Assembly (NCBI GenBank): GCA_033580375.1
Contig: GCA_033580375.1_4527.1
Reading direction: 5' to 3' (one strand)
Source of the DNA: a phage
Length of the DNA stretch: 64,000 nt
Shown here: in pieces, positions 1 to 64,000 of the stretch
Layout: every line of letters starts with the position of its first letter
Position numbering within the stretch: position 1 is the stretch's first letter
Made by a program: the position numbers and the translations under genes
The notes under the pieces: model-generated
What the model saw: the letters and a program-made list of their open reading frames with translations, nothing else
Told to the model about the DNA's origin: nothing
The model's database searches: none

Positions 1-173
1 ACCTTTAATGCATTGATAGATGGCATTGCATTATATTCGTTAACGTGGCTCTTTATAATTTTAAAGACATTTTTTGCCGGTCCACGCTCAAAATACTCAG
101 AATCCATATAAGGCCAGACCTTAGAAAAATAAGCCTGGTCGTATACGAGATGAGACAAAATAATTTCTACCAC
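1..173 (-). CDS. 41: Replicative DNA helicase gp41, N-terminal fragment (runs off window start)
   Basis: Minus-strand translation from GTG (171-173) gives VVEIILSHLVYDQAYFSKVWPYMDSEYFERGPAKN..., matching my recollection of the T4 gp41 N-terminus; AAGGAG SD at 178-183 (minus sense); synteny downstream of uvsX-40. Confidence 0.7.
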   Translation of the reverse strand, partial: MVEIILSHLVYDQAYFSKVWPYMDSEYFERGPAKNVFKIIKSHVNEYNAMPSINALK

Positions 174-182
174 GATAACTCC

Positions 183-524
183 TTAAAAGAATTTAAATTT
201 TTTCTTGGTTCGTTCATTAAAAGCTTGTTGTACCTGCATTGTAACACATTTTTCAACATGCGGCGCAAGTTCTGCTTTTCTGTCCTGGTCAAGAACTGCA
301 AAGTCCATTACGATTTTACCATCAACCCAGTCTAGTTTTGTAATATAGACTATATGATGAGAACCGTCTTCAAGTGTAATCAGAATCTCTTGAATGACGT
401 TTTCCATTGCTGAACGGATAATTTTAAGAGATTCATTAAACACTCGTTCTTTGCGAATGTCTTCCCCTTCCGAAGAAGGGGATTCATCAACGATTTCTAG
501 ATTTAAATCATCGAGATTATTCAT
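183..524 (-). CDS. 40: gp40-like head vertex assembly chaperone (113 aa)
   Basis: ORF track 183..545 begins with TTG; first ATG at 522-524 overlaps uvsX stop in an ATGAATAA arrangement; position between uvsX and 41 as in T4. Confidence 0.55.
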   Translation of the reverse strand: MNNLDDLNLEIVDESPSSEGEDIRKERVFNESLKIIRSAMENVIQEILITLEDGSHHIVYITKLDWVDGKIVMDFAVLDQDRKAELAPHVEKCVTMQVQQAFNERTKKKFKFF

Positions 525-1689
525 CGAAATCTTCCATTTCGTCAAGGTCGTTTTCTATATCTGCTGCAGATGGAGCATCAGAAGTTTTAACCGGAACTTT
601 AGTTGTTGCTTTGCAATTAATAAGGTCGTTAACTGCGTCATCAACTTCTTTAATAGAAGAGATAGCGCCTAGTTTATATTTAGTTTCAATTGCATCTCGG
701 AAAGGTTTGTGTTTAAACAACGGTCCCCAGAATTCTACGCAATCAGTAGCTTTAGCACGCCATGATTTCTCTTCACGAATCATTTCACCTGTTTCTTCGT
801 CAAGGAATTCACGAGCATACCAACCGGCTTTAGGTTTAACCACAAAACCAATTTCAGTTGCCATTTCTAACAAGCCACTGAATGGGTCAATACCGCCATC
901 AAAATTAACCGTGATCGGGAAAGTAGATTTCTCTTTAACAGTACGAGATTTTTCTGCTTTCAACGTGAAGTCATAACCGGTCAATTCTGTACCTTCTTTA
1001 ACCTGACGTTTAGAGATAAAGAATACAGTGTTAGCAGAGTAAAGAATACCTGTACCACCACCCATAATCTCTTTAGGATATAGTCCACCGATTTCCATTG
1101 CTGTATGGTTAATTGCAACACATGGAATATCTTTAATAGTCAGATACGGGGTCACAATACGGAACAGAGATTTAAGTGCCTTAGCACGAGACATATCACC
1201 TACGACTTTCTCGTTCAATGCATCTTCGGTTTCTTTCTTAGATGCAGTATTACCGATTGAATCGATAAAGATAATAACTTTATCACCGCGTTCAATAGCG
1301 TCAAGCTGATTAGTCATATCAACTTTAAGTTGTTCGACGGACTGAATTGGTGTGTGAACTACACGGTCTAAATCAACACCCATTGAACGAAAATAAGATT
1401 CTGAAGCACCGAATTCTGAATCATAGAACAAACAAATTGCATCTTTATATTTCTTCATATACGCTGCAACCATGGTCAGCCCAAACAATGTTTTAAAATG
1501 TTTAGAAGGTGCAGCAAAAATAGTCAAGCCTGATTGCAATCCTGCATTCAGAGCACCACCTAGTGCAATATTCAACATCGGAATACGAGTAGGGACTTCA
1601 TCGCGATTATTAAACAGCTTAGACTTAGTCAAGTCTGCAGTCATTTTAGAAGTAGAAGCTTTAATCAGACGAGATTTTAAATCAGACAT
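517..1689 (-). CDS. uvsX: UvsX recombinase (RecA-like), 390 aa
   Basis: MSDLKSRLIKASTSK... with RecA-fold motifs and strong resemblance to the T4 UvsX sequence as I recall it; ATG verified at 1687-1689. Confidence 0.95.
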   Translation of the reverse strand: MSDLKSRLIKASTSKMTADLTKSKLFNNRDEVPTRIPMLNIALGGALNAGLQSGLTIFAAPSKHFKTLFGLTMVAAYMKKYKDAICLFYDSEFGASESYFRSMGVDLDRVVHTPIQSVEQLKVDMTNQLDAIERGDKVIIFIDSIGNTASKKETEDALNEKVVGDMSRAKALKSLFRIVTPYLTIKDIPCVAINHTAMEIGGLYPKEIMGGGTGILYSANTVFFISKRQVKEGTELTGYDFTLKAEKSRTVKEKSTFPITVNFDGGIDPFSGLLEMATEIGFVVKPKAGWYAREFLDEETGEMIREEKSWRAKATDCVEFWGPLFKHKPFRDAIETKYKLGAISSIKEVDDAVNDLINCKATTKVPVKTSDAPSAADIENDLDEMEDFDE

Positions 1690-1757
1690 TGTATTTTTCC
1701 ATAGGCATCATTATATTTTACTCATGTTTAAAAGATAAGATGATTATATACTAATGA

Positions 1758-1766
1758 TTATACAGC
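1758..1766 (-). promoter_or_regulatory. Candidate extended -10 promoter (TGcTGTATAAT, minus sense) upstream of uvsX
   Basis: Minus strand reads ...AAATGCTGTATAATCAT... about 75 nt upstream of the uvsX ATG; no clear -35 seen. Confidence 0.35.
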
Positions 1767-1788
1767 ATTTAAAACTTTAAACAGGCTC

Positions 1789-2337
1789 TTAACGAGCCCA
1801 TTTGATGATTTCTGTAATCAAATCATTACGTTCGCTTGCATTAAATCCTATAACTTTGTTAGCACCATCATGATTAAGTAATTGATACGTTTGGATTTTG
1901 TTATGAATTGCAAACTCTTCAAAATGTGAAATGACTGTATTAAAACTGAGTGAAGACAAAGTAATAAGATCGTCTTCAAAACTTTCAGTCATTTCGTTAC
2001 GTGTTAAAATAATTGTGAACACGTCATGGTTTTGGCAAAGACGAACATAATCCTGCTCATAAACATCAAGAACCGAGTCCGCATCTTGTCGAATACGTCC
2101 ATAAACCCAGTTACTAATATATCCACGGTCTAACAGATAAATCTTAGTAGGGTCTAAATAATTCAACATCGTTTCGAAACAACCAACTTCATTTCGAGAC
2201 TTAACATCGAAACGTCCATCAACTGTTCGTTTAGGGAAATCAATCTTTACATATCTTTCACTAATTTCCATTATGACATTAATGAAAGTTGTTTTGCCGG
2301 CATTATCTGGGCCATCTACTAAAATAATTTTAGCCAT
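1789..2337 (-). CDS. P-loop nucleotide kinase-like protein (thymidylate-kinase-like), 182 aa
   Basis: Walker A GPDNAGKTT near N-terminus and LLDRGYISNWVYG (DRY-type motif of dNMP kinases); ATG at 2335-2337 with GAGGAA SD; occupies the locus where T4 has beta-gt. Confidence 0.6.
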   Translation of the reverse strand: MAKIILVDGPDNAGKTTFINVIMEISERYVKIDFPKRTVDGRFDVKSRNEVGCFETMLNYLDPTKIYLLDRGYISNWVYGRIRQDADSVLDVYEQDYVRLCQNHDVFTIILTRNEMTESFEDDLITLSSLSFNTVISHFEEFAIHNKIQTYQLLNHDGANKVIGFNASERNDLITEIIKWAR

Positions 2338-2338
2338 T

Positions 2339-3235
2339 TTATTCCTCGATTACGACATCTTCGTATTTAGGTATATTATACGGCGAAGAAATTAAAGCAT
2401 TAAAGTAGATGAACTCACCAAGACCTGGATGGAATACTTCTTCAGGATTTTCGAAATATTGAATCTTCGGACGTCCTTTAAGAATTTGATAGTACTCAGT
2501 TTTAGTTGGTTTAAAAATTCGAATCAGCGCTTCTTCAGGATACTTATTTCTGTCGAAGCTATTATTTGGATCGGTTATATAAAGTGGTTGTCCTAATTGA
2601 ATTGCACATTCAACCACTTGTTCAAAATGATAACACGGATCACTAATTCGAAATGGATGAAAAATACCATCTACATGAATAGGAGCCAAATCACCTACAA
2701 GACGCTGCATGATGGAAGGACGTATAACTTTCTGCGTTACGATAATCTTATTATCTGCGCCAGCGTTAACCAGCACTTCTTTTTGACGTTCATTCAACAC
2801 AGTAGTTTGAAGTGAACGATTAACCGACAACATGTCGGTTTTTAAGAATTCGTCAATATAAAAACGTGGTTTATTAGGGTCTGCAGTGATATTGAAATTG
2901 AATTCTACATCAAAAGCGCCGTCATATCCAGTGATATCTGTGATTAGAAAATCACAATCATAATAAGCAATTAATGAATCAACAACAAATTCATTTTCAG
3001 ACCAGAAATATTTACGAGTGTTATACGCGTTATCTTTATACCATAATGGAACAAACTTAAATTCTGGGAAAAGACGTTCACATTCTTTAATATCAGATGC
3101 ATTACGTGGATATGTAATCACATCACCCGGATTAGCACGGTGCAAATGAAGTTGGAAGTTGCCATCCTTAAGGATAGCATACTGTCCAGTTTCATAAGAC
3201 CGCATACTCAAGATTGGTACGCGGAAAATAGCCAT
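2339..3235 (-). CDS. Hypothetical protein, 298 aa (beta-gt locus; candidate DNA sugar transferase, unproven)
   Basis: Long intact ORF, ATG 3233-3235 overlaps gene 42 stop (TAATG); no family recognised by eye. Confidence 0.6.
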   Translation of the reverse strand: MAIFRVPILSMRSYETGQYAILKDGNFQLHLHRANPGDVITYPRNASDIKECERLFPEFKFVPLWYKDNAYNTRKYFWSENEFVVDSLIAYYDCDFLITDITGYDGAFDVEFNFNITADPNKPRFYIDEFLKTDMLSVNRSLQTTVLNERQKEVLVNAGADNKIIVTQKVIRPSIMQRLVGDLAPIHVDGIFHPFRISDPCYHFEQVVECAIQLGQPLYITDPNNSFDRNKYPEEALIRIFKPTKTEYYQILKGRPKIQYFENPEEVFHPGLGEFIYFNALISSPYNIPKYEDVVIEE

Positions 3236-3951
3236 TAGTCAAGGAATCCTTTAACATAATCAAAATCACGTTCAAACACATGGGCACTTACCATGGTATG
3301 AGTATAATCACCAACTTCTACACCGCATTCGTTAGCGATATAATGAAGTAATTTTCCTTGGAGATAAAAATCCAACTGCATAACAACAGCACAGTTCTGA
3401 GAACGCATATGACAGTGGGTATAAAGCTTACCATCACGAATATAATAAGTCACTGAGTCAGTACATGGATATTCAAGTGTTTCATCTGAATCAAGCAAAG
3501 CCTGATCAGAACTTTCTAGAATTTGGAACACAACTCTTCGAGAGTTAGGTTTTTCTTTAAGTTCTTTTAGAAGAGCTGGTAATTGAGCCGCAATGCGAGG
3601 ACCATAGAAAGTGTTGAAGTTTGCAGGCAAAGCATCTGATTTTGGTTTAGAAATAAATTTAGCGACATTAGGATATGCCTTAAACGCTTCTTCTGCATCA
3701 GTACCACCGGAAATCATAAACTTCCAGAAGTCTTCGGCATATTCATAAGATATGCGATTAATACGTGGGTCGGTCATTTTGAATGATGATGGAGTGTCAA
3801 CAACTACTGTCATAGACCCAATTTCATTACAACGTCCAATACGAGAATCAGTTACGAATTCTGGGTTTTCTAAAATTTCACGATTGACTGCTTTAAATGC
3901 GGTTTGAAAATCTGCGGCTTTGATATATTTCATTGTGTTATGTTTTCCCAT
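3235..3951 (-). CDS. 42: dCMP hydroxymethylase (thymidylate synthase family), 238 aa
   Basis: Catalytic-Cys region CTDSVTYYIRDGKLYTHCHMRSQN aligns with the ThyA/dCMP-hydroxymethylase active-site block (T4 gp42-like); ATG 3949-3951 with GAGGT SD; synteny. Confidence 0.8.
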   Translation of the reverse strand: MGKHNTMKYIKAADFQTAFKAVNREILENPEFVTDSRIGRCNEIGSMTVVVDTPSSFKMTDPRINRISYEYAEDFWKFMISGGTDAEEAFKAYPNVAKFISKPKSDALPANFNTFYGPRIAAQLPALLKELKEKPNSRRVVFQILESSDQALLDSDETLEYPCTDSVTYYIRDGKLYTHCHMRSQNCAVVMQLDFYLQGKLLHYIANECGVEVGDYTHTMVSAHVFERDFDYVKGFLD

Positions 3952-4132
3952 GTTTACCTCAATACAATTTATTATATACTCAATTCGTAAAGCTTATTTG
4001 AATTTCTTGGCAATGTTGATATAACGTAAAGCTTCAGCATCGATACTTCCAAGAACACTATGAAGAAATGCATCAGCTTAGTATTCTAATTGAACAGGTT
4101 CTTTAATCACTTTAGCCGCTTTGGTTTCAAAC

Positions 4133-4152
4133 AGGCCCATAAGGGCCTTTTT
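4133..4152. terminator. GC hairpin AGGCCC-ataa-GGGCCT followed by TTTT on the plus side
   Basis: Perfect 6-bp stem read directly; T-run only on the plus strand, so function for the minus-strand operon is uncertain. Confidence 0.35.
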
Positions 4153-4229
4153 AAGAATTTGTTCGTTAGTGTTCAGTTTCATAGTCAAAATCTCTTCATT
4201 AAGTTTATAATTAAAAGCTTTTCTAGAAA

Positions 4230-5390
4230 TCATTCCGGGTACCTCAAAGCGTCATCAGAGTTAGTTATATCAATAATAGATATGGAGTTTTCTGCTAACC
4301 CGTTTTTAGATAATTGACGTTTGTAATATCTTTCACAATATGTACACGTTGACCCACAGATTTCATTAGCACAATCGAAATCCGGATGTCTGAACCACCT
4401 TTTTTCTAAAAAGCCATCTAACAAAGAGGTTTCAATATTTACTGTATGTGAAAACTCAGTCTCATTTTCAAGAGTGAAAATAGTCTCTAAAGGCTTCCAC
4501 AGTTCTAACAAATTACCTTCAAACTTTTCAGAAGCGTATGCTTCAAGAACTTTCAAAATGTAGTCTGTGCTACCTGTACGTCCTGAAACTTTGAATTGAG
4601 TGATACCAATATCATTATAAAGTTTCAAATCTTGAGGACGAACAAAACGAGTTCTCAGCCAGTTAAATGGGTCTGTATCACGAGCTTTAATGCAGTGTTG
4701 CATTGGATATCCATTTAAGGATTTAGCATCATCAGCGGTAACATCAGTACTATGGAAAATATAGCAAGAGTCACGATAACTACAATGTGTTGTATACCCT
4801 TTACCAGCATTAGAACAGAACTCATTTACAAGAACTTCAAATATTATATTGTTCTTATTGCAAAACTCTGCTGCACGCTTCAGGAAAGAAACTGAACGGT
4901 TCTTATGAATTCCACAGCAGACCTTTTTGATATTATATTGGTCATGCAAGTATTTGATTTGAGTTACGGCATCAACATGTAGAATTGTTGAAACTTCAAT
5001 CTCAATATCTTTATTGACTTCACGAACAATTTCCATAACAACAGGGTTAGCGATAGTAATACGCCATACACCTATTGACCAAAGATACTGAACATAATCC
5101 TGAATAGCTTTCTTCTTCCACTCAACTAGTTCTCTTTTTGAACCAGGATTTATCGTGTTGAGTGTATAGTTAAAGCAAATACCTAATTCGTTACAACGTT
5201 TAACATAGTCTTCTAACATTTTTTTGTCAACGTCAGGAAGCCTAAAATCAGGTCTGGCTGCTACAAAAGCCATTTCTCTTGTAGAGCCATATACTTCGTT
5301 TATCAAGCTATTAGGATAAGTTTTATTGAGCTCTACGATTTTATCAAGAAGAGCTAAATCAAAATTCGTTCCGATTTTAAAAGTATTCAT
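4230..5390 (-). CDS. Hypothetical protein, 386 aa; possible TIM-barrel / peptidase-U32-like, Cys-rich C-terminus
   Basis: Intact ORF, ATG 5388-5390; N-terminal pattern EVYGS...ARPDF...CNELGICFNYTLNTIN and Cys cluster NEFCSNAGKGYTTHCSYRDSC weakly resemble U32-family proteins; C-terminal CANEICGSTCTYC; first gene of the inserted block. Confidence 0.55.
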   Translation of the reverse strand: MNTFKIGTNFDLALLDKIVELNKTYPNSLINEVYGSTREMAFVAARPDFRLPDVDKKMLEDYVKRCNELGICFNYTLNTINPGSKRELVEWKKKAIQDYVQYLWSIGVWRITIANPVVMEIVREVNKDIEIEVSTILHVDAVTQIKYLHDQYNIKKVCCGIHKNRSVSFLKRAAEFCNKNNIIFEVLVNEFCSNAGKGYTTHCSYRDSCYIFHSTDVTADDAKSLNGYPMQHCIKARDTDPFNWLRTRFVRPQDLKLYNDIGITQFKVSGRTGSTDYILKVLEAYASEKFEGNLLELWKPLETIFTLENETEFSHTVNIETSLLDGFLEKRWFRHPDFDCANEICGSTCTYCERYYKRQLSKNGLAENSISIIDITNSDDALRYPE

Positions 5391-5448
5391 TTTTTTGCAT
5401 CTCGCGTTAATTGATGCGATGGGTTTTTTGCAGGTCTTACTTAAATTA

Positions 5449-5835
5449 TTATAGATTCGGTTTATACGATTTAAATGTTTCGAATTCGCCTTTATTCATA
5501 AGAGCTTTGAATTCGTCAGGACGCATAGCTTTGTCGTCGATAATCCAATCATATACTGGTTTATGTGTTAGCAAATTATGGTACTTCAAACCAATGTTTT
5601 CCAAGTTCTGAATCAGACTTGGGAGAATGTCAATTGCTATACGACCAGGACCTACTGACTTCATACCACGAGCAGTGTAAAGCGTTATGGTATGCCCTGC
5701 ATCATACAGGGCATTAATGGCGGTCACCATTTCGACGTCTGGTTTGAAGTTCGCGTAATCACGATTGTTATTCCATTCCGTGATGCAATCATCGACATCA
5801 AAACAAAGATTAAGCATGTTTTCTACACGGCGCAT
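5449..5835 (-). CDS. HAD-superfamily phosphatase, about 128 aa
   Basis: HAD motif I LCFDVDDCIT near N-terminus; ATG at 5833-5835 overlaps upstream stop (TAATG); ORF track start 5850 is an alternative. Confidence 0.7.
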   Translation of the reverse strand: MRRVENMLNLCFDVDDCITEWNNNRDYANFKPDVEMVTAINALYDAGHTITLYTARGMKSVGPGRIAIDILPSLIQNLENIGLKYHNLLTHKPVYDWIIDDKAMRPDEFKALMNKGEFETFKSYKPNL

Positions 5836-7520
5836 TAGATTCGTTCCCATTGATGAGTGATATCGCCACCGATTGGACGATAGGAAACACCAGTTTCTTT
5901 ATCAGTTAGTACCCATTTACCAGGATTTTTTGTAATCAGAGTAGCCGTTACAGGTTCTGCTACGTCATAACTAATAGAGCCGTCTTGAAGTACACGACCC
6001 ATGTTACGTAATTGCTTAGTCAGAAGTTCCATACCTTTATAATATGCGGCTACCGCTTTAAGTGGATTATTCTTGAAATAACCACCTAATGCAATCCAGA
6101 TAATCGCCACTGCCAAATGATGATACTCGTTAAACGAACTCATCTTTCCATATTTGTAAACTAATGGATTGATGTTAATAGTCACATTACAAGTTGTTTC
6201 GTCAATAGTAAACTGTCCCCAGGTCGGATTAGCATTGAATTCATCATAACCTGAAACAGCATAAAGCACTTTAGCTTCATCGTACAATTTTGGCCCGTAA
6301 ATCTTGGTTTCACCAAAATATCCACGAGGGTCGATAAACTTGACTTCGCCGTTATCAGTAATCATAGTATTACTGAAGTTCGGGTCACCGTGAATAACAG
6401 AGTACTGTCCCTGAGAACGGTTATGATAACGAATAAGGTGTTCTAAAGCTTGTTTCAACATTGGCTTCAGACGTCCAATCTTAGTGTAGTTCACATGTGT
6501 GATTTTACCAAATGAATCAATCAATGGTTGAATGCTTTCACAACGATCAATAACTTTCGTATAGAATTCTTTAGTGAAATCACGACGAACAGTTTCAGGA
6601 CTTACAAAATAAATGTCTGTGCTGAATTTCAGTGCATCTAAAATTGCATCAACAATTTGTGGACGAGCAAGACTTGATTTGGATTTAATATATTCAAATG
6701 CTGGCTTACCTTTAATGCGTTCCATTTCAAAGTTATTTTCATTAACAGAAACTAACTGAGGAACTGAATCTGATTTTACTTTCAAATACCATGAAATCTC
6801 ATCTTTTTGAAGAGCTCGTCCCTGTTCTGTTAATGCGAATTTAGTTACAGTTTCTTCACCAATTTCAACTGCATTAAAACTACGATTAAGTTCACGAACT
6901 TCATGAGCCTTTTCAAGTTTAGGCATATCACCTAAATCAATTAGATTCATAAGCTCTGATTTATTGAATGCACTGCCGTAAAGGAATTCTACAAAATCAC
7001 GTCCTTTACAGTATTCGTGAATTTCCTCGTCAGTAGAACCCATGTAGAATTCCCAGTCTTTGAACTGATAAATTCCTACAACATTACCGCCTGTTGAACC
7101 TACGTTAGTGATATTTTCACCATCGAAATTATATCGACATTCATCACCCTTAACATAGATTGCGTTAACATTCCAAGACCATGAACCAAAATCTGGAATA
7201 ATATCACACCAGTTAACAACTACGTTATGGCCGTCTAAATCTTTATGTAATTTAGCAAGAGCATAAGCAGAACCATACGCTTCATCAACTGTACGAATAG
7301 TCACATTGAACCCTTCTTGCTCACAATAAGCTCGAACAGTTTCAGCAAATTTTGAATGAACTACTACAATAATTTCATCTGCACCAAGGTCAGAATAAAT
7401 TGTATACAAATTGCTCAGAATAGTGTCTTGTTTATAGTTCACAAGAACTTTTGGAATATGGTGAGTAATTGGATATAAACGAGTTGCCAGTCCAGCACCA
7501 AGAATAACAGCTTTTTTCAT
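5835..7520 (-). CDS. Bifunctional sugar-1-phosphate nucleotidyltransferase (N-term) / APH-like sugar kinase (C-term), 561 aa
   Basis: N-terminus MKKAVILGAGLATRLYPIT...PKVLV is a classic NDP-sugar pyrophosphorylase signature; C-terminal HGDPNFSNTMITDNGEVKFIDPRGYFG is an HxDxxxxN catalytic loop plus D-x-G of APH/choline-kinase-like kinases; ATG 7518-7520 with GAGGA SD. Confidence 0.8.
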   Translation of the reverse strand: MKKAVILGAGLATRLYPITHHIPKVLVNYKQDTILSNLYTIYSDLGADEIIVVVHSKFAETVRAYCEQEGFNVTIRTVDEAYGSAYALAKLHKDLDGHNVVVNWCDIIPDFGSWSWNVNAIYVKGDECRYNFDGENITNVGSTGGNVVGIYQFKDWEFYMGSTDEEIHEYCKGRDFVEFLYGSAFNKSELMNLIDLGDMPKLEKAHEVRELNRSFNAVEIGEETVTKFALTEQGRALQKDEISWYLKVKSDSVPQLVSVNENNFEMERIKGKPAFEYIKSKSSLARPQIVDAILDALKFSTDIYFVSPETVRRDFTKEFYTKVIDRCESIQPLIDSFGKITHVNYTKIGRLKPMLKQALEHLIRYHNRSQGQYSVIHGDPNFSNTMITDNGEVKFIDPRGYFGETKIYGPKLYDEAKVLYAVSGYDEFNANPTWGQFTIDETTCNVTININPLVYKYGKMSSFNEYHHLAVAIIWIALGGYFKNNPLKAVAAYYKGMELLTKQLRNMGRVLQDGSISYDVAEPVTATLITKNPGKWVLTDKETGVSYRPIGGDITHQWERI

Positions 7521-7548
7521 GTTGAAGTCCTCATTGGTAAGTAGGAGT

Positions 7549-7573
7549 ATTGTACACTATTCTAGTTAAAGCA
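7549..7573 (-). promoter_or_regulatory. Candidate MotA-dependent middle promoter (TGCTTTA box, 12 bp, TACAAT) upstream of the NTase/kinase gene
   Basis: Minus strand reads aTGCTTTAactagaatagtgTACAATactcc...; MotA-box consensus and spacing from established T4 knowledge. Confidence 0.4.
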
Positions 7574-7705
7574 TTCATACTTTGCTTGTAGTCCAATCAT
7601 AATCCATCCAATTACAAGTGTTGGAATCATTACTGGAGCCGTTAAGCTCCAGTAGATAGTCATGACAAGCATCAATAGTAAAAGTCCTATTGTTATTGCT
7701 TTCAT
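7562..7705 (-). CDS. Small membrane protein, 47 aa (not in ORF track)
   Basis: Hand translation MKAITIGLLLLMLVMTIYWSLTAPVMIPTLVIGWIMIGLQAKYECFN; ATG overlaps upstream stop as ATGA (translational coupling); single predicted TM helix. Confidence 0.45.
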   Translation of the reverse strand: MKAITIGLLLLMLVMTIYWSLTAPVMIPTLVIGWIMIGLQAKYECFN

Positions 7706-8337
7706 TGCTCGCCTCGTAACATGGCACCTAGAGCACCGCCAGGGTGGAACTTAAGGAAATCATTAGAGGTAAATCCACGTTCAGACGAAAGGTTGATAGC
7801 AAACGTATCGATAAGCGCTAACAACAATGTAGTGGACATGGTCGGAGCTAAAGAGTTCTCGTCAACTTCTACCGCGATACCGGTACAGAACGTATAATCA
7901 AAAAGAGCTTCGTATTCTTGCGGAATGTCAGGGTTACAATGTAACAGAATCTGTTTAACCTGAGGACGAATCATACGAAGATGTTTAGCAACACCTATCA
8001 TTTCTTCAGTCTTACCAGAACGACTGATGTGAACTAATACATCATTAGGTGCAATAAATCCTGCGTCGCCATGAGAATAATGCCCAGTGTTCAAATACAT
8101 GCTAGGAATACCGAGTGAAGCAAATGTCTCAGAAGCTTTAGTTGCAATATTAGCATTCTTACCAACACCTGTAATAATTACACGACTTTCATAATTACTC
8201 AGTCCAGGGCGTCGAAGAGTTTCAAGAATAGCATTATAACGAGCAGGGTTTTGACTAATTACTTTGGCCATAGCGGCCAAAGAAGAAGCTTGTTTTATGA
8301 TTGCGTCAATAGCGATAGTAATAGGAGTAGTTTTCAT
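7702..8337 (-). CDS. SIS-domain sugar-phosphate isomerase, arabinose-5-phosphate isomerase (KdsD/KpsF)-like, 211 aa
   Basis: GVGKNANIATKASETFASLGIPSMYL...HGDAGFIAPNDVLVHISRSGKTEE and FLKFHPGGALG closely resemble the KdsD/GutQ SIS domain; no CBS pair; ATG 8335-8337. Confidence 0.8.
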   Translation of the reverse strand: MKTTPITIAIDAIIKQASSLAAMAKVISQNPARYNAILETLRRPGLSNYESRVIITGVGKNANIATKASETFASLGIPSMYLNTGHYSHGDAGFIAPNDVLVHISRSGKTEEMIGVAKHLRMIRPQVKQILLHCNPDIPQEYEALFDYTFCTGIAVEVDENSLAPTMSTTLLLALIDTFAINLSSERGFTSNDFLKFHPGGALGAMLRGEQ

Positions 8338-8377
8338 ATTTCTCTCATTTAATTAGTTTACCGTCCTTGGCATTATA

Positions 8378-11089
8378 TCAAAAATCGAACATATCGAATA
8401 GAGATGCTTTCTTCTCGTAATCGAGTTTCGCTGCTGATGTGAATCCTTCAAGTGGTTTAATAAATGTCTTCTCAAGGAGAACAGTGTAGTCCATCCAATG
8501 AAGTACATCATCTTTGATTAAATCAGTGATTTCAGTACCAGAAGGCCATGCGATACATTTATCACCGAACGGGTTTCCTTCACGTAAAGGCAGAACATAT
8601 ACTTTTTCACCTTCTACAACTTGTGGTGCATCGATATTACCTTTGATAGCCCGGTTATACGTCAGAATTCCACGAATATGGAACGGACATTTAGGACCAG
8701 GGAATCCACCTACATCATATTTAGCAATGTTATTCGCAGAAGATACCGACGCGATGCTAATATAATTCAATTGACGGAATTCTTTTTCAAACTCTTTAAA
8801 ATATTCTTGTAATGATTCTTCACCTTCTTGAAGCATACGACGAATACATTCTTTAAGAGCTTTCTGTACCGCTTTAGGAGTTGAAGATTTCTGTGTTTCG
8901 AGACCCATGATTTTGAGTTTAGGCTCAGCGTAACGAGTACCTTCCATATCCCACACGTTTAATGCATAACGTTTCTTACCAGTCCAGAATCCGCCAATAC
9001 CTTTAGAACCGAGCGGAGGACCAGCGATAGCTTCTCGGTCCATGAACATTAAGTGTTGTTTATTGTTCATGTATTCACACATTTCACGGAAACCTCTATC
9101 AATAGCCGGTTCCATACGTTCACGAGCGAACTTATCTAAGAAGTCTACCCAATGGTTGGTATCACGGAATTTAGATTCACCAACCTTATCAATAATTTTA
9201 TCTGCAGATACATAAATGGAGTCTGTATCACCATAAAGAACGAAAGCTTCACCTTCTGTACCACAAACTTCGTTCAGATATTCATTAACTTTACGTTCAA
9301 TCCACTGTAAAGCCATTTGCCCGAATGTTGTGATTGCAGTAGCATTACGCAAATCGTAATAACGGAACCAAACGTTTCCAAGTGCACCATAAAGCGAGTT
9401 GATGAGTAATTTACGGTTAATCTGTGCAGTCATACCTGCAACTTCAGTACGTTGAGCTCTAAACAACATTTCATTAAGAGATTTAGCAGACAACTTTTTA
9501 ATCTTTTCTTTAATCTCGTCAGTGAAGTCGAAACGATAATCAACATCTAATGGTTCATCAACAGAAAGATTAGGATTATGCAATGCCTCTTTAATTATTT
9601 CACCATTACGTTGAGCTGCAAGCATGTAACCTTTATGTTCTTTACGCTGATTAAAGACCTTAGTGATTTCGGTTGGAACTACACCATCACGGTCTTTATA
9701 ATACATCATGCCATTAGGAGAGCAACTGTACACATCTGAAGGACGTTCAGCAACAGCGTTAATATAATCATGCAATGGAGCTACTTTAAACGTTCCTGCT
9801 ATTGTTTCTGGGCTAATATTCACTTGGCGAATAATACTTGGATACAGAGATGTAAGGTCGAAACTCATTACATATTTGTATCGATTTGGAATAGGTTCCT
9901 TAACAAAAGCGCCAGGATAAGGTTGAACCGGGTGAGAACGACCTTGTGGAATCACCTTGTTCTGCTCTTTAAGGCTATTAAAAATAATAGCATCCCATGT
10001 TTTAATTGGGCTAAACACAGATTGAATCTGTATCTTAGCATAATAACCCATGTCCAAACTCAAGTTGATGAACTGACGCTTAGCATCAATTTGCAATACA
10101 CGATACACGTCGATAATGTTATAAGAAATATATCGTTGGTGATTGCTTTCACGAAGCTTAGAAATAGGGCCTTCATATTTCAGTTTACCAACGTTCAATT
10201 CAAATTCTGAAATGTAATCCAGAGAATACGACGGTTGATTGGTAAAAGAGAATTTTTTGTAAAGGTCAATGTAATCAAGAACAGAGATACCGAACAATGT
10301 AATGATTTCACGAGAACCATACATGTTTTCGATAACTTTAACACGAGTTTTACGATGTGGTGATAAACGTTTCGCAGTAGATTCGCCAAAAATATTCTTG
10401 ATTCGGTTATACACATATGGAATATCAAATGACTCAACGTTCCATCCAGTCAAAATGACAGGAGTTTTCTGTTGCCAGAAGTTGAGATATTCCATCAACA
10501 ATTCTTTTTCGTTATCGAACGGCATATAAATGATTTTATCAATAATTTCGGATGGAACTTCATCACCACCTTGTTCTTGAAGCTTAGCCGCAATTTCGAT
10601 AGACCATTCTTCCACATTACCATATGGAGAATTCAATAGATCAAATACGTAGAACCTGTCGTCAATTGAGTCATAATGGGTGATAGCATCAATCGGATGT
10701 TTTGCTTGTGACGGCTCAGGGAACCCATCCGGAGATGTTACTTCGATGTCGAAGTTAGCCACACGAATTTTTGTATGGTCGTATTTGATTTCATAGTTAT
10801 AAGTGTCAGACAAATACGCTAATTTGAAATCGTCCATGCCAAGTGCTTCAAGTCCGATATCTTCCATGCGTTTAATCCATTGGGAGGCATCACGCATATT
10901 AGCGAACAACTTACGAGTACATGGCTTACCGTAGATATCGAAATATTTCGTAGCCTGACTTTCTGGACAATGAGCAAACAGTGATGGTTTATATTCTACT
11001 TCACGAGTACGTTCACGGCCGTTAGAATCGATGTAACGTTCAAAAATTGAATCACCGATCTGTTCAACCGTTAAGTAAAATTCTTTCAT
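8378..11089 (-). CDS. 43: DNA polymerase (family B), 903 aa
   Basis: MKEFYLTVEQIGDSIFERYIDSNGRERTREVEYKPSLFAHCPESQ... matches my recollection of RB69 gp43; exonuclease (FDIE) and polymerase (YGDTDS) motifs present. Confidence 0.98.
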   Translation of the reverse strand: MKEFYLTVEQIGDSIFERYIDSNGRERTREVEYKPSLFAHCPESQATKYFDIYGKPCTRKLFANMRDASQWIKRMEDIGLEALGMDDFKLAYLSDTYNYEIKYDHTKIRVANFDIEVTSPDGFPEPSQAKHPIDAITHYDSIDDRFYVFDLLNSPYGNVEEWSIEIAAKLQEQGGDEVPSEIIDKIIYMPFDNEKELLMEYLNFWQQKTPVILTGWNVESFDIPYVYNRIKNIFGESTAKRLSPHRKTRVKVIENMYGSREIITLFGISVLDYIDLYKKFSFTNQPSYSLDYISEFELNVGKLKYEGPISKLRESNHQRYISYNIIDVYRVLQIDAKRQFINLSLDMGYYAKIQIQSVFSPIKTWDAIIFNSLKEQNKVIPQGRSHPVQPYPGAFVKEPIPNRYKYVMSFDLTSLYPSIIRQVNISPETIAGTFKVAPLHDYINAVAERPSDVYSCSPNGMMYYKDRDGVVPTEITKVFNQRKEHKGYMLAAQRNGEIIKEALHNPNLSVDEPLDVDYRFDFTDEIKEKIKKLSAKSLNEMLFRAQRTEVAGMTAQINRKLLINSLYGALGNVWFRYYDLRNATAITTFGQMALQWIERKVNEYLNEVCGTEGEAFVLYGDTDSIYVSADKIIDKVGESKFRDTNHWVDFLDKFARERMEPAIDRGFREMCEYMNNKQHLMFMDREAIAGPPLGSKGIGGFWTGKKRYALNVWDMEGTRYAEPKLKIMGLETQKSSTPKAVQKALKECIRRMLQEGEESLQEYFKEFEKEFRQLNYISIASVSSANNIAKYDVGGFPGPKCPFHIRGILTYNRAIKGNIDAPQVVEGEKVYVLPLREGNPFGDKCIAWPSGTEITDLIKDDVLHWMDYTVLLEKTFIKPLEGFTSAAKLDYEKKASLFDMFDF

Positions 11090-11148
11090 TTAATTTCCTT
11101 TAGACGAGTTATTGTCTTTTGTTTGTTGATGAACTTATTATACTCCAA

Positions 11149-11166
11149 ATGGGACCGAAGTCCCAT
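11149..11166 (-). promoter_or_regulatory. Stable hairpin (GGGAC-UUCG-GUCCC on mRNA) in regA-43 intergenic region; candidate gp43 translational operator element or regA terminator
   Basis: Perfect 7-bp stem with UUCG tetraloop read from sequence; T4 gp43 autoregulates via an operator hairpin (established), but this hairpin is about 60 nt upstream of the ATG so the assignment is tentative. Confidence 0.3.
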
Positions 11167-11170
11167 TGCT

Positions 11171-11539
11171 TTAATTACCAATTGTATATTTTGCTTTCAA
11201 AGTCCAGTCATCTTTCTGTTTAAAAGAGATAACACGGAAGTTATTAGTCAGGCTAAATAGATCTTCACGAGCAGAGTCTTCAATAACAATTAATCCCCAG
11301 TCTTCAAGCAACTGAGCAATCGAATCACGTCGCTGATAGTCTTCACCATCAATATCAACCTGACGTCCGTCCATACGCAGCATTTCTTTAAAGTGGACGA
11401 TGTAATATTTACCTTGCTTTTGGAGGATATGACAGGACTGATAAAGGATTTTATCCTTGTTATTAGCGATGCCCATACGGGTCAAAGTCTCTTTGACTTT
11501 CAGAAAATCTTCAGGGTTCTTCAATTTAATTTCAATCAT
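11171..11539 (-). CDS. regA: RegA translational repressor, 122 aa
   Basis: MIEIKLKNPEDFLKVKETLTRMGIANNKDKILYQSCHILQK... resembles T4 RegA; start taken at MIEI (ORF track start 11548 adds 3 codons); synteny 62-regA-43. Confidence 0.85.
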   Translation of the reverse strand: MIEIKLKNPEDFLKVKETLTRMGIANNKDKILYQSCHILQKQGKYYIVHFKEMLRMDGRQVDIDGEDYQRRDSIAQLLEDWGLIVIEDSAREDLFSLTNNFRVISFKQKDDWTLKAKYTIGN

Positions 11540-11541
11540 TT

Positions 11542-12105
11542 TTACCATTCCAATGCTAATTTTTTAAATTGTTTTTGTTCTTTTACGTTTTTAGTAACTT
11601 CTTTGAGAAATTCATCAGTGACCATGGCCTTCAGTTCTTTAAGGACTATTGGCAGCTTGTTATTTTTTTCAAGGAGCCGCTTATACTCGGTAGCATCATT
11701 CATGTTGATTGTGTAATGTTTCATCAACAGTTTGATAACTAGTAACTCTGAAGTGTCTTCGACTAGTTTAGCCCATTTAGAGAATCGACGACCACGCGGA
11801 ATTGCCGCCATCATATAGTTGAAGTGCGCTTCATCACTTAATTCAGAACCGACTAAGTTCATCATGTAAACGGCTGGCATACATTCTGGGAACTGGGATA
11901 ATGAGTTCTCAATCATAAATTTTGAGTAGTCGACCTGAGCAATTGACATAGATTTCTTTTCATTAATGGCATTAATGATTTTAAAGAATTCATTCTCAGG
12001 TTTTTCTTTAAACATATCAGCACATTTTTGAATCGCATCAGCGTCATTAGACTTCCATGCAATTTGGTGCTCGTTAAGCTGGACGTCATCATCGAATAAG
12101 TTCAT
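11542..12105 (-). CDS. 62: Clamp-loader subunit gp62, 187 aa
   Basis: Sequence and length match T4 gp62 as recalled (...[20 protein letters not shown]); synteny. Confidence 0.9.
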
Positions 12106-12106
12106 A

Positions 12107-13069
12107 TTATTTCCAAGTCAGTTCACAGGTCAGTTGAAGAAGCATATACATAACATGTAATTCAATATTACTTGCTAGTCCATGAAACTTATTATTTTCG
12201 CCTGCAATTTCGTAAAGCGAAATAATACTTTTACCAGGTGCAACTTGGTCATAACATTCTGAAACTAATTTATCGATGAACCACGAATAATCTGCAGCAT
12301 ATTTTGGAGCTAATGCACGAAGCTGTTTGATATCTTTGTTCTTCATTGCTTCGATAACATCAGAGACTGTTCCACGGTCATTAGTTACGATAGACAGAAT
12401 ACCTGCATCAAGAACACCTTTAGACGAGTACTGGTCTAATTGGCCGATTGTGCGACGAAAGTCTGGGAAGTTCTTTTTAACCAGAGCTGCAACAACTTTC
12501 ATATCAGCGATTTCGATATTTTCATTCTTACAGATTTCAACCATACGATGAATCATTTTCTTCATCATCGAGATTTTATCTTCTTCGGTCGGACGACCGA
12601 ATTCGATAACTCGACAACGGCTACGTAATGGTTCAATAATTCCATCGATGTTGTTAGCAGTAATAATAATAGAACAGTTACTAGAGAATTCTTCCATGAA
12701 TGTACGAAGGTGACGTTGTGATTCGGCGAGGCCACTACGGTCAAATTCATCAATAACAATAACTTTAGGCTTGCCTTCCATTGAGACTGAACGAGCGAAT
12801 GCAGTTAACGGACCACGCACAAAATCAATTTTACAATCAGAACCGTTGACGAACATCATTTCGGCATTGATATCATTACATAATGCTTTTGCTACGGTTG
12901 TTTTACCTGTACCAGGAGATGGAGAGTGTAAAATAATATGAGGAAGTTTTCCTTTAGATACTAAAGACTTGAATGTTTCATGGTCATACGCAGGCAGAAT
13001 ACATTCGTCAATGGAAGAAGGACGATATTTCTGTTCTAGAATGTGTTCTTTGGAATTGATAGTAATCAT
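12107..13069 (-). CDS. 44: Clamp-loader ATPase gp44, 320 aa
   Basis: Walker [11 protein letters not shown], Walker [12 protein letters not shown] motif (LRSRC); synteny. Confidence 0.92.
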
Positions 13070-13095
13070 GTAATTTTCCTCATTATCATTAAACT

Positions 13096-13111
13096 GGAGG
13101 ATTTCTCCTCC
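13096..13111 (-). promoter_or_regulatory. Hairpin GGAGGA-gaaa-UCCUCC in the 45-44 intercistronic region
   Basis: Perfect 6-bp stem about 25 nt upstream of gene 44 ATG; possible attenuator or translational control element. Confidence 0.3.
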
Positions 13112-13144
13112 ATAATCGTACTACATTAAACGTAAAGCTTTAAC

Positions 13145-13831
13145 TTAGAAGTCGTGGGTAGAATCGGCTTCCATCGCAATAACATAACTTACTTGAGAGC
13201 TTTCAAACTTAGCTGCAACTTTATCACCAGCTCCCCACAACATTACTTTATAGTTACCTGGCTGGATTTTCATATTAGCCATATTGATTACGAAGTTAAA
13301 GTTATTAGAACCATCATAATCGGTAAGAGTCAAAGAATACTTAGGACGAGTTAGTCCAGAATCTTCAACTTTATTATAACCGTTGATAACAATTTTACCA
13401 TCTTTATTTGTAATAGCAATTGTATCAATCTGAAGACCACGTGAAACTCGAAGCAATTGTTGAAGGTCTTCAGCTTTAATTTCAGTAATCACCGAAGCCA
13501 CTGGGAATTGAATTGGCTTATTAGGAAAAACAATGGTGCTCTTGTCGGCAGCAGGCCAATAAACTGTGGAACGTGTATCTGCAATTTTAATATTGCCATC
13601 GGTGTGCATTGAAATTTCAGCATCATCAGACACTAGACTCAAAATGCTTAAGAAGCTATTCAAATCATAAAGTGCTACGTCAAAATCAATTTCATCAGAG
13701 ATATTTGCTTCCGCATAAGTGGTGCCATTAACTGCACGGGTCATAATAAATTTACCTTGACTCAGCAGAATGCCGGAGTTAATAGAGGCAAAGTTTTTCA
13801 GAATAGCGATAGTATCTTTAGACAGTTTCAT
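13145..13831 (-). CDS. 45: Sliding clamp gp45, 228 aa
   Basis: MKLSKDTIAILKNFASINSGI... matches T4 gp45 as recalled; ORF track start 13846 adds 5 codons. Confidence 0.9.
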   Translation of the reverse strand: MKLSKDTIAILKNFASINSGILLSQGKFIMTRAVNGTTYAEANISDEIDFDVALYDLNSFLSILSLVSDDAEISMHTDGNIKIADTRSTVYWPAADKSTIVFPNKPIQFPVASVITEIKAEDLQQLLRVSRGLQIDTIAITNKDGKIVINGYNKVEDSGLTRPKYSLTLTDYDGSNNFNFVINMANMKIQPGNYKVMLWGAGDKVAAKFESSQVSYVIAMEADSTHDF

Positions 13832-13873
13832 TTTATTTCCTTTCAAGACAATTCAAAGTTTAAAAAAAATTTA

Positions 13874-14290
13874 TTATGCAGCAACCATCTGCTTTTTAAT
13901 AGCTTCAGGCAGTGATTCAATATATTCTGGAATTTTAGAAGCAACAATTTCGCCGGCTGCAATTAATTGTTCGTCGGCATCAACACAGTAGAAATCTTCC
14001 AGACGCTCAGAACCATCTTTATCAAGAACGATTTTTCCACCAGCTTCAATAGAATCTTTATAGTGCTTACGCATCAGATGAATCCACATATCAGATACAT
14101 CGTTGTCGATAAAACCATAAATCATAAAACGAGTTTCTTGTGGCAAAGATTGAAGCTTTTTAGCACTTGCGTCATCACAATGCAGGACCCATGCTTTACG
14201 AACACGATTATGGTTATGTGGGTTAGCGTCAGTACGGATAGAAGTAACTTTCAGATCAGCAGCAGTAAAACCTTTAGCAGTAGTAAACAT
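13874..14290 (-). CDS. rpbA: RpbA-like RNA polymerase-binding protein, 138 aa
   Basis: Position between 45 and 46 as T4 rpbA; size similar; no sequence recall. Confidence 0.5.
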   Translation of the reverse strand: MFTTAKGFTAADLKVTSIRTDANPHNHNRVRKAWVLHCDDASAKKLQSLPQETRFMIYGFIDNDVSDMWIHLMRKHYKDSIEAGGKIVLDKDGSERLEDFYCVDADEQLIAAGEIVASKIPEYIESLPEAIKKQMVAA

Positions 14291-14302
14291 ATTATTTCTC
14301 TC

Positions 14303-14503
14303 TTATTCGTAGAAGTCGGTAACTGTCCATGCGGAATTGCGATTAGACATTATTTTATTATACTCATCTTTAAAAGCAGATTTGAGCATTTGTTCAGTAA
14401 CAATATGTTCTTCACCTGAAAACGTATTGGTCAAAACATATTTTTTAATTTCAGGGACAACAAGAAGATGTTGTCCGGTTGAATACTCCATGTTGTTCTC
14501 CAT
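14303..14503 (-). CDS. Hypothetical protein, 66 aa (45.2 position)
   Basis: ORF in operon context. Confidence 0.5.
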   Translation of the reverse strand: MENNMEYSTGQHLLVVPEIKKYVLTNTFSGEEHIVTEQMLKSAFKDEYNKIMSNRNSAWTVTDFYE

Positions 14504-14545
14504 TTAATTTGATGTGGTCATTATAACCACATCGTGTTAAAGCGT

Positions 14546-16234
14546 TTATGAAACAGTCATTACCGTAAATCGTCCAACTTTGCTCATCTGAAGATGTTGT
14601 CCATAAGCTTGTGGGTCATGGTCTCTGTGACTAATTATAAACACGTTTGCATCGGTTAGAGAGTTAAGAATTGTTGAAATAGCTTTAATACCTTCAGAAT
14701 CAGTCGCGGAATCCATGACTTCGTCCATAATTAATGTATTGATTCTAACACCAGAAACCTTTTCAGCAATATCTCGCCATGTAAACAACAATGCGATATC
14801 GATACGTGCTTTTTCACCTTGACTAAATGAAGCATAACTAAAATCTTCACGGCCGCGTGATTTTATAGATTCATTGAATTCTTCGTCAATAGAAAACACA
14901 TAATCAGCTTCCATGATTTTAAGATAATGGTTAATCTGCTTGTTGAACAGAGGCACATATTTTTTAATGATAGCACCTTTAATACCAGAATCTTTTAACA
15001 TATCTGTGATAATACCACGATGGTATTTTTCAAGAACGATATCCGATTTTGTTTTAATGATTTTATCAAGTTCTTTTTGAAGCAAAGCTATCTCATCGGC
15101 ATGGTCGATAAATTCCGCCGAGGCTTGTTCTATTGCAGCTTTAACTTTCTTAGCTTTATCAATAGTGGCAATCATTGCTTGTTTCTTGGTACGAATATCG
15201 GATGCAAGGTCCTGTTTAGTCTTAACATTAGCTCGATATTCGTCCACTAGGACACTCAGATTATCTCTGTGACAGGTAAGTTGCTCGAATGAGTGATTAC
15301 ATTCATGAAGCTTATCGGTAATCTTAGAGACAATAGGATCACCCTGGTGCAACTGCGATGCACAAGTAGGACATGTGCCACCATCGTGATACATCTTAAT
15401 AACTTTGTTATATGAGTCAATTTTAGATTTAATCAAGAATGCTTCTTGTCCGATCTTGTTGAACGCCTCAGTAGGGTCTTCATCAAGAACGATATTAAGT
15501 AGACGCTCATTAGCTTCTTCGATTTCTGCTTTTAATGAACGAGCTTCTTTGGCTAGGTCGTCATACATATTCTGTAGACGTGCTACATTATCGCCAGATA
15601 ATTTCTTTTGACGTTCGATATTCTCGTTATAAATCTTAATTTGTTGGATAATACCATCTTTCTTGGCATCGAGAACTTGTCCCTGGGAATTAAGTTCGCG
15701 AACTTGAGACTTATTGATTTTATCCATTTCAGCGAGTGTGCCGACTTCTAAAAGGTCTTCGACAAGTTTTCTACGAGCAGGGGTGCTAAGAGCCATGAAA
15801 GGGGTATACCCTGCCGTCCCAAGCACAACGATTTGTTTAAAAGACGCGTATGACATTCCGATGCTACGTTCAAATTCTTCTTGGAAGTCACGACTGCTGG
15901 CAGATTCATCGAGACGAACACCGTCAACGGAGATTTCGAAAATATTGGGCTTTTGGCCACGTTTAATGAAGTATTTTTTACCATCGAATTCCATCCAAAG
16001 CTCAACTAAGAGCTCTTTCTTGTTCGTGCTATTAATGATTTGTCCTTTCTTAACATCACGAAATGGTTTACCGAAAAGTCCGAAAGTAATGGCTTCTAAC
16101 ATCGTAGATTTACCACCGCCATTTTTACCAGTGATTAATGTCTTTTGGACTTTATCTAATTGGATATCGATAGGATTCCCACCTACCGACATGATGTTTT
16201 GATAACGAACACGATTTAATTTAAATGATTTCAT
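14546..16234 (-). CDS. 46: Recombination endonuclease subunit gp46 (Rad50/SbcC-like ATPase), 562 aa
   Basis: N-terminal Walker A GKNGGGKST, long coiled-coil middle with CPTC zinc hook, C-terminal signature/Walker B (LIMDEV); synteny. Confidence 0.92.
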   Translation of the reverse strand: MKSFKLNRVRYQNIMSVGGNPIDIQLDKVQKTLITGKNGGGKSTMLEAITFGLFGKPFRDVKKGQIINSTNKKELLVELWMEFDGKKYFIKRGQKPNIFEISVDGVRLDESASSRDFQEEFERSIGMSYASFKQIVVLGTAGYTPFMALSTPARRKLVEDLLEVGTLAEMDKINKSQVRELNSQGQVLDAKKDGIIQQIKIYNENIERQKKLSGDNVARLQNMYDDLAKEARSLKAEIEEANERLLNIVLDEDPTEAFNKIGQEAFLIKSKIDSYNKVIKMYHDGGTCPTCASQLHQGDPIVSKITDKLHECNHSFEQLTCHRDNLSVLVDEYRANVKTKQDLASDIRTKKQAMIATIDKAKKVKAAIEQASAEFIDHADEIALLQKELDKIIKTKSDIVLEKYHRGIITDMLKDSGIKGAIIKKYVPLFNKQINHYLKIMEADYVFSIDEEFNESIKSRGREDFSYASFSQGEKARIDIALLFTWRDIAEKVSGVRINTLIMDEVMDSATDSEGIKAISTILNSLTDANVFIISHRDHDPQAYGQHLQMSKVGRFTVMTVS

Positions 16235-16479
16235 ATGTATTCTCTTCGAATGAAGTCCTCTACATATTTTAACATGTCATCCCTATCAGCAAAATATTCA
16301 TCTAGTTCTGCATACATAACAACACCCGGTGCATACTCACAGGTAACATACATTGTTCCAAAGAAACGAGGAGATGATTCCTCGTAATTCTCAGTCCATT
16401 CAACGATACCAATATAACCGTCGCCAATACTAAATTCATGACGATGGATTTCATAGTCAGTCTTCGTCATTATACGCAT
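16231..16479 (-). CDS. Hypothetical protein, 82 aa (46.1 position)
   Basis: ORF overlapping neighbours by 4 nt in operon. Confidence 0.55.
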   Translation of the reverse strand: MRIMTKTDYEIHRHEFSIGDGYIGIVEWTENYEESSPRFFGTMYVTCEYAPGVVMYAELDEYFADRDDMLKYVEDFIRREYI

Positions 16480-16714
16480 CCTCGATACATGCTTCAGCCA
16501 TTTTAAGAATAGAGCCAGGAGTATCGTTGTCCATTATATTAAAGCTAAATTCAATAGCCCAGTCGGTACAGACATGAACGGCTTTAACTTCATTGCCTTC
16601 AACGCGTAATGGCTCAATCCAATACTTGATGGTGTTCTCGAATCCATCATCATCTTTAACGTCTATTTCAGCTTCAAGTCCGAGCCCAGCATTGTTAAAT
16701 TCATCTAAAGTCAT
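16457..16714 (-). CDS. Hypothetical acidic protein, 85 aa (46.2 position)
   Basis: ORF in operon. Confidence 0.55.
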   Translation of the reverse strand: MTLDEFNNAGLGLEAEIDVKDDDGFENTIKYWIEPLRVEGNEVKAVHVCTDWAIEFSFNIMDNDTPGSILKMAEACIEDAYNDED

Positions 16715-17730
16715 TGTGTTGCCTCAATATAAAGTTCGTTGGAATATTTGACCAGCGCTTCTCTGTCTTCGTCTGAGATATCTGGAATCGCGTCAATATA
16801 TTCTTTAATGATATCTTGAAGTGATTTAATCTCGATTTCCTGGTCGTCATCAGATTCAACACTGTTATCAACTTTAGAAACCATACGAAGAGAGTGAACT
16901 ACTTTTTCAAGTTCAGATTCAAACTTAGTCAACTCTGAATCAATTTCTGATACTATAACACGTACGGCTAGATTAGTATAATCAGAATAATTGATTTTGC
17001 CTTTAAACGGATAAGTGATTCGTCGATGCCATGTTGTTTCATTAGGAATAAATTCCATACGTTCAACATCAGTGTCAAATACCCAGAATCCGCGCGGGTC
17101 GTTCTCGTCACCTGCAGTAAGGGTCCATGGTGTCCCAATATATTTGACGTTAGCAGCTTCAGAGATTGTGTGGAAGTGGCCAGACCAGACTTGTTTATAG
17201 GTCTTTAAGAAATCAGGTTCAAGCCCATGAGACTTCATTCCTTTATAGAAATAAAAGCCATTCAGTTCCCAGTGCCCAACACAATATGCCGCAGAAGAAG
17301 TCTTGATGTGCTCTAAGATTTCACCTGTATTTTCTTCACACATCCACGGAACGATATCAATCAGACATCCGTCAAAATCTACAGTAGTTGGATGTTCGTA
17401 AATAGTAAAGTTTTCAAATTGAGTTAACAATTCAGAAACAGTGTTAGGTGTTATTGTATTCTTAAACGCCATGTCATGGTTTCCTATCGTGACATGAACG
17501 TGAATGCCTGCTTTAGAAATCATATCAACGATTTCACGATTGAATTCCATTGTACGATGTGTAATTGCTTTACGGACGTCAAACCAATCACCGTACTGAA
17601 TCCAAGTTTTAATCCCGTGTTTCTTAGAGTATTCAATTGCTTGACGAATACCATCACGTTGAATATCTTGAACCCATGGGTCATCTTGTTTGACTCCGAT
17701 ATGGAAGTCGCCTAAGTGCAAAATTTTCAT
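16711..17730 (-). CDS. 47: Recombination nuclease subunit gp47 (Mre11/SbcD-like phosphoesterase), 339 aa
   Basis: Calcineurin-like motifs (LHLGDFH, GDWFD, GNHD, GHWE, GHFH); synteny. Confidence 0.92.
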   Translation of the reverse strand: MKILHLGDFHIGVKQDDPWVQDIQRDGIRQAIEYSKKHGIKTWIQYGDWFDVRKAITHRTMEFNREIVDMISKAGIHVHVTIGNHDMAFKNTITPNTVSELLTQFENFTIYEHPTTVDFDGCLIDIVPWMCEENTGEILEHIKTSSAAYCVGHWELNGFYFYKGMKSHGLEPDFLKTYKQVWSGHFHTISEAANVKYIGTPWTLTAGDENDPRGFWVFDTDVERMEFIPNETTWHRRITYPFKGKINYSDYTNLAVRVIVSEIDSELTKFESELEKVVHSLRMVSKVDNSVESDDDQEIEIKSLQDIIKEYIDAIPDISDEDREALVKYSNELYIEATQ

Positions 17731-17753
17731 ATTATTTCCTCATTAGTTAATTC

Positions 17754-17777
17754 ATTCTATCATCCGTTTATAAAGCA
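17754..17777 (-). promoter_or_regulatory. Candidate MotA-dependent middle promoter for gene 47 (TGCTTTA, 11 bp, TAGAAT)
   Basis: Minus strand ...TGCTTTAtaaacggatgaTAGAATgaattaactaatgaggaaataatATG. Confidence 0.45.
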
Positions 17778-17802
17778 AAAAAAAAAGAACTCCGAAGAGT
17801 TC
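17778..17802 (-). terminator. Rho-independent terminator (GAACUC-uucg-GAGUUC followed by U9)
   Basis: Perfect 6-bp stem with UUCG loop and long T-run on minus strand. Confidence 0.75.
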
Positions 17803-17976
17803 CTATCCACATAGTACACCGTACAGAGGCTCATTTGAACTTTTAAATCGAATGGGCTTGTGCGTAATAGTTCCTTCGGCTTTAGCTTTATCATAAGACT
17901 CTTTAAAACGTCTCATTCTTTCTGCTTTGCCTTTACGGATTTTATCGAAATTTTCAGAGGTCAGGTCGTTCGTCAT
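17803..17976 (-). CDS. Hypothetical small basic protein, 57 aa (not in ORF track)
   Basis: Hand translation MTNDLTSENFDKIRKGKAERMRRFKESYDKAKAEG...; GAGGTG SD; sits where T4 has alpha-gt. Confidence 0.35.
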   Translation of the reverse strand: MTNDLTSENFDKIRKGKAERMRRFKESYDKAKAEGTITHKPIRFKSSNEPLYGVLCG

Positions 17977-18015
17977 GCATAAGCACCTCTCAGAAAATGC
18001 CTAAATCGATTTCTC

Positions 18016-18222
18016 TCATCGTTTCCACCATTTCTTAACTTGAAATGAATCGACCCACACGAGTTGTTTTGGGTCTGCCTTTACAATAGGCGGACAAATT
18101 TCTGTAATAGAACCGTCGTGATATTCCTTTTCAGAAATTTTAACACAAAGAGGACCACCCAATTTAATGGTGAACCCTGCGTTCAGCTTCAGACGTTTAA
18201 ATTTTGTTTGAACTAGCGCCAT
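18016..18222 (-). CDS. Hypothetical protein, about 68 aa
   Basis: ORF track 18016..18237 starts with TTG; first ATG at 18220-18222. Confidence 0.45.
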   Translation of the reverse strand: MALVQTKFKRLKLNAGFTIKLGGPLCVKISEKEYHDGSITEICPPIVKADPKQLVWVDSFQVKKWWKR

Positions 18223-18520
18223 TAATGATGTCCTCAATAGCCTGACGAGTAGTAATCCACTGGATTTTAATTAACTTGTCATTATATGGTTGTCGTAGAA
18301 TATCCCGAGATTTCTTAATAGCATATTCGTAAGCTTCGAAGTTGTTTTGAATTGCTGCTTCTTGAGCATGTGCATAAAGACGGTTTAGTTCAAAACGATT
18401 CTTTTTAAGAATCTTTTCAGATTTTTTACGTGCTTCAGCTTCATTTTTCTTTTGGATTTCTTGTAGCATTTTAGCCACTGCATCTTCTGCTTCTTTATTT
18501 TCAATAATCTCGGTAGTCAT
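18197..18520 (-). CDS. Hypothetical coiled-coil protein, 107 aa
   Basis: ATG verified 18518-18520. Confidence 0.55.
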   Translation of the reverse strand: MTTEIIENKEAEDAVAKMLQEIQKKNEAEARKKSEKILKKNRFELNRLYAHAQEAAIQNNFEAYEYAIKKSRDILRQPYNDKLIKIQWITTRQAIEDIINGASSNKI

Positions 18521-18521
18521 A

Positions 18522-18737
18522 TTATCTCATTAAATTAAAATAAAAACGTCCGTCCTCTTCAATACAGAACTCGTACTCAACTGGAGTCCCATTTATCGAA
18601 AATGACACGTCATGTGGGTTCAAAGGGTCGATGTCAAAATTAATTTTAAATTCTCGACCCAACAGTTTTACCAAATAAGGGATTGCTTCGTCAAAAGGTT
18701 CTTCTAAGTAGTTAGAGATATCAATTGTCATCCTCAT
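18522..18737 (-). CDS. Hypothetical protein, about 72 aa (start uncertain)
   Basis: ORF track start 18815 would overlap gp55 by 95 nt; internal ATGs at 18737 and 18731. Confidence 0.4.
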
Positions 18738-19278
18738 ATAAAAAATCCAAACTAGGTGAATCGCTAACAACTTCCTTCTTTTCAGCCCCAGGAGCTTTAT
18801 AAGCGGATTCTTCATAATGCGTCATTTTATCGTAGATGTCTTGAATAAACGTTTCATCTACCAACGCTACCATATCATCGTCATGACTGTCGTAGACGTT
18901 ATGAACGAAGTAACTATATTTCTTTGCAACTTCCTTACGTTCTTTTTTGATACGTTGGACAAAAGCATTAAAACAAGCTCGAGTTATGTATGCATGTGGG
19001 TTATTGTACTTAGTTTCGTCGAAATTATGAAGTCCCTTAATAGAGGCTTCAATCCCATCTGCAATCATCTCCTGCTTCCAAGACTGGGTATATCCTGAAA
19101 AGTTGAAACGTTTGGACAGGCCTTCGGCGATAAGCATAATTGCTAAACCGATGGTATCATTCTGACGAATAATTTTGTTTGGGTCTTTATTATTTAAGAG
19201 CTCCTTTTTCCACTCGATTATAGCGGCGAGAAGCTCTTTATTATTCACATAGTTATTTTTAGGTTTTTGTTCAGTCAT
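18721..19278 (-). CDS. 55: Late sigma factor gp55, 185 aa
   Basis: [25 protein letters not shown]...[39 protein letters not shown] matches T4 gp55 as recalled; ATG 19276-19278 with AGAGGT SD (ORF track start 19296 is TTG). Confidence 0.9.
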
Positions 19279-19433
19279 AAGTACCTCTTGGCTCAATTCA
19301 TAGGTCTATTATATCATAATATTTAGAGACCTATCTTAAAGCACGAGATACTATCAAAGATACGTAACTTTCATAAAGTTGACGACTTAAAATTCACCAA
19401 ACTTTTCTTCGGTTATAGCAATTCGAGATAGTT

Positions 19434-19661
19434 TCATTCTAATTCCTTCGCTGCAAATAAGGCAGCATCCAACGAATCAAATTGGTCAACGAAATCAATA
19501 TTCAACGCATCGTCAACCGTAGCATATAACCACCATTGTTTGAATTCGTATTCTAGAATAAATCCAGGACCTTCAATCTGAGGAAGACCTAGGCTATTTG
19601 TACCAACTTCGTAACCAGCTAGACGCAGGTCATTAATCAAAGTTTCTGTTAATACGCTCAT
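19434..19661 (-). CDS. Hypothetical protein, 75 aa
   Basis: ORF in operon. Confidence 0.5.
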   Translation of the reverse strand: MSVLTETLINDLRLAGYEVGTNSLGLPQIEGPGFILEYEFKQWWLYATVDDALNIDFVDQFDSLDAALFAAKELE

Positions 19662-19990
19662 TTTACCGCCTTAACAATTTTCAGGTCAACGAATTTTTTC
19701 TTACGTTGATTTTTCATACGACGGATAGTCTTTTCAGAGATTTCATGTTTCTGATAAGCTTTAGATTCAACACCAAATGCAGCAACGTCAAATTCAGAAA
19801 GAATATATTGTACTAGAATTTCGCGAATAGAATTACGTCCAATTTTCTGGTCGTGTTTTTGCATGATTTCATAAAGACGGAATTCCCACGCATCAAGAAC
19901 TTGAGGAGTAACAATATTGCCGGATTCCAGAAGAGCAACAACTTTATCGAAAGCGAAAGAATTAACTACGTTTTTGATTTTAGTAGACAT
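19658..19990 (-). CDS. Hypothetical protein, about 110 aa
   Basis: ATG 19988-19990 with GAGGAAAA SD; ORF track start 20038 lies inside the upstream promoter hairpin. Confidence 0.5.
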   Translation of the reverse strand: MSTKIKNVVNSFAFDKVVALLESGNIVTPQVLDAWEFRLYEIMQKHDQKIGRNSIREILVQYILSEFDVAAFGVESKAYQKHEISEKTIRRMKNQRKKKFVDLKIVKAVK

Positions 19991-20027
19991 ATTATTTTCC
20001 TCGGTTATTTTATTATCCAATGAGAGA

Positions 20028-20056
20028 ATTATACTCATCTCTCAAGAGTTTCTATA
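20028..20056 (-). promoter_or_regulatory. Early promoter in stem-loop (PeSL-like): -10 TATAAT inside GAGAGA...TCTCTC inverted repeat
   Basis: Near-copy of the element at 49798-49826. Confidence 0.45.
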
Positions 20057-20295
20057 CTATTTTTAAGCATGAAAAGTAAGTAATTTGTATCACGTGGAGT
20101 AATATCAACACCCATATCAAAGATGCCTTTATAGATTGGGTATTTGTTTTCGGTTGTATCGAAGCTGAAACTATTTCCATCACATCTAACAGTAATAGCA
20201 TCTGTTAAAATGTCATACTCAATCCTAACAATTGAATCCCCAATTTTAACGTCGAGGTGTTTTTTGAATTTGATAAAATCTAATTCTTCGGCCAC
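20035..20295 (-). CDS. Hypothetical protein, 86 aa
   Basis: ORF. Confidence 0.5.
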   Translation of the reverse strand: MAEELDFIKFKKHLDVKIGDSIVRIEYDILTDAITVRCDGNSFSFDTTENKYPIYKGIFDMGVDITPRDTNYLLFMLKNSIETLER

Positions 20296-20358
20296 GATAT
20301 TTTCCTCATTTTAAGACGATAGGAAGATAATAACATGTCTTCCTATCGTTGTACATTA

Positions 20359-20559
20359 TTAACCGAACTTTTTAGCGCCTTTCCAGCCTTCGTACATAAC
20401 TGCACAAGTCAGTAGTACAGCGTGCTGGCATTCTTTGTATTTGTAAATCCAGAACCAGCGTAAGAAGTCTTCGTCCTCAACACCATTGAGTTTCATATTG
20501 GCAAAGAATTCTGCACGTTCTTCACGAAGTTGCCATGACACAATATTTTCAGGATTCAT
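20359..20559 (-). CDS. Hypothetical protein, 66 aa
   Basis: ORF. Confidence 0.45.
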   Translation of the reverse strand: MNPENIVSWQLREERAEFFANMKLNGVEDEDFLRWFWIYKYKECQHAVLLTCAVMYEGWKGAKKFG

Positions 20560-20691
20560 TTAAATTTTCCAGTTACCGTTTTCATCAATAAATTTAATCC
20601 AGTCATTTACTGACCACTTAGTTGTATCGCCTTTTGGAGCAGAATTTAAAGTGTAGAACCCTTGCTTAAAAAGCCAGCGTTTGATATTCAT
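20560..20691 (-). CDS. Hypothetical protein, about 43 aa
   Basis: ATG 20689-20691 with GAGGAAA SD; ORF track N-terminal extension overlaps upstream gene. Confidence 0.4.
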   Translation of the reverse strand: MNIKRWLFKQGFYTLNSAPKGDTTKWSVNDWIKFIDENGNWKI

Positions 20692-20698
20692 AATTTCC

Positions 20699-20992
20699 TC
20701 AACTGTAACGATAACATTCGTTAGCTTTACGTTTGGCTTCAGTATGAGAAGTATTATAATCATACTCTTCTTTACTGTAAACATCTTTTTTCAACTTACG
20801 AACTTCTTTGCGGAGTTGTCGATTCATTTCATTCTTGACTTCAGAATCAACGCCTTTCATACGTTTCCATTTATCTGAGCGGAAGATGTTTTCAACCATG
20901 TCTTTGTGGCTAACACCGTCAGGAGCTTTACGCTTACCAAAATAGTCGTAATCGCGAACTTTCAAATCTTTACGACGATATGTTTTACCCAT
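20699..20992 (-). CDS. Hypothetical basic protein, about 97 aa
   Basis: ATG 20990-20992 with GAGGT SD. Confidence 0.5.
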   Translation of the reverse strand: MGKTYRRKDLKVRDYDYFGKRKAPDGVSHKDMVENIFRSDKWKRMKGVDSEVKNEMNRQLRKEVRKLKKDVYSKEEYDYNTSHTEAKRKANECYRYS

Positions 20993-20999
20993 AAGTACC

Positions 21000-21248
21000 T
21001 CAGAGGTTGATTGATACAATGCGTTTGATAAAATTCACTTCACTTACTGAAAGGTCTTTAAGACCGATTGATTCTAAACGCTGAGTAAGCGTCAACATTG
21101 GGATATAGTCCCAATGAGTTTTATTTGCTTGATAAGTACGAACGTCATTAGCAATTTCAACATGCAAATCGGAAATGGTAATGAATACCTGATGCTCGTC
21201 ATTAACTTTAAGGGTTAGAACAACCTTCTTTGAATCTAAACTAATCAT
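21000..21248 (-). CDS. Hypothetical protein, 82 aa
   Basis: ATG verified, ATGA overlap with upstream stop. Confidence 0.55.
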   Translation of the reverse strand: MISLDSKKVVLTLKVNDEHQVFITISDLHVEIANDVRTYQANKTHWDYIPMLTLTQRLESIGLKDLSVSEVNFIKRIVSINL

Positions 21249-21427
21249 GGCTTAATTTCCTTCGCAATTGAACAGAAGATACTACGGTCACAAAGCATTT
21301 CACCAATTTCTGGATATTTGATTGAACGGTACCAAACATCCAGGCTTGAAACTCTGGTTATCTGTACTGCGTTACCGTTGACAGAATAGTACTGCTCAAC
21401 CTTAATTTCTTTATCTTCAATTGTCAT
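21245..21427 (-). CDS. Hypothetical protein, about 60 aa
   Basis: ATG 21425-21427 with GAGGAAAA SD; ORF track N-terminal extension looks non-coding. Confidence 0.4.
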   Translation of the reverse strand: MTIEDKEIKVEQYYSVNGNAVQITRVSSLDVWYRSIKYPEIGEMLCDRSIFCSIAKEIKP

Positions 21428-21593
21428 TTTGTTTTCCTCTATAGCAGTTGGTTTAATCTTAACACATCTATCGAGGATGTAAACTGTTTTATGAAAAATA
21501 TTTTTGATTTGAGAGGGGCACAAGGAGATAGTGAAGTGAAGATTCCAATGGATTATATTAGAAATAGGATAAAGAAGACCAGGCGGCACCTGG

Positions 21594-21914
21594 TCAATCT
21601 TCTATGATATCAGAGTCGTATCCTAATGAAATCAAGGACTTTTTAAACTCTGCAATATTCTTTTGTTTCTTATCATTTAAAAATATGACAGGATAACGAA
21701 TATTAAGTGAAGTGAATCCTGCACGTTTAGCAAGAGATACGATTAAAGGACGGTCGTATTCAATCTTACCATTATTAGTGAGGACTTTATAAAATGTATA
21801 AGGAACATTGAGCTCCTTTAAAAGTTTTGTAACAGTATAACATCCTGGACAACGTCCAACTTCTTCAGGGATGCCATAAATTTCAATCTTGTTCTTTAAG
21901 TTCGAGTTTTGTTC
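21594..21914 (-). CDS. nrdH: Glutaredoxin-like protein (NrdH-like), about 106 aa
   Basis: CPGCY redox motif; candidate GTG start with AAGGA SD (no in-frame ATG near the conserved N-terminus); upstream of nrdG-nrdD. Confidence 0.6.
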   Translation of the reverse strand, partial: EQNSNLKNKIEIYGIPEEVGRCPGCYTVTKLLKELNVPYTFYKVLTNNGKIEYDRPLIVSLAKRAGFTSLNIRYPVIFLNDKKQKNIAEFKKSLISLGYDSDIIED

Positions 21915-22200
21915 CACGAGAAATAATTCCTTGGTAAGCCCAATAAGGAGGATTAACAGAATCCTCACCCGAGTTTTCTTCAGGAAAATAAACCTGGATA
22001 ACGAAGCCGGATTCATCAAATGTAAAATAAACTGTAGGCAGTTCACCTAACAATTCGGCGCGAGCATTAATTTCTTCGAGATCTCGTTCACGTCCAGCCC
22101 AAAAACTAGGATTTAGATTACATTCGTAAAAATAATAGTCATTACCGAACATATCAAACCCATTCCAACTCTCTACCACGTACCGCTCAAAACTAATCAT
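21883..22200 (-). CDS. Hypothetical protein, 105 aa
   Basis: ORF. Confidence 0.5.
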   Translation of the reverse strand: MISFERYVVESWNGFDMFGNDYYFYECNLNPSFWAGRERDLEEINARAELLGELPTVYFTFDESGFVIQVYFPEENSGEDSVNPPYWAYQGIISRGTKLELKEQD

Positions 22201-22202
22201 AA

Positions 22203-22418
22203 TTAAGCCTTTTTATCAAGAACAGAATTCAGTTTGTTAGTAATTTTATCCAGACGCTCATTGAACTCATTAGAAGATAAGCCCTTTTCTGGAGAAATTA
22301 AACTAATCACGAAAAATACACCAGTAAAAGGAATAAGAAAAATAGCTCCAACTGCCATAAACAAAAAGAACGTTACAGTTGTAAGAAAATCAGCTAAACC
22401 TTTACGAAATTTATACAT
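22203..22418 (-). CDS. Hypothetical membrane protein, 71 aa
   Basis: Hydrophobic segment LTTVTFFLFMAVGAIFLIPFTGVFFVISLI. Confidence 0.5.
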   Translation of the reverse strand: MYKFRKGLADFLTTVTFFLFMAVGAIFLIPFTGVFFVISLISPEKGLSSNEFNERLDKITNKLNSVLDKKA

Positions 22419-22532
22419 ATTTACCCTTAATTAATTAACCAAGCATTGATAAGCACTAAACTATATTGCGAATAAAATTCTGGACCAAAATGAAAAATCA
22501 TATCATTTATAGTATCCATAATGTAGTTCAAT

Positions 22533-23003
22533 TTAATCATGTTTCCACACCCCATCGGTATTTGACCAAAGTCGCTGATTATCTGATCCTCGCCATAGCT
22601 TTTTGGTCGGAAGATTTTTCTCATACTTCCCATCAATAATAACATCAACATATTTAAGCATTTCTAGCTGTTTAATATCTTCAAACTTATATCCTGTCCA
22701 CAACCAAATGCTTTTATTGGGATAAAGATTTTTAATAGTTTGAACCACAGAATGAATAACATCTCGGTTGTCAGGATAGAGAGGGTCTCCTCCAGATATA
22801 GTTAATCCTTCTATATAATCATTATTCAAACATTCAATTAATTGTTCTAGTGTCTCTCCGGTGAATGGAGCACCATTTCTAGCGTTCCATGTTGATTTAT
22901 TATAACACCCTTCACATTTATGCAAACACCCTGTAACGAAAAGAACGACCCTACAACCAGGGCCATTAACAAAATCGCAAGGATAAAATCTATCATAATT
23001 CAT
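22533..23003 (-). CDS. nrdG: Anaerobic ribonucleotide reductase activating enzyme NrdG (radical SAM), 156 aa
   Basis: CxxxCxxC cluster (GCLHKCEGC); ATGA overlap with nrdD stop. Confidence 0.9.
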   Translation of the reverse strand: MNYDRFYPCDFVNGPGCRVVLFVTGCLHKCEGCYNKSTWNARNGAPFTGETLEQLIECLNNDYIEGLTISGGDPLYPDNRDVIHSVVQTIKNLYPNKSIWLWTGYKFEDIKQLEMLKYVDVIIDGKYEKNLPTKKLWRGSDNQRLWSNTDGVWKHD

Positions 23004-24817
23004 TGGTGTTTAACCCTATGCATGATTTCTTTATTTTTACCGAGATTAAATCCGCGTTCGTTCGGATTTCCAAGATAACCGCATGTTCTTCTTATGGTGT
23101 TCATCTTTTTAGGATCAGTTTCTCCGCAAACTGAACAAACAAATCCATTTTCAGTAGGAGTCATTTCATGAGTACTTCCACATGTAAAACATTTATCTAC
23201 TGGCATATTAACACCAAAATAATCTAAATGTTGTGCAGCATAATCCCAGACAGCCTCAAGTCCCTTTAAATTGTTTTTCATATCAGGAAGTTCAACATAA
23301 GAAATGTGACCACCTGTCGCAATGAAATGATATGGCGCTTCACGAGAAATCTTTTCAAACGGAGTAATATTTTCTTCTACTGAAACGTGGAAACTATTAG
23401 TGTACCAGCCTTTATCGGTAACATCTTTTACACTTCCGTATTTTTCTGTATCAAGTTTACAGAAGCGATAACAAAGGTTTTCAGCAGGAGTCGAATATAA
23501 ACTAAAAGCAAATCCAGTTCTTTCAGTCCACTGTTTAAGATGAGCATTCATTTTAGTTAAAATTTCTTGCCCAATATCACGACCGACAAGAATATTCAAT
23601 TCGTGAATACCAATGTATCCCAAAGACACTGAACTTCTACCGTTTTTAAATAACTCAATTATGTCGTCATCTGGTTTAAGACGAACCCCGAATGCACCTT
23701 CTTGGTAAAGAATAGGAGCAACAGTCGCTTTAACTCCTTTTAAGGAACTAATTCTACACATCAAAGCTTCAAAACATAAATCCATTCGTTCATTGAATAA
23801 TTCAACAAATTTCTGTTCATTGAACTGTGTTCCAATATAAGAATCTAATGCGATACGAGGAAGATTCAGCGTTACAACACCGAGATTATTACGCCCATCA
23901 AGAATTTCATTACTGGTTGAATCTTTCCATACGCTCAAGAAACTACGGCAACCCATTGGAGAAACTGGAACTGAAGAACCGGTAATAACTTTGTTATTCT
24001 TAACCGAAATGATGTCAGGATACATTCTTTTGCTTGCACATTCTAACGCAAGCTGCTTAATATCATAGTTCGGGTCGTCTTTATAAAGATTAACACCTTC
24101 TTCAATGAACATAACAAGTTTAGGGAAAATAGGAGTTATTCCATCACGACCAAGACCTTTAATCCGATTTTTCAGAATTGCTTTCTGAATCATTCGTTCA
24201 GTCCAATCGGTTCCCGTACCAAATGTAATTGTTACAAAAGGCGTTTGTCCATTTGAACTAAAGAGAGTATTTACTTCATATTCATAAGCTTGGAATGCAT
24301 CGTATACGTCTTTTTCTGTTTTAGATTGAGCATAATTCAACGCATCAGCGATTTGCCATTTTTCTGCATCCTCAATATGTTTTGCATAGGTGCGTTTAAC
24401 ATAAGGAGAAAGTACTTTATCTACATTAGCAAAAGTCGTTCCGCCGTATTGATGTGAAGCAACTTGTGCAGTAATTTGTGCCATAATTGCAGTAGCAACA
24501 CCAATCGATTTAGGCGTTTCAATTTGAGCATTGCCTAATTTAAAACCATTCTCAAGCATCCCCTTTAAATCGACTAAACAGCAATTGGTAAACGGAAGAG
24601 CAGGAGAATAATCAATATCATGCATATGAATGATTCCGCTTTCATGCGCATTCATAATAAAAGACGGGACCATATTTTTGGCAATGTGCTTAGACACAAT
24701 ACCAGCCATAAGGTCCCGTTGAGTTGGAAAAACACGAGAATCTTTATTAGCATTCTCGTTCAAAAGATCTTTATTAGTTTTATAAATTAATCCTTCAATT
24801 TCTTTTTCAATTTTCAT
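23000..24817 (-). CDS. nrdD: Anaerobic ribonucleoside-triphosphate reductase NrdD, 605 aa
   Basis: C-terminal glycyl-radical motif RRTCGYLG and Zn-ribbon CxxC...CxxC; uninterrupted ORF (no intron). Confidence 0.95.
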   Translation of the reverse strand: MKIEKEIEGLIYKTNKDLLNENANKDSRVFPTQRDLMAGIVSKHIAKNMVPSFIMNAHESGIIHMHDIDYSPALPFTNCCLVDLKGMLENGFKLGNAQIETPKSIGVATAIMAQITAQVASHQYGGTTFANVDKVLSPYVKRTYAKHIEDAEKWQIADALNYAQSKTEKDVYDAFQAYEYEVNTLFSSNGQTPFVTITFGTGTDWTERMIQKAILKNRIKGLGRDGITPIFPKLVMFIEEGVNLYKDDPNYDIKQLALECASKRMYPDIISVKNNKVITGSSVPVSPMGCRSFLSVWKDSTSNEILDGRNNLGVVTLNLPRIALDSYIGTQFNEQKFVELFNERMDLCFEALMCRISSLKGVKATVAPILYQEGAFGVRLKPDDDIIELFKNGRSSVSLGYIGIHELNILVGRDIGQEILTKMNAHLKQWTERTGFAFSLYSTPAENLCYRFCKLDTEKYGSVKDVTDKGWYTNSFHVSVEENITPFEKISREAPYHFIATGGHISYVELPDMKNNLKGLEAVWDYAAQHLDYFGVNMPVDKCFTCGSTHEMTPTENGFVCSVCGETDPKKMNTIRRTCGYLGNPNERGFNLGKNKEIMHRVKHQ

Positions 24818-25287
24818 TTTAAACTCTTTCTAAGCTGCTTTTTGAATGAAGCTATTAATTGTGTTTTAGTATCAGATTCATTATATTCAAATCCTCTTTG
24901 AAGCATCTCAGCCATCATTTCCTCTTTACCTAGTCTTGAGAACTCTTTAGTTTTGTCTGGAACAAAATTAGGATGTATATTATTATCAGAATAATCTTGT
25001 TTCAAATAAGCAAGAAGAGCTTCAAGCCATTCGAGGTAGTCGACATCACGACCTTTAAGACCAGAACGGTTGAACTTATGCTTCATTTGGCCTTCTGCTG
25101 CGTTGCACAGAGAACAGAGTAACCCACGAACTCTACCGGCTTTTGGCCCGTTTAATTCATGGTCGTGGTCAAGATGGTTACCTTGAACATCAGAGTCTAA
25201 TTCACGGTGGCAAATAGGACACTTACCGTTCTGTGCATCATAAAATTTTTGTTTTTCTTCTTTATATTTTGCGCCTGATAATAACAT
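24814..25287 (-). CDS. 49: Endonuclease VII (Holliday junction resolvase) gp49, 157 aa
   Basis: MLLSGAKYKEEKQKFYDAQNGKCPICHRELD...HLDHDHELNGPKAGRVRGLLCSLCNAAEG matches T4 endo VII as recalled. Confidence 0.92.
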   Translation of the reverse strand: MLLSGAKYKEEKQKFYDAQNGKCPICHRELDSDVQGNHLDHDHELNGPKAGRVRGLLCSLCNAAEGQMKHKFNRSGLKGRDVDYLEWLEALLAYLKQDYSDNNIHPNFVPDKTKEFSRLGKEEMMAEMLQRGFEYNESDTKTQLIASFKKQLRKSLK

Positions 25288-25316
25288 GATAAACCCTTAC
25301 CTTAAATAGATAAGGG

Positions 25317-25324
25317 TATTTATA
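25317..25324 (-). promoter_or_regulatory. Late promoter TATAAATA upstream of gene 49
   Basis: Exact TATAAATA on minus strand about 30 nt upstream of the 49 ATG; T4 gene 49 is known to have a late promoter. Confidence 0.55.
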
Positions 25325-25326
25325 AT

Positions 25327-25524
25327 TTAGTAAACTTTATAAAAGTTACGATGAGAACGTTTAGCTTTGCGAAGCTGACGTTTAGTAGGACGAACTGTAA
25401 ATGGTTGTCCAGAGAAAAAATTCGGATCGGTTTTAATAAGCAAATACCAATCATGCTTGCCATTTTTTAATAAACGGTACAATAATTTAACTTGCATAAT
25501 AATCTCTTCCCATTTCCATATCAA
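25327..25524 (-). CDS. Hypothetical basic protein, 65 aa
   Basis: ORF. Confidence 0.45.
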   Translation of the reverse strand: MIWKWEEIIMQVKLLYRLLKNGKHDWYLLIKTDPNFFSGQPFTVRPTKRQLRKAKRSHRNFYKVY

Positions 25525-25625
25525 TTAATTCATTTATTGAAGGTTCATCATAACACGGTTCTTCGTCGTTGTAAACAGTTTCGACGTCTGGCTCGACAGT
25601 CTCCCATCGAGCAGAATACCACGGT

Positions 25626-25982
25626 TTAACCCCGGAGTTTATTGAGCTCTTCATAATCAATCCAGGATTCTAGTCCGGATGGCAGGTCACATTCAATGTT
25701 CCACAGAAGCTCTTCAATGGCTTGCAGGCGATTATATTCTTCAACGGTAATGGTAACCATTGGTGCAACCGGTTCTGCCTTTTTAACCATCATATCGTTC
25801 ATCAGGACGTAAAGGTCATCACGAACGACAGTGTCGTTCCAACCCCATGATTTGGCTTCGTAAGCTAATGATGAAGGGAGCACATTTAAAACTTCAATAA
25901 TAGTTGGAGCATCAGGACCAAGTTCATTGGCACAAACTTCGTATACATCTTGGAAATCTTTAAGATTTAATGAATATGTCAT
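25626..25982 (-). CDS. Hypothetical protein, 118 aa
   Basis: ORF, ATGA overlap with nrdC stop. Confidence 0.55.
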   Translation of the reverse strand: MTYSLNLKDFQDVYEVCANELGPDAPTIIEVLNVLPSSLAYEAKSWGWNDTVVRDDLYVLMNDMMVKKAEPVAPMVTITVEEYNRLQAIEELLWNIECDLPSGLESWIDYEELNKLRG

Positions 25983-26242
25983 TTAAAATATTCTCGTAGT
26001 TGGTCAAAGCCACCGATCGAAGTTCCATCAGGAGCAAACACCTGAGGCATAGTCAATCCAACTTGTGATTCACGTCCAAGCTTAACCAGAAGCTCAGCAA
26101 TTTTCTCATCATCGAACACACCTTTTTCTGGCATCACGTTAATGAATTCGAACGGCTGTTTCTTAACAGTCAGCAATCGTTTCGCATTATCACAATAAAT
26201 GCATTTATGAATAGTAGAGTCATACCCGTACACTTTAAACAT
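25979..26242 (-). CDS. nrdC: Thioredoxin/glutaredoxin NrdC, 87 aa
   Basis: MFKVYGYDSTIHKCIYCDNAKRLL... matches T4 NrdC as recalled (CxxC); ORF track start 26260 adds 6 codons. Confidence 0.85.
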   Translation of the reverse strand: MFKVYGYDSTIHKCIYCDNAKRLLTVKKQPFEFINVMPEKGVFDDEKIAELLVKLGRESQVGLTMPQVFAPDGTSIGGFDQLREYFK

Positions 26243-26648
26243 TATTTTTCCTTTCGTCAATTAAGCAATTAACACCCAATACAATACATGTAATAAAACC
26301 TGTGATACCGATAGAAAACATCAACACTGTACCAAAGAACCAAATGATGTTATCTCGAGTATTTTGCTGAATATCCATCTCACGAATTTCTATAGCTATA
26401 GTATCACCTTTATTCAGAAGCGTATAAAACGATGGTGATACATGCCTGTCAAAAACTCGTCCTTGCTCATCTTTATAGACTGCAATAAATTCTAATTTAG
26501 AATATTTTCCTGTAGATTGGCCTGAGATTAATTCCACTACCTCCACAGGAATTACTTTAGTTTCCATATAAGTATTCTGGCTGTTCCAAATGAATGGAAT
26601 AACAGCAAAAACTAAAGCTGCGATAAAACAACGAAGGCTATATCTCAT
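26235..26648 (-). CDS. Hypothetical membrane protein, 137 aa
   Basis: Two hydrophobic segments; TAATG overlap with upstream stop. Confidence 0.55.
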   Translation of the reverse strand: MRYSLRCFIAALVFAVIPFIWNSQNTYMETKVIPVEVVELISGQSTGKYSKLEFIAVYKDEQGRVFDRHVSPSFYTLLNKGDTIAIEIREMDIQQNTRDNIIWFFGTVLMFSIGITGFITCIVLGVNCLIDERKNNV

Positions 26649-26953
26649 TATAATGTTCTCTCAAATTTGTGGAAGCATTTACGGCATTTCAATTTCAAGT
26701 TATCAGTGGTCCAGTTAACCAATTGGACTTGGATAGTTCCACATTCCGGACATGGATGTTTTGCTGCCGATTTGGCAGCATTTTCACGTCGTTCAACCAT
26801 TTTCATTATTTCGTTCCATGCCGGAGGAACGAACTCTTCTTCACCATGGATTTTATCTCGCTGAACAAATTCAATCTTTGAACTATCATCAATAAACTTA
26901 ACTAAGCCATGATTAGTGTTCATATCAATATCCTCTAGAAGACGTAGGTTCAT
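26648..26953 (-). CDS. Hypothetical Zn-ribbon protein, 101 aa
   Basis: CPECG...CRKC C-terminal pair. Confidence 0.55.
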   Translation of the reverse strand: MNLRLLEDIDMNTNHGLVKFIDDSSKIEFVQRDKIHGEEEFVPPAWNEIMKMVERRENAAKSAAKHPCPECGTIQVQLVNWTTDNLKLKCRKCFHKFERTL

Positions 26954-27894
26954 TATAACACCTCAATGGCATTTCGTAAACCGTCCGCTTTCGCATTCAG
27001 AGCTTTTAACGATTTAGTCTGTTCTTTAATCTGAGCTTCGACTTCTTTCAGACGAGATTTGAGATATTCACGTTCTTCGCTCAGGTTATCAACCTTTTCA
27101 ACTTTAGGTTCTTTAGGCTTATACTCGTTAGGATTCTTCAGTTTAATTCGAATTCGAGAACTGAATAACATTGAACCGTTATCTTCGGTTTCGTCGAACA
27201 TTTCAACAACATCCATAGTCTGTAACATCACGCAGAGTTTATAAGACAACGAACGAATAGTTTTGTTGTGCTTATTAATTTCTTCGGCTTTCATGGTACC
27301 GAGATTACGTGAGTAGTAATAAGGAACCTGGATATCAATTGATAATGATGCGTTACCATTACCAGTTGGTTTGAATACTGCAGTAACCCAATCTTTAACA
27401 TGAACTTTATTTGTACGACCATCACCGCCTGTGAATAATTTACGAGAATGTTTAAAAAGCATATTCACTTGTTTATTGAATTCACAAGCAAATTTATCAG
27501 CAAATTTAGTTTCAGGAATGGTAGATAACCAATCAGCCAAATGAGTCTTTTTAACATCATTAACAATAGTGAATTCAACCAAATCGGTTTTAGATGTCAC
27601 AGATTTAATAAAGCTCGGTTTCATAAAGTTTTTAATGTTATCACGAGCTACAGTAGAAGATAATAAACGAGAACGTTTGAACCATTGAAGCAGCGTCCCT
27701 AATGAATGAGAATACGCATTCTGAGTATCTTTACAGATATGATTTTCTTGGCCTGTGTATGTACCAAAATCTCGAAGAATACCACTTACTACATCTCGGT
27801 GTGGAACATCAAATCCTAGTGCACCAGAAGCGCGCTGAGCATGAACGTTAGCGATAAGACCGGCAAAGTATTCAATGTAATGTGAACGCGTCAT
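26953..27894 (-). CDS. Hypothetical protein with C-terminal coiled coil, 313 aa
   Basis: Intact ORF; heptad-rich tail LKSRLKEVEAQIKEQTKSLKALNAKADGLRNAIEVL. Confidence 0.65.
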   Translation of the reverse strand: MTRSHYIEYFAGLIANVHAQRASGALGFDVPHRDVVSGILRDFGTYTGQENHICKDTQNAYSHSLGTLLQWFKRSRLLSSTVARDNIKNFMKPSFIKSVTSKTDLVEFTIVNDVKKTHLADWLSTIPETKFADKFACEFNKQVNMLFKHSRKLFTGGDGRTNKVHVKDWVTAVFKPTGNGNASLSIDIQVPYYYSRNLGTMKAEEINKHNKTIRSLSYKLCVMLQTMDVVEMFDETEDNGSMLFSSRIRIKLKNPNEYKPKEPKVEKVDNLSEEREYLKSRLKEVEAQIKEQTKSLKALNAKADGLRNAIEVL

Positions 27895-27922
27895 AATATT
27901 TTCCTCTCGTTAAGATAGAAAG

Positions 27923-27952
27923 ATTATACTCCAACCATCCTTGGTTGTAAAC
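27923..27952 (-). promoter_or_regulatory. Early promoter (TTTACA-17-TATAAT) containing CAACCA/TGGTTG hairpin
   Basis: Minus strand tcaGTTTACAaccaaggatggttggagTATAATctt; 27-bp core identical to 28944-28970. Confidence 0.6.
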
Positions 27953-27956
27953 TGAT

Positions 27957-28916
27957 TTATGATTTTAATGCATTCATTGCGTTAAAAAGTTTAGAGTACT
28001 GCAACTGGAGATTGGTCACCACCTGTTGAGCATCACGAAGCTTAGCTTGTGCTTTATCAAGTTCAACGGATAGTTGGTCTACAGTGGCCTTGATTTGATT
28101 ATAATGGTAGTCTTCGGCAGGAAGAAGGTCATTAGAAACATTTAGTTTTACTGCAGACAGTTTGCACACATTTGGCAAACCTTTAAACATACCAGATTGT
28201 GCTGGAGAATATGCACCTAGAACCTCTGCATTACCGACTGGTGTTGCTGTAATATTGCCTTCAAACAATGCATTTTCCTTTTTAAGATTTTGATAGTATT
28301 CAGAGTCTTTGTGCCACCATGGTGCAGGAACCTTTTTACCAATAGATACACGAGCTTGGATAGCGATATGGCCCTTATTCTTGATAAGGTCGACAATATT
28401 AAGCTCACGAGAATAAATTGCTTTAATCTGGTGGATATTATCACCTAAAACTTCCAACGCTTGGTGGAATACACGAGCAACGTTATCATTCTTAGGTTTA
28501 TACGTAAGAGTGAACTCATTCTCACTGATAACCATGATTTCCAACTTATCGTAAGTATATTTCAAATGTTTCATGTTAATTGCTTGAGGACGAATACGAG
28601 AAGCAATGGCCATCAGATTGTTAAGGTTATTCCGGAACTGCTTAGCGAAATATTGTCCTTCACCGTCAATACAAAAATTACGAAGTTTCTGTTTGGCTAA
28701 TAAACGGCTGAACTCACCATTTTTAATGAACTCTTTAACGGGTGTGTTAGTAACGCATTCAAATTGAGTAAACTTACGAGAAGTAATCCCATAATACGAA
28801 CAGACTTCCTCAATCTCTTCAGGAGTCTTTACAGGCATACGGATAGGATTAGGTCCTGGAGTATATGCGTTCGAGGTAAATTCTTTGATAAGTTCTCTAC
28901 GTGTAATAAAAGACAT
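27957..28916 (-). CDS. Hypothetical protein with C-terminal coiled coil, 319 aa
   Basis: Intact ORF with own promoter. Confidence 0.65.
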   Translation of the reverse strand: MSFITRRELIKEFTSNAYTPGPNPIRMPVKTPEEIEEVCSYYGITSRKFTQFECVTNTPVKEFIKNGEFSRLLAKQKLRNFCIDGEGQYFAKQFRNNLNNLMAIASRIRPQAINMKHLKYTYDKLEIMVISENEFTLTYKPKNDNVARVFHQALEVLGDNIHQIKAIYSRELNIVDLIKNKGHIAIQARVSIGKKVPAPWWHKDSEYYQNLKKENALFEGNITATPVGNAEVLGAYSPAQSGMFKGLPNVCKLSAVKLNVSNDLLPAEDYHYNQIKATVDQLSVELDKAQAKLRDAQQVVTNLQLQYSKLFNAMNALKS

Positions 28917-28942
28917 TTTATATTCCTCATGTTGAAAAAATT

Positions 28943-28971
28943 ATTATACTCCAACCATCCTTGGTTGTACA
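28943..28971 (-). promoter_or_regulatory. Early promoter (TGTACA-17-TATAAT) with the same 27-bp hairpin core
   Basis: ttatactccaaccatccttggttgta repeated exactly. Confidence 0.55.
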
Positions 28972-29967
28972 TCATTCCTTAAGAAGTTTTACTACTTGAA
29001 TAAGATTAGCTCGTTCTGTTTTATTTTTACCGTTTAAGCCTGCTAATCGTGAGATTTCATCGTCAGTCTGTTGAATAGTTACATTAAGTTCGTTAATCAA
29101 AGCTTCAAAGTATTTGATTTGCTCAGCATGTTTTGATTCAAATTTCTGAACCGGAATAACGTCTTGGTTCAGTTCATCAATAAGGTCTTTAAGAGCATCT
29201 TCTTGGTTGATATCGTATTCAACTTCTTTTATTTCTTCAACGAGCTCGTCTTTATATCTAACGTCTTTTAGTCCTGGTGCTGGTCCTGAAATCTCTTCTT
29301 TAAGAGTACAAACATACCCAATACGGTATCCAATGCCGTCTCGCTTGATATCAACTTCGTCGATAAATCCACAATGTTTAAGTCCAGAGCCGATTATGTC
29401 AAAATATCCTTGACGTCGTCCTTCAAACGTTACACGAACTACTAAGACAGTTTTGCCACCAACCTTTTGAAGCTCACATTTATAAAAGTCTGTTGAACCT
29501 GAATAACGTGGATGAGTTTTAAAGTTCATCTGACGATCTAGGCCCATTTGTAAACGTGCTGTTACAGCCATAAAACGTGTTTGGTTCTCGTTAAGATGAG
29601 CAACGATCCATTTCAAAGGCATTTTACACTGTTCACGACCGAACAAGTCGGTATGTCCTAGATTACGCAGGATGTTGTTAGAGTTAATCATCGACAGAAC
29701 GTTAAGTTTATTCAGCGCGCTGAAGATTCCATCAGCCATTGATTTTCCATAACCTTTACACGCTTTAATAAGTGCTCGCGGCAGATTAGTATAGATTTCG
29801 GACGGCATATGAAAATCAAATTTACTAGTCAGTAATTGATGAACCTGGATAGCAATTTGCTCATAATTAAGTGCTCTGCGATCGTTATGGTCTTTAAACC
29901 ACACTTTAATCTGTGAAGCACATAAACCGTTAATTTCATGTTTTACCGCATCAGATGTAATGCTCAT
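28972..29967 (-). CDS. Hypothetical protein with C-terminal coiled coil, 331 aa
   Basis: Intact ORF. Confidence 0.65.
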   Translation of the reverse strand: MSITSDAVKHEINGLCASQIKVWFKDHNDRRALNYEQIAIQVHQLLTSKFDFHMPSEIYTNLPRALIKACKGYGKSMADGIFSALNKLNVLSMINSNNILRNLGHTDLFGREQCKMPLKWIVAHLNENQTRFMAVTARLQMGLDRQMNFKTHPRYSGSTDFYKCELQKVGGKTVLVVRVTFEGRRQGYFDIIGSGLKHCGFIDEVDIKRDGIGYRIGYVCTLKEEISGPAPGLKDVRYKDELVEEIKEVEYDINQEDALKDLIDELNQDVIPVQKFESKHAEQIKYFEALINELNVTIQQTDDEISRLAGLNGKNKTERANLIQVVKLLKE

Positions 29968-30029
29968 AACTATTTCCTCAGATTGAATTGGAACTCAAAA
30001 CCATTATAACCCGTCCTTGGGTAAAGCGT

Positions 30030-30557
30030 TTATGCGTGAACCGTCTTTAAACGTTCTTCAAATTTCCGAAGAGTACTAATACGTTCTGCTTTCTGTTTTG
30101 TGTAGTTTGCAATACGTTCTGAAGTGAGAGCGTATCGTTCGTTTACTGTTTCTTTCATGAAGTCAGGGATTTCACGAGAAGCTTTAATTTCATCAAACTT
30201 ATCGAGTACTGCCTGGTCTTCAGCAATTAAATTTTCGTACATCTCGATATCTTTCTTAATGAACTCGATATCTTCCTGGGTTACTTTGGATAAACGAAAT
30301 GCTTTATCCTTTTTGTACTGCTCGTTGGTTTCACGAGACCAGAATAATGTACGTTTTTTATTAGTGTTTTTGTAGACTTCCACAATTCCAACTAAATCGA
30401 TGATAACAATCCAATTCCAGCGAGATTTGAAAATCTGACCTCCGTCCACGGTAATCTCGTTACCATAAGCAACGTCATTAAAGAACTTGCTTTGTGCTTC
30501 AGATTTAAATTTACCGTCGTTATAATTTACCAGGTTGAAAATATCTTTAGCGTTCAT
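30030..30557 (-). CDS. Hypothetical protein, 175 aa
   Basis: Intact ORF. Confidence 0.6.
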   Translation of the reverse strand: MNAKDIFNLVNYNDGKFKSEAQSKFFNDVAYGNEITVDGGQIFKSRWNWIVIIDLVGIVEVYKNTNKKRTLFWSRETNEQYKKDKAFRLSKVTQEDIEFIKKDIEMYENLIAEDQAVLDKFDEIKASREIPDFMKETVNERYALTSERIANYTKQKAERISTLRKFEERLKTVHA

Positions 30558-30583
30558 GTTTTACCTCCAGTAGTTGATAGGTC

Positions 30584-30613
30584 TATAATAACATAACCAT
30601 AGACCTTGTAAAC
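30584..30613 (-). promoter_or_regulatory. Early promoter (GTTTACA-17-TATTAT) with AGGTCTAT/ATAGACCT inverted repeat
   Basis: Read directly. Confidence 0.5.
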
Positions 30614-30615
30614 AA

Positions 30616-30891
30616 CTAAAAGAAACTTTTTTCGGTATTTTTTCCACTGAACCAAACAGACTTCGGGATTTTTTGTAATTTTTCAGATTTAAGTTTCTCT
30701 TCCTGTTCTTTCTTATACGCATCCTTGTCGTACTGGAGCATCTCTATGGCATTCTTTTGCAAACGATCTAAGGTAATTAAGGCTTTAGTTTTTCCTTTCA
30801 AGGAAGAGTCCTGGCGAACCTCCTCGCTATATTGTTCTGTTGCACTAATCATACGATGGGCATATAATTCACGACTGGCTTGGATATTCAT
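30616..30891 (-). CDS. Hypothetical protein, 91 aa
   Basis: ORF. Confidence 0.5.
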   Translation of the reverse strand: MNIQASRELYAHRMISATEQYSEEVRQDSSLKGKTKALITLDRLQKNAIEMLQYDKDAYKKEQEEKLKSEKLQKIPKSVWFSGKNTEKSFF

Positions 30892-30898
30892 AATTTCC

Positions 30899-31891
30899 TC
30901 ATTTCAGTAAAGTTACTTCGGAGATTTCCTCCCAACCATCTTTATCAGTTGAAATAAAATCTGCTACATAAAGAGCCGTACGTAATGATACATTGCGAAG
31001 ACGAGATATGTTAGCCTTCATCCAGGACAATGCTTTGTACGTTTCTGCATCCGTCAGGCCACGTTTCTGCATCATGTCAGTAGATAATATTACATCTTCA
31101 ACTCGGACCATAATCTCTTCATTAGAGTGTACTCCAAGGTCCAAATACACTGAACGAGATACTAAAGCTTGAAGGTGTGGAGCAAGTTTCGAACCGCGTT
31201 CTAACTCTTTATCGATATCAACGTTTGTAATGAAAACGATAGTACCTTCAAACTCAAATTCTTTATCTATACCCTTATCATCAAGATAAGATGATGCAGT
31301 GCTCCAGCAAACTTTGCGTTTATCGCCAGTATCTAATGCTGCTTTAAGAAGGTTCAAGATGTCCATATCAGAGAATACGTCAACGTCATCGATTAAGAGA
31401 ACGCTGTCTGCATCACGGTTGAGCCAAAGTTGTTCGTAAAGGCCAATACCAGAGATTTTGCCATTAATGCTTTTGTATTTGATGAAACCATTATCATTAG
31501 CATTATTAAGCGCTTTATCCAGAGAATATGTCTTACCAATACCGGCTGCACCTGAAATAATGAGTGAACGAATTTTGCCATCGATAATGCCATTCGTCAT
31601 CATGTTCATTACTTTAAAGCGTTTGTTGATACGAGTTTTCATATCTTCAGCGTTTTCAACAACTGCAACTGGTGATGTCTCAACTCCTTCCATTACGATG
31701 TCTGATTTGAAGACCCATACTCCACGTTCAGAACCATCAATCATAACGAAAATTTTACCGTCACCTAAGTGGGAACATTCAGGATTAAGCTTTGCCGGGA
31801 ACCATGTCTTTGTGGCAACATAAGAACCAGAGATTTCGTTATTACGATAGATACCTTTTTTGATTTGAACGTTGAACATTTTATTCTCCAA
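30899..31891 (-). CDS. P-loop ATPase (AAA-like), 330 aa
   Basis: Walker A GAAGIGKT and Walker B LLIDDVD. Confidence 0.7.
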   Translation of the reverse strand: MENKMFNVQIKKGIYRNNEISGSYVATKTWFPAKLNPECSHLGDGKIFVMIDGSERGVWVFKSDIVMEGVETSPVAVVENAEDMKTRINKRFKVMNMMTNGIIDGKIRSLIISGAAGIGKTYSLDKALNNANDNGFIKYKSINGKISGIGLYEQLWLNRDADSVLLIDDVDVFSDMDILNLLKAALDTGDKRKVCWSTASSYLDDKGIDKEFEFEGTIVFITNVDIDKELERGSKLAPHLQALVSRSVYLDLGVHSNEEIMVRVEDVILSTDMMQKRGLTDAETYKALSWMKANISRLRNVSLRTALYVADFISTDKDGWEEISEVTLLK

Positions 31892-31918
31892 ATTTACTCA
31901 TTTCGTTTCGATAGGTCT

Positions 31919-31947
31919 ATAATAACATGTTTAAAGCAAAAGTAAAC
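31919..31947 (-). promoter_or_regulatory. Early promoter (GTTTAC-17-TATTAT)
   Basis: gataggtctataataacat...gtaaac pattern. Confidence 0.5.
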
Positions 31948-31949
31948 AA

Positions 31950-32168
31950 TTATTTGCGACGAGATTTTTTGGTAAGAGGTTGAAAGAACACTGCTTTACC
32001 AGCAGGAGTCAAAGTGACTCGTAATGCATTACCGATTCCTAAGGATGCTTTAACTAGACCTTTAGCTTTCAGTTCACCGAATGCTTGACGTTGGTCTGCA
32101 TCACGAGTGTTAACCATAAGACCTTTATCACCAGCTTCACGAATCATTTCTAACATTTTGGTTTTCAT
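31950..32168 (-). CDS. Hypothetical small protein, 72 aa (possible winged-helix)
   Basis: ORF. Confidence 0.5.
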   Translation of the reverse strand: MKTKMLEMIREAGDKGLMVNTRDADQRQAFGELKAKGLVKASLGIGNALRVTLTPAGKAVFFQPLTKKSRRK

Positions 32169-32198
32169 TTTGTTTTCTCCTCTTGTTTTGATAGGTCT

Positions 32199-32226
32199 AT
32201 AATAACATATCCTAAAAGCATGTACA
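32199..32226 (-). promoter_or_regulatory. Early promoter (TGTACA-16-TATTAT)
   Basis: gataggtctataataacat...tgtaca. Confidence 0.45.
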
Positions 32227-32256
32227 CTACTTTTTAAAAATATTTTGACCCCCTAA

Positions 32257-32272
32257 AGGGCCCGAAGGCCCT
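32257..32272 (-). terminator. GC hairpin AGGGCC-uucg-GGCCCU immediately after the NTase-like gene stop (weak U-run)
   Basis: Perfect 6-bp stem with UUCG loop; may be a stability or processing element rather than a terminator. Confidence 0.3.
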
Positions 32273-32274
32273 TA

Positions 32275-33264
32275 TCATTTATAGTATGAATTGTGGTTTT
32301 CTAAGTAGACTTGCTCAAGGAAGTCATCCCAGAAACTCATATCTACTTTTTGCTGCATACCGTTCTTAGCAGCTTGTTCTGCCGCATGTTCAACTTGGTC
32401 AACGATATCTTCTAGGAATTCTTGTACGGTTTTAAACGTATGTTTACCAAGCTTAACATCGAGAATAAATGGAGCATCCTGAAGCGGGTAAACCAGGTCG
32501 CCGGTTTTGTAAATTTCTAAGAGCTGAAGTCCACCACGGCATGCGTGACTCAATGCTTTCCAATCAATACCTTCATTGGCTTCTGCCTTACGAGCACGTT
32601 CACCGTAGTTCTCTTCAAGTTTAACCAGGATGGCATTGAACTCTTTGTTAGTTAACGTATCTTGGAATTTACGGTCTAACAGATTATAGAATGTTTGCTT
32701 ACCTGTTTTCTCGTTTTCGGTTTCAACCCATGAAGCAAATTCACCTACAGGCAGAACATTCTTCATATGTGATAAACGAATTACTGCACCATTATCAAAG
32801 TATTGTCCCCATTCATTAGAACGTTTAAGGGCTTGACGAAGAACAGCCAGTCGAGAACCCTTGACACCGTATTTAGAAGCTTGCTTACGGACATACCCTA
32901 AATAAGATTTCATGTTAGTAGTATAGAAACGAGACCTGTTATCTTGAATATACTTCCATACATCAGGCAAATCAGATTTAACTACTAGACTTGGTGGAGT
33001 GTGAAGCATATCTAATGCGACAGTTTCACCATCTGCAGCTAGTTTAAAGAAATATTTGAGACTATATAACTCATGGTCCACGTCGTCTTTTGTGTTCTTA
33101 GAAGATGTGTTATTCGTGTTCTTGCTCATATGTTCTTTAACGTTACCGGTCAAAATATCACGAGCATGAGGGACATAAATTTCTTTAAAATCGACGTCAG
33201 ATTCAGGAGTAGACGTTCCATAAAGGTGGCTACCAAAGTAGCCTTTCATAATTGTTTTCATCAT
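32275..33264 (-). CDS. Pol-beta superfamily nucleotidyltransferase-like protein, 329 aa
   Basis: N-terminal FGSHLYGTSTPESDVDF fits the GSx(9-13)Dx[DE] minimal nucleotidyltransferase motif. Confidence 0.6.
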   Translation of the reverse strand: MMKTIMKGYFGSHLYGTSTPESDVDFKEIYVPHARDILTGNVKEHMSKNTNNTSSKNTKDDVDHELYSLKYFFKLAADGETVALDMLHTPPSLVVKSDLPDVWKYIQDNRSRFYTTNMKSYLGYVRKQASKYGVKGSRLAVLRQALKRSNEWGQYFDNGAVIRLSHMKNVLPVGEFASWVETENEKTGKQTFYNLLDRKFQDTLTNKEFNAILVKLEENYGERARKAEANEGIDWKALSHACRGGLQLLEIYKTGDLVYPLQDAPFILDVKLGKHTFKTVQEFLEDIVDQVEHAAEQAAKNGMQQKVDMSFWDDFLEQVYLENHNSYYK

Positions 33265-33734
33265 TTAGCCTTATATTCAAGAGTAGGACAGACTTTTTCT
33301 TTACGAGCTTTAAGGTATTCACCTATTAATGATTTCTTACGTTCAATAGGCTCAAGTCCATTTTTAATTCGTTCTTGGTTTTGTGCAATGAGCTCAACTT
33401 CTTTATAATACTTCCGCTCTCTGTATAAGTCGATTAGCCATGGTATGCCTAATACTAAAACTATAGAAATACCAACACATAATGCAATGAATAAAACACC
33501 TACACCAATTGAGGCCGGAACTAATGTCCATAAACTACTAAAGACAAAGAATTTAGTTAAAATTTCCTGGCCAATGATTGTGGCTGCTGCTAAAATCGCA
33601 AATCCAATAATCGAAACAAACAATACAGGGAGAAACGTTTTCCAAAAATAAGCACACAGCGTTTTCGGACGATTCCATGTACTATTGAACGCGGCATAAA
33701 TTTTAAAGTGCCAAGAGTTTTCATTGATAATCAT
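33261..33734 (-). CDS. Hypothetical polytopic membrane protein, 157 aa
   Basis: Three or four hydrophobic helices. Confidence 0.6.
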   Translation of the reverse strand: MIINENSWHFKIYAAFNSTWNRPKTLCAYFWKTFLPVLFVSIIGFAILAAATIIGQEILTKFFVFSSLWTLVPASIGVGVLFIALCVGISIVLVLGIPWLIDLYRERKYYKEVELIAQNQERIKNGLEPIERKKSLIGEYLKARKEKVCPTLEYKAK

Positions 33735-33743
33735 AATAATTCC

Positions 33744-34274
33744 TTATTTCAAAGTCGGGATAACAGAATCAAGATAAGCTTTAAGAGCAACAGCTTCGTC
33801 TTTGGTAAACGTAGTAATATGTGAACGTAAATCATCAATTTGGCGAATAACTACGACATCACCGTCTTCATAAGAAGGATTAACGCCCAAGACAGTTGTA
33901 GAGTCAGGGTTGGCCAGATTTGTAATAAAAGCATTACGGCATTTAGCCCATTGAAGTTTGGCCTTTTTGGCTGTTTCAGATTCAATGAATTCTTTCACCT
34001 TAGTGACGAATGTTTTCCAATTATTAATAGAAAAACATTCGTCTTCAGTTTCGATATTAACCCCACTATAAAGTCCGTGATAAAAACGAACTTGAAGGTC
34101 TTCATCAATGTTAATTACAGATGCATGGCCTGGTGGATTTAGTTTCAAAATCTTGTCCAGTTCCATAGGAAGAATAGTAACAGCATCATCTTCTTGTGTC
34201 AGAACGTAAGCGTAACCACGTTTTTCGATACATAAATCACCAAACAACTCAGTTGTTTCAATTACAGTTTTCAT
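33744..34274 (-). CDS. Hypothetical protein, about 176 aa
   Basis: ATG 34272-34274 (ORF track start 34286 is TTG). Confidence 0.6.
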   Translation of the reverse strand: MKTVIETTELFGDLCIEKRGYAYVLTQEDDAVTILPMELDKILKLNPPGHASVINIDEDLQVRFYHGLYSGVNIETEDECFSINNWKTFVTKVKEFIESETAKKAKLQWAKCRNAFITNLANPDSTTVLGVNPSYEDGDVVVIRQIDDLRSHITTFTKDEAVALKAYLDSVIPTLK

Positions 34275-34275
34275 A

Positions 34276-34455
34276 TTATTCACCAATTAAAGTTTCAACA
34301 AAATTCACCAAATCATTCAGACAAGCATCAACCTGATTTTCATAAAACTCTTCGTTATCATTTACCGCATGATAAGCTACATCATTCAAATCTGAATCGG
34401 CTTCACGTAAGTTACGGATAAGTTCCATCAATTTATTAGCTTGTTCACGGGTCAT
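34276..34455 (-). CDS. Hypothetical acidic protein, 59 aa (not in ORF track)
   Basis: Hand translation MTREQANKLMELIRNLREADSDLNDVAYHAVNDNEEFYENQVDACLNDLVNFVETLIGE. Confidence 0.4.
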   Translation of the reverse strand: MTREQANKLMELIRNLREADSDLNDVAYHAVNDNEEFYENQVDACLNDLVNFVETLIGE

Positions 34456-34562
34456 TTTACCATACTCGTTTCAATAAGATTCACTATGCCGTTTACCATG
34501 TTATAAGTAAACATCGGATAATTGTATTGTACTACAACATAAGCGATAAGCAAAAGTTTCAT
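34452..34562 (-). CDS. Hypothetical hydrophobic peptide, 36 aa (not in ORF track)
   Basis: MKLLLIAYVVVQYNYPMFTYNMVNGIVNLIETSMVK; GGAGAA SD, ATGA coupling to next ORF, directly downstream of promoter 34591-34620. Confidence 0.3.
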   Translation of the reverse strand: MKLLLIAYVVVQYNYPMFTYNMVNGIVNLIETSMVK

Positions 34563-34590
34563 TTTGTTCTCCATTCGTTTTAGTAGGACT

Positions 34591-34620
34591 ACTATAACAT
34601 AGTCCTACCAAGATGTAAAC
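34591..34620 (-). promoter_or_regulatory. Early promoter in stem-loop (GTTTAC-18-TATAGT inside TAGGACTA/TAGTCCTA inverted repeat)
   Basis: Member of repeated family (also 45692, 46984, 53910, 54239). Confidence 0.55.
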
Positions 34621-34856
34621 TACCGATTGTGTTTTAAATGTTGATAAAGTTCTTCAACTTGTTTAGGGTCCAAAACAATTAAGTCATTTTCTTGACGAAG
34701 ATAAATCCATCCCTTATCCCCAGGACCATTTTTACAAAACATCACCGTCGTCATATCATCATCTTCAGCGCTTTCAGGTAAAAGTTCAAGTACGCCGTCT
34801 TCAGATTTTCCAGTATAATCGTAAAGCATAATGTCCTCACATAATCTCGTTAACAT
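34620..34856 (-). CDS. Hypothetical protein, 78 aa
   Basis: ORF. Confidence 0.5.
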   Translation of the reverse strand: MLTRLCEDIMLYDYTGKSEDGVLELLPESAEDDDMTTVMFCKNGPGDKGWIYLRQENDLIVLDPKQVEELYQHLKHNR

Positions 34857-35016
34857 ACATTTGCAATTCAGTGTGCGTATCAGCCATCTTTTTCATTGCC
34901 TTATTGATATCGATATCACCGTCTTCACACCCATGGGCATTTTCCCAATCAGATACAGCATTAGCATACTCTTCAATCAAAAACATTAACTTAGAAATTT
35001 TTTCTTTACGTGACAT
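34837..35016 (-). CDS. Hypothetical protein, about 59 aa
   Basis: ATG 35014-35016 with GAGGAG SD. Confidence 0.45.
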   Translation of the reverse strand: MSRKEKISKLMFLIEEYANAVSDWENAHGCEDGDIDINKAMKKMADTHTELQMYVNEIM

Positions 35017-35043
35017 AACGTTCTCCTCTAGTAAGTAAGGTCT

Positions 35044-35072
35044 ACTATAACACAACCTGAGGAGAAGTAAAC
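35044..35072 (-). promoter_or_regulatory. Early promoter (GTTTAC-17-TATAGT)
   Basis: Read directly. Confidence 0.5.
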
Positions 35073-35081
35073 TGATAGATA

Positions 35082-35111
35082 CAAAAAAGCCCCAACCTTT
35101 CGGAAGGGGCT
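35082..35111 (-). terminator. Rho-independent terminator (AGCCCC...GGGGCU hairpin + U7); 24-bp hairpin identical to 51581-51604
   Basis: Hairpin plus T-run on minus strand. Confidence 0.7.
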
Positions 35112-35117
35112 AGTAAA

Positions 35118-35420
35118 TTAGATAGATGTAGGCTCTAATTTTATTTTCATGAACTCGGCAAATTGTCTGGCAGTTTTTATGCCTTGTTCCTGGCATTCAA
35201 ATGCATCATCACAGGGGCTATTTTTGTAATGCTTTGCCATATACTTATAAAATTTTTCAGAATTCTCAACATTTTGAATTTCGAACAAAGTATATACGTT
35301 TTTAATCCCTGATTCCATAAAGTTATCAAAGTACGGGTCAACATATGCAGTACCAACAATAGGAGTCGTTGCTGCAAAAAACCCCAGCATCGCCACAATG
35401 GCTATCGCTCTTAAGGCCAT
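35118..35420 (-). CDS. Hypothetical secreted/periplasmic protein, 100 aa
   Basis: N-terminal signal-peptide-like MALRAIAIVAMLGFFAATTPIVGTA. Confidence 0.55.
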   Translation of the reverse strand: MALRAIAIVAMLGFFAATTPIVGTAYVDPYFDNFMESGIKNVYTLFEIQNVENSEKFYKYMAKHYKNSPCDDAFECQEQGIKTARQFAEFMKIKLEPTSI

Positions 35421-35432
35421 ATAGGCCTCCTG

Positions 35433-35645
35433 TTAATTTTGGCCAGTATTTATTTTTCGCCTTTGAACGGCCTTAACATCTGCGAGGTATTTTTCCAGCT
35501 TGCGCTTGCGTGTATAATCAGCTTTAGAACCAGTTTGACGGATATCCTCGTTTAAATGAGAAATAGAATGTCCTAATTCTCTTCGGATTTCATCCAATTG
35601 GGTTACAGTAAGATTACGAAGTTGTCTTTCGTTTAATTGCTGCAT
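35433..35645 (-). CDS. Hypothetical protein, 70 aa
   Basis: ORF. Confidence 0.5.
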
Positions 35646-35672
35646 ATATACCTCTTGGTTAGATATTAGTAT

Positions 35673-36254
35673 TTATAACAACCCTGTCAAATCATTCCAA
35701 TGCTTCCGGCATAATGACACATATCTATCGGTATCACCAATTTCAATTTGTCCACCGTCTGTAATTGGAAGTCCATCTTCCGTGACTCTAGCTACCATAG
35801 TGGCCTTTTTACCACAATGACAGACACCTTTAAGTTCAACAAGCTTGTCGGCAATAGCCATTAATGCTTGAGAACCTTCAAATAGATTACCTTTAAAATC
35901 TGTTCGTAGTCCATATGCCATTACTGGCACATTGTATACGTCAACAATACGACTAAGTTGATACACCTTTTCAGTAGTTAAGAACTGAGCTTCGTCAACA
36001 AATACACAGTGAATATCCTTTTGTGCTGCAGCCCATTTATAGAATTCAAAGATATCCATGTCTTTTGTAATTATATTGGCATCCTGACGAATACCAATAC
36101 GAGAGACTATTTCACCTTTTGAATCACGAGTATCAATATCCGGTTTAAGAACTAATACACCCATGCCACGTTCTTTATAGTTATGTGCGGCAGTAAGTAA
36201 TGAAGCAGACTTACCAGCGTTCATTGCTGCATAAGTAAAAATTAAACTCGCCAT
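35673..36254 (-). CDS. tk: Thymidine kinase, 193 aa
   Basis: P-loop MNAGKSASLL, C-terminal Zn-binding CHCG...LCRKHW. Confidence 0.92.
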   Translation of the reverse strand: MASLIFTYAAMNAGKSASLLTAAHNYKERGMGVLVLKPDIDTRDSKGEIVSRIGIRQDANIITKDMDIFEFYKWAAAQKDIHCVFVDEAQFLTTEKVYQLSRIVDVYNVPVMAYGLRTDFKGNLFEGSQALMAIADKLVELKGVCHCGKKATMVARVTEDGLPITDGGQIEIGDTDRYVSLCRKHWNDLTGLL

Positions 36255-36263
36255 AAGAGTCCC

Positions 36264-36446
36264 TTATAATGAATTCACATAGTCAATGAGTTCTTGTTCT
36301 TTCCTGTCAAATGATTCCAACAACGCTTGATATTCTTCATCTGTTAAAGGAGCATATTCATCGTACGCATTGGTGGCTGCTTGCTCATCCAATAGGTCAT
36401 GGATAAGTTCGAACAGTTTAGCTTTCTCTTCTTTAGTCAATTTCAT
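36264..36446 (-). CDS. Hypothetical acidic protein, 60 aa
   Basis: ORF. Confidence 0.45.
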   Translation of the reverse strand: MKLTKEEKAKLFELIHDLLDEQAATNAYDEYAPLTDEEYQALLESFDRKEQELIDYVNSL

Positions 36447-36670
36447 TTAGGTTCACCTTCTTTAACGAAATCTGGGTAAGGGTAAAATCCTGAGTAAAAC
36501 CCTTCACCTTTGTGATTGCTACAACCTTTGTTCGAACAGTAGCACCAATAATCAAAATCACAAGCCATTTCATCATTGCATAAAGCAAAAACTACAGGCC
36601 ATTCACATCTTTCGCATTTAGCACCTGTAAGAATTTTTGTTTGACTCATAACCATTTGACCTGCATGCAA
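36443..36670 (-). CDS. Hypothetical Cys-rich protein, 75 aa
   Basis: Multiple Cys (CERCEW...CNDEMAC...CYCSNKGC). Confidence 0.5.
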   Translation of the reverse strand: MHAGQMVMSQTKILTGAKCERCEWPVVFALCNDEMACDFDYWCYCSNKGCSNHKGEGFYSGFYPYPDFVKEGEPK

Positions 36671-36858
36671 TATTCTTCGACATGCTTTTTACGACCTTTC
36701 TTATCAATAAAGGTGTATTCCATAAAGCGTCCATGATAACGACGTTCAACATCGTGAGGGGTGTTAATAGGACACTTAGTCTGACGAATTTCTTCCCATT
36801 CACGAATAATAACTGCTTTATTCTTTGGGTCATACGGGTGAGGATAATGCACATTCAT
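36646..36858 (-). CDS. Hypothetical protein, about 70 aa
   Basis: ATG 36856-36858 in ATGA overlap with macro gene stop. Confidence 0.45.
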   Translation of the reverse strand: MNVHYPHPYDPKNKAVIIREWEEIRQTKCPINTPHDVERRYHGRFMEYTFIDKKGRKKHVEEYCMQVKWL

Positions 36859-37352
36859 AATAATGGTTCCCAATCAACAATCACAATTTCTAGTTTAGTG
36901 GAATATGTATCAAGAATTTCTTCGATAACGTCCCAGTTTCCACCACCGATACCTGCACCAATTCTTGGCATATAAATTACAGGCTTTGTTATCTTATTCT
37001 TTCCGAATTCATTTAATTCTATTATACAATTCATTAAAGCAGAGTACTCAAAATTAGGTCCCGGCTCAAACTGTGTATAAAGATTAAAGCAATAAGCTTT
37101 ATGGGTCTTAAAATATTTTTCATAAACTGAATAAGACCCGAGTTTAGACTCGTCTCCGAATTCGGTTTGAAGTTTATCAGCTTCCAGAATTTTTGGATAA
37201 GCCTTTGCTAATTGTCCTGCCACACCAGCGCCCATTGTATGAAAACAATTACACCCATGAGCAATATTGTTACCTTTAGAAAACAGGGCGACAATATCGC
37301 CCTTGATATAGTTTTTAATCACTTGCTGCAAGTCCTCTAGTATAAGAGTCAA
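36855..37352 (-). CDS. Macro-domain protein (ADP-ribose binding/processing), 165 aa
   Basis: NIAHGCNCFHTMGAGVAGQL and MPRIGAGIGGGNW match macro-domain signature blocks. Confidence 0.75.
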   Translation of the reverse strand: MTLILEDLQQVIKNYIKGDIVALFSKGNNIAHGCNCFHTMGAGVAGQLAKAYPKILEADKLQTEFGDESKLGSYSVYEKYFKTHKAYCFNLYTQFEPGPNFEYSALMNCIIELNEFGKNKITKPVIYMPRIGAGIGGGNWDVIEEILDTYSTKLEIVIVDWEPLL

Positions 37353-37662
37353 CTAGACGGTCCACCATAGAATTGCATGCTGCCTTATCTTTAGGTTCCG
37401 CCACCGAGCATTCTAATATTTGCCATTTTTTATGATATCGTTTAATTAAGGTAGACGCCTTGAACCTACTAGACGCCCCATCTTTTTCTCCGTCTTTATA
37501 TGCGTATAACAATTTTTGTGAAAAATCTACTTTACACTCTTGACTTTTACCACAATAATCAGACGCCGTTCTGTTTGTATACTCCGTTACATCAGTATAT
37601 GTAGTATTAGCAAGAGCGTTAAATGAAACCAAGCCAACTATTAAAGCCAACATTTTGGTCAT
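37315..37662 (-). CDS. Hypothetical secreted protein, 115 aa
   Basis: Signal-peptide-like N-terminus MTKMLALIVGLVSFNALA. Confidence 0.55.
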   Translation of the reverse strand: MTKMLALIVGLVSFNALANTTYTDVTEYTNRTASDYCGKSQECKVDFSQKLLYAYKDGEKDGASSRFKASTLIKRYHKKWQILECSVAEPKDKAACNSMVDRLVDSYTRGLAASD

Positions 37663-38201
37663 TCTTTTACTTCCAGTAGTTTATTTGATTTAAGGTAATT
37701 AGCCTTTTCTAGGACTTCAGAAGCATATTTACTTCCAGCACTTGTCTTCCATCCCGCATTATATGAGGATATAGCTTTTCTTATATCCCCGTTATGTATA
37801 TTTAACCAATAAGAAAATTCGATATAAGCCCATCTGGCTGAATTAGACCGCTTAGATAGCATTTTCTTAATTTGGGCATCAGTCATATTATAACCAAGCT
37901 GGTTAATTCTTGCCCTCATTGTTGGTAGATAGTTTTGGAACATTCCATACGCATGGTGACCTTTCTTATCTTTAAGATTAACACCGGCAGATGATTCCTG
38001 CCATAGTATTGCGGCCATTATGTATCCAAGTCCTTTCTTATGCATATTTTCATGCGTTTTAAATTTTCCGTCCTTAGAAAACTGTTCCCCAAACTGATAA
38101 GCATAATTCAAGTTATCGAGTTGGACATTACTAAAAGTATGCTCGGAGCTATGTGCTGATAACGAAAGAGCAAATAGACCAGCGAGTAGTGCTTTTCTCA
38201 T
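37659..38201 (-). CDS. Periplasmic lytic-transglycosylase-like protein (SLT domain), 180 aa
   Basis: Signal peptide plus AILWQESSAG resembling the SLT catalytic E-S motif. Confidence 0.55.
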   Translation of the reverse strand: MRKALLAGLFALSLSAHSSEHTFSNVQLDNLNYAYQFGEQFSKDGKFKTHENMHKKGLGYIMAAILWQESSAGVNLKDKKGHHAYGMFQNYLPTMRARINQLGYNMTDAQIKKMLSKRSNSARWAYIEFSYWLNIHNGDIRKAISSYNAGWKTSAGSKYASEVLEKANYLKSNKLLEVKE

Positions 38202-38209
38202 GTTTACCT

Positions 38210-38668
38210 CTAGATTTTAATAACTGCTTTAGAAGCTTTTCCTGGTAGTCGTTTACTGTTAATAATAGCCATTCTACATTGAAGAGTCTTCATTTTGAAT
38301 GCCGGATTTTCGCGACAAACTGTAAGGCCTAGCCAAAGATTTCCATCAGTTATTTCTAAACGGCCTGGGCGGTATTCGACACCTTCGACAAAATCTTCAT
38401 CAACATCTGGACGTGCCGGCATTGATAAAAATTCTGCAACTTCTTTAACGTGATTTTTTACTTTACGAAATAATTCAAAAACGTAATTCTCATCTATTTC
38501 TCTCTGGATGGCACGATCTAAGAGATGTTGAGAATACTTGATATGAAAGCCTGGTAGTCCAAGAGACTTTGCAGCATCTTTTATACCGGCATTTATTTTG
38601 CGGAACTCCGTTTCAAAGATTCGACGGAGTTTATTACGGCGGATAAAAACTTCCGAATTGATAGTCAT
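38210..38668 (-). CDS. regB: RegB site-specific endoribonuclease, 152 aa
   Basis: MTINSEVFIRRNKLRR... resembles T4 RegB as recalled; preceded by early promoter. Confidence 0.7.
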   Translation of the reverse strand: MTINSEVFIRRNKLRRIFETEFRKINAGIKDAAKSLGLPGFHIKYSQHLLDRAIQREIDENYVFELFRKVKNHVKEVAEFLSMPARPDVDEDFVEGVEYRPGRLEITDGNLWLGLTVCRENPAFKMKTLQCRMAIINSKRLPGKASKAVIKI

Positions 38669-38694
38669 TTTGATTTCTCCTCTAGTTGACAGGT

Positions 38695-38725
38695 CTATAG
38701 TAACACAACTAGAGGAGAAGTAAAC
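38695..38725 (-). promoter_or_regulatory. Early promoter (GTTTAC-17/18-TAnnnT)
   Basis: gacaggtctatagtaacac...gtaaac. Confidence 0.45.
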
Positions 38726-38729
38726 TACT

Positions 38730-38945
38730 TTATTGATAAAATGGAGTTAAAGCCCAAGATTCTTTAGATACCATATCGGCGAAATGCCTCATCTCTTCGA
38801 TTTGGCGACGACGCTGGTCAGCATAGTCTTCTTCGCCTTCTTCTTTACAATCTTCAAGGTCTTCTTCAAGATACTTTAAGTATTCACTACAAATTTTGTT
38901 GATCTTTTCCTGGAAGTCCAATAACCCAGTAATAGTAGAAGCCAT
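38730..38945 (-). CDS. Hypothetical acidic protein, 71 aa
   Basis: ORF. Confidence 0.5.
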   Translation of the reverse strand: MASTITGLLDFQEKINKICSEYLKYLEEDLEDCKEEGEEDYADQRRRQIEEMRHFADMVSKESWALTPFYQ

Positions 38946-39210
38946 TAGTATTTTTCCTCAGGTCGAAATACTGCGCGGCATGCCCACATGCTGGCTTCTT
39001 TTAGATGTTGCTTAGCATACTTAAGAGCCTGCACTGCATCCATATCTTCTTTGGTTTGTTGCTCTGTTTCATTTTCTTTCAAGATATATGCTTCTTCAAT
39101 CAGAGCATCAAACAACAATCCAAGACGGACTTCAGCATCTTTAATAGCGTTCACTTTACCAATTTTATCATCGGTATGCGGCTTGTAGCCTTTGATGTCT
39201 TCAATCGACA
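38945..39210 (-). CDS. Hypothetical protein, about 88 aa
   Basis: ATG 39208-39210 with GAGGAAA SD (ORF track start 39379 is an extension). Confidence 0.5.
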
Positions 39211-39425
39211 TAAGGAATTTCCTCATCGGTGGCAAGGTCATATTCGACCAATTGGATAGGCTCATTAATACCATATCCACGTACAGTGATATCAGTTGTC
39301 GGATAGTTTCCAGTAATATCACCCATTCTAAATGCTTCAATGAATGATTGCTCGCCTGAGCAACTAAACCAGGCGGCAAAACATTTTAAAACATCTTCAG
39401 ACCCTTCTATAATCAATTTAGCCAT
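39201..39425 (-). CDS. Hypothetical protein, 74 aa
   Basis: ORF. Confidence 0.5.
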   Translation of the reverse strand: MAKLIIEGSEDVLKCFAAWFSCSGEQSFIEAFRMGDITGNYPTTDITVRGYGINEPIQLVEYDLATDEEIPYVD

Positions 39426-39787
39426 TATAGACTCTCAGTAAAGGTACGAGCGATAACGTCGCGCTGCTGTTCTGGAGTCAGAGAGTTAAAGCGAACTGCA
39501 TAACCGGATACACGAATGGTCAGCTGAGGATATTTTTCCGGATGCTTAACTGCATCTTCCAGAGTTTCACGACGCAGAACGTTAACGTTCAGATGTTGAC
39601 CACCTTCAATTTTAACTTTAGGTTGATGTTCAATTTCAATTTCACGGGCATTCAAACCGTAGAAAATTTCAGGGTCTACAATAGCGTCTTCTTTAAAAGT
39701 CTTAGAGACAATAATCCGGGCTTGAGTACCGTCTTCAAAATAAATAGTGCCTTTATGTGCACCTTCAAGAATTTGATATGCTTTCAT
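39425..39787 (-). CDS. Autonomous glycyl radical cofactor (GrcA/YfiD-like), 120 aa
   Basis: C-terminus [61 protein letters not shown] is the PFL glycyl-radical module (RVSGYAV). Confidence 0.88.
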
Positions 39788-39793
39788 ATAACC

Positions 39794-40102
39794 TCAATTA
39801 GAAAATAAATTTATCCAAGTTTTTTCTTTAATCAAAAATGGGTCGGAATTAAACGCCATTAAACTTTGAGTGATTAATCCCTTAAATGGCCCATCAATAA
39901 ATTCCATTTTGAAATGCGGAATACTAGTCATCAACCGTGCATTAGGAGCAGTACAAAGAACCTGCTGACCTGCGAATGGACCTTTAGTCAAACGATATCG
40001 TTTAGGTTTAAAATGGTAGATCTCGTAATTTTCTACAAGAGCCCTTTTATTGCATACTGGGCTATTATAACAATATTCAAAAACTTCAATAGTGGTCATC
40101 AT
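39794..40102 (-). CDS. Hypothetical protein, about 102 aa
   Basis: Internal ATG chosen to avoid 67-nt overlap; start uncertain. Confidence 0.4.
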   Translation of the reverse strand: MMTTIEVFEYCYNSPVCNKRALVENYEIYHFKPKRYRLTKGPFAGQQVLCTAPNARLMTSIPHFKMEFIDGPFKGLITQSLMAFNSDPFLIKEKTWINLFSN

Positions 40103-40638
40103 TGCATTCCAATCACAAAAAATTGAGGACGAGCAATACCGCCGATGCAATATTTGCTTTTGCAACAGTGTTGGACTGTTTTAATATGTATGTTATAAAT
40201 CTTATCCATATCAGGAGCTTTAATAGGCTCGTCAATTATATACAGAATACGAGAAAGCGTTAATCCACGGAATTTAGAACCTTCGTTGCCAATAAAACTA
40301 CGGACAGAATCAGTAAATAAACGGAATCGAATATCGTCGCTAGAATAACGAGAAAATTCTTTTTTAATGTTGCCAGCAGAAATTTTAGAATAAGCTGAAG
40401 TATTAGAAAGAATAATAACTGTTCCACCATCATACAGCCAATTAACAGCAAAATTAGTTACTGCGGTCGATTTACCTGATTGTCTGCCGCCGTCTAAACG
40501 AAGTGTACAGTACTGCTTGAGTACGTCTTCAAATGGTGGGGCATAACCGTTCTTACAAATTTCTTCTACTCTAGCATCAGAATGGTGTGTAAAAGCATTC
40601 ATCAGGGATAGATAAGGTCCAGTTAAAAATGTTCTCAT
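40099..40638 (-). CDS. P-loop NTPase, about 179 aa (start uncertain; ORF track extends to 40752)
   Basis: Walker A GGRQSGKST; ATG at 40636-40638 preceded by AAGAGAAA; the N-terminal extension from 40752 is basic and lacks an SD. Confidence 0.55.
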   Translation of the reverse strand: MRTFLTGPYLSLMNAFTHHSDARVEEICKNGYAPPFEDVLKQYCTLRLDGGRQSGKSTAVTNFAVNWLYDGGTVIILSNTSAYSKISAGNIKKEFSRYSSDDIRFRLFTDSVRSFIGNEGSKFRGLTLSRILYIIDEPIKAPDMDKIYNIHIKTVQHCCKSKYCIGGIARPQFFVIGMQ

Positions 40639-40818
40639 ATTATTTCTCTTAAGGTTGGGGGCCATTCCATGGCGCATGAATTGTCCATTTCTGTATTTAC
40701 CCATTACCGCACTTGGGCTCGACCTTATTACAGGTTGGCGGGAATCCCTCATAGAATCATGAGGTCCAGGTTGTTCCCATTTTATTTGAATGTAAATATT
40801 TTTGCCACGTGTTTACGA

Positions 40819-40846
40819 ATTATACCAAAAAAAAAACACGTGGCAA
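40819..40846 (-). promoter_or_regulatory. Sigma70-like promoter TTGCCA-16-TGgTATAAT embedded in a 12-bp palindrome (TTGCCACGTGTT / AACACGTGGCAA)
   Basis: Minus strand ttgccacgtgttttttttttggtataattcgtaaacacgtggcaa; read directly. Confidence 0.4.
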
Positions 40847-40915
40847 TTCACAGTATTCGGCGATTAAATGTTGATCAGCAAATTTAGATACTAAAGTCAA
40901 ATTAATATAAGTCAT
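40820..40915 (-). pseudogene. denV 5-prime remnant: 31-codon [31 protein letters not shown]... truncated after codon 28
   Basis: 22 of 28 residues identical to the N-terminus of the intact DenV at 42225-42638; upstream leader also resembles the denV leader; follows ipII as denV does in T4. Confidence 0.5.
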
Positions 40916-40940
40916 TTACCCATCCAAGTAATTATGAATA

Positions 40941-40969
40941 TACTATCACAATTCTAGGAGAAAGTAAAC
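40941..40969 (-). promoter_or_regulatory. Early promoter remnant (GTTTAC + weak -10) upstream of the denV fragment
   Basis: GTTTACtttctcctagaattgtgatagtat, parallel to the promoter at 42666-42695. Confidence 0.35.
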
Positions 40970-40971
40970 TG

Positions 40972-41274
40972 TTATTTACCTTTAATTACTTTAGCTGCTT
41001 CGATAGCCGCTTGCTGAAGGTCATCCATAGACATACCGAATTTAGAAGCAAAGTTATCAATTTTCTTTTCGACAGCATTCAAAGGCTTGGCCTGTTTACC
41101 TTCATTAGCGCCAGGAAGAGCGAGAATACGCTCTTTGTCAATATAAAGGCTTACAAGTTTCTTACGGTCTTTATCGGACAAATCATGAAATGAATGGGCC
41201 TTTTTATTTATAGCGGCTTCTAATTTACCTGCACTCACTCGAGCTTCAGTAATAAATTCTTGATATGTTTTCAT
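40972..41274 (-). CDS. ipII: Internal protein with capsid-targeting sequence (IPII-like), 100 aa
   Basis: N-terminal MKTYQEFITEA (T4 internal-protein CTS, cleaved by the prohead protease); overall resembles T4 IPII as recalled. Confidence 0.7.
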   Translation of the reverse strand: MKTYQEFITEARVSAGKLEAAINKKAHSFHDLSDKDRKKLVSLYIDKERILALPGANEGKQAKPLNAVEKKIDNFASKFGMSMDDLQQAAIEAAKVIKGK

Positions 41275-41315
41275 ATGTTTCCTTTAAATGTAAATAGGCC
41301 TATACTTAGACCTTA

Positions 41316-41894
41316 TTAATTACCACGGGCTGCATTAGCAACGGCGTAAGCGTACTGAACATTAGCGTCTTTAAACGTACCTTTAGATGTATCTATTTCT
41401 GCCTTAAAGCCACCTTTAGCCATAACATCGGCAAATTCTTTACGGAAAGCCATTGCATCAAGACCTTTCCATGATGATTTATGCTTGGCAAATTCAAGAC
41501 CAGCGTAGTTGACAGCTTTAGCTAATTTATTATCAATAACCCATTTACCGGCTTTAGGCACAAACTTCGGGCCTTTTTGTTTAGAGAACAGTTTTAAATT
41601 CCAGCGACGAAGGTCACTGTCGGCTTTAACAAAAGCTGCGTCTAAGTTACTAGCAACAACATCTTCAATATGAGCAAATTTAAGTCCGTCAACTTCAATA
41701 TTTAGATCGTTACGCCAGCGTAGTCCTTCCCAAGCGAAGGCTTTAAAATCAGAAGCCTTTGTAGCTAAGTACCGTTCAATAGGAGCTGTTTTAGGGTCAA
41801 AGCCGTTTCCGCCACGATAAGTCCACTCGTCCTTATTAATGCCTTGAGCTTTTCCTGCAAAGGCCTCGGCGATAAATTCTTTATACGTTTTCAT
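41316..41894 (-). CDS. ipIII: Internal protein with CTS (IPIII-like), 192 aa
   Basis: N-terminal MKTYKEFIAEA; size and position like T4 IPIII. Confidence 0.65.
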   Translation of the reverse strand: MKTYKEFIAEAFAGKAQGINKDEWTYRGGNGFDPKTAPIERYLATKASDFKAFAWEGLRWRNDLNIEVDGLKFAHIEDVVASNLDAAFVKADSDLRRWNLKLFSKQKGPKFVPKAGKWVIDNKLAKAVNYAGLEFAKHKSSWKGLDAMAFRKEFADVMAKGGFKAEIDTSKGTFKDANVQYAYAVANAARGN

Positions 41895-41957
41895 TTTTGT
41901 TTCCTTGTTTGTTTTGATAGAGTAATTATACCATATTAATACTTAAGCGTAAACAAT

Positions 41958-42218
41958 TTAAGCTTTACCGCCAGAAATAATTCCGAAGTTGTTAAAATCG
42001 TATCCAATATCGTCAGCATCTACTTTAGGACTTGCTACAACATAAGCAATTTCACTACGTTTTGCATAGGTGTTGATTTCTTTACCATCGCCACCTAAGA
42101 AAGAATACCCATTACGTTTTAATGAGCCAAAGTCTTCCGCATCACCAATGAAAGCTTTAACTTTAAATTTGGGGTCTTTGGCATCCGCTTCAGTGATAAA
42201 TTCTTGATACATTTTCAT
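41958..42218 (-). CDS. CTS-bearing internal protein, 86 aa
   Basis: N-terminal MKMYQEFITEA. Confidence 0.6.
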   Translation of the reverse strand: MKMYQEFITEADAKDPKFKVKAFIGDAEDFGSLKRNGYSFLGGDGKEINTYAKRSEIAYVVASPKVDADDIGYDFNNFGIISGGKA

Positions 42219-42224
42219 TTTTCC

Positions 42225-42638
42225 TTAGTAAATTGATTTACCATAGTATTTGTACCAAGTGGGACGTTGAGCAATTTTTTCATCTAAGCGTGCTTGACTT
42301 ATCGCAATGGACGCTTCGGACGGGACATAATTATTACGAAATTCTACAGGAATGTCGGAAATATCCTGGACTGTCGTGTCCTTGATTTTGAAACCACGTT
42401 TCAAACATTCAGCTATTAGCTCGATTTGACGTAAACGTAAAAATTCGAGTTTGTCGTAAAAGAATGTTACGTGGCCCGTGCCTAAAATAAATGTTGGAGA
42501 GATTTTAAAATCTTTTACACGTTTACCATTTTGAACATGTTTACGGACTGCACCGAATACACGAGGTAATTCACGATACTCAGCCATAAGATGTTGGTCG
42601 GTCAGTTCAGAAACAAGTGTTAAATTGATACGGGTCAT
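42225..42638 (-). CDS. denV: Endonuclease V (pyrimidine-dimer DNA glycosylase) DenV, 137 aa
   Basis: [35 protein letters not shown]... matches T4 endo V as recalled; ORF track start 42650 adds 4 codons. Confidence 0.92.
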
Positions 42639-42665
42639 AATTTCCTCCAAGTAGTTGATAGATGT

Positions 42666-42695
42666 ATAGTATCAAAACCCTTGGAGGAAGTAAAC
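42666..42695 (-). promoter_or_regulatory. Early promoter (GTTTAC-18-TACTAT) for denV
   Basis: Read directly. Confidence 0.45.
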
Positions 42696-42696
42696 A

Positions 42697-42978
42697 CTAT
42701 TTTTCTGAAGCGCCTGAAATATATTTTTCAAGACGTTGTTTCATCAGCGAGCCGTTCTTAGCGATTTCTTCGGGTTTATCGCACATACGCAACAGTGCTT
42801 CAAGCTTAACGATATCACTGGTGCGCTCAAATTTGCGAGTATCTATCTTACTGGCAAGTTCAGAAATACGTGCTAATAGACTTTCAGCTTCGACCAAAGC
42901 TGCACCTAGCTTAGTTGCAAATGTGTCAGTAGCTTCATTAAGAATAGATTCTGATAAAAATTCATTATATGTTTTCAT
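42697..42978 (-). CDS. CTS-bearing internal protein, about 93 aa
   Basis: [11 protein letters not shown] at second ATG (42976-42978); ATGA-type overlap with lysozyme stop. Confidence 0.6.
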
Positions 42979-43463
42979 ATATACGCTTTCCAAGTTCCTG
43001 TTTTAAATGTTGAGATTACGCGTTTCGCGCGATTAGGTGTCTGACGATACCATTTAGATTGGGCGAGATTTACTGCCGCTTCATCCCAACGTTTCTGTTG
43101 AAGCATACGAAGAGAATTAGTAAAACCAGCAACGCCTGCTACACCCATTTGGAAGACCATATTGACCAATGCACATCGACGAACTGCATCTAAAGAATCA
43201 TATACCGGTTTAAGTTTAGCATTACCCAAGATTCCGCGAACGGCTTTATCAACATCTTCATTAAATAGCTTTTCAGCCTCATCAAGGGTAATTGTACCGT
43301 TGCATTTACGACCGATCATTCTATCAAGTTCAGCTTTAGCTACGGCTAAAGACGGGTTCTTTGTTACCAAATGGCCTATGCCAATAGTCCAAAAGCCTTC
43401 GGTGTCTTTGTATAAAGACAGTCTAAGACCTTCGTCATTACGAAGCATTTCAAATATATTCAT
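42975..43463 (-). CDS. e: Lysozyme (endolysin, gene e), 162 aa
   Basis: [32 protein letters not shown]... matches T4 lysozyme as recalled; ORF track start 43475 adds 4 codons. Confidence 0.95.
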
Positions 43464-43497
43464 AATACCTCCCACGTTTATAGGAGGTATTTATTAC

Positions 43498-43956
43498 TTA
43501 TAGGAGTGTAGTGAGCACCTTATATAATGATTTGCCCATCACATATTCCCATTGAGAAGGTTTAATTAAAGCGAATGCATCAAATTCAGGAATCTGTCGT
43601 CCGTCTGGGAATGTATGATAGGAATTACAAACACTGTTTCTGAATTGCTCGTGCTCTACAGGGATGGTATATAGGAACAGATGAATATTCTTATTGTCTG
43701 AGTAATGATGTTCGCCTAGGTCTTTCAGGAAGGCAGGGTCATATTGTGTAAACCCAGTTTCTTCTTCGCATTCACGAATAGCGGCTTCGATAGGAGATTC
43801 GCCGGGTTCGACACGGCCTTTAGGAATATCCCACCGATGAGCTAAAGAACCTTTAGGACGAGAACCAGTTACACGGCCCATGAATAACTCTTTATCTTCG
43901 GTAAGGAAAATAATACCGGCTGATAGCTCTTTCACTTTATTTTTCTTACTCATCAT
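43498..43956 (-). CDS. nudE: Nudix hydrolase NudE, 152 aa
   Basis: Nudix box GRVEPGESPIEAAIRECEEETGF. Confidence 0.85.
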   Translation of the reverse strand: MMSKKNKVKELSAGIIFLTEDKELFMGRVTGSRPKGSLAHRWDIPKGRVEPGESPIEAAIRECEEETGFTQYDPAFLKDLGEHHYSDNKNIHLFLYTIPVEHEQFRNSVCNSYHTFPDGRQIPEFDAFALIKPSQWEYVMGKSLYKVLTTLL

Positions 43957-44197
43957 CTCGGTCCCATGATTTAGCCATTAATTCGGACATAAATTCTTCA
44001 ATGCGCGTTTCTTTAGATGGACTTTCACTATTAGAGACCGCAAGTTTGTAATCTGCAATAGGACGGAACAAATCAAGGTCCATATTAAGATCGTCTTTGA
44101 TTTTTTCTTCTGACACATCTTTATCATATGTGTACAGATAACTATCACATGATTCTGATTTAATGTAAATTGCTATACTCATCTCAAATTCCTGCAT
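43946..44197 (-). CDS. Hypothetical acidic protein, 83 aa
   Basis: ORF. Confidence 0.5.
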   Translation of the reverse strand: MQEFEMSIAIYIKSESCDSYLYTYDKDVSEEKIKDDLNMDLDLFRPIADYKLAVSNSESPSKETRIEEFMSELMAKSWDRDDE

Positions 44198-44670
44198 TCG
44201 GTAATAAAACGTTCAACTTCATTATTCTTGGCTTTTATCTTGTCTTTACGTTCCTGTAAACTACTTTTAACAAGATTAATAATGATGCCTATAGTACCTC
44301 CACCAATAATACCACCAATAATACTTACGATAGTAGATGCTAATAATATAGCGATAATATCTGGTATGGCAAAGGCACTTACTTTAGTACTAAAAAACCA
44401 TACCGACGGTGCAAATATAATCCATCCTGTTATCCATTGGCACTTATTGAAAAACTTTTCAAGCTCAGCTTGAGTTGTTCGTATTACTTCATCGATAGGT
44501 TGATATCCATTAATGTATCTGTTCACGATAATACCTGCTGGCTGGTCGATTTTAAATTCTTGGCAAATACGTTTCACTAAGTAGGATGGACATCCTGTCC
44601 AATCTACTGAGTAGTACGAAATACCTTCATTACCGTCGTCTATATTAGACCAATATGTTTTGTTAATCAT
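44179..44670 (-). CDS. Hypothetical membrane protein, 163 aa
   Basis: Two hydrophobic segments, Gly-rich TM (IIGGIIGGGTIGIIINL). Confidence 0.55.
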   Translation of the reverse strand: MINKTYWSNIDDGNEGISYYSVDWTGCPSYLVKRICQEFKIDQPAGIIVNRYINGYQPIDEVIRTTQAELEKFFNKCQWITGWIIFAPSVWFFSTKVSAFAIPDIIAILLASTIVSIIGGIIGGGTIGIIINLVKSSLQERKDKIKAKNNEVERFITECRNLR

Positions 44671-45356
44671 TACCAGCCTTCCATAGGGAATTCCAGATAA
44701 ACTTGGGCATTGACACGAATTTCATTGGTAATCTTTTTAACTCGGTCTGTATTACGAGATACACGTCCGAACCAACGCCATCCATTACTAATTGCACGAG
44801 AACCAGTGTGCCATGTTTGCCAATCAAACTGAAGAAGAGTACGGTCTGGAGCTTCCCATTTCTCTAGTTCACCTTTTTCAATTTTTTCGAGGACTTCTTT
44901 GTGCCATTGTCGATAGATAAGTTCGCCATCAGGAATCTGACTGAACTCTGCAGTTCCTGTTGCAAAATGAGTAGGACACACGTCAGCGTTAACAAGGCCA
45001 AGAATATGTTCAGACAAATAGCGAGGATTGTCATAATCAGGTTGTCCTGCAGTAATAAAATGTTGACCAACTGGAATATCCGGGCGTGGTACATCGTCAT
45101 GGTGATAACCTGGGATAGCAGGGTACCAACCAGGCATCAGCATGTGGACTCGTGAATCAAATACCACATCCGAGCCTTTCCAATCGTCAGGGAGATTTTG
45201 GATAAAGCTACGAGTAATTGGGCCGCCATTATCAAAAGCAAAATTCAAATCGCAGTTAAAGAACATAGGCTCGTTTTTAATCTGGTCATTTTTAATCGCA
45301 TGAGCAAAACCACCTACTGCACGAGCTTGACTATTAAACACTTTAGAACTATTCAT
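44670..45356 (-). CDS. Hypothetical protein, 228 aa
   Basis: Intact ORF. Confidence 0.6.
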   Translation of the reverse strand: MNSSKVFNSQARAVGGFAHAIKNDQIKNEPMFFNCDLNFAFDNGGPITRSFIQNLPDDWKGSDVVFDSRVHMLMPGWYPAIPGYHHDDVPRPDIPVGQHFITAGQPDYDNPRYLSEHILGLVNADVCPTHFATGTAEFSQIPDGELIYRQWHKEVLEKIEKGELEKWEAPDRTLLQFDWQTWHTGSRAISNGWRWFGRVSRNTDRVKKITNEIRVNAQVYLEFPMEGW

Positions 45357-45357
45357 A

Positions 45358-45663
45358 TTATTTTCCTCGACATTCTTTAATGAAATTTTCTAGATTGGTA
45401 GATTCAATAGCTTTTTTACGAGCTTCTGCATGTTCTTCTTCAGACAATTTACATTTATAATTAACCCAGACGTTATGGTCAAAACTAGTCGTGGCGTATA
45501 ATAACAAAGCCCCGACAAATAATAAAAATGGTGATAAGAATACAAAACCAGGAACACCATCCATATCGTAAGCCTTTTGTAATACTGCAACAGAAAGAGC
45601 TGCATAAAAAGGTGATGCAAATATTGTTAAAAGACCAATTCGGTTGGTTTCTGTTAATTTCAT
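45358..45663 (-). CDS. Hypothetical membrane protein, 101 aa
   Basis: Two TM segments. Confidence 0.55.
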   Translation of the reverse strand: MKLTETNRIGLLTIFASPFYAALSVAVLQKAYDMDGVPGFVFLSPFLLFVGALLLYATTSFDHNVWVNYKCKLSEEEHAEARKKAIESTNLENFIKECRGK

Positions 45664-45691
45664 AATATTCTCCTCATGTTTTAATAGGACT

Positions 45692-45721
45692 ACTATAACA
45701 TAGTCCTATAATTGTGTAAAC
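45692..45721 (-). promoter_or_regulatory. Early promoter in stem-loop (TAGGACTA/TAGTCCTA family)
   Basis: Repeat family member. Confidence 0.55.
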
Positions 45722-45733
45722 AGTTTTGCGAAA

Positions 45734-46690
45734 TTATTTGAAAGGTTTTACCATATGGAAATTTTGTTTGAAACGTTTGACGTAATCATCATGTCCTAAG
45801 CTTTGGTACATACTTACTACTTTGCTGTAGTTTTCCCAAGCGTATTCACGGAACCAACCGGAGGTGATGCTTGTGCAGACTTTTTCTAATGCCATCATAA
45901 AACTGGCTTCAGGGTTAATTTTAAAGTCATTAGGAATCTGAGAACGTTCTAATGCTAGTACACATGATTCTTCGTATACACCGGCCAATTTGACCATTTC
46001 TGGTAATGATTCGAACTTCTCGCGTGAGGTCATGACTTCAGAACCATCTTTCATGTAAAACGTATAAGCAGGGCGGTCTGTTAGTGCAATGGCTTCGTGA
46101 ATAGTATCATGGACATACGTATAGATGTCATCTTTAAAGAATGCGCTTTTAGAAGTGTCAAGAACTGGGTGAGCATAGTTCAAGGTTTCTTTCTGGCGTT
46201 TCAGCATAATTTCAGTAAGTTCATCGTTCAGTGTAACACCTTTACCACGAAGATACTGAATATGGTTCATAGTCTTTAAAAAGAATGGATTATTTTTCTT
46301 GAAACGATGAGACATCTTAATTGCAAGACACATCTCAGGAGTTGCCCAGTAAAACCCGTTCAAACGGTCTTTAGTCAAATTTTTCTTGGCGTATTTTAAA
46401 AGGTCATAAGAAGACGTGAAATCTTCAGGAGTGAGTTCACCGACTAATTCACGGACATTAGTGATTGCCGGAACAATATATGCTTCAAAATGAGTTTCGC
46501 GTCCATTATGGAAGCATTTGAAAACTTGGACATCAGGATTATCTTGGTGAACATATACACCCATCATTTGATTTTTGAATGCATTCCAAGAACCTTGGTC
46601 CGCAATAAAGTCCCAGTCACTATTTTTAATAGCGCTAGAATCAATAAGGCCGTGATAGTGAAGTGCACGAGAACCAATAACTAACATCAT
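45734..46690 (-). CDS. Hypothetical protein, 318 aa
   Basis: Intact ORF. Confidence 0.6.
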   Translation of the reverse strand: MMLVIGSRALHYHGLIDSSAIKNSDWDFIADQGSWNAFKNQMMGVYVHQDNPDVQVFKCFHNGRETHFEAYIVPAITNVRELVGELTPEDFTSSYDLLKYAKKNLTKDRLNGFYWATPEMCLAIKMSHRFKKNNPFFLKTMNHIQYLRGKGVTLNDELTEIMLKRQKETLNYAHPVLDTSKSAFFKDDIYTYVHDTIHEAIALTDRPAYTFYMKDGSEVMTSREKFESLPEMVKLAGVYEESCVLALERSQIPNDFKINPEASFMMALEKVCTSITSGWFREYAWENYSKVVSMYQSLGHDDYVKRFKQNFHMVKPFK

Positions 46691-46715
46691 AATAATTTCC
46701 TCGAATTTAGATTAC

Positions 46716-46967
46716 TTAAATTTCGCGACATGCGATATTATATTCATCCCAGAGGTCATCGTGTGAAGCCTCTACCAATGGAACGATTGTACCGTTTATG
46801 TCTTCATTATAAGGACAAATTGTACAGTGCGCATCTTCGAATCGTATGCCTTTGTGTTCAGATTTTTTATAACGCATATCGAATATCTTTGCAAACTTTT
46901 CACGAGTAATGGTTTTACCAACCACTTTGGTTCCGATACTTTCGTAATAAATCATTGTGGACTCCAT
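46716..46967 (-). CDS. Hypothetical protein, 83 aa
   Basis: ORF. Confidence 0.5.
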   Translation of the reverse strand: MESTMIYYESIGTKVVGKTITREKFAKIFDMRYKKSEHKGIRFEDAHCTICPYNEDINGTIVPLVEASHDDLWDEYNIACREI

Positions 46968-46983
46968 TTAATTTGATAGGACT

Positions 46984-47013
46984 ACTATAACATAGCCCTA
47001 TCTTGTTGTAAAC
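46984..47013 (-). promoter_or_regulatory. Early promoter in stem-loop (same family)
   Basis: Repeat family member. Confidence 0.5.
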
Positions 47014-47017
47014 TGTT

Positions 47018-47215
47018 TTAGCAAGAATAACTAGACGATACCCAGCCTTGAACAGTAATACTATTATTGGATAATGAGATTGCGTTCTGGAGATTCAGAC
47101 CTGCGTTATCTTCAATCCACAATGTAACTTCTTCGCGTTCTTCTGTTGCAATTTGGAACAGGTTTTCCAGAGCAGCTACTGCCGTACGTACAGCACAATC
47201 TAATTCACGAGACAT
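47018..47215 (-). CDS. Small protein, 65 aa, C-terminus ...QGWVSSSYSC (paralog 3 of 3)
   Basis: Shared C-terminal motif with the two upstream ORFs. Confidence 0.55.
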   Translation of the reverse strand: MSRELDCAVRTAVAALENLFQIATEEREEVTLWIEDNAGLNLQNAISLSNNSITVQGWVSSSYSC

Positions 47216-47224
47216 ATGGTTTCC

Positions 47225-47497
47225 TTAGCAAGTGTGAGAAGATGCAACCCAACCGCCGTCTTCAAGGCTCAGGTTGTAGTCGTATTGGTAAACGTCAGCC
47301 CATTCAGCATAACCGTTTTTTGTACAACGTTCAAGATCGGCTTTAAGATGTCCAGGTGAATGATAGGTTCCACCCATACCATAAGCTGGATACAAGTCGA
47401 ATGTTGTGTTTTGTTTATTAGCAATTTCTTTGGCTGCCTCAATAGCTGCATAGATTTTTGCTACGGCTTCAGCCAGTTCGGTTTGTTCTTTAGACAT
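47225..47497 (-). CDS. Small protein, 90 aa, C-terminus ...GGWVASSHTC (paralog 2 of 3)
   Basis: Shared C-terminal motif. Confidence 0.55.
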   Translation of the reverse strand: MSKEQTELAEAVAKIYAAIEAAKEIANKQNTTFDLYPAYGMGGTYHSPGHLKADLERCTKNGYAEWADVYQYDYNLSLEDGGWVASSHTC

Positions 47498-47506
47498 AAT
47501 GATTCC

Positions 47507-47812
47507 TTAGCACAATGCAGAAGAGGAAACCCAAGCACCTTCAGTAATAACGTAACCATTACCTTCACGCTTAACATCGCCACCATTATTTTCAATTTCA
47601 TCTTTCATCCACTGGGATACAATTTCACCCTTAGGATAATAAGTACGACCGCTACCATAATCACCTACAGAAAACGATACGGCGTATTGGTCTGCGATCT
47701 TTGTTGCTTCTTCTTCGATACGTTCAGCTTGATTCAGAAGTTTATAAATTGCATCTGAAGCGGATTTGGCATCATTAAACTCTGGTACTTTAATTTCGAT
47801 AATCTTACTCAT
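47507..47812 (-). CDS. Small protein, 101 aa, C-terminus ...GAWVSSSALC (paralog 1 of 3)
   Basis: Shared C-terminal motif. Confidence 0.55.
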   Translation of the reverse strand: MSKIIEIKVPEFNDAKSASDAIYKLLNQAERIEEEATKIADQYAVSFSVGDYGSGRTYYPKGEIVSQWMKDEIENNGGDVKREGNGYVITEGAWVSSSALC

Positions 47813-48168
47813 TTTCTACATTCCTTAATAAAGTTTTCGATTGTTTCATTTTCACGTTTAGCTAGGAGTTCATTATAACTAATCATTTGAGAAGCGTAAA
47901 CCTTTTTATTTTTCTTGTTATGGTTTATAAAATCGTAGTAAAAATAGACTACAGTACAAAATGATGCGATGGATGCAAAGGCTTGGGTATACCGTAAGTC
48001 CTGCCATTGGTCTGTGAATCCACCAGTGTTCCCTATAAATCCTAACACAACGCCGTCAATAATAAATCCAACTAATCCAAAGGCAAATCCCATGCCAATA
48101 CTCATAATAAAAATTAGAATGTTCTCGCCAAGAGAAGGCCATACGGTTAAGAGTTGAGGCTTTTGCAT
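47809..48168 (-). CDS. Hypothetical membrane protein, 119 aa
   Basis: Hydrophobic segments. Confidence 0.55.
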   Translation of the reverse strand: MQKPQLLTVWPSLGENILIFIMSIGMGFAFGLVGFIIDGVVLGFIGNTGGFTDQWQDLRYTQAFASIASFCTVVYFYYDFINHNKKNKKVYASQMISYNELLAKRENETIENFIKECRK

Positions 48169-48542
48169 CTTATTTCCTTAACGAATTCCATAGCTTCTTC
48201 ATATTCATACTTTTTAACAGCTTCATCATACTGAGCTTGGGCTTTTGCGCACTGAACTTTCCATTCTCTTAATCGGGCTCTGTGATGACGGCCTTGGTGC
48301 CAATATCCGGCCCAATTAATAGGCATTAATAAAAACGGTACAATAAGTGGTGCGACGAACATTAATGAAAACGCTGCATCAGACGATATAACTTTATTGG
48401 AATCTAAAATAGCTCCTATAATCATAAAGATTAAAAATGCTAAAGCTAAAATAGGACCAAACAACACTTCATTTGGGATTAATTTACGCTTGTATTCATA
48501 CGCCCAGGGCTTACTTGGCATGTATAGGGTTGGCTTTGACAT
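48147..48542 (-). CDS. Hypothetical membrane protein, about 131 aa (start uncertain)
   Basis: ORF track start 48572 is TTG; ATG at 48540-48542. Confidence 0.45.
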   Translation of the reverse strand: MSKPTLYMPSKPWAYEYKRKLIPNEVLFGPILALAFLIFMIIGAILDSNKVISSDAAFSLMFVAPLIVPFLLMPINWAGYWHQGRHHRARLREWKVQCAKAQAQYDEAVKKYEYEEAMEFVKEIRCKSLNS

Positions 48543-49113
48543 ATTCTCTACATTCCATAATAAATTGCTCAAGGATTAAATTGTTAGTGAAATTAGGACT
48601 AACAACCATAGTTTCATAAAGCGCATCAATAGCACTTAAAGCATCAACTCTTTTAAGCAAAGGCTTGCCTTCATACATAGTTTCAGAATCTACGATTAAC
48701 GTAAAGTAATATTTTTTATTATCGACTAGAACTTCAGTATCGATATAAAACATGTTAGACCTTAAAAGCTTATCTCTAAAACCATAATAATCTTCAGAGC
48801 GTTCGCTGATATATTCCCATTCGGTGTTTAAACAACAAACAGACCACGTAGGAGCAACGAAATCAGTGAATCTAATATCATGGTCTGCAACTAGTTTAGC
48901 AATAGCTCCGATATCATTAATCATAATACCTGGGGCTAATAAAGATTTTCTGCTATGGCTAGCCGTTTTCTCAGTAGTCTCATAAGAAGACGACCAGTAC
49001 CATTTACGTCCAGTTGCAACATATCGTAATGAATCAACTAAAGACGTAGGTGGATTTACCTTATCTCGGAACTCTTCGAACATTGAGTCAATATCATTAT
49101 TTTGGTTTCGCAT
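48511..49113 (-). CDS. Hypothetical protein, about 200 aa
   Basis: ATG 49111-49113 with AAGGAG SD (ORF track start 49134 is TTG). Confidence 0.6.
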   Translation of the reverse strand: MRNQNNDIDSMFEEFRDKVNPPTSLVDSLRYVATGRKWYWSSSYETTEKTASHSRKSLLAPGIMINDIGAIAKLVADHDIRFTDFVAPTWSVCCLNTEWEYISERSEDYYGFRDKLLRSNMFYIDTEVLVDNKKYYFTLIVDSETMYEGKPLLKRVDALSAIDALYETMVVSPNFTNNLILEQFIMECREYVKANPIHAK

Positions 49114-49162
49114 GTTAACTCCTTTATTATCCAAAAGGAGGACCGGAGTCCTCCGTATTATT

Positions 49163-49771
49163 TTATTTCAAAGAGTTAATATATTCTTGTACATCAGCAG
49201 AAGTGGTTTCGACACCAGCTGGAGCGCCATTGAACGTTTCAACACGAGTCAGAGTGTCTTCGATATCAACCTTAGTCAGTGCAGCGATTTCAATTACATC
49301 ATCAGCCGTAGAGATACCAAGGGCATTGGCTGCTCGAGTTTCACGAATGTATTCGAGTTTGATTGCCAGGTTCTGACGAGCATCGTCAAGTTCAACCACC
49401 TTACGAGCAATTTCAATTCGCATAGCGGCATACCCGTCAGCTTTTGTATTAAGTTGTTCGGCAGTTCGACGATACAGAAGACCAAGCTTAGCATGCATGG
49501 TAACATCTTGTCCTTCAGCCAGGAGCTTACGAATTTCACGTTCTTTAGAAGCGGCTTGCTTGTTCTTTTCATTAACAAGTTCTCGAATACGTTTTTCTTC
49601 GTTAATAGATTTAACAGAAGCAGTTTTTAGTTCTTTGATTTGGGTAATCAACTTATCTGCGGCTGCGTTATACTGTTCTTCGACAGTCAGATTTTTAGCC
49701 ATAGCAGTACCCAGTTTAGTGCGGATGAATTCAACAAGTTTCTTCAGTGTGTTCATATTATTACCTTTCAA
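49163..49771 (-). CDS. Hypothetical coiled-coil protein, 202 aa (composition reminiscent of PspA/IM30, unverified)
   Basis: Long heptad-rich helical sequence. Confidence 0.55.
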
Positions 49772-49797
49772 TTGGTGGTTTATTATCCAACGAGAGC

Positions 49798-49826
49798 ATT
49801 ATACTCTGCTCTCAAGAGTTTGTACA
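49798..49826 (-). promoter_or_regulatory. Early promoter in stem-loop (TGTACA-17-TATAAT inside GAGAGC/GCTCTC inverted repeat)
   Basis: Near-copy at 20028-20056. Confidence 0.5.
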
Positions 49827-50054
49827 TTATTTTTTAATCAAATTGACATAAAACTCTGCGTCTTCCGGGTGCATGCCTTCGCAGTATTCTTCAACCATGA
49901 ACTTCTTAACAGCTTCATAAGGACCACTCAGATTAAGCTCAGTTGTCCAAAACTTGGAATCTTGGGCTGAATCGATACGAACTTCAGGGTGACGGTTGCG
50001 AATAACTTCTTCGGTGTATTCATAATCAACGACATCAATACTAACTTTAGCCAT
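49827..50054 (-). CDS. Hypothetical protein, 75 aa
   Basis: ORF. Confidence 0.5.
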   Translation of the reverse strand: MAKVSIDVVDYEYTEEVIRNRHPEVRIDSAQDSKFWTTELNLSGPYEAVKKFMVEEYCEGMHPEDAEFYVNLIKK

Positions 50055-50083
50055 TTTGTTTCTCCTCTGTAGTTGATAAGTTT

Positions 50084-50111
50084 ATAGTATCACCATCATT
50101 GGTGCTTGTAC
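50084..50111 (-). promoter_or_regulatory. Early promoter (TGTACA + TAnnnT)
   Basis: Read directly. Confidence 0.4.
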
Positions 50112-50121
50112 ATCATTATTT

Positions 50122-50427
50122 TTAATTTTTCCAACTTAACAACTTGTAGTGTCCTTCATTCGTACGAGGTTTATCCCAAGAAATACTAATATATGATTCG
50201 CTGTCAATAGAAGTCGCCGGGTTTTTCTCTACAGTAAGACCTTCGCTTTCCAGCCATTCAATAGTGTTTGCGCATAAATCAGAAGAACACCTCATTGGAA
50301 ACTGACAAGATTTTTCACCTTTAGCTGCAGTGTTATACATCTTTTCTAAAATACGCTTTTGCACGTTTTTAAAAATAGTTTCAGCAGATTCTTCAGATTT
50401 TTTATTCAGTTCAGTATAAAGACTCAT
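50122..50427 (-). CDS. Hypothetical protein, about 101 aa
   Basis: ATG 50425-50427; ORF track start 50454 lies inside the promoter hairpin. Confidence 0.45.
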   Translation of the reverse strand: MSLYTELNKKSEESAETIFKNVQKRILEKMYNTAAKGEKSCQFPMRCSSDLCANTIEWLESEGLTVEKNPATSIDSESYISISWDKPRTNEGHYKLLSWKN

Positions 50428-50452
50428 AACATTCTTCTCGTTAATAGGGCTC

Positions 50453-50482
50453 ATAATATCTTAATCATGAGCCCATGTAAAC
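50453..50482 (-). promoter_or_regulatory. Early promoter in stem-loop (GTTTAC-18-TATTAT inside GGGCTCAT/ATGAGCCC inverted repeat)
   Basis: Read directly. Confidence 0.45.
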
Positions 50483-50484
50483 AA

Positions 50485-50760
50485 TTATTTCATATTATTG
50501 AAATAATCTTCCGCATCAAAATCGTTATCATGATAAACTTTGGTAGACGATTTGGCGTAGCCTTCAGCTGAGAACATATTAATCACAACTTTAATTGTAT
50601 ACCACTGCCCGTCTTCATTACCCATTACTGCGTAGGTTTCATACACTGGGTGTTCAGGTCCAATAACTTTAATATCATTCACCGTACGTCCGAAATCTTC
50701 TGGAACGCATTTCATAAAGAAGTTGAACAGTTCACCGTAATTATCCATTTCATTCTCCAA
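50485..50760 (-). CDS. Hypothetical protein, 91 aa
   Basis: ORF. Confidence 0.5.
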   Translation of the reverse strand: MENEMDNYGELFNFFMKCVPEDFGRTVNDIKVIGPEHPVYETYAVMGNEDGQWYTIKVVINMFSAEGYAKSSTKVYHDNDFDAEDYFNNMK

Positions 50761-50790
50761 GGTTTTTCTGTATCGGTAGTTGATAGTTGT

Positions 50791-50820
50791 ATAGTACCAC
50801 GGAAGAACAGGGATGTAAAC
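50791..50820 (-). promoter_or_regulatory. Early promoter (GTTTACA-18-TACTAT)
   Basis: Read directly. Confidence 0.45.
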
Positions 50821-50888
50821 AGTTTTGTGAAAAAAATTTTTAAAAAGTTTTGGGGAATTCTAGGACAGGGAGAGGAAAGGCCTAGATA

Positions 50889-50917
50889 CCAAAAAGCCCT
50901 ATCTAAATGATAGGGCT
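50889..50917 (-). terminator. Rho-independent terminator (AGCCCUAUC-auuua-GAUAGGGCU + U5)
   Basis: 9-bp stem plus T-run immediately after the stop of 50923-51486. Confidence 0.7.
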
Positions 50918-50922
50918 TAAAA

Positions 50923-51486
50923 TTATTTACCTAGTTTAGTTATTATAGCTTCGGCAGCAGCTTTTAGCTTAGATGCAGTGTTAATACGATTTTTAATTTC
51001 AGTATACGCATCGCCAAGAACATCAAGGCTATCAGAATAAACACTTACACTATTGCGTTCGCTATTTGAAATAGAACCTTTAGTTTTACGATCAAAATCA
51101 GTGTACACGTCTTGAAGATCACGGGCTGCCTTCTTTGCATCATCCAATGCATCAAGAGCTTTATTCAAAGCATTGACATATTTTTTAGTGTCAAACATAT
51201 TCTTAGAAATTTTAACAGGTGCACGTTCAGGAGTAGCTAAGGCGGATTTAGGAACCTGCGTGCCAGATGCCAGTTTCTTAGAAATTTTGAAAAACGCTTT
51301 ATTGAAACTATTTTCTTGACTCATCGTAAAAGAACTAGTATCGATGTTATACATTTCAATAGCTTTAGCTTTCCACTTAAGAAAATCGCCACGGTCTTTT
51401 GGATCCAAGTTGAAGAATACTTTAGTAAGATCTGCTTCAGATGGTAATTTTGCTGCTTCGGTTAAAAATTCGGCGTAGGTTTTCAT
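50923..51486 (-). CDS. CTS-bearing internal protein, 187 aa
   Basis: N-terminal MKTYAEFLTEA. Confidence 0.6.
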   Translation of the reverse strand: MKTYAEFLTEAAKLPSEADLTKVFFNLDPKDRGDFLKWKAKAIEMYNIDTSSFTMSQENSFNKAFFKISKKLASGTQVPKSALATPERAPVKISKNMFDTKKYVNALNKALDALDDAKKAARDLQDVYTDFDRKTKGSISNSERNSVSVYSDSLDVLGDAYTEIKNRINTASKLKAAAEAIITKLGK

Positions 51487-51573
51487 TTAAAATCCTTGAA
51501 ATAATTTATCGGTTGGTTATTAATTATTTATTACTTTGGTATTATCAGTAACAGCATTCTCTGAGAGATTCAA

Positions 51574-51604
51574 ACTAAAAAGCCCCAACCTTTCGGAAGG
51601 GGCT
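51574..51604 (-). terminator. Rho-independent terminator; 24-bp hairpin identical to 35088-35111
   Basis: AGCCCC...GGGGCU hairpin plus U-run on minus strand, downstream of the tRNA/stable-RNA region. Confidence 0.65.
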
Positions 51605-51900
51605 AAGCCTTGCGGCGACCTTGTCGGGGTTCCACCTGCTAAGGCAAGTGTTTGTACGAAACGCCGGGATTCGAACCCGGTTATTAAGCAGTTGACGCTA
51701 CTCAATATTTTTAAAAGGCCATATCTCGACCATATCCGAACGTTCCGTCAAAAACGCTACTCGGCTTACGGCAAAGATATTTCCTCGAATCGATAATTCT
51801 GTGCGCCGTTTCTGCTGTGATGTAAGGGGATATTAACGAATCATAAAGATTTATTAAGACCAGTCCTTACTCAGGGAACATCAGTCCGACGACTTGCCGG
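51605..51900 (-). other. ORF-free region with a perfect tRNA-type T-arm (CCGGG-UUCGAAU-CCCGG); possible small stable RNA(s) or degenerate tRNA
   Basis: T-arm consensus read on minus strand at about 51665-51681; I could not complete a canonical cloverleaf by hand. Confidence 0.3.
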
Positions 51901-51917
51901 TAGCGACCCGGCTTCTC

Positions 51918-52262
51918 TTATTTTGGCATATCATCAATTTGCTCTCTACGCCGACGCCATAGATTAATCGCTTCATAGGCACATTCTGCGTTTGGTATAT
52001 GACGGCAATAATATAATGATTCACGTTTCTGAAACCGATGTTGCAATGGGATTTCGTTTAAAAGGTCTTTACGATCAAAGTATTCAAAACTAGTTAACCC
52101 TGAACGGTTTTTAATGAACTTCCAATGACCGAATTCATTTTGAACATAGATGTAATCAGCGTGTTGATAAAGTGAATTAATCAATCGGTCTGAAATAACT
52201 GTATCATGTTCGTTAAAATAAAACGTTAAATCATGAACTACTAAATAGACATTACCTTTCAT
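51918..52262 (-). CDS. Hypothetical protein, about 114 aa, embedded in the tRNA region
   Basis: ATG 52260-52262 with GAGGAAA SD; ORF track start 52310 would overlap tRNA-Arg. Confidence 0.5.
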   Translation of the reverse strand: MKGNVYLVVHDLTFYFNEHDTVISDRLINSLYQHADYIYVQNEFGHWKFIKNRSGLTSFEYFDRKDLLNEIPLQHRFQKRESLYYCRHIPNAECAYEAINLWRRRREQIDDMPK

Positions 52263-52280
52263 ATTTTCCTCACTTATAAT

Positions 52281-52357
<77 letters not shown>

Positions 52358-52363
52358 AATATA

Positions 52364-52437
52364 TGACCCAGACCAGATTCGAACTGGTAACCTTTCCCTT
52401 ATGAGGGGACTGCTACTAACCGTTGAGCTACAGGGCC
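52364..52437 (-). tRNA. tRNA with CAU anticodon (Met, or Ile if lysidine-modified), 74 nt, no encoded CCA
   Basis: Hand-folded: acceptor GGCCCUG/CUGGGUC (one U-U mismatch), anticodon loop CUCAUAA, T-arm ACCAG-UUCGAAU-CUGGU. Confidence 0.7.
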
Positions 52438-52516
52438 TAAATAACTTTCTATTATGAAAGGCACTTTAGAGCACCTTTGGTAATAGAGGGTATGAGTTAA
52501 TAATAACACATAATTC

Positions 52517-53032
52517 TTAAAGCAAATCAATCATTTTAACAGTCGGCAAAACGATTTCTTCTTCAATATAAGCAAATTCAACACATTCAACTACACGCAA
52601 GAAATCATAATCATAATATTCAGAAGCATAGCCAAGAATATCAATGAGACCTTCTGATACTAAATATCCATTCTCACGGAACAGGTCAAATACACGTGAT
52701 TCATCTTCTTCAGATTTATTACCGAGGTCGACTTCAATATCAAAGACCTTTTTAATGAATTCTGGATAAAGCTGGTCTGAGAACAATCCTTCAACCAAGT
52801 ATTCATAGATTAAAAGCGAGCAATCACTGAATGGTGTATTACCACAGTAACGTTCAGCTTTAGTGCTAGAATGACGACTCTTAAATTTCTTCAAAAGATA
52901 TTTAAACTGTTGGAGCTCATGCTCTTCCACTTCAAACAATGTTTTGGTTTTATAGTTGTCACCATCATTTTCATAGGTAGTGACATCAATTACATAACCC
53001 TTAGGAATTGTACTGCCTAAACAAATATTCAT
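52517..53032 (-). CDS. Hypothetical protein, 171 aa
   Basis: Intact ORF. Confidence 0.6.
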   Translation of the reverse strand: MNICLGSTIPKGYVIDVTTYENDGDNYKTKTLFEVEEHELQQFKYLLKKFKSRHSSTKAERYCGNTPFSDCSLLIYEYLVEGLFSDQLYPEFIKKVFDIEVDLGNKSEEDESRVFDLFRENGYLVSEGLIDILGYASEYYDYDFLRVVECVEFAYIEEEIVLPTVKMIDLL

Positions 53033-53036
53033 TTAC

Positions 53037-53327
53037 TCACCGTACCATATTAATGTAATTATATTCAATGCAACGTAATTTCAAAGGATTCTTGAAAATA
53101 TCATATTCAAGAGGACCTTTTTCTGTTTCAATAAAGAAATCAAAGTTAACTGTATTAAATTTATCATCTTCACAGAGTAATTTAACTTGCGAAGATGAAC
53201 GGTCGATATAAACCTTTTCAACCTCAAAGTTAGTCAGAATACCGTAGTCATCAACTAGTGCTTTAGCTGCACGTTGGTCGCTTTCGTATCCGTTCTCAAT
53301 AGATGACACTTTAGCATAAAGAATCAT
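53037..53327 (-). CDS. Hypothetical protein, 96 aa
   Basis: ORF, ATGA overlap with upstream gene. Confidence 0.5.
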   Translation of the reverse strand: MILYAKVSSIENGYESDQRAAKALVDDYGILTNFEVEKVYIDRSSSQVKLLCEDDKFNTVNFDFFIETEKGPLEYDIFKNPLKLRCIEYNYINMVR

Positions 53328-53686
53328 GAATGTTCCACCACTTCAAAGCTATGAGCATCAACAATATGATACCAGTCAAAATTTTCTTCTGCGTTTTTAT
53401 AAATTTCGCGAAGAGCTTCAACAGTTTTTCCTGTAGCAACAAGATCATCAATACCACCAAGAGGATAACAGTCATAACCAGCAAACAGAAGGAAATTAAT
53501 AGTTTCTGTAGGTTCTGGATGCAGAACACCGTTATCATCTACCACTTCAAAGAAAGTGTAAGAAGGAGTACAAGTTTTAATCCAAGCCCATGCTTGAGAT
53601 GCCGAATCAAATGGTCTACGTATCAAACGACAATCAGGGTCTTTAGAAGGATTTGCTTCAAAATCTGCATATACATGATATTTCAT
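53324..53686 (-). CDS. Hypothetical protein, 120 aa
   Basis: ORF. Confidence 0.55.
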   Translation of the reverse strand: MKYHVYADFEANPSKDPDCRLIRRPFDSASQAWAWIKTCTPSYTFFEVVDDNGVLHPEPTETINFLLFAGYDCYPLGGIDDLVATGKTVEALREIYKNAEENFDWYHIVDAHSFEVVEHS

Positions 53687-53893
53687 TTACTCACCTTTTG
53701 CAATTTTATCCATAACAATAGCGATTAAACCGATTAGAAATGCTACTACCAATGAGATAGAATTTTCGGTTGTTGTCAGTAGTCCGCAAATGAATCCTAC
53801 AAACATCGAAAAACTAAAAGCCATTGAAGCAATTACTACAGCAACATTACGAATCAGTTCAGCGCGTTTCATTTTATTTCTCCATTTACTCAT
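53687..53893 (-). CDS. Hypothetical membrane protein, 68 aa
   Basis: Two hydrophobic helices. Confidence 0.5.
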   Translation of the reverse strand: MSKWRNKMKRAELIRNVAVVIASMAFSFSMFVGFICGLLTTTENSISLVVAFLIGLIAIVMDKIAKGE

Positions 53894-53909
53894 TTTGTTT
53901 TGATAGGAC

Positions 53910-53938
53910 TACTATAACATATCCATATAGGCTTGTAT
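53910..53938 (-). promoter_or_regulatory. Early promoter in stem-loop (TAGGACTA family)
   Basis: Repeat family member. Confidence 0.5.
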
Positions 53939-53942
53939 ACCT

Positions 53943-54206
53943 TTATTTCAAATATATTGCGTATTTTTTATAGCCACCAGGCTCATGTCGAAGACCTTTA
54001 TCATTCGCAAAACGTTGAATGTTATTGAACTGATTTTCGTCAAGTTCGGATGTGTCAAATATGAAAAAGTTTCGTTTGTTACCAAGCGTGATATGCGGAG
54101 TTAAGTCAATGTTATACAAATTAAGAATATCAGCAATAACCTGATTGACCGCTTTGTTAATTTTCACACCAGACGATTCTGAGATGAATTCGTTGAAAGT
54201 TTTCAT
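53943..54206 (-). CDS. CTS-bearing internal protein, about 87 aa
   Basis: MKTFNEFISES at second ATG. Confidence 0.55.
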   Translation of the reverse strand: MKTFNEFISESSGVKINKAVNQVIADILNLYNIDLTPHITLGNKRNFFIFDTSELDENQFNNIQRFANDKGLRHEPGGYKKYAIYLK

Positions 54207-54238
54207 TTTAGGTTCCATTTGGTTGTTTTGTTAGGACT

Positions 54239-54268
54239 ACTATAACATAGTCCTACAAAGATGTAAAC
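54239..54268 (-). promoter_or_regulatory. Early promoter in stem-loop (TAGGACTA/TAGTCCTA family)
   Basis: Repeat family member. Confidence 0.55.
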
Positions 54269-54579
54269 TATTTTATGCCTTTAGATGAAATAGTGTTCTG
54301 GCGTTTAACCCCAGTTTGTGAAAAATCATGGTTATCAATTTGGTCAACTCGCATAACACCAAACGCAGATTTAATTTTGGCCTTTGAACCTTTTTTGATA
54401 CTAATTACCATATAAGTGTCATTTTTCTTATATTCGTAATTTGATACTTCAACGCCTTGATTAGAAATTGACTTAATAATAGCATTAGCGTATTCATCAT
54501 CTAACGGGCCGTTAGTGTTAATAACAAAATTTTTATCCGCTTTAGTAGCTTCCGCGATGAATTCTTGATAGGTTTTCAT
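54268..54579 (-). CDS. CTS-bearing internal protein (IPI position), 103 aa
   Basis: N-terminal MKTYQEFIAEA; adjacent to 57B as ipI is in T4. Confidence 0.6.
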   Translation of the reverse strand: MKTYQEFIAEATKADKNFVINTNGPLDDEYANAIIKSISNQGVEVSNYEYKKNDTYMVISIKKGSKAKIKSAFGVMRVDQIDNHDFSQTGVKRQNTISSKGIK

Positions 54580-54613
54580 TTTATTTCCTTGAGGTTGTTT
54601 ATTTGATAGGATG

Positions 54614-54653
54614 ATAGTAACACACCGTCATCCTTATGTAAACTGTTTTGTGA
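54614..54653 (-). promoter_or_regulatory. Early promoter with GGATGA/TCATCC inverted repeat
   Basis: gtaaac at 54648-54653 plus TAnnnT. Confidence 0.45.
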
Positions 54654-54656
54654 AAA

Positions 54657-55342
<686 letters not shown>

Positions 55343-55346
55343 TTTA

Positions 55347-56081
55347 TTACCTTAAGATTTTTTCAATTTTAGAATAAAGCTCTTCTAACGAGCCGTCGTT
55401 TGTAATAACTAAGTCGCCTTCTTCAATAGGCAACCCAGCTTCTGTAATATGTTTATCAGTGGATTCCGTACCAGAGCGAACCACATGAATAACTGTAGCA
55501 CCCATCGCTCTAGCGGTTTCCATTTCATGGACTTGGCGTGTATCGGTCACAACGTAGTAATCGAAATCACTTCCAATATAATCCATATAGTTTAATGCAA
55601 AAAGCTTAACCCAATACATACGGTCAAATAAATTAACGACAACATCCGTACCGAGGGCTTGCATAAGACGGCGGATCGACCATGTGTCGTTGATATTATT
55701 TATAGCTTCACGCAGGGCTTCGTACGGTTTAATATCTAGATATGAATATCCACCTTCTAGTGATGATAATACGTTAACACCATTAATTGGCAGGTATTGT
55801 CGTTGTAAATAAATTAGTGTTTCTTCCATTAATTCAATAACATCCAATTTATTGAGATTTAATGGTGTTTCACGGTCGTATCCAATGCCTTCAAAGTATT
55901 CATATTTCAACTCGGTGAATACATCAGGGTTTTCGGCATGTTTACGCTCCCAAGCTATTGCTAGAGCGTCTTTAATTGGATATGCTAATTGATATTTTAT
56001 GGATTTAAAGTTTGAATTGATGTAATCAGCAGTAGTGTCTTTACCACTACGTTTGATGCCGCTTAAAAAGATTAGCTCCAT
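55347..56081 (-). CDS. 1: Deoxynucleoside monophosphate kinase gp1, 244 aa
   Basis: MELIFLSGIKRSGKDTTADYI...ARAMGATVIHVVRSGTESTDKHITEAGLPI matches T4 gp1 as recalled. Confidence 0.9.
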   Translation of the reverse strand: MELIFLSGIKRSGKDTTADYINSNFKSIKYQLAYPIKDALAIAWERKHAENPDVFTELKYEYFEGIGYDRETPLNLNKLDVIELMEETLIYLQRQYLPINGVNVLSSLEGGYSYLDIKPYEALREAINNINDTWSIRRLMQALGTDVVVNLFDRMYWVKLFALNYMDYIGSDFDYYVVTDTRQVHEMETARAMGATVIHVVRSGTESTDKHITEAGLPIEEGDLVITNDGSLEELYSKIEKILR

Positions 56082-56134
56082 AGGTTTTCCTCATATAATT
56101 TATGAACGATTATAACATATGGAGCTAGAAGCGA

Positions 56135-56719
56135 TTAACGCAAGGAAGGGTGTCTAGAAATGGATTTAGATTCGGCTGCTTGACGAGGCTGTTGAGATAC
56201 AATGACTTCACCGTCTTTTTCTATCGTCATATACGCGTAGTGAATAGTTGCTACGCACGTAACGGCAGGATCAGAATCTTCAGTGTAACTAAATTCAATT
56301 TCGCTCAAATCAGAAATCCATGGTTTATAGAAATTTGCCGTCAAAACTACTTCCGTCTTATTGTTGTTTAAAATGTGCAAAGTAACAAACTCAGGACCAT
56401 CGGCATGGGCTGTATTATGACCGGTTATATAGTTATTAGTGCTGAGCATCCATTTATACATGTTCATCCAGGACGTCATGTCTTCATCAACTATAAATCG
56501 TACAATAAAAGGGTCATATTCAAATGTAGTGCCTGCACGCATTGCACGCCCTAGCCCCATTGTGCCTGTCACAGTTTCAACAACAGGAATTCTCACACCT
56601 GGCAATGGTGCTGTTTGGGCGTTGAGCACAAAACCTGAAGTTCGTGTACTATCCGGGATATCCACAACAAAGTTTGTTATATTTGTTTGGTTAAAAATCT
56701 GTCTCGCTGGACGAGTCAT
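56135..56719 (-). CDS. 3: Tail completion / sheath stabiliser gp3, about 194 aa
   Basis: Synteny 1-3-2-4; ATG 56717-56719 (ORF track start 56725 is GTG). Confidence 0.65.
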   Translation of the reverse strand: MTRPARQIFNQTNITNFVVDIPDSTRTSGFVLNAQTAPLPGVRIPVVETVTGTMGLGRAMRAGTTFEYDPFIVRFIVDEDMTSWMNMYKWMLSTNNYITGHNTAHADGPEFVTLHILNNNKTEVVLTANFYKPWISDLSEIEFSYTEDSDPAVTCVATIHYAYMTIEKDGEVIVSQQPRQAAESKSISRHPSLR

Positions 56720-56821
56720 AAGCACCTCAAAAACGCTTTAATAAAAATGCAGTATAATGGTTTTAGGTCTCTTCCATTAATCCGGTTCAACAGAATATCA
56801 GAAGAACGGAAGAGAATAGAA

Positions 56822-57643
56822 TTAAGATTTCCAAACAGTATTCGCAGAGAAACGTTTTCCTTTTGACATAAACTGCTGAGTAGGTAACATGATTATGTTA
56901 GCCCAGTCTTTAGGAGCGATTTCTGTTATTGTTCCTCTAATGTGTCCTGGCAGGTATGCTTTAATCATTTTGTCAGCACCTTGAAATCCTTTCACTTTGC
57001 TCCAGTCTATCTTCAACTTTGTGTTATTAGTAATAGTAGTTGTGCTAGCATATTGCTTCAGCAATTCTTCAAGAAACTGTTGACGTGCTTTAGGTGGGAT
57101 ATAGTGCAAGTTTAGCCCATACATCAAATTATGTTTACCTAATCCTAAATAAATAATCAAAGGATATCTGTCCCAGTATGGCAGAGTATCTTTATGTTTA
57201 GCATCATACACATAAGTATAAATTTTACCTGGCGTAGGCTTGACTACTTTATGACCTTTTACACTTTTCTTAATTGTTTCAACAAACCACTTGGATGATT
57301 TGTTGTTTACTGCTGCGCCTTCATTTCTAATCTTTTCTCGTATTGAACTGCGAAACGAGTTTATCATCAGAAGTTGACGTTCTTGCTTATTGAGTTTATT
57401 TTTAGGTTTAGATTCAAGCGTTTCAATTTTCTGTGCAGTCTTAATAGATGATGCATATCTAGACATTGCAGATGTAAACGACGAGTATTTTATTCCTTTT
57501 GATTCAGCAAATGCTTTTGCGGTGATTCCTTTCTCTTTAGCTTTCTTGTATTCTAATCCTATCTCAATCCATTTTCTTTCATTCATAGACTGAGCAATCT
57601 TAGGGGCTTGTACGCCTTCAGATATAATTTGGAATATGCTCAT
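56822..57643 (-). CDS. 2: DNA end-protector protein gp2, 273 aa
   Basis: Synteny and size as T4 gp2. Confidence 0.7.
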
Positions 57644-57645
57644 AA

Positions 57646-58095
57646 TTACCCCTTGTATCCGAGTTTCCTAAGTCCGTCTTCAGTTAGAACTCGAAATTTT
57701 ATATTTCTCTTTTCTGCGACAGCAGAAGCAGCTTTCCATTTGTCACAATTCACAGACCAGGTGTATATTTCATTCATATAACGTTTCTTTGCTGCGGTCG
57801 TAAGATTTGCAGGCTTAATAGGTGGCTGAGTTTCTTTCTTTGGTTTTATTTCTACAAAGAACTCTTGACCTGATGCATCTTTCATCCATATATCCATAAA
57901 GTATCGACGTTTTTTACCTTCTGCGTTACAGAAATATGGAATTACTGCTGTTTCGCTGCCCCATGCAATAATTTCTGGATTTTTATCCAACCATTCGAAA
58001 AAGAATTTTTCCCAGTTTGAACGATACGTTATTTTGGTATGGTCTCCACGGTATTTTTTTAAATTTTTTGGGACCCATTTACCAGAGTAGGCCAT
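57646..58095 (-). CDS. 4: Head completion protein gp4, 149 aa
   Basis: Synteny and size as T4 gp4; late promoter immediately upstream. Confidence 0.7.
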
Positions 58096-58106
58096 GTTGT
58101 CCTCCT

Positions 58107-58114
58107 TATAAATA
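58107..58114 (+). promoter_or_regulatory. Late promoter TATAAATA for gene 53
   Basis: Exact TATAAATA about 43 nt upstream of the gene 53 start. Confidence 0.6.
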
Positions 58115-58122
58115 GTATTATT

Positions 58123-58130
58123 ATTTATAC
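58123..58130 (-). promoter_or_regulatory. Late promoter TATAAATA (minus strand) for gene 4
   Basis: Exact TATAAATA about 28 nt upstream of the gene 4 ATG; divergent with the gene 53 promoter. Confidence 0.6.
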
Positions 58131-58156
58131 CAATTTAATATTGGAAGGAGACTATC

Positions 58157-58732
58157 TTGTTATTTACATTCTTCGACCCAATAGGATATAGTGCTAAAAC
58201 CATTAATAAGAACGCACCTACTATTCCTATGACAGACATATTTCGTAATTATAAAGAGTACTTTAAACGTGTTGCGACCAACTATAGATTACAAACTTAT
58301 TATATTAAAGGTTCTCCGCGCCCAGAAGAACTAGCAAATATCATTTATGGTAATCCACAATTATACTGGGTGCTTTTGATGTGTAATGATAACTATGATC
58401 CGTATTATGGATGGATTACATCTCAGGAAGCTGCGTATCAGGCATCTATTCAGAAGTATGCAAATGCAGGTGGAGACCAAATTCTTTATCATATTAACGA
58501 AAAACGCGAGAAATTTTATAACTTAGTTTCATATCCAGATGAGCCATTAGTATGGTATGATAAAGGCGATAAAGCTCGTAAGTATCCACAATATAAAGGA
58601 CCTTTAGCTGCAGTAGATACTTATGAAGCTGCTGTACTAGATAATGAAAAACTTCGTAAAATAAAAATTGTTGCAAAAGAAGATATAAACTCGTTTATTA
58701 CTGATTTGATTCGTGAGATGGAGATTGCATAA
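58157..58732 (+). CDS. 53: Baseplate wedge protein gp53, 191 aa (TTG start)
   Basis: LFTFFDPIGYSAKT... as T4 gp53; AAGGAG SD 5 nt upstream of TTG. Confidence 0.8.
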   Translation: MLFTFFDPIGYSAKTINKNAPTIPMTDIFRNYKEYFKRVATNYRLQTYYIKGSPRPEELANIIYGNPQLYWVLLMCNDNYDPYYGWITSQEAAYQASIQKYANAGGDQILYHINEKREKFYNLVSYPDEPLVWYDKGDKARKYPQYKGPLAAVDTYEAAVLDNEKLRKIKIVAKEDINSFITDLIREMEIA

Positions 58733-60465
58733 TGGAAATGATTAGCAGTAGCCTTAATTGGTTCGTGGGTGTTGTCGAGGACAGAATGGACCCATTGAAA
58801 CAAGGGCGTGTTCGAGTACGAGTCGTAGGACTTCATCCTGCGCAGAGAGCACAAGGTGACGTACAAGGTATTCCTACCGAAAAACTTCCATGGATGACTG
58901 TTATTCAACCTATTACATCTGCATCAATGTCGGGTATTGGTGGTTCTGTTACAGGCCCTGTTGAAGGAACTCGAGTATATGGTCATTTCTTAGACAAATG
59001 GAAAACAAACGGTATTGTACTCGGTACATATGGTGGAATTGTACGCGAAAAGCCTAATAGACTCGAAGGTTTTTCCGACCCGACAGGCCAATATCCACGA
59101 CGTTTAGGTAATGATACGAACGTATTAAACCAAGGTGGTGAAGCTGGTTATTATTCGAACTCTAACGTAATTCAAGATAACAACTTAGATTATGGTATAA
59201 ACCCAGATGATACAGATTTAGCAAATATTCCAGAAGATGATGACCCTAATTTTACAATAACAGAAATGTTACGTCGTGATGAAGGTCTTCGTGATAAAGT
59301 GTATTGGGACCATCTAGGGTATCCTACAGTAGGTATTGGACACCTTATCGTAATGGAAAAGACCCGAGACATGACTCGAATTAATAAATTGTTATCCGAT
59401 CAAGTAGGGCGTGAAGTAACAGGAAATCCAGGAACTATTACATTAGAAGAAGCAACAGCTCTATTTGAGAAGGACCTTGCTAAGATGCAGAAAGACATTC
59501 GTTCTAATTCTAAAGTAGGTCCTGTTTATGCTAAAATGAACAGGTCTCGCCAAATGGCATTAGAAAACATGTGTTTCCAAATGGGCGTTGGCGGTGTAGC
59601 AAAATTCAATACTATGCTTAAAGCAATGGCCACAGGCGATTGGAAAACTGCATACAAATCTGGGCGTGATTCATTATGGTTCCAACAGACTAAAGGGCGT
59701 GCTTCACGTGTAACAACAATTATTTTAACTGGTAACATGGAATCATACGGTGTTCCTGTTAAAACATCACCTTCACCAGGAGTCGGTGCCGATTTAGTTA
59801 CTAGAAATACCGATCCAGAAGACCCGGCTGGTCCTCCTGTTCCATTAGATTCGCGTATCCTTTTTAAAGAACCTGAATCAAGTTATCGTGGTGAATACCC
59901 GTATGTTCATGCTATGGAAACAGAAAGCGGTCATATCCAAGAATTTGATGACACTCCAGGTAACGAACGTTATCGCTTAGTTCATCCAACAGGGTCATAT
60001 GAGGAAGTTTCTCCATCCGGGCGTCGTACTCGTAAAACTGTAGAAGACCTTTTTGACATCACTAATGGTGATGGGAATTTCCTGGTTTCTGGTGATAAAC
60101 TTGTTAACGTTGGTGCTAACGAAATATATTATAACATGGCGGACCGCCTCCATCAAATAGACGGCAACGACACAATCTTTATTCGCGGTAACCAAACTAA
60201 AACTGTTGAAGGTGATGGAACTCTTTACGTTAAGGGTAATATCAAAATAGTTGTTGACGGAAATGCAGATATTCTTGTTAAAGGTGATGCTAAAACTCAG
60301 GTCGAAGGGAATCATGACTATACTGTCAATGGTAATGTTAAATGGACTGTCAATGGTAATGTTGATATGACTGTTGCCGGGGATTGGGCAGAAACAATGT
60401 CTACAATGAGCTCAATAGCTTCAGGACAATATACTGTTGACGGGTCTCGTATTGATATTGGGTAA
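58732..60465 (+). CDS. 5: Baseplate hub / tail-associated lysozyme gp5, 577 aa
   Basis: MEMISSSLNWFVGVVED..., internal lysozyme domain (TEMLRRDEGLRDKVYWDHLGYPTVGIGHL) and C-terminal VxGxxxxx beta-helix repeats. Confidence 0.93.
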   Translation: MEMISSSLNWFVGVVEDRMDPLKQGRVRVRVVGLHPAQRAQGDVQGIPTEKLPWMTVIQPITSASMSGIGGSVTGPVEGTRVYGHFLDKWKTNGIVLGTYGGIVREKPNRLEGFSDPTGQYPRRLGNDTNVLNQGGEAGYYSNSNVIQDNNLDYGINPDDTDLANIPEDDDPNFTITEMLRRDEGLRDKVYWDHLGYPTVGIGHLIVMEKTRDMTRINKLLSDQVGREVTGNPGTITLEEATALFEKDLAKMQKDIRSNSKVGPVYAKMNRSRQMALENMCFQMGVGGVAKFNTMLKAMATGDWKTAYKSGRDSLWFQQTKGRASRVTTIILTGNMESYGVPVKTSPSPGVGADLVTRNTDPEDPAGPPVPLDSRILFKEPESSYRGEYPYVHAMETESGHIQEFDDTPGNERYRLVHPTGSYEEVSPSGRRTRKTVEDLFDITNGDGNFLVSGDKLVNVGANEIYYNMADRLHQIDGNDTIFIRGNQTKTVEGDGTLYVKGNIKIVVDGNADILVKGDAKTQVEGNHDYTVNGNVKWTVNGNVDMTVAGDWAETMSTMSSIASGQYTVDGSRIDIG

Positions 60466-60468
60466 TAT

Positions 60469-60984
60469 ATGGCACAAATACTTCCTTTAAATACCGACTT
60501 AGGAGAAGACATGGAAGGGGCGTCTATTGACGTCCTTTTTACTCCGCAGTTAGAAACTACCGAAACTTTGGTGTCAATAAATATAATAGATTATGAACCA
60601 ACACAAGGCATTACAGTTGACGGTAATCACTTATATGGAACATACGAAAGCGTATTTAGCTTTTCTTCAGATGCATTGAAATATCGATTAAACGATGATT
60701 TTAAAACTGCATCTTCATGGGAAGATTTACCAAAAGACCAAAGCACTCAACTATATTTGTGGAGAGCTCCTCAGAACCTCCGTAAAGTATTTAGTTATAC
60801 GGTTGAAATGATTTATAACTACCAAGAAGAAGGTTCATCAGGCGGCTCAAGAAGTGACTCTAGTATAGAACCTCCGCCAGCTCCGGTGCAAAAAACTCTT
60901 ACTAAGGTTTATACAAAAACTATAGTAGGGAATTGGAGCAAATGGGCTCAACAATTACGAAATTATGTTTATGCGAGGCCATAA
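60469..60984 (+). CDS. gp5.1-like protein, 171 aa
   Basis: Position between 5 and 5.4. Confidence 0.55.
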
Positions 60985-60986
60985 AA

Positions 60987-61280
60987 ATGTCTGGATTAAG
61001 TTACGACCAGTGCGTTACAACAGGTCATGAAGCATGGCCTCCTACAGTAATTAATGCTTCTCAATCTAAAGTATTCACCGGCGGTATTCCTGTTCTTGTA
61101 GCAGGAGACCAAATAACACCTCATACAGAAATTAAAAAACCGTACGAGACTCATGGTGGTGTTACTGAACCTCGTACATCTAAAGTATATGTCACCGGTA
61201 AAAAGGCCGTTCAAATGGCTGACCCAATTTCATGCGGGGACACTGTTTCTCAGGCCTCGTCAAAAGTCTTTATAAAATAG
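60987..61280 (+). CDS. 5.4: PAAR-like spike tip protein gp5.4, 97 aa
   Basis: Size and position as T4 gp5.4; start taken at MSGLSYDQ. Confidence 0.7.
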
Positions 61281-61288
61281 GAATTAAA

Positions 61289-63259
61289 ATGGCAAACACT
61301 CCTGTAAATTATCAGTTAGTCAGAACGGCGAATGCTATTCCCGAAATTTTTATCGGGGGCACATTTGCCGAAATTAAAACAAATATAATCGAATGGCTCA
61401 ATGGACAGAACGAATTTCTTGATTATGATTTTGAAGGTTCGCGTTTAAACGTATTGTGTGACCTTTTAGCATATAATACTCTTTATATCCAACAGTTCAG
61501 TAATAGCGCAGTGTATGAAAGCTTTATGCGTACTGCTAACTTGCGCAGTTCCGTTGTACAAGCGGCTCAGGATAATGGATATCTGCCTGCATCTAAATCG
61601 GCAGCACAAACAGAAATTATGCTCACATGTACGGATGCATTAAATAGAAACTATATCACTATTCCACGTGGTACTCGTTTCCTGGCGTATGCTAAAGGTA
61701 CTTCTGTAAATCCATATAACTTTGTTTCCACTGAAGACGTCATTGTAGTTAAAGATAAAAATAATCAATATTTCCCACGTCTTAGGTTAGCTCAGGGACG
61801 TATTGTTCGTACTGAATTAACATTTGATAAATTAAAACCTATCATTATTCGTGATAAGAACATTGACCGTAATTTGGTTAAATTGTATGTTGACGGAGCA
61901 GAATGGATTAACTGGACTCGCAAATCGATGGTTCATGCTGGTTCTACTTCAACCATTTATTATATGCGAGAAACTGTTGACGGGAACACTGAATTTTATT
62001 TTGGTGAAGGTGAAATCTCTATTAACACGTCAGAAGGTGCTTTAACATCTAACTACATTGGCGGCCTTAAACCTGTCCAGGGTTCTAAAATCGTAATTGA
62101 ATATATTTCTACTAACGGTGCTGAAGCAAATGGTGCAGTAGGATTCTCTTATGCTGATACATTAGCTAATATCACAGTTATTGGAATTAATGAAAACCCG
62201 AGTAATAACCCTGATTTCGTTGGTGCGGATGGCGGTGGCGACCCTGAAGATATTGAACGTATCCGTGAATTAGGTACAATTAAACGTGAAACTCAACAAC
62301 GATGTGTGACTGCGACCGATTACGACACATTCGTCTCCGAACGATTTGGTTCTATTATTCAAGCGGTTCAGACATTTACGGATTCATCTAAGCCTGGGTA
62401 CGCATTTATTGCTGCTAAACCTAAGTCTGGGTTATATTTGACTTCCGTCCAACGAGATGATATTAAAAATTATCTTAATGAGTATAACTTAGGGACGATA
62501 ACTCCTGTTGTTATTTCTCCTGATTATTTGTTTATTAAAATGAATATTCGCGTTACGTATGCATTGAACAAATTACAGGAATCTGAACAATGGTTAGAAG
62601 GCCAAATTATTAATAAAATCGACCGGTATTATATTGAAGACGTGGAAATTTTTAACTCGTCATTCGCAAAATCTAAAATGCTAACGTATGTCGATGACGC
62701 AGATATTTCTATCATTGGTTCGTCTGCGACTATTCAAATGGTTCGCGAGGTACAGAACTTCTACAAAACACCTGAAACAGGTATTAAATACAATAACCAG
62801 ATTAAAGATAGAACATTAGAATCTAACGTGTTTTCATTTGATAGTTTACGCGTTGACCCTGAAACGGAAGCTACCATTAAATACGATGTTCGCATTGTAG
62901 GTTCAGATAGAAATGACCGTGGCATTGGACAAGTTATCATTGGCCCGTTTGCAGATGGCGACGTTATGGAAAATGCTTATATTCAACCATATACTGGTGA
63001 CGATTTTAATAAACTTCATGTTACGGACGGAAGAAACAAATATTACTCTATAGGTGAAGTAAATTATCCGGCTGATTCAATTTATTGGAATATAGCTAAA
63101 ATTGATTTAACATCTGATAGGTTTGAAGTTCAAACTATTGAACTCTATTCAGACCCAGCTGATGATGTTATCTTTACTAAAGACGGGTCATTAATTGTAT
63201 TTGAAAATGACTTACGTCCACAATATTTAACCATAGATTTGGAGCCTATTTCACAATGA
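61289..63259 (+). CDS. 6: Baseplate wedge protein gp6, 656 aa
   Basis: MANTPVNYQLVRTANAIPEIFIGGTFAEIK... as T4 gp6; ORF track start 61232 is an extension. Confidence 0.9.
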   Translation: MANTPVNYQLVRTANAIPEIFIGGTFAEIKTNIIEWLNGQNEFLDYDFEGSRLNVLCDLLAYNTLYIQQFSNSAVYESFMRTANLRSSVVQAAQDNGYLPASKSAAQTEIMLTCTDALNRNYITIPRGTRFLAYAKGTSVNPYNFVSTEDVIVVKDKNNQYFPRLRLAQGRIVRTELTFDKLKPIIIRDKNIDRNLVKLYVDGAEWINWTRKSMVHAGSTSTIYYMRETVDGNTEFYFGEGEISINTSEGALTSNYIGGLKPVQGSKIVIEYISTNGAEANGAVGFSYADTLANITVIGINENPSNNPDFVGADGGGDPEDIERIRELGTIKRETQQRCVTATDYDTFVSERFGSIIQAVQTFTDSSKPGYAFIAAKPKSGLYLTSVQRDDIKNYLNEYNLGTITPVVISPDYLFIKMNIRVTYALNKLQESEQWLEGQIINKIDRYYIEDVEIFNSSFAKSKMLTYVDDADISIIGSSATIQMVREVQNFYKTPETGIKYNNQIKDRTLESNVFSFDSLRVDPETEATIKYDVRIVGSDRNDRGIGQVIIGPFADGDVMENAYIQPYTGDDFNKLHVTDGRNKYYSIGEVNYPADSIYWNIAKIDLTSDRFEVQTIELYSDPADDVIFTKDGSLIVFENDLRPQYLTIDLEPISQ

Positions 63260-64000
63260 CAGTAAAAGCGCCAGCAGTCACGAGTCTCAGATTATCTAAA
63301 TTGTCCGCAAACCAAGTTCAAATTCGCTGGGACGAGGTTGGCGCTAATTTCTACTATTTTGTAGAAATAGCTGAGACCAAAACAGCTAATGGGGAAGCAA
63401 TTCCCCGTAATAGCTATAGATGGACTAATTTAGGATATACCGCTGATAACAATTTCTTTGAGTCTGGTTTAAATTCATTAACAACATATATGATGCGTGT
63501 GGCTACAGCAGCGGAGGGATTTGAGCAGTCTGATTGGAGATACACCGAAGAGTTTGAAACATTTGAAATAAACGCTTACACATTCCAACATATGATTGAA
63601 ATGCAATTAGCTAACGAGTTTATTTCTGAAAAATTTACAAAAAATAATACAAACTACGTTGATTTTAATAATGACACGATCATGGCAGCACTGATGAGCG
63701 AGTCGTTCCAATTTAGTCCTGCATACACCGATGTGTCATCGATTAGAAATTTTATAATTGGTGAAAATCAGTATCATGAAATCCAGGGGCATATCCAGGA
63801 TGTATGTAAAGATATAAATCGAGTATATCTAATGGAATCTGAAGGAATTCTTTACCTTTTTGAAAGATTCCAACCTATTGTAAAAGTGTCTAATGATAAA
63901 GGCCAAACATGGAAAGCGGTTAAATTGCTTAATGACCGTGTAGGATATCCACTTTCACGAACCGTATATTACCAATCAGAATATACGACGTATTTGCTCG
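63256..64000 (+). CDS. 7: Baseplate wedge protein gp7, N-terminal part (runs off window end)
   Basis: MTVKAPAVTSLRLSKLSANQVQIRWDEVGANFYYFVEIA...; ATGA overlap with gp6 stop. Confidence 0.8.
   Translation, partial: MTVKAPAVTSLRLSKLSANQVQIRWDEVGANFYYFVEIAETKTANGEAIPRNSYRWTNLGYTADNNFFESGLNSLTTYMMRVATAAEGFEQSDWRYTEEFETFEINAYTFQHMIEMQLANEFISEKFTKNNTNYVDFNNDTIMAALMSESFQFSPAYTDVSSIRNFIIGENQYHEIQGHIQDVCKDINRVYLMESEGILYLFERFQPIVKVSNDKGQTWKAVKLLNDRVGYPLSRTVYYQSEYTTYLL

Follow-up and report, generated by a model that had tools for sequence, protein, structure and literature searches.

Three small tandem genes in the stretch of phage DNA analysed here (64 kb, hereafter the window) belong to a conserved, phage-restricted two-part cassette that consists of an array of small proteins with a common C-terminal tail and a gene for a nucleotidyltransferase (NTase). 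The near-invariance of the tail, the intact active site of the NTase fold, and the linkage of the two across otherwise dissimilar phages together suggest that the tail engages the enzyme. A joint function of the tail proteins and the NTase is probable in our view, and the small proteins are likely to engage the enzyme through the tail. A direct contact between the two, a transfer of nucleotidyl groups to the tail, and whatever role may follow downstream are things that we infer.

Three tandem genes with a common C-terminal end

The window derives from a Mosigvirus, a T4 relative of the RB69/JS09 type, and the 1.5 kb around the three ORFs are 97% identical to many RB69/JS09-type phages. An earlier note, made from the letters of the window alone, had described three tandem ORFs of 65, 90, and 101 amino acids with a common C-terminal tail; this description proved exact, and both coordinates and ends were confirmed (Table 1). 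The block is inserted between e.2 and e.3, and T4 itself lacks the whole of it. The ATG of the 101-aa ORF overlaps the stop codon of an e.3-like gene (ATGA), and each of the three ORFs is preceded by an AAGGA Shine-Dalgarno sequence located 7-11 nt 5' of the ATG. The pattern W-x-[SA]-S-S-x-x-C has exactly three matches in the six-frame translation of the 64-kb window, all of them abutting stop codons, and among 959 stop-to-stop segments with 30 aa or more, a looser tail pattern picked out only the three ORFs. The codons of the tail vary synonymously among the three copies (GTT/GTT/GTA; TCC/GCA/TCG; TCT/TCT/AGT), so the tail is conserved as protein and not as DNA. Compared with their Mosigvirus orthologues, the ORFs carry 20 synonymous versus 0 non-synonymous codon changes (101 aa, three comparisons), 26 versus 7 (90 aa), and 26 versus 6 (65 aa). 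The three ORFs are genuine protein-coding genes under purifying selection. An RNA element in place of the genes was ruled out, Rfam giving no match across positions 44000-50000 of the window.

Table 1. Features of the tail-protein array and its surroundings in the window
Feature	Position	Strand	Remarks
DUF7277-DUF7275 protein, 318 aa	45734..46690	-	Pfam DUF7277 + DUF7275; PHROG 2141
83-aa ORF between array and enzyme gene	46716..46967	-	H-C-x-x-C; ends ...WDEYNIACREI; PHROG 3723
Promoter-like site	46984..47012	-	TTTACA, 17 nt, TATAGT, with TG; consensus match only
Tail protein type 3, 65 aa	47018..47215	-	ends QGWVSSSYSC; tail codons 47021-47044
Tail protein type 2, 90 aa	47225..47497	-	ends GGWVASSHTC; tail codons 47228-47251
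Tail protein type 1, 101 aa	47507..47812	-	ends GAWVSSSALC; tail codons 47510-47533

The N-terminal regions of the three proteins had been described as unrelated-looking, which was borne out for one protein and overturned for the other two. The 101- and 90-aa proteins align over their whole length in BLASTP (E = 7e-6). For a test of the bodies alone, the last nine residues were cut off and the family HMM was built without the tested ORFs; the tail-less 101- and 90-aa bodies still matched with E values of 1e-21 to 1e-27. The 101-aa ORF matched a family HMM built without it with an E value of 1.8e-26, and the HMM E value of the 90-aa ORF was 7e-25. In contrast, the tail-less 65-aa body scored 0.5 bits against the family HMM, where shuffled controls reach 6.7 bits. 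On the basis of these comparisons, the 101- and 90-aa bodies are homologous, whereas the 65-aa body detectably has only the tail in common with them.

The 101- and 90-aa proteins follow a common layout of five parts: an N-terminal helix, which is long and closes with ...IAD-x-x-G-x-x-F, a strand, a [D/S]YG-x-G-[R/G]-TYYP loop, a variable acidic/aromatic stretch, and the tail. In type 1, the long helix is followed by the loop DYGSGRTYYP and a small sheet before the tail, and type 2 has the loop AYGMGGTY. Type 3 lacks the YGxGG loop and is matched to the main family by its tail alone. An AF2 model of the 101-aa protein reached a pLDDT of 90.6. AlphaFold modelling, proposed in the earlier note as a check, placed the W-V-S of the tail in a beta-strand of the fold (pLDDT ~89) and not in a floppy tail, with only about five last residues protruding.

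A phage-restricted family of small acidic proteins

Searches with PHROG profile HMMs assigned the 101-aa and 90-aa ORFs to phrog_899 (E 1.3e-22 and 2.2e-18, respectively) and the 65-aa ORF to phrog_4882 (E 1.7e-36). PHROGs 899 and 4882 are both of function unknown. Pfam, NCBIfam, and PADLOC gave nothing above noise for the three ORFs and ten canonical family members, and the earlier impression that the proteins belong to no named family therefore holds, as only these two function-unknown PHROGs match. A separate 'sulfurtransferase' label found in two related records was traced to an e.4-like membrane protein and not to these ORFs, and T4 e.2 was rejected as a homologue because it is unrelated.

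A profile search of 1.84 billion representative proteins recovered at least 609 clusters (50% identity) with E values of 0.001 or lower. Members are nearly all 60-175 aa long, and the profile match extends to the last residue. The terminal residue is Cys in 129 of 138 unselected new representatives. Among 186 Cys-ended members, Trp occupies position -7 and Ser position -4 in 185 each, Ser occupies position -3 in 184, position -5 is Ser, Ala, or Pro, and positions -1 and -2 are variable; YGxG is present in 166 of them. These proteins are strongly acidic, with a median pI of 4.4 and a median net charge of -8. The terminal Cys is the sole Cys in about half of the members, and others contain two or three copies of a W-x-x-S-S-C unit, with extra Cys. 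All three ORFs of the window conform to the family definition (Trp at -7, Ser at -4 and -3, Cys last).

Among T4-like phages, the family occurs in those of Escherichia, Klebsiella, Enterobacter, Serratia, Yersinia, Aeromonas, and Acinetobacter. Beyond the T4-like phages it was found in Pseudomonas Otagovirus, in 150-kb coliphages, and in jumbo phages of Erwinia, Xanthomonas, and Ralstonia. The ORFs are thus kept in hundreds of phages, which disposes of the refuting condition named in the earlier note, a lack of conservation in related phages. When 185,579 species genomes of bacteria and archaea were scanned for YGMGGTYY, the most conserved peptide of the family, one match was returned, on a 1.2-kb MAG contig, and every other occurrence of the family was in phage records or viral contigs. 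The family is phage-restricted, and bacterial genomes are essentially without it.

Linkage of the tail proteins to a nucleotidyltransferase gene

The three ORFs (47018-47812, minus strand) sit upstream of the gene for the 318-aa protein (45734-46690) on the same strand. We analysed this linkage from both sides. From the side of the small proteins, neighbours were clustered in 42 IMG/VR loci retrieved with the pattern YGMGGTY, and a homologue of the 318-aa protein (~310 aa) was directly downstream in 40 of them; the two remaining contigs end nearby. From the side of the enzyme, 80 loci were retrieved with the enzyme alignment. An HMM-detectable tail protein was present upstream on the same strand in 69 of these loci, and an ORF with the tail pattern in 73. 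When ORFs were called mechanically in the 80 loci, the tail pattern was found in 193 of 1470 upstream same-strand ORFs versus 1 of 4393 other ORFs, and that sole exception sits just downstream of the enzyme gene. The tail is enriched about 500-fold in ORFs immediately upstream of the NTase-fold gene.

Arrays comprise one to six tail ORFs, against three in the window. Other loci hold further long-lived tail types with the ends GFWFSSSMSC, DGKIWYPSSC, and VDWDSSSMYC, and types 1-3 and others persist as orthologue groups across genera. Most of the bodies still chain into a single diverged superfamily once the tails are cut off, but a few of them, the 65-aa type included, remain separate; orthologues of the 65-aa type are present in 19 of the 80 enzyme loci. 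The linkage ranges over Straboviridae of many genera, Otagovirus, Acinetobacter Lazarusvirus, and jumbo phages. In Otagovirus phiPsa267, for example, an 84-aa ORF (ending GWNASSQSC) is followed 81 nt downstream by a 326-aa enzyme gene, and a second tail ORF of 86 aa (ending DWSYSSQDC) lies further upstream. The pairing is also present in Acinetobacter phage Berthold, whose depositors label the enzyme a 'putative nucleotidyltransferase'.

Some elements of the locus are less constant. The 83-aa ORF that lies between array and enzyme gene in the window has BLASTP matches in 12 of the 80 enzyme loci and is lineage-specific, not universal to the cassette. A promoter-like site separates the tail array from the next two genes, in a region where the count of such sites does not exceed the shuffled expectation. 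Enzyme homologues without tail ORFs were found in Gordonia, Streptomyces, and Vibrio K408 phages, in one IMG/VR lineage (L089/L091/L116), and in L068. The actinophage and Vibrio homologues have a different small ORF downstream. The existence of these distant homologues implies that the enzyme must have a tail-independent substrate or role.

The linked enzyme

The 318-aa protein has a Pol-beta-type NTase fold of the MenT/ANT(2'')/LnuA kind, together with a conserved helical C-terminal domain. An alignment of 47 homologues showed that the catalytic signature G6-S7, D25-x-D27, and E69 is kept, as is a K125-x-x-H128-R129 helix in which R129 is conserved in at least 90%. The C-terminal domain keeps H174, an H194-D195-x-x-H198 helix, and several long invariant blocks. 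With the complete catalytic core of an NTase present (G-S, D-x-D, third carboxylate, and conserved Lys), the 318-aa protein is, judging from its residues, very probably an active enzyme. Pfam recognised only DUF7275 and DUF7277 in the 47 homologues, and neither DUF1814/AbiEii, RlaP PF10127, nor NTP_transf_2; no PDB sequence matched the 318-aa protein. The enzyme family comprises more than 2,100 clusters (90% identity) and is present in 732 phage genome records. A search for enzyme residues that covary with the tail ORFs gave no clean pattern: the homologues from actinophages and Vibrio phages have lost C272, yet the tail-less L089 lineage keeps it.

The nearest structural relatives of the enzyme act on tRNA, and RNA-related genes are found near some of its homologues. 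Rnl1 and PNKP lie 4-7 kb upstream in one jumbo-phage locus, an annotated RNA ligase lies two genes upstream of the homologue in a Streptomyces phage, and tRNA clusters adjoin the homologue in Gordonia phage Miskis and in L068. The tRNA genes of the window are about 4.5 kb away. Adjacency to tRNA genes was rejected as a general rule, since only 5 of 60 loci have such genes within ~4 kb. These neighbours provide a weak hint of an RNA substrate.

A possible acceptor role for the tail and its alternatives

The earlier note had read the tail as a shared modification, anchoring, or recognition signal. This idea was strengthened by the near-invariance of the tail, by its presence on the 65-aa body, which is not detectably related in sequence, and by its ~500-fold enrichment, although the 'anchoring' part found no support. 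Since W(-7), S(-4), and S(-3) are kept while the bodies diverge, and since the 65-aa type shares the tail alone, the tail is the selected element. We propose that the hook W-x-[S/A/P]-S-S-x-x-Cys-COOH would be the part recognised by the enzyme. The Trp and the next residue would fix the tail to the beta-sheet of the small protein, and the Ser-Ser...Cys end would be offered to the catalytic cleft of the NTase. There, the acceptor of a nucleotidyl group would be a hydroxyl of the tail (Ser -4 or -3), or perhaps the terminal thiol. Early in infection, a single enzyme would mark all of the diversified bodies, which would serve as alternative protein substrates or as cargo. NTases of the MenT/ANT fold transfer NMP to hydroxyls, with ANT and Lnu acting on antibiotics and MenT on the 3'-OH of tRNA, and MNT, GlnE, and GlnD transfer NMP to the Tyr hydroxyl of a partner protein. 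Given this hydroxyl-transfer chemistry, the only invariant polar residues of the tail, two Ser and one Cys, would be the obvious acceptors. By this analogy, nucleotidylylation of a tail hydroxyl or thiol is possible, and we put it forward tentatively. Equally tentative is the broader proposal of an unrecognised protein-tagging system in large virulent phages, in which the NTase may recognise a portable C-terminal tag of eight residues (W-x-S-S-S-x-x-Cys) and, through it, nucleotidylylate or otherwise process a set of diversified small effectors; one enzyme would then arm a whole family of host-directed factors.

On the other hand, several observations count against an acceptor role and for a different relation, in which the small proteins would be pseudo-substrate inhibitors or antitoxin-like regulators. 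These acidic proteins would plug the NTase active site with the hook, without turnover, and a potentially toxic MenT-like tRNA nucleotidyltransferase would be held in check or timed, as MenT1 is by MenA1. The enzyme homologues without tail ORFs, the hints of an RNA context (which are not general), and the position of W-V-S inside the sheet, with about five residues free, all weigh in this direction. The strong acidity of the small proteins would suit nucleic-acid-mimicking inhibitors equally well and to that extent speaks against acceptors, as does the promoter-like site between array and enzyme gene in the window. However, up to six diverged paralogues, each kept across genera, are unexpected for a stoichiometric inhibitor, and the persistence of paralogue types fits non-redundant cargo better than redundant inhibitors. 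MenA1 inhibits through a helix and its C-terminus is dispensable (PMC10435456), whereas here the C-terminus is the invariant part. The tail proteins also bear no sequence or fold likeness to MenA1, AbiEi, or any known antitoxin, and the cassette resides in virulent phages instead of bacterial chromosomes. Taken together, inhibition, with control of a potentially toxic tRNA-directed enzyme, is the main rival to the acceptor role and seems to us only slightly less likely. A related arrangement, in which the tail docks on the NTase and the variable body steers the enzyme to different tRNAs or host proteins, would account for a conserved docking tail on variable bodies, for the long-lived paralogue types, and for an enzyme that can work without partners in other lineages. 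The bodies, however, are poorly suited to bind RNA, being acidic and no more than tiny (about 55-95 aa), and adaptor subunits of MenT/ANT-type NTases are not known to us; such targeting adaptors are therefore quite unlikely.

In the remaining alternatives the tail acts apart from the enzyme or is altered by other chemistry. A host factor might read the tail, be it as a C-terminal degron or as a mimic of the C-terminus of a host protein, or the tail might be a thiol-carboxylate warhead aimed at a host metalloenzyme. The small proteins would then be host-takeover or anti-defence effectors, and the NTase linkage would reflect co-regulation or pathway context only. This would be in keeping with proteins that are small, acidic, diversifying, and multi-copy, with early-gene-like upstream signals, with their location in the hyperplastic e.2-e.3 region that is absent from T4, with the confinement of the family to virulent phages of Gram-negative hosts, and with the invariant terminal Cys as an unusual, chemically reactive end. 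Nevertheless, co-regulation alone hardly explains adjacency to one enzyme across otherwise dissimilar phage families, the host factor would need to be universal across Enterobacteria, Pseudomonas, Acinetobacter, Aeromonas, Ralstonia, and Xanthomonas, and no PADLOC or other defence-related similarity was found. We regard both the host reader and the effector role as unlikely. The small protein could also bind a ligand of its own, at a site made up of the invariant Trp, the YGMGGTYYP loop, the Ser-Ser pair, and the Cys. The ligand would be a metal ion or a nucleotide, perhaps the product of the NTase or an immune signal of the host that is held in a sponge-like manner. The AlphaFold placement of the tail within the fold and not as a free peptide, the conservation of a Gly-rich loop and aromatics in most members, and the members with two or three internal repeats and extra Cys would agree with binding. 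No sequence or fold similarity of the tail proteins to the solved nucleotide sponges Tad1, Tad2, and Acb2 was found. Either kind of ligand is, in our estimate, very unlikely. Finally, the S-x-x-C-COOH end could be made into a lanthionine- or AviCys-type ring by RiPP-like cross-linking, as epidermin has the same spacing between Ser(-3) and terminal Cys. Only that spacing and the presence of several 'precursors' beside one enzyme speak for it. No LanB, LanM, LanD/HFCD-type enzyme, radical-SAM enzyme, or protease was among the neighbours examined, and Pfam scans of the neighbours in the window and in a jumbo-phage locus (L133) revealed no lanthipeptide dehydratase, cyclase, or LanD-type decarboxylase. 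Moreover, the proteins are confidently predicted folded domains and not leader-core peptides, and export genes are absent, which makes cross-linking of this kind highly improbable.

Novelty and significance of the cassette

Tail-tagged small proteins and a MenT/ANT-fold NTase make up a widespread, phage-only cassette of which we found no earlier description. In the literature searched, coverage of which was incomplete, there was no mention of PHROG 899, DUF7275/DUF7277, RB69ORF136c-139c, or the motif strings, and nothing relevant on a phage pairing of a C-terminal cysteine with a nucleotidyltransferase. The supplements of a phage accessory-gene screen did not contain the motifs either. Both parts of the cassette are annotated merely as hypothetical or DUF, and its carriers include many T4-like phages used for therapy and as laboratory models. 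With a reactive, invariant C-terminal tag that is genetically locked to an NTase, dozens of 'dark' early phage genes gain a clear and directly testable hypothesis. Should the tag prove to be a site of modification, it would represent a new kind of viral post-translational marking, and a small protein tag that an enzyme can address might be made from it. Should the small proteins instead be inhibitors, toxin control of the MenAT type would have a phage-borne relative in the cassette, and if the enzyme acts on tRNA, there would be a bearing on how phages manipulate or repair the host translation apparatus.

Comparison with known systems

The closest known arrangement is MenA1-MenT1 of Mycobacterium tuberculosis, from the AbiE/MenAT family, in which a 68-aa helical protein encoded upstream of MenT1 blocks the MenT1 active sites (PMC10435456). 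MenAT and the phage cassette have the enzyme fold and the gene order in common. The likeness, however, is at the level of the fold only: there is no sequence similarity, and the DUF1814/AbiEii signature is absent from all 47 enzyme homologues. The cassette is phage-only and has one to six partners, whereas MenAT is chromosomal and has one, and the invariant part of the phage partner is a C-terminal hook, the very end that is dispensable in MenA1.

A second group of phage-encoded Pol-beta NTases, RlaP (PF10127), is found near RNA ligase and PNKP genes, and the parts of the sources available to us make no mention of tail-tagged partner proteins (PMC7824862, PMC12776372). A phage and RNA-repair context is shared by a minority of the enzyme loci described here, but PF10127 matches none of the 47 homologues. 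The cassette also resembles RiPP multi-precursor clusters in that diverged small products with one short invariant segment stand beside a single conserved enzyme. The products here, however, are folded, acidic, and 60-170 aa long, and their conserved part is C-terminal.

In HEPN-MNT and GlnE/GlnD, an NTase of the Pol-beta fold AMPylates or UMPylates a hydroxyl of a genetically linked partner protein. An acceptor role for the tail would follow the same logic. Unlike the HEPN partners, the tail proteins are not HEPN domains and have no R-x4-6-H motif. The candidate acceptors, moreover, are Ser and Cys at the extreme C-terminus instead of Tyr, and the C-terminal domain of the enzyme is DUF7275.

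Organization of the tail array and internal motif copies

The three small tail ORFs, whose products end in W-x-[S/A]-S-S-x-x-C, share one common reading frame, with nothing but TAA and 9 nt between neighbours; those 9 nt contain the Shine-Dalgarno sequence of the next ORF (junctions TAAGGAATCATT-ATG and TAAGGAAACCAT-ATG). The ATG of the first is overlapped by the stop codon of the e.3-like gene (ATGA). Together, the shared frame, the short gaps and this overlap suggest, from sequence, translational coupling along the array. The 101-aa gene was unbroken in every Mosigvirus copy examined other than the RB69 reference (NC_004928), where two separate ORFs, ORF139c (71 aa) and ORF138c (33 aa), take its place, the cause being a frameshift or else a sequencing error.

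Some members of the tail family (P0061, P0088, P0174, P0182 and those in loci L050 and L115) repeat a W-x-x-S-[SG]-C unit internally, two or three times, with acidic spacers between the copies, as in DWLNSSCYGE...KIWYPSSC and RWESSSEGWESSSEGWVSSSSQC. On account of these copies, the motif may serve as a repeatable module and not solely as a free C-terminus.

Features of the tail-array region and compared phage loci
Feature	Sequence	Position	Strand
Tail array	window	47018-47815	-
101-aa gene	window	47507-47812	-
Orthologue of 101-aa gene	RB69 reference (L047)	2685-2991
Internal motif repeats	L050	2893-3117
Internal motif repeats	L115	3432-3677
83-aa ORF, between tail array and enzyme gene	window	46716-46967	-
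ORF with C-terminal ECR motif	window	44179-44670	-
ORF with C-terminal ECR motif	window	45358-45663	-
ORF with C-terminal ECR motif	window	47809-48168	-
ORF with C-terminal ECR motif	window	48511-49134	-
ORF with C-terminal ECR motif (also)	window	48147-48572	-
Orthologue of 48147-48572	phage F27 (L001)	7438-7833
Small ORF 3' of enzyme gene	L129	3600-3890
Small ORF 3' of enzyme gene	L130	3630-3968
Small ORF 3' of enzyme gene	L131	3620-3985
Neighbourhood of tail ORFs and DUF7275 gene	L133	1456-4249
Neighbourhood of tail ORFs and DUF7275 gene	L133	9192-10103

Gene neighbourhoods of the DUF7275 enzyme

The 83-aa ORF contains H-C-x-x-C and ends in W-D-E-Y-N-I-A-C-R-E-I, with a W-to-C distance identical to that of the tail; ORFs of this type lie immediately 5' of the enzyme gene in 12 of the 80 enzyme loci. 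On a 361-kb jumbo-phage contig (L133), the tail ORFs and the DUF7275 gene are located 4-7 kb 3' of T4-type RNA ligase 1 and PNKP and are adjoined by Metallophos and DNA ligase genes, which is an RNA/DNA-end repair neighbourhood. Beside the distant enzyme homologues of Gordonia, Streptomyces and Vibrio K408 phages (L129, L130, L131), tail ORFs were absent. These loci have in common a different conserved small ORF (96-121 aa) directly 3' of the enzyme gene, with the ending ...V-x-KP-[IV]-x-K-x-IT-x-Y..., possibly an alternative partner.

A second C-terminal motif

Another C-terminal motif recurs in the tail-array region, where e.2/e.3/e.4-type small membrane proteins have C-termini of the form ...[EN]-[NR]-F-I-[KT]-E-C-R-(K/GK/NLR), an ending similar to that of the 83-aa ORF, and the e.4-like product terminates in FVKEIRCKSLNS. 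In the e.5-like ORF, FIMECREY is not terminal, standing 11 residues ahead of the stop. The e.4-like orthologue in phage F27 is annotated as 'sulfurtransferase', a label also present somewhere within the same region of the JK45 GenBank record; since no Pfam support was found for it, the label appears spurious. The ECR motif also occurs in T4, in e.3 (EFVIDCRKIK), e.4 (FVKESRCKSQS) and an unannotated ORF (NNFITECRKLK).
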